From an uncultured archaeon (GTDB lineage Archaea > Asgardarchaeota > Jordiarchaeia > Jordiarchaeales > Jordiarchaeaceae), in NCBI GenBank assembly GCA_964510585.1, contig CAZECW010000204.1, positions 1 through 12,052 on the forward strand: a stretch of DNA of 12,052 nucleotides. Direction: 5' to 3'. Under the pieces are notes generated by a model, which had not been told where the DNA came from, ran no database searches, and worked only from the letters and a program-made list of their open reading frames with translations. The position numbers and the translations under genes are program-made. Positions 1 through 12,052 of the stretch are shown in pieces; the first letter of the stretch is position 1, and every line of letters begins with the position of its first letter.

Positions 1-698
1 CTGGGAACCTTCGCTGGGTCCAGGCATATCACGCTTTTTTGAACCAGTCCCTTTAGTGGAATATTGCTCTGTTTTGATGACATTTCCAAGTATTGTAATA
101 ATTCTAGGTAGGTTACGTAGATTGCAGGTTTCATGTATTTAAGGATGTGGAGCATTCTTCCGCTGAGGAGGAAGAGTCCTTCGTTTCCCACCCATCTACA
201 CTCCAGTCTCATGGTGGTACTGACGTCTCCCATGCAGGCCACAGAGTAGAGGGGGTTCCAGCTCCAAAAGTTTAACCCCACAGTGTCTCCTTCTTCTACT
301 CCCGCCATGGCCCACTGTCTGGTGATGGCTTCTACTAATATTTCTGTGTCGCGAGTTGTGACGCCCACATACACCATTTCACCTTCGCAAGGGAACTCGT
401 CGGCGTAGAAAATAGCGAATTCTTCGGGAACGCATAGTCTGCCACCAAAGGGGTTGTTGTTGCTCACTGCCTCCTGCAACTCTTTTCTAGTGGTTAGGGG
501 TAGCTTTTTCACGTCGCTCAGCTTCTTTATGTTTTCGGGCTTTACTCCTGCTTTCTCAAACTTTTTGTGGTGGAACTCTGAGTTATAGTATACGTGTACC
601 AGCTGGCTCTTTAACCGGTTTTCCTGGATACGCTCAATATCTGGCCGAGGCATGGTTTCAATAAAAGGGTTAAAAATTCTGATCTCCGATACCTCCAC
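1..698 (-). CDS. Phenylacetate-CoA ligase (PaaK/ANL adenylate-forming) family protein, 5' part (runs off window start); catalytic motifs degenerate
   Basis: Manual translation (absent from ORF track because truncated): (M)EVSEIRIFNPFIETMPRPDIERIQENRLKSQLVHVYYNSEFHHKKFEKAGVKPENIRKLSDVKKLPLTTRKELQEAVSNNNPFGGRLCVP... matches the PaaK N-terminal pattern (FNPxIETMPR; FxxAGVxPxDI; LPxTxKxEL; PFG). No stop down to base 1. Start is GTG at 698 (upstream in-frame TAA) or ATG at 653. Confidence 0.8.
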   Translation of the reverse strand, partial: MEVSEIRIFNPFIETMPRPDIERIQENRLKSQLVHVYYNSEFHHKKFEKAGVKPENIKKLSDVKKLPLTTRKELQEAVSNNNPFGGRLCVPEEFAIFYADEFPCEGEMVYVGVTTRDTEILVEAITRQWAMAGVEEGDTVGLNFWSWNPLYSVACMGDVSTTMRLECRWVGNEGLFLLSGRMLHILKYMKPAIYVTYLELLQYLEMSSKQSNIPLKGLVQKSVICLDPAKVP

Positions 699-774
699 TC
701 TCTTTGATCTAAAATTTTTGAAATATTACTATTTTATAGGTGTCTAATAAAATTTATTTAAACTCATTTTTCAC

Positions 775-920
775 AGATTCTGCGAAGTTCTCTTCGGCGC
801 TGAACTCCTCCCAGCGCAGAGGCGCACCACGTTGAGGCCACCCAAACCATACTTGCGAGTCCATGGATTTAGAGCAGACCTTACTCTGGAAAAGCCCGCA
901 AACACCACCGTAGGATTCAC
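775..920. other. GC-rich structured intergenic island (candidate ncRNA/leader or decayed IS200/IS605-derived mini-element)
   Basis: 781-900 has 68/120 G+C versus 11/60 in 721-780. Hairpin GCGCTG(797-802)/CAGCGC(812-817) extended by CTCT/AGAG; TTGCG(853-857)/CGCAA(897-901) pairing. No convincing protein in any frame. Confidence 0.35.
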
Positions 921-1067
921 AAATGTGCGAAAAATGGGTTTAAAAGGTATGTTGAATGGTGAAATATTTCTTTTTTTAGCATGGTGTGTCCCATTTCTTA
1001 TGCGATTAACTTATATTCTTAATTCAACATTGGATTTCGGAGACCGGTTTTCACTATGGTGATGTGT

Positions 1068-1706
1068 ATGTCTGAACAGTTGGAGAGAATTGAGCAGTCA
1101 TCTGTGGGTGACGAAGTTATCCAGAGCTTTATTGATGATCACCTTGAACAGTTGAACAGTCCACTAAGGCTGGTTTCGGGGAGGAGATTTGAAGCTGGGC
1201 CCAACGATCCTCCTGCATTCTCGAGGGGCATATATATTTGCAATGTGCCTATAGGCGCCATATATGTTTCCAACCAGTTGTATAATGTTTTGGATAGGGA
1301 TGAGCTTAGGTACATTGTCCTCCATGAGATGTGCCACATTCTCCACAATAATTCTGCGGCTAATGTTCTGCTGGAGTTAAGCAAAACGGGATTTAATCTC
1401 CTACTATCCAAATGGGCCAACATACCCCTACATGAGGTGGAAGACATAGTGGGGGGAGTGAAGGCTATAATAAAAGAGTTCGGACATCCCGGAGTGGAAG
1501 AACAAGTCAAAAAAAATCAGGAACTCAACGCCGACAAGTATGCAGTCATCTGGATGGGAAAAAGAGAACCCGCAATCAGCGCACTAACAAAATTAGCTCA
1601 GGGAAACATTGAAAAACTGTCCCATGTAACCCGCTATGGAAGCTTCGAATTTCCAGTAATCACCATCAAAGAAAGAATAGAAGCCATAAAAAGACTCTCA
1701 CCATAA
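1068..1706 (+). CDS. M48 (HtpX/Ste24-like) zinc metallopeptidase domain protein
   Basis: HExxH motif (IVLHEMCH), the preceding 'LDRDELRYIVLHE' context and a downstream ELNADKYA third-ligand motif are typical of M48. GGTGA SD at 1058-1062 favours ATG 1068 (ORF track starts at 1056). Confidence 0.85.
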   Translation: MSEQLERIEQSSVGDEVIQSFIDDHLEQLNSPLRLVSGRRFEAGPNDPPAFSRGIYICNVPIGAIYVSNQLYNVLDRDELRYIVLHEMCHILHNNSAANVLLELSKTGFNLLLSKWANIPLHEVEDIVGGVKAIIKEFGHPGVEEQVKKNQELNADKYAVIWMGKREPAISALTKLAQGNIEKLSHVTRYGSFEFPVITIKERIEAIKRLSP

Positions 1707-1760
1707 AAAAATAAGGAAAGTTTAGCAAAAAAGAGTTTACCTCCCCTTGGGCAGTAGCCG

Positions 1761-1782
1761 CACCAGAAATCCATTTCTGGTG
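1761..1782. terminator. Perfect 10-bp inverted repeat between convergent genes (possible terminator/processing hairpin)
   Basis: CACCAGAAAT-CC-ATTTCTGGTG lies 2 nt after the reconstructed stop (1785) of the interrupted paralog. A-tracts at 1705-1727 form U-tracts on the minus strand. Confidence 0.45.
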
Positions 1783-1810
1783 TTCTATTCAAAATAGTAT
1801 TTCACTTCAC

Positions 1811-3017
1811 AGATTCCTCCGCAGGAAGCCCCTATTTATAGGTGGGAGGAATGCGGGAACATTTAAGTATTGAGAAAAACCCTCAACTATACTGTGAAGC
1901 AGACTATTATGGTTAAGCTCCTGCCGACACCAGAGCAAGCTGAAGCTCTCCTTGAAACGATGGAGGCTTTCAACAGGGCCTGCAACGAGATAGCTGAAGC
2001 CGCATTTAAACATAGAACAGCCAACAAGGCAAGTCTTCAGAAACTCGCCTACTACAATATTAGACGCAAACATGGTCTTTCAGCCCAGTTGACCATACGC
2101 GCAATCAGCAAGGTGGCTGAAGCCTACAAACGAGACAAGAAAACAAAGCCCACCTTCAGAAGCAAAGGAGCCATAGTCTACGACCAGCGAATCCTCTCCT
2201 GGAAAGGAGTGGAAAGAGTCTCCATACTGACGCTTAGGGGGAGAGAGACCATCCCCGTGAAGTATGGAGCCTACCAGGCTGAAAGGCTCAAAAGAATCAG
2301 GGGGCAAGCCGACCTCATCCACAGAAACGGAGTCTTCCTCCTCGCCGTAGTTGTGGAAACCCCAGAACCACCAACGTACAAAGCTAAGGACTGGCTCGGA
2401 GTCGACCTCGGCATAAAAAACATAGCAACAGACTCCGACGGACAAACATGGAGCGGAAAACAGGTCAACGGACCAAGAAAAAGATACGCAAAGCTCAGAG
2501 CCAAACTCCAAAGCAAGGGAACAAAGTCTGCTAAACGCCTTCTCAAGAAGCGCAGCGGAAAAGAGTCACGCTTCGCCAGAGACATGAACCACCGAATCAG
2601 CAAGTTGCTGGTTGCGAAGGCTAAAGGCACCGGGAGAGGCTTAGCCCTAGAAGATTTGAAGGGCATCCGCTCCCGGATAACGGTTAGAAAGCCCCAACGT
2701 CGCACCCAGCACTCCTGGAGCTTCCGCCAACTCAGACAGTTCATCGAATACAAGGCTAAACTCGCCGGCGTCCCCATCAGACTCGTGGATCCAAGAAACA
2801 CGAGCAGAACGTGTCCAAAATGTGGGTTTACCTCCAAACTGAACAGAAGGGGGGAGCGTTTCCAGTGTGGCAACTGCGGATTCGTTGGGTTCGCAGACCA
2901 CATCGCTGCCCTGAACATTCGGGGCAGGGCTGCAGTCAGCCAGCCATACGTCTCGGGATTTGAACATTTTGTTCAATCTCAGGGACAAGCCCATGAATTT
3001 ATTCATGGGTAGCTGAC
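1811..3017 (+). mobile_element. IS200/IS605-family, tnpB-only (IS1341-like) insertion sequence; target tetranucleotide TCAC
   Basis: TCAC at 1807-1810 precedes the left end, which has the guide GAAG (1825-1828) and a hairpin (TTCCTCC/GGAGGAA, CCTAT/ATAGG). The right end has CAAG (2986-2989), a perfect hairpin CCCATGAAT-TT-ATTCATGGG (2990-3009) and terminal TGAC (3014-3017). GAAG->TCAC and CAAG->TGAC follow the IS608/ISDra2 guide-to-cleavage-site pairing pattern. Boundaries are independently confirmed by restoration of the host ORF. No tnpA, no target duplication. Confidence 0.92.
1894..3012 (+). CDS. tnpB: RNA-guided endonuclease TnpB (IS200/IS605 family), catalytic triad intact
   Basis: RuvC-I GVDLGIKN, RuvC-II LALEDL, Zn finger CPKCG...CGNCG, RuvC-III ADHIAALNI. 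TATA-like TTTAAGTA at 1862-1869 suggests a leaderless GTG start at 1894 (ORF track: TTG 1870). Confidence 0.95.
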   Translation: MKQTIMVKLLPTPEQAEALLETMEAFNRACNEIAEAAFKHRTANKASLQKLAYYNIRRKHGLSAQLTIRAISKVAEAYKRDKKTKPTFRSKGAIVYDQRILSWKGVERVSILTLRGRETIPVKYGAYQAERLKRIRGQADLIHRNGVFLLAVVVETPEPPTYKAKDWLGVDLGIKNIATDSDGQTWSGKQVNGPRKRYAKLRAKLQSKGTKSAKRLLKKRSGKESRFARDMNHRISKLLVAKAKGTGRGLALEDLKGIRSRITVRKPQRRTQHSWSFRQLRQFIEYKAKLAGVPIRLVDPRNTSRTCPKCGFTSKLNRRGERFQCGNCGFVGFADHIAALNIRGRAAVSQPYVSGFEHFVQSQGQAHEFIHG

Positions 3018-3033
3018 CCAACATATATGCAAC
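2850..3033 (+). ncRNA. Predicted omegaRNA/reRNA of the IS605-type TnpB (scaffold to 3017, guide from flank CCAACATATATGCAAC...)
   Basis: Established for TnpB: the scaffold overlaps the tnpB 3' end and right end, and the guide derives from the 3' flank. The right-end hairpin is seen directly; the 5' boundary is a guess. Confidence 0.55.
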
Positions 3034-3737
3034 CAATAATGCACCCATCACCGAAAATGTTAAACTAACCATAATTGTAAGCAGAGGTATTTTCCCAAAC
3101 AGAGACATTGACACGAGCACTAAGCCGAAGACAACTAGTATGGTTCCCAGCATCAAAGTAAGATACCTTCCCCACCTTTTGGCCATAAATAAACCCACAC
3201 CACTTAGGACACCAACCAGTCCCAAGAGAAGGCCACCCCAAGCCAAGATTCTCTGAAAGAGGGCGTAACCTAAACGCTCAGTATAACTGATACCTATACC
3301 TGCTAGGGAAAATAGGTCGATAGGATAATATCCTGTTCTAAAATAGTAGGAGTAAACCCAAGCGTAAAGCCAGCTTCTCTCTAAGTATATTGAAACATCG
3401 GGTGGAATGGGTTGACTGAAAAAGAATATCCCGCAGAAAATTCCGAGAGTGCCTATAACAGCCAGAAACAAGCTTAACACAACAGTTTCCCCAGGGATAT
3501 AACTATCCAATTTATTATCCCCCTACAGTTTTACTTAACAAAATGTTGGCAATCCATATAAGCATACCCGAAGCGGCAAGAAAGTTATGAGTTAACATTT
3601 CCCATTTCCCGACTCTCTAATTCAACCCTTGCCTTTGAGTTTCGCATCTTTGGTAAATTAAAAATTTGAGAGAAAATTTTACCTCATTACCGCTCATTTA
3701 ACCTATTTTGGAGAAAAAAGGGAATTTCAAGGTTGCT

Positions 3738-4286
3738 CTATCCAAACTCGTATTTTACGTCTCCCAAAAGATAAACAAACACCATTATTCCAAATATCAG
3801 AGGAATCACGCCGAAAATCAAGCCCAAACCTCCAAAGGGTGAGGCGAGTCCCCCAAAGAGAAACCCAGACAGGCTGAAAAGATAGGTTGAGGTGGGTCCC
3901 CCAAAGAGAAACGCAAATATGCTGAAAATAATGTTCATCATTGCCATTATCAGGGCCATATAATAGCCCCAATACTTCATTTGGAGCAGCCCAACGCCCG
4001 CAAAGAGATAACATATCGAGAAAATGAAAATAATTGTAGCCACCATGTGATAAATATTTATTATAGACAGATAATCGAAAACAGAAATCAACGGTCCAAT
4101 CCAAAGACCCGGCGGTGAAGGAGAGACTTGGAAAAATGCGAAGCTAACAAACAGGCTCAAGTAGGCTAATCGGTATTCTCCAGCAACAGTTACAGTCTCG
4201 AAAAATACCACTCCGATAAGACATAACACAGAAAAAATAATGAACATAACAGCAATAGCCACAACCCCACTCGGTCTATACGCCAC
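3738..4286 (-). CDS. Membrane-protein array paralog D (~4 TM, 182 aa)
   Basis: GGGAGGG SD then GTG (4286) or ATG (4292): MAYRPSGVVAIA...YLFAGVGLLQMKYWG...VYLLGDVKYEFG*. The ORF track start at 4376 is likely over-extended. Confidence 0.9.
   Translation of the reverse strand: MAYRPSGVVAIAVMFIIFSVLCLIGVVFFETVTVAGEYRLAYLSLFVSFAFFQVSPSPPGLWIGPLISVFDYLSIINIYHMVATIIFIFSICYLFAGVGLLQMKYWGYYMALIMAMMNIIFSIFAFLFGGPTSTYLFSLSGFLFGGLASPFGGLGLIFGVIPLIFGIMVFVYLLGDVKYEFG
3848..3912. repeat. 17-bp exact direct repeat at 48-bp period inside paralog D
   Basis: GTCCCCCAAAGAGAAAC at 3848-3864 and 3896-3912, encoding FLFGG twice; an in-frame 16-codon duplication. Confidence 0.85.
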
Positions 4287-4572
4287 ACACATCCCTCCCA
4301 AACATGTGTTAAATAAGTTACTTTTTACTACTAAAATGTTTTTATTGTGGCAAAACCTTCCATAACTAATCAACAAAGGTTGAGCCTACTTTCAGATATA
4401 AACTGGCCGTTCATGTGCCTTCCAACAGTAGAGATTTATTTGGCTGTCTTAGAAAAAAGGTTCTCAACGTGTAAGCTGGGAAGAGTCGGCTGGGAGGATT
4501 CTACACAGTATAAGAAAAAAATGTTCATTCTGTTCAGAGCAGAAAGGGGTAGGAGGCATAGTTTCCTGTTCC

Positions 4573-5016
4573 CTATTCAAAATCGTATTTTACGTCTCCC
4601 ATTAAATAGATCAGAACTATTATACCAAACACTAGAGGAATTATGCCCACCAACGAAAGCATTGCAAATATACCGCCGACTATGTTGAGTATTCCCAAAA
4701 ATAAAGCTAGCATGCGTCCCCAGTTCTTCATCATGAACAAGCCGACACCAGCCAAAAAGTACAGAGCCGAAAAGATCACAATGCACACAACATAAAAGTG
4801 GTACATATTAATGTAAGACAGCTGGTTAACCGCATAAAAAAGTGTAAAAAAGTTGACTCTCCTAAGTATTACGTCAAAAAGTATCATAGTGTTTAATGAA
4901 GTATAAGATTGGGCAATAACTGTTAATTCAATAGCTATTCCTCCAATGATTCCCAGAGCACCGAAAACGAAAAACAATATAGCCAATGCAATCACTCCAA
5001 CCGGTCTATAACTCAT
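4573..5016 (-). CDS. Membrane-protein array paralog C (~4 TM, 147 aa)
   Basis: GGAGGGAG SD then ATG 5016: MSYRPVGVIALA...LYFLAGVGLFMMKNWGR...IYLMGDVKYDFE*. Confidence 0.9.
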   Translation of the reverse strand: MSYRPVGVIALAILFFVFGALGIIGGIAIELTVIAQSYTSLNTMILFDVILRRVNFFTLFYAVNQLSYINMYHFYVVCIVIFSALYFLAGVGLFMMKNWGRMLALFLGILNIVGGIFAMLSLVGIIPLVFGIIVLIYLMGDVKYDFE

Positions 5017-5077
5017 TCCAACTCCCTCCAACATTACTCATGATTATGGATACTGTGATGTTTTTCTATAAAAGTTT

Positions 5078-5336
5078 TTAGATAAAACTTTCTTCTGAGA
5101 CGCAACCAGTTTTTCCTCCCCTACCTAATTGGTAGCTTTTAAACGTTTCTCCACACTTACCGCACTTCTTTTTGGCTCAGAGGGACTAGCGTCTTCACCC
5201 CAAACAAAAAGCTTCCAATACCCGTTTGCCAATTGAAACCAACCAATTCGAAATATGAAGCAAGTTTAGAAAAATGAACTTCAACACCTTTTCCTCCACA
5301 TTAATTGGTGCAAATAACCTTCCTAGCTTTAAACAC
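5078..5336 (-). pseudogene. Possible relic of a small zinc-ribbon protein (CxxC - Gly/hydrophobic segment - CxxC)
   Basis: AAGGA then GTG: (M)FKARKVICTN*CGGKGVEVHFSKLASYFELVGFNWQTGIGSFLFGVKTLVPLS, then a shift at an A5 run to KKKCGKCGETFKSYQLG...FI*. Requires one in-frame stop and one frameshift. Confidence 0.35.
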
Positions 5337-5364
5337 TATATTCCTTATTCCTGGTCCCAAAAAC

Positions 5365-6633
5365 CTAACATATCTTCACACGGAGACATGGTAGGTTGGT
5401 TTTCATGCTCTCCAGGAAGGGGAGCCCCCGAATACCAGGGATCTTCGAGTAGCCTCCGTCCGTGAGGACTTCATTGCGCACCAGATCTCCGACCTGATGC
5501 GGGGCAGTAGGCCCGCTTCCCGCGCTTAGCCGGCACCTCGGACTTCCACCGTCCTCATTCGGCGCGACACCACGCGGGATCTCATCCGGAGATGAGCGTA
5601 GGGATTTGAACGTTTCGTAGTCAAGAACCTTGAGCGCAAAAGCGGCTGCGGAGCATTTATGTACATCCAAACCAGCGAGCGGAGAGATTTTTTCTCCGAC
5701 TTTTGTGGTGTAGGCCTCACTTCGCCTTTTGGCTCTGCACTTGTGCTCTAAGGTTTGGCCTAACTTGTGGTGGGGGATCCGCTTTACTTTCCTGTTCGCC
5801 CCATGGTTTCCTTTGAACTTCGCCGTGTTGAGCCTTCCGTAAATAACCTCAGCGTTGTAATGCCTGGCGATTTTTTCGATTTTGTTCACCGCCGCGTGTA
5901 GCATGTTGTTTGTTTTGTTTGTCGAGGAGTGCTGGATCTCATGACAGTTGATCTTCCCAACCGCTAGTACTCGTTTCTTCTCTGCAACGGCAAAGTCTAT
6001 ATGTCCAGCGTTAATATCGAGAGCCATCACTCGCTTCGGCTCTGGTTTTGGTTCATCAGTCGCTTCAACGATTATCCGCACATCTTGGCCTTGACCATCA
6101 TCTCTCCGTTTGAGCACGATCGTGTAGGGATGTTTACCGTCAAGCAGGTGCTCGTAGCGCTTCAAAAACTTTTCAGGGATGAATATCTCGGGGTAGATCC
6201 ATCGCTCGCTGAACCCATCTTTAGGTGGTACGTTGATACGGAGCATGATTTTGCCGTCTTGCTGTACGATCCGTGCGTTCAGATTTCCATTTTTCGTCCT
6301 ATCCCCGCGAGAGATTATCAGCGAGTTCCTCCGTTTGGTGTACTCTTCCTTTGATATTTTTCCTTCCATGCGTAGCTTTTGGTTGCGCTTTCCCCCGAAT
6401 GTCACGTGTGGAGGCAGTCCCTCGATCGATTTGTATGCGTCCTTGATGTAGCGTGAATTAAGTCCTGTTTCCTTCTGAAGGATCCGCTCGATTTCGGATT
6501 TCATGATTCCATCCTGCTTCATCGAGTACGCCCTCCGTCTGGCGTTTCCAAAGCGGCGGTAAAGATCCTCAAGCCTCACTGTATCGTGGGGATCTATGTG
6601 TGCGATGACGGCCGGAATGGCTATTTTAGACAT
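5365..6633 (-). CDS. tnpB: IS607-associated TnpB/Cas12f-like protein (Zn-finger-less clade); RuvC-II Glu replaced by Gly
   Basis: VTFGG and SRGDRTKNGNLNARI motifs, RuvC-I MALDINAGHIDFAV, RuvC-II region EVIYGRL (ATT TAC GGA AGG CTC), AYTTKVG...GLDVHKCSAAAFA C-terminal block. AAGGAGGAG SD; 422-aa uninterrupted ORF; the C-terminal ~80 aa overlap the expected omegaRNA region. Confidence 0.85.
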   Translation of the reverse strand: MSKIAIPAVIAHIDPHDTVRLEDLYRRFGNARRRAYSMKQDGIMKSEIERILQKETGLNSRYIKDAYKSIEGLPPHVTFGGKRNQKLRMEGKISKEEYTKRRNSLIISRGDRTKNGNLNARIVQQDGKIMLRINVPPKDGFSERWIYPEIFIPEKFLKRYEHLLDGKHPYTIVLKRRDDGQGQDVRIIVEATDEPKPEPKRVMALDINAGHIDFAVAEKKRVLAVGKINCHEIQHSSTNKTNNMLHAAVNKIEKIARHYNAEVIYGRLNTAKFKGNHGANRKVKRIPHHKLGQTLEHKCRAKRRSEAYTTKVGEKISPLAGLDVHKCSAAAFALKVLDYETFKSLRSSPDEIPRGVAPNEDGGSPRCRLSAGSGPTAPHQVGDLVRNEVLTDGGYSKIPGIRGLPFLESMKTNLPCLRVKIC

Positions 6634-7230
6634 GGCACTCCTCCTTTATCGCTTTCACGATTTTTTTCACCCCACGCTTCCCGTAGAGCCTCGCCGGAAA
6701 AGATGTTATTGTCGCTATCAGGTCTTTGACGAGTTCCTCGTTCGGGCTTTTCGTTTCGTCTTCCTCCACAACGATAACTTCACAGGAAGCGGGGGCTTCC
6801 TTTCAGATACTCGAACCCAAACCTCGCCAGTCGATCCTTGTATTCCACTACTACCGTGTCTATTTCGCCCCTTCGGAAGCCCAGACAGTTTTTTAGCCCC
6901 CTGCGGTTCTCGTTTAACCCAGAAGCGATGTCTTCGAACGTACCAACTACTTTCAATTTTTTCGCTGCGCAGTAGGTTAACAACCTCTCTTTCTGTCTGT
7001 CCAAGTTTCCTGCATCCCGCTGTTTCTTTGTCGAAACTCTCGTATAGATAGCCGTCCCCTTGGCTTCTCTCGCGATAACACCCATTATCCTGTCTAGCTC
7101 CGCCTTCTCCGCGTATCGGTGCTTCCCGAGTCTCACACCTCTTATCACGCCTTGGTCGACGTACTTCCTCAAGCGTGTTTGGATGCAGCCCCGTATACTC
7201 CGAGGCCTCTTTCATTCTTAATAATGGCAT
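6626..7230 (-). pseudogene. tnpA: IS607 TnpA (MerR-like HTH + serine recombinase), frameshifted
   Basis: MPLLRMKEASEYTGLHPNT (+1 base at ~7173) LRKYVDQG...AIYTRVSTKKQ...GNLDRQKERL...EDIASGLNENRRGL...VVVEYKDRLARFGFEYL (shift at ~6781-6800) EVIVVEEDETKSPNEELVKDLIATITSFPARLYGKRG...KEECHV*. The YxRVS catalytic serine and the EELVxDL..I.SF..RLYG motifs are diagnostic. Confidence 0.92.
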
Positions 7231-7346
7231 CAAATATGTTAATGTGTGTTAAATTATAAGGTTACCTGCAACTGTTACGCTCCTCCCATCTCAATCCTGG
7301 TCGGAGACATGTTTTTGGAAAGGTACTTGTTTTCGAATCAGTTTTC

Positions 7347-7841
7347 CTAGGTAAAATCATATTTTGCGTCACCTGTAAGGTATACGATTGTCCCTATTCC
7401 AAACAGTAGGGGAATTAGACCAAATATGAACGTGAATGATTCCCAAAAAATTCCATGCATCACTAGTGGTAATGCTATTACTAATAGGAGTATTCCAATT
7501 ACCAAAGAGAGGTAACGTCCCCACTTCTTCATAGAGAGCAAGCAAATGCTAGCCGGAAGACTTACCACCGAAAAAAGGAGGACACCCCAAGCCGAAAAGT
7601 TAAAACTTTCGATAAGGGACAATATATCAAATAGTTGCATAGTAGATGACGCGCCAATAATGTTCCCATAGTTTGAAAAAATTAGTCTCATTACATACTC
7701 GTTCCCAAACAGGAAAGACACCAAGAAATATTGAGGTGGAAGCACCACTCTCATAATAAGTAATGCTATCATGATTCCCAGAACTTGCATAACTATGTAG
7801 GCTATAGCCAATGAGACGACCCCTTCCGGTCTATAAGCCAT
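7347..7841 (-). CDS. Membrane-protein array paralog B (~4 TM, 164 aa)
   Basis: MAYRPEGVVSLA...CLLSMKKWGR...VYLTGDAKYDFT*; GGGGGAG SD upstream. Confidence 0.9.
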   Translation of the reverse strand: MAYRPEGVVSLAIAYIVMQVLGIMIALLIMRVVLPPQYFLVSFLFGNEYVMRLIFSNYGNIIGASSTMQLFDILSLIESFNFSAWGVLLFSVVSLPASICLLSMKKWGRYLSLVIGILLLVIALPLVMHGIFWESFTFIFGLIPLLFGIGTIVYLTGDAKYDFT

Positions 7842-7950
7842 TATTCCATCATCTCCCCCAAATATCTCTTAGTAAGACTAGTACTCTTAATATTTAAACA
7901 TTCTTAAAAGGGCAAAATAAAGTTCGGAGAACAGATAGAAAGATCATGGA

Positions 7951-7968
7951 TTTAAAAAGCTTTTTAAA
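7951..7968. promoter_or_regulatory. Perfect 18-bp palindrome forming BRE/TATA-like elements on both strands
   Basis: TTTAAAAAGCTTTTTAAA is its own reverse complement; each strand reads AAAAAGCTTTTTAAA, resembling archaeal BRE-TATA. Confidence 0.5.
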
Positions 7969-8054
7969 AAGTAATAAAAAGTAAAAGCACTAGCTCCATT
8001 CGGATACCAACTGCTCTGTAAAAATATAAAAATGGGAAGTGAACGAAGATTGCT

Positions 8055-8552
8055 TCATTGAAATTCATACTTCACGTCACCCGCCAGATAGGCAACCGTG
8101 ACTATTCCAAAAACAAGAAAAATTGTACCGAACAAGAGAGCATAAAGGAATAGGAATAGGGATAGGAATAGAAACAGGAATATGCCTACGATTATCGATA
8201 CTATTCCGAGAATTAATCCCAAAACCCTTGCCCAGTTCCGCATACTGACCAAGCCGACGCCCGCAATTAGATACAATGCTGAAAAAATCGCAAGAACTCC
8301 ACCAAAAATGTATGCGAAGCTAATATCTCGCGGTATAGTGAAAAGTGGATAAGAAATACCACCTAAAGCCCCTATGGGGTTAATGCCCACCTCCAAAAGG
8401 TAGAGACTTGCAAGAATATACCAATTTAAACTCTGATAAGAATTAGGAAGAACCATAGCCAAAATAGTTATTACTCCGGCGATTCCCAGCCCCGCAATAA
8501 TCATGAAGATAACTGAAAGAGCAATCACACCACCAGGTCTGTGAACACTCAT
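8055..8552 (-). CDS. Membrane-protein array paralog A (~4 TM, 165 aa)
   Basis: MSVHRPGGVIALS...LYLIAGVGLVSMRNWAR...AYLAGDVKYEFQ*; GGAGGAG upstream; TATA-like GAAAGGTTTTTATG upstream on the minus strand. Confidence 0.9.
   Translation of the reverse strand: MSVHRPGGVIALSVIFMIIAGLGIAGVITILAMVLPNSYQSLNWYILASLYLLEVGINPIGALGGISYPLFTIPRDISFAYIFGGVLAIFSALYLIAGVGLVSMRNWARVLGLILGIVSIIVGIFLFLFLSLFLFLYALLFGTIFLVFGIVTVAYLAGDVKYEFQ
8147..8182. repeat. Hexanucleotide tandem repeat (GGAATA)x6, imperfect, inside paralog A
   Basis: GGAATA GGAATA GGGATA GGAATA GAAACA GGAATA, encoding the Phe-Leu run IFLFLFLSLFLFL. Confidence 0.85.
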
Positions 8553-8681
8553 TTTCCCAACATCTCCTCCGTTTCTTTGAAGAAATGACCACTGCTTGCC
8601 ATAAAAACCTTTCTAAAGCGGCTATTAAATTCAACTATAACCTATTAAAAAATACTATTTTTAAAAAATGTAGAGGAAAAG

Positions 8682-9971
8682 TTATGTTTTCATAGACATA
8701 TTGACAAGTTCCATCAAGTCCACAACGTGTATACTCATTTTGTTTTCTTCCTTGGCATCGCTGAGATTTCTGTAGCAGAAGGGACAAGCCGACGACAGTA
8801 TCTGGGCTCCTGTTTCCAAGGCTTCCTTCAATCTCTCGGTGGCTGCGAATGATGCCAGCTCCTTGAAAGAGGATTTAACTCCTCCGCCTGCCCCGCAGCA
8901 CCAAGCGTTGTGCCTGTTTCGAGGCATTTCCACCAATTCGATGCCCGGTATACTTTTGAGAAGCTCTCGGGGCGGCTCATATATTCCCATGTGTCTACCG
9001 ATGTGGCAGGGGTCATGGTATGTGACTTTTTTGTTTATTGGCTTTTCCAGTTTTAACTCCCCCTTCCTAATCAGGTCTAAAACGTAGACTGGTGAGTGCA
9101 CTGCTTCGAATCCGTAGTCCAGTTTGAACTTGTCCTTGTAGACTTCCTTAAGCATTCTGTAACAGCCCGAGCAGGAAGTTAAAACTAGTTCGGCGCCCGT
9201 TTTCTCAATTTCTTTAATGTTGTGCTCTGCACACTTCCTTGCCACTTCTACCTGACCAGTCCACACTAGGGGGGAGCCGCAGCACCACTCATCCTGCATA
9301 ACGGTGAAATCTTTCCCAGACTTGGACAAAATATTAAATGTGGAGTTGGCAATTTCCTTTTGTCTGTAGGCGGATGTGCAACCCACAAAATAAACAATGT
9401 TTGCCTTTCCGGGTAGCTTAGCCTTCTTGTCTCCAAGCCAGTTCAACCTGTCCCTATGCTTCTCGATATAGGGGTTGTGCTCCTCCAACACTGATTGTCC
9501 ATAGCGTTTCTGCTCCGGCATCGGTCCGAAGCCTTCCTCCACGGCTTTCTCCCGGGCGGCGGCGAGCCACTCCAAGGCATATGTGTGAATTCCCTCCAGC
9601 TGGCACTGCTGGGTACAGTTTCCACATAGTGTGCAGTGGTAAAGTATTTCCGCCAGTGCTGGGCTCCAATTAATCTTGCCCGTGTTTAATCCCCACAATA
9701 GTAGGTTTTTTCCTCCCAGGTAGTAGGACTCAAATTTTCTCAGCTCTCCGCTGGGGCAGGAGCGTGCCAGATATGCGTTCTGGTAGATGTATCGGCACTG
9801 TCCACATTTTCCGCAGCGATAAACCTGGTCCTTGTAGTATTCTAGTTCTTTGTACCTCTCAAGTGACACTCTGTCGGGAATTGTGACTTTCTCAGTTATC
9901 CCCCTTCCTGGAAGATACTTTTTCATCACTCTTTCAAATAGTTCCCTTTCTTTAGGCTTAACTGCTTCCAT
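8682..9971 (-). CDS. (Fe-S)-binding oxidoreductase subunit, GlcF/HdrD-like (2x[4Fe-4S] + two CCG domains)
   Basis: CGKCGQC...SCP and CTLCGNCTQQC ferredoxin motifs; YFVGC...WCCG...TSCSGC and YHDPCH...WCCGAGGG...SACPFC CCG-domain motifs; GAAGGAG SD, 16 bp after the upstream gene. Confidence 0.92.
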   Translation of the reverse strand: MEAVKPKERELFERVMKKYLPGRGITEKVTIPDRVSLERYKELEYYKDQVYRCGKCGQCRYIYQNAYLARSCPSGELRKFESYYLGGKNLLLWGLNTGKINWSPALAEILYHCTLCGNCTQQCQLEGIHTYALEWLAAAREKAVEEGFGPMPEQKRYGQSVLEEHNPYIEKHRDRLNWLGDKKAKLPGKANIVYFVGCTSAYRQKEIANSTFNILSKSGKDFTVMQDEWCCGSPLVWTGQVEVARKCAEHNIKEIEKTGAELVLTSCSGCYRMLKEVYKDKFKLDYGFEAVHSPVYVLDLIRKGELKLEKPINKKVTYHDPCHIGRHMGIYEPPRELLKSIPGIELVEMPRNRHNAWCCGAGGGVKSSFKELASFAATERLKEALETGAQILSSACPFCYRNLSDAKEENKMSIHVVDLMELVNMSMKT

Positions 9972-9987
9972 ACCCGTCTCTCCTTCT

Positions 9988-11451
9988 TTATAGTCCTTGT
10001 CCAGGGTTCATTATTCCGTTGGGGTCTATGAGTTTCTTTATTTTTTGCATGAGTTCTAGGGTGTTGGGGTCTGCCTTTTCAAAGTTGCGAGCCTTAGCCC
10101 AGGGTGGAGGCTTGTATCTTATGAAGCTTCCCACTTTTCTTGCTTCCTCATCCATATCCATAAGGCACTTTCTCACTTTTTGGATTTCTTGAGGGTCATT
10201 TTTGCTGAAGGAGATGTTCATTCTTCCAATCCAGTAGTGTCCACCAAACATTGCTCTGCCATAAAACTGGGGTCGCCTACCATGTCTTTTTGCAGCCTCC
10301 CTCATCCTGTAGTACACTTCAACCAAGTGTTTTGAGGAAACATATCCACCAGTCCATTCTCCGCCACCGCCCCTTGCGAAGTCCCAAACTGTGTAGAGCT
10401 GAATAGGTGTACTGGTATAAGTTAGGAATTCTCCAATCTGGTTTTCAGCGAAAAGTCCAATGGCGTCACCGAAACGTGTAGCCATTTCACCCTCTTCAGA
10501 GCATATTTTCATTAGAGTTTCCTCCTTAGCGTCAAGCTCCTTCTCTGTGACACCAGTAACGGTTACCAAGCCATAGAAATCTGGGAGACCAGCCTTTTCG
10601 GGCTCAAAGGGAATATTTTCACTGTCACGCACTCCCTGAGTGGCGGTAAGCCAAACAAAGTTTAGAAAACACATATCCACAATTCCCAAACCAGCCTTAG
10701 CAAGCCTCTTAAAAATACGCACTCCGGAATCCACAGTTTTCCCTAAAACAATGTAGTCTCTTCGAGGCAAATTGGGCCAAAGCTTAATTCCTGCCTTAGT
10801 AATTATTCCCGTCGTTCCCTCCCAACCAATAAATAAGCCCGCCAGATCCGGGTAAGGTTGCCGCCCATACCAGTAATCAGTAGACATACAGGACCCAACC
10901 CGCACCACCTTACCAGTGGGAAGAACCACCTCTAAACCGTTAATGAATTCTGCTCCCGTTCCGCCAACCATTCCCAAGTCCAGCATACCGTAACAAATGT
11001 ACGCCGATATCACCCCAGTTCCCGGAGGAGACCAAGTGATTCCCGCTCTGAGATCAGGGTGGTTCTTTAAAAGGTAGCCCTTTAAATCTCCCCAAGTGAT
11101 TCCACCCTCAACCACCGCATACATATCATCCTCATTAACCTCAAGAACTCTGTTCATTCTTCTCAAGTCTACAACTATTCCTCCCTCTCTGGGAATGCAA
11201 ACCCCGCCAATATTGATTCCAGAGACCCAGGGCACAACTGGAATTTTCTCCCGGTTAGCAAGCTCAACAATCTGCCTAACTTCCTCCGTAGTTTCCGGCA
11301 TAGCCACAAAATCGCATTTTCCAGGCTCCTCAGCAGTCACAAAGTCCCAGTGATAGAGAAAAAGTTCTTCCGGTCTGTTGGAAACAAATTTTTCGCCCAC
11401 GATTCCAGCCAATTCCTCGTAGAGCTTATCTACCGCAACCAATTTGGTCAT
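9988..11451 (-). CDS. FAD-binding oxidoreductase (FAD_binding_4/PCMH-type; GlcD/D-lactate dehydrogenase/VAO superfamily)
   Basis: P..TEEV..IV..AN....PVVP; VDLRRMNRVLEV...YAVVEGG; GLEVVLPTGKVVRVG; DLAGLFIGWEGTTGIITKA; KIKKLIDPNGIMNPG C-terminus. GAGGAGG SD favours ATG 11451 (track: 11469). Confidence 0.92.
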   Translation of the reverse strand: MTKLVAVDKLYEELAGIVGEKFVSNRPEELFLYHWDFVTAEEPGKCDFVAMPETTEEVRQIVELANREKIPVVPWVSGINIGGVCIPREGGIVVDLRRMNRVLEVNEDDMYAVVEGGITWGDLKGYLLKNHPDLRAGITWSPPGTGVISAYICYGMLDLGMVGGTGAEFINGLEVVLPTGKVVRVGSCMSTDYWYGRQPYPDLAGLFIGWEGTTGIITKAGIKLWPNLPRRDYIVLGKTVDSGVRIFKRLAKAGLGIVDMCFLNFVWLTATQGVRDSENIPFEPEKAGLPDFYGLVTVTGVTEKELDAKEETLMKICSEEGEMATRFGDAIGLFAENQIGEFLTYTSTPIQLYTVWDFARGGGGEWTGGYVSSKHLVEVYYRMREAAKRHGRRPQFYGRAMFGGHYWIGRMNISFSKNDPQEIQKVRKCLMDMDEEARKVGSFIRYKPPPWAKARNFEKADPNTLELMQKIKKLIDPNGIMNPGQGL

Positions 11452-11556
11452 TATTTTTTTCCTCCTCATACTTCCTAATTGGTTAAATACGCATTTTTTT
11501 AGTTACTTTGTTATCTTTTTTCCTTGCTTTCTCTTTTATTAAGGTATTGGTGAATA

Positions 11557-11598
11557 TATTTATATTTGTGTGGAAGGATTTAAATGTTCAAATTTGAA
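11557..11598 (-). promoter_or_regulatory. TATA box (TATAAATA, 11557-11564) with an upstream 12-bp palindrome TTCAAATTTGAA (11587-11598), candidate promoter/operator of the oxidoreductase operon
   Basis: Motifs read directly; the AT-rich context makes chance occurrence possible. Confidence 0.4.
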
Positions 11599-11853
11599 TT
11601 AACAATTGTAGCTTTAAAAGAAAGCATAATAACGCTCCTCAAAAATCCTAGGCGTCAATTTACTATGCGGGCTCAATGCCCAATTTATCTGGGCTTCAAA
11701 GATGGGCTGCAAATTGGCTTAGAATATTACTGATAAGTTTGAATCTATCTTGGTTAAACTGGTTGCCTTATTTTTTAGGTTCCACTTTTTGAAAAAAAAG
11801 GTTGGAGAAATATTAAAGATCCAAGAAAATTATTTGAATACGAGCAAAAGTAT

Positions 11854-12052
11854 TTGACACTCTCCGCGACTAAAGTCGGGAGATTCTTGCTTCTGGCTCA
11901 TCGGGAGCCTTCGAAGCAATGGGTGTGCCATCACCCAGTTAGCACGCCCTTCCCTCAAAGGGAACGGCGTCTATGTTGGCACCCTCATGGGGGCTGCGTC
12001 TTGTTTAGCCTCCTTGAGCCCAAGCCAAACCCTTCAGCTACCAACAACTATT
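11854..12052 (-). mobile_element. Right end/omegaRNA region of another IS200/IS605 (ISDra2-like end) element, continuing beyond the window
   Basis: Minus strand ...GAAGCAAGAATCTCCCGACTTTAGTCGCGGAGAGTGTCAA: guide GAAT, hairpin CTCC.CGAC-TAAA-GTCG.GGAG and terminal TCAA, the GAAT/TCAA pair known from IS608/ISDra2 right ends. The upstream sequence is GC-rich and structured, as expected for a TnpB reRNA. Confidence 0.8.

Follow-up and report, generated by a model that had tools for sequence, protein, structure and literature searches.

The window analyzed here (the whole 12,052-nucleotide stretch of DNA, from an uncultured Asgard archaeon) contains an array of five neighboring minus-strand paralogs (termed here c1-c5) that encode small four-helix membrane proteins. 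The interpretation favored here, which is given about an even chance of being right, is that these are old tandem paralogs, confined to one lineage as sampled, and that each acts as an adaptor in the membrane, its cytoplasmic face conserved and its outer hairpin particular to the paralog.

The copies are c1 (8055-8552; 165 aa, with head HRPGGV and tail GDVKYEFQ), c2 (7347-7841; 164 aa, with head AYRPEGV and tail GDAKYDFT), c3 (4573-5016; 147 aa, the shortest copy, in which the loop between transmembrane helices TM3 and TM4 is almost absent), c4 (3738-4286; 182 aa counted from a GTG start, an upstream ATG at 4292 being too near the SD-like motif), which has a long TM3-TM4 loop, and c5, all on the minus strand. 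The last of these is in two parts: a 5' part (3017-3510) that begins at a TTG and runs to ...AYMLG, and a 3' part (1785-1808) that consists of the last 7 codons and the stop (EVKYYFE*). The two parts are in frame once an insertion is removed, and uninterrupted c5 orthologs of 172 aa occur in L010 and L011, two of four related MAGs (L010-L013). Judged by composition-adjusted BLASTP (c1 versus c3, E = 5e-30; c2 versus the intact c5 ortholog, E = 1e-13), paralogy of the five copies is well above chance, with pairwise identities to c1 of 29-46%; these scores and the common motifs bear out the five same-strand paralogs of the preliminary description. The internal repeat expansions that it mentioned are likewise present, as a 6 bp × 6.2 tandem repeat within c1 (8146-8182; FLFLFLSLFLFL) and as a 48 bp × 1.9 tandem duplication inside the TM3-TM4 loop of c4 (3836-3928). 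The source is a hot-spring archaeon of the Jordarchaeia/Freyarchaeia lineage.

Two TnpB-carrying insertions, both of them recognized earlier, lie within the array; loci and contigs that lack them allowed their boundaries to be set precisely. The one that splits c5 is a plus-strand IS200/IS605-type element (1809-3015/3016) inserted within the conserved tail codons; its sole gene is a 380-aa tnpB (1870-3012, plus strand; Cas12f1-like_TNB, E = 8.7e-22; OrfB_IS605, E = 1e-10), and no TnpA was found among its ORFs. Its assignment to the IS200/IS605 family is based on these two domains, on its scarless insertion and on empty orthologous sites: it is missing from L010 and L012, and runs X1 and X4 yield IS-free junction contigs. 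The other is an IS607-like insertion of 1932 nt between c2 and c3 (5349-7280, with a junction ambiguous by 4 nt), which carries on the minus strand a TnpB-like ORF (5365-6633; TIGR01766, TnpB-related, sub-threshold at E = 3e-4) and a 130-aa serine-recombinase ORF (6780-7172; Resolvase N-terminal domain, E = 2.3e-19). Neither L010 nor L012 has this insertion, nor does a 10.8-kb contig from run X4.

Three motifs recur in the copies: YRPxGV as the 'head', G(V/I)GLxxMKxWGR as a turn and GDVKYxF as the tail. The motifs previously claimed for the array are thus present, with deviations at single motifs in c1 (HRPGGV), c5 (YIPGET) and c2 (ASICLLSMKKWGR); the claim that the tail is 'strictly terminal' fails for the family, some members of which run on into HEAT repeats or charged extensions. 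In a 70-member alignment the mean column entropy is 3.25 bits within the segment following TM1 as against 1.2-2.3 bits elsewhere, which confirms that this segment is divergent among copies, and the TM3-TM4 loop does vary in length as described, ranging between about 3 aa in c3 and about 29 aa in c4. Residues conserved nearly family-wide--P5, G7, G92, L93, M96, W99, Y137, L138, K143 and F146 in c3 numbering--are nearly all located at predicted cytoplasmic helix ends, within the MKxWGR turn or within the DVKYxF tail; no near-invariant charged or His residue within the membrane is found among the conserved positions. Each copy is preceded by a GGAGG-like motif 6-12 nt 5' of the start and by an A/T-rich, TATA-like box 50-60 nt upstream, and 213-286 bp spacers separate the genes; the individual SD and TATA-like elements reported earlier are therefore seen as a sequence pattern, which is kept at the orthologous locus of L010.

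Topology was predicted in silico by a single means, the positive-inside rule, as applied to 70 sequences. Counts of K plus R are 1.4 for the N-terminus, 2.3 for the 7-aa turn and 1.3 for the tail, versus 0.8 for the 47-aa loop 1 and 0 for loop 3; this predicts an inside location for N-terminus, MKxWGR turn and tail and an outside one for the TM3-TM4 loop and the variable segment, in keeping with the orientation first proposed. Within the AF2 model of c3 (pLDDT 96, pTM 0.85), the post-TM1 segment forms a helical hairpin that lengthens both TM1 and TM2 outward by roughly 20 residues per helix; a confident hairpin model is available for c3 only, since the shallow-alignment model of c1 has a pLDDT below 50 in this region. 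The hairpin is rather hydrophobic and could be situated on or in the membrane, or at an oligomer interface, instead of being exposed; the conserved cytoplasmic residues, for their part, could have a role in folding or insertion instead of partner binding.

The preliminary description could name no characterised family, and the family indeed passes no Pfam or NCBIfam threshold. DUF2127 (PF09900; gathering threshold 24.3 bits) matches individual proteins at 16.7-23.7 bits, all under the cut-off (22.8 bits for c4, the best window copy; E ≤ 0.01 for 25 of 70 members, best E = 5.8e-5), and DUF7144 (PF23636; gathering threshold 27 bits) matches the window copies at 14.7-16.4 bits (E ≤ 0.01 for 8 of 70 members). 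The c3 model resembles eight ESM-atlas clusters (TM 0.73-0.83, rmsd 1.4-2.4 Å), four of which carry DUF2127 or DUF7144 and match it at TM 0.76-0.83, as expected for the DUF2127 four-helix fold; moreover, the best matches of an AFDB cluster search are named DUF2127, and protein-language-model neighbors also point to DUF2127/DUF7144. Sequence and predicted structure would thus place the family remotely in the uncharacterised DUF2127/DUF7144 four-helix membrane fold, as a divergent branch that has expanded. What they have in common is a length of about 130-170 aa, four TM helices and a TM2-TM3 turn of the form G(I/V)GLxxMxxW(G/A)R; the array family differs by its own YRPxGV head and DVKYxF tail, by a long, variable TM1-TM2 hairpin and by its tandem-expanded, multi-copy occurrence in one Asgard lineage only. 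Because DUF2127 and DUF7144 are themselves without known function, this placement yields no mechanism. A further set of distant relatives found by profile search ('RPTxVLVIAI ... GIGLLxMxPWG'; whole-library E-values of 1e-5 to 1e-9, some with sub-threshold DUF7144 or YbjO matches) has the same TM2-TM3 turn and, where TM1 begins, the same N-terminal RP motif, but lacks the DVKYxF tail, has long charged C-terminal extensions instead and, as far as seen, forms no tandem arrays.

Among 201 Asgard genomes, full-length matches occur in all five other genomes of the window's genus (8-18 per genome) and in none of the remaining 195 sampled, 12 of which show weak, partial TM2-TM3 matches only; the lineage-specific expansion that had been suspected is thus upheld. 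An exhaustive profile search retrieved 210 cluster representatives with E ≤ 1e-3, of which 75 reach E ≤ 1e-10; both head and tail are retained in most, and every named member belongs to Jordarchaeaceae, Jordarchaeum or Freyarchaeota. In a minority of representatives (5 of the roughly 150 listed, namely P0049, P0050, P0084, P0089 and P0097) HEAT_2 domains follow immediately C-terminal of the tail motif; no link was found between the array and this genome's many stand-alone HEAT proteins. In the adaptor interpretation, each protein would adopt the predicted N-in/C-in arrangement; the shared cytoplasmic face would bind a common cytoplasmic partner, a step for which the relatives with HEAT repeats right after the tail are cited; and the outer hairpin, differing from paralog to paralog, would let the individual copies make different contacts, external or within an oligomer.

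The preliminary description instead proposed a surface receptor, immunity or virus-evasion repertoire, in which an exposed loop is under diversifying selection and a conserved tail serves for docking. The predicted outward position of the variable segment and the expansion within one lineage suit such a role, as do species-specific duplicates in Ca. Freyarchaeum deiterrae (G038), which has a rearranged 7-copy array, and copies eroded in some genomes (L012 has a truncated c1 and a c5 that ends prematurely, G056 has in-frame stops, and c5 of the window is split by an IS), which together indicate gain, loss and disruption of copies between species. Evolutionary rates, all of them pairwise Nei-Gojobori estimates, are elevated several-fold as well: whole-gene dN/dS is 0.21-0.83 within the array, against 0.04-0.09 in the neighboring genes (FAD oxidase, CCG Fe-S protein, M48 peptidase), and the two predicted outward loops have a higher ratio of nonsynonymous to synonymous changes (odds 1.8-2.5; p = 0.03 and 0.007) than do the TM segments and termini. 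Loop 1 of c3 even has an omega near 2 in each of the three pairwise comparisons, but with 8-13 nonsynonymous versus 1-2 synonymous changes this excess is not significant, and the pooled loops (omega 0.40-0.59 for loop 1, 0.48-0.87 for loop 3) fall significantly under the neutral expectation (p = 0.0008 and 0.049). The rates fit relaxed, net purifying selection and do not support diversifying selection; purifying selection across the loop is, furthermore, an outcome that the preliminary description itself had named as contrary to its proposal, while two others that it had named, a known housekeeping family and a cytoplasmic loop lacking lineage-specific expansion, did not appear. Nor are the copies 'hypervariable': in all four MAGs L010-L013 the five genes recur in unchanged order, without insertions, as 1:1 orthologs of 74-91% amino acid identity (83% for c1 in L010; 88-91% for c2 in L010 and L012), and in a tree whose deep branching is unresolved each of c1-c5 groups with its close-MAG orthologs at 99-100% bootstrap. 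They are consequently old paralogs rather than strain-variable cassettes, and do not behave as a set that differs between close genomes. In the main contig of the probable source run there is 1 difference over 5.8 kb of the array (contigs hide rare variants), and no virus or defense link of the array was found. A receptor repertoire is accordingly deemed unlikely.

Somewhat less unlikely is that the small membrane proteins of the array are dispensable and do something generic in the membrane or under stress, along the lines suggested for DUF308/HdeD-type proteins, in which case the loops would be unconstrained, the conserved ends would serve folding, insertion or helix capping, and the copies would be neutral duplicates. 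Weak net purifying selection throughout (whole-gene omega 0.2-0.8), the frequent truncation and IS disruption tolerated by the array, distant bacterial relatives that have the same head and core motifs without the tail, and dispersed copies that lie in unrelated contexts with no conserved genomic partner found nearby are all as this would predict; yet five distinct paralogs with their own conserved upstream elements are kept intact across several genomes, and the tail, whose column entropy is low at 1.31 bits across some 70 divergent members, is retained even before a HEAT domain. The HMM similarity to DUF308/HdeD over TM2-TM3 is itself weak (c1, E = 9.5e-5; 3 of 70 members), being sub-threshold and of partial coverage, with no sign of a shared acid-stress context. 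Far less probable is that the array proteins are substrates or membrane partners of the soluble M48-like zinc metallopeptidase encoded convergently with c5 (1056-1706, plus strand; HEMCH motif; Peptidase_M48, E = 3.5e-10), which would recognize their cytoplasmic tail. This well-conserved protein, with an intact HExxH...E site, is single copy in all six genus genomes, has with this query only one weak match (E = 8e-6) in the other 195 Asgard genomes, is found beside a family member in at least five of the genus genomes and, in G038, lies inside the rearranged array; it is co-inherited with the array, a functional link being putative, but the adjacency may be inherited synteny of one genus, and dispersed family copies have no peptidase neighbor. 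Hardly credible, finally, is a role as membrane anchors of the adjacent FAD-oxidase/CCG-domain Fe-S oxidoreductase pair: CCG-domain (HdrD/TfrB/GlpC-like) proteins often do work with a membrane subunit, and in the window as in L010-L013 this pair borders the array, but near-invariant His or Cys residues for cofactor ligation are absent, the array genes have separate upstream elements and are 213-286 bp apart, the Ca. Freyarchaeum deiterrae array lacks the flanking pair, and dispersed copies share no such context.

A bolder interpretation, considered quite improbable, is that of a birth-and-death family, specific to Freyarchaeia/Jordarchaeia, of surface-exposed four-helix proteins whose paralog-specific outer hairpins recognize viruses, partner cells or envelope components and whose invariant face (RP-G / MKxWGR / DVKYxF) recruits HEAT-repeat scaffolds; if true, this would amount to a prokaryotic tetraspanin-like membrane organizer in a close relative of eukaryotes. 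The likeness to the tetraspanins CD53 and Tspan15 is one of analogy only--four TM helices, N-in/C-in, with helices that reach beyond the membrane--and is no evidence of homology: there is no sequence signal, and the VIA-align Z of 9.7 over 124 residues is within noise for helical proteins; tetraspanins, unlike the array family, have a large, disulfide-bonded loop between TM3 and TM4. Next to nothing is known about the Asgard cell surface, for which this analysis delimits a lineage-restricted, multi-copy membrane family that offers several handles: a confident model, a split between a conserved inner and a variable outer side (as predicted), natural fusions to HEAT repeats, and co-inheritance with a peptidase. 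Small multigene families such as stevor, rifin and Pfmc-2TM, the 2TM families of Plasmodium, have the layout that the preliminary description envisaged, with many copies in which a variable loop lies between conserved termini and TM segments, and these are strain-variable and undergo expression switching; the array copies, in contrast, are stable orthologs with loops under net purifying selection, and the array is not to be counted as a diversity-generating or antigenic-variation locus.

The array comprises five genes for small hydrophobic proteins, all on the minus strand: c1 (8055-8552), c2 (7347-7841), c3 (4573-5016), c4 (3738-4286) and c5, which is in two parts (3017-3510 and 1785-1808). 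On sequence comparison these are true paralogs: c1 is 29-46% identical to the other copies, and composition-adjusted BLASTP relates c1 to c3 at E 5e-30 and c2 to an intact ortholog of c5 at E 1e-13. The five-paralog array of the preliminary description is thus confirmed, and its shared motifs are present as first described, the small exceptions being HRP in c1, YIP in c5 and SICLL in c2. The segment following TM1 (loop 1) is indeed divergent, with a column entropy of 3.25 bits versus 1.2-2.3 bits in other regions of a 70-member family alignment, and the TM3-TM4 loop (loop 3) varies in length from about 3 residues in c3 to about 29 in c4. Tandem Repeats Finder likewise recovers internal repeats, namely, in the c4 loop, a 48-bp × 1.9 duplication and, in c1, a 6-bp × 6.2 run. 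As had been reported, each of the five copies has its own upstream elements: its start is preceded at 6-12 nt by a GGAGG-like motif and at 50-60 nt by an A/T-rich box. The two elements are sequence patterns only, and both are kept in the orthologous locus.

The distribution of lysine and arginine residues points to a predicted N-in/C-in topology: mean K+R is 1.4 for the N-terminus, 2.3 for the 7-residue TM2-TM3 turn and 1.3 for the tail, and 0.8 for the 47-residue loop 1 and 0 for loop 3. All of the near-invariant residues fall on the predicted cytoplasmic side, and the proposed architecture, with conserved ends inside and a variable loop outside, is upheld as a predicted topology. In five relatives (P0049, P0050, P0084, P0089 and P0097, with HEAT_2 or HEAT_PBS domains) HEAT repeats directly follow an intact tail motif, as in ...GEVKYKFEV-HEAT; the tail therefore is not obligatorily terminal, as it had been claimed to be. 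These fusions fit a cytoplasmic C-terminus, and suggest that the conserved face may work with protein-interaction scaffolds. One of them, P0050, is a Freyarchaeota MAG protein with two four-TM modules. Stand-alone HEAT proteins in the window's genome (22 matches on 12 contigs, none sharing a contig with a family member) are uninformative on linkage; the best match among the HEAT-repeat proteins is G000:C53:6362-7051.

The family appears confined to a single lineage. A word-based search returned 17 proteins, every one from Ca. Jordarchaeaceae or Freyarchaeota MAGs; an exhaustive profile search at E ≤ 1e-3 returned 210 cluster representatives, of which 75 also pass E ≤ 1e-10; most of the representatives retain both head and tail, and all the named ones belong to this same lineage. 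Of 201 Asgard genomes, only those of the window's genus gave full-length matches (all 5 of its other genomes, with 8-18 matches each), and only weak partial matches to the TM2-TM3-turn region were found outside it; the suggested lineage-specific expansion is accordingly upheld. The window's own genome carries four more copies, which are dispersed and keep the tail.

Within this lineage the array is stable. In four orthologous contigs from related MAGs (L010-L013), an FAD oxidase and a CCG Fe-S protein are followed by c1-c5, in the same order as in the window, and then by an opposite-strand M48-like peptidase; moreover, a maximum-likelihood tree, whose deep branches are unresolved, places every window copy with its counterparts in an orthogroup having 99-100% support. 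The copies are thus stable syntenic orthologs rather than 'hypervariable', as they had been termed. Two of them are defective in L012 (GCA_018383895), where c1 is N-terminally truncated and c5 stops early (…REVK*; L012:9354-9689 and L012:12308-12880), and in-frame TAA stops occur in two family copies of a further genome (G056:C183). The more distant G038 (Ca. Freyarchaeum deiterrae) carries duplicates of its own, and its array is rearranged and has seven copies. In its complete genome (L023, 3,442,977-3,451,087) these lie on both strands; the M48-like peptidase and a 704-aa subtilase that has a zinc ribbon at its C-terminus break the series, and the flanking genes are an ArsB/CitMHS transporter and an alpha/beta hydrolase.

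The substitution patterns do not demonstrate positive selection of the kind implied by the earlier reading of a repertoire under diversifying selection. Whole-gene omega between orthologs (Nei-Gojobori) is 0.21-0.83 for the array genes and 0.04-0.09 for the flanking FAD oxidase, Fe-S protein and M48 peptidase. When pooled by region (window versus L010), omega is 0.28 for the N-terminus plus TM1, 0.40 for loop 1, 0.29 for TM2-TM3, 0.54 for loop 3 and 0.18 for TM4 plus tail. The ratio of nonsynonymous to synonymous changes in the loops exceeds that of the remaining regions (odds 1.8 and 2.5; p 0.028 and 0.007), yet the loops are significantly below neutral expectation (p 0.0008 and 0.049), and an omega of about 2 for loop 1 of c3 (8-13 nonsynonymous versus 1-2 synonymous changes) is not significant; these data are therefore described by purifying selection whose relaxation is concentrated in the loops. 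The dS of c3 itself (about 0.06, from small counts) is in all pairwise comparisons several-fold below that of the flanking genes (0.35-0.47) and also below the divergence of the adjoining intergenic DNA. A recent sweep could lower dS in this way, but is disfavoured because the intergenic DNA beside c3 is more diverged than the coding sequence. Purifying selection is strong (omega about 0.04) on the adjoining GlcD-like FAD oxidase and CCG-domain Fe-S protein (8682-11469, minus strand); the best NCBIfam match of the Fe-S protein is TfrB (E 6e-65, under the cut-off).

No copy reaches a Pfam or NCBIfam threshold, and c1-c5 have no NCBIfam match; sub-threshold Pfam matches recur, however, to families of four-helix membrane proteins (DUF2127 in 25 of 70 members, DUF7144 in 8 of 70). 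An AlphaFold2 model of c3 based on a 70-sequence alignment (pLDDT 96, pTM 0.85) has helices at 6-50, 56-94, 98-118 and 122-139 and a short tail helix at 141-145, so that in this model the 'unalignable' segment prolongs TM1 and TM2 as a helical hairpin. The model resembles clusters carrying DUF2127 or DUF7144 (TM 0.76-0.83), matches AFDB clusters named DUF2127, and is placed likewise by language-model neighbours. Among solved structures, the PDB yielded no match by sequence profile at E ≤ 1 and nothing by Foldseek at E ≤ 0.001, and a wide VIA-align search gave generic long helical hairpins only (Z ≤ 10.4, inside helical noise) and no convincingly similar structure. The fold is uncharacterised, and the present family is a variant of it that bears the tail, is expanded in tandem and has no name; in two papers naming DUF2127, its function is apparently not treated. 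A cytochrome-type anchor is rejected, since none of the His or Cys positions in the 70-member alignment is near-invariant. Of the first interpretation, a diversified receptor-like repertoire, the architecture and the lineage-specific expansion stand, and hypervariability and diversifying selection do not. For the function, the proposal judged most likely is that the proteins act as membrane adaptors; the paralogs would then present one common cytoplasmic face and outer hairpins particular to each.

The soluble M48-like metallopeptidase (HEMCH...ELNAD; window 1056-1706, plus strand; L023:13074-13721) is single-copy, is confined to the same genus among the 201 Asgard genomes searched, and adjoins a family member in at least 5 of 6 genus genomes, including inside the rearranged G038 array. 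This adjacency could be inherited synteny; a complex prediction of the peptidase with c3, run without controls, scored 0.00, which speaks neither for nor against binding.

Both of the TnpB-type insertions noted earlier could be delimited against IS-free orthologous loci, with bounds by alignment of 1809-3016 and 5346-7280; junction contigs, which skip 1207 nt (1809-3015) and 1932 nt (5349-7280), sharpen these. The first (1809-3016), an IS200/IS605-type element with tnpB only, lies within c5 between a Gly codon and the EVKYYFE* codons; the second (5349-7280), IS607-like, contains a TnpB-like ORF together with a fragment of a resolvase-type recombinase. The locus occurs in hot-spring runs X1-X7, and no RNA run was among the sequencing runs listed. 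The insertions were found in three hot-spring runs from three studies, and both are absent from a 10.8-kb, ~96% identical contig of a fourth run (X4, 2025 sample). In run X1, the probable source sample, a short contig (depth 15.5, 7 mismatches) joins 1808 to 3016 beside the IS-bearing contig (depth 41.2), so that an allele lacking the element exists there too; given the mismatches, it probably belongs to a close, co-occurring strain. The element in c5 is thus polymorphic in nature. The window's assembly, which is fragmented (repeats often being unassembled), yielded no further DNA-level copies of either element. The recombinase ORF of the IS607-like insertion is just 130 aa (Resolvase N-terminal domain) and its 422-aa TnpB-like ORF lacks a Pfam TnpB match and matches TIGR01766 only below threshold; this insertion looks decayed or divergent. 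It sits a few bases upstream of the start of a 61-aa ORF that is kept between c2 and c3 in IS-free loci (L010:11265-11450, L011:3849-4034).
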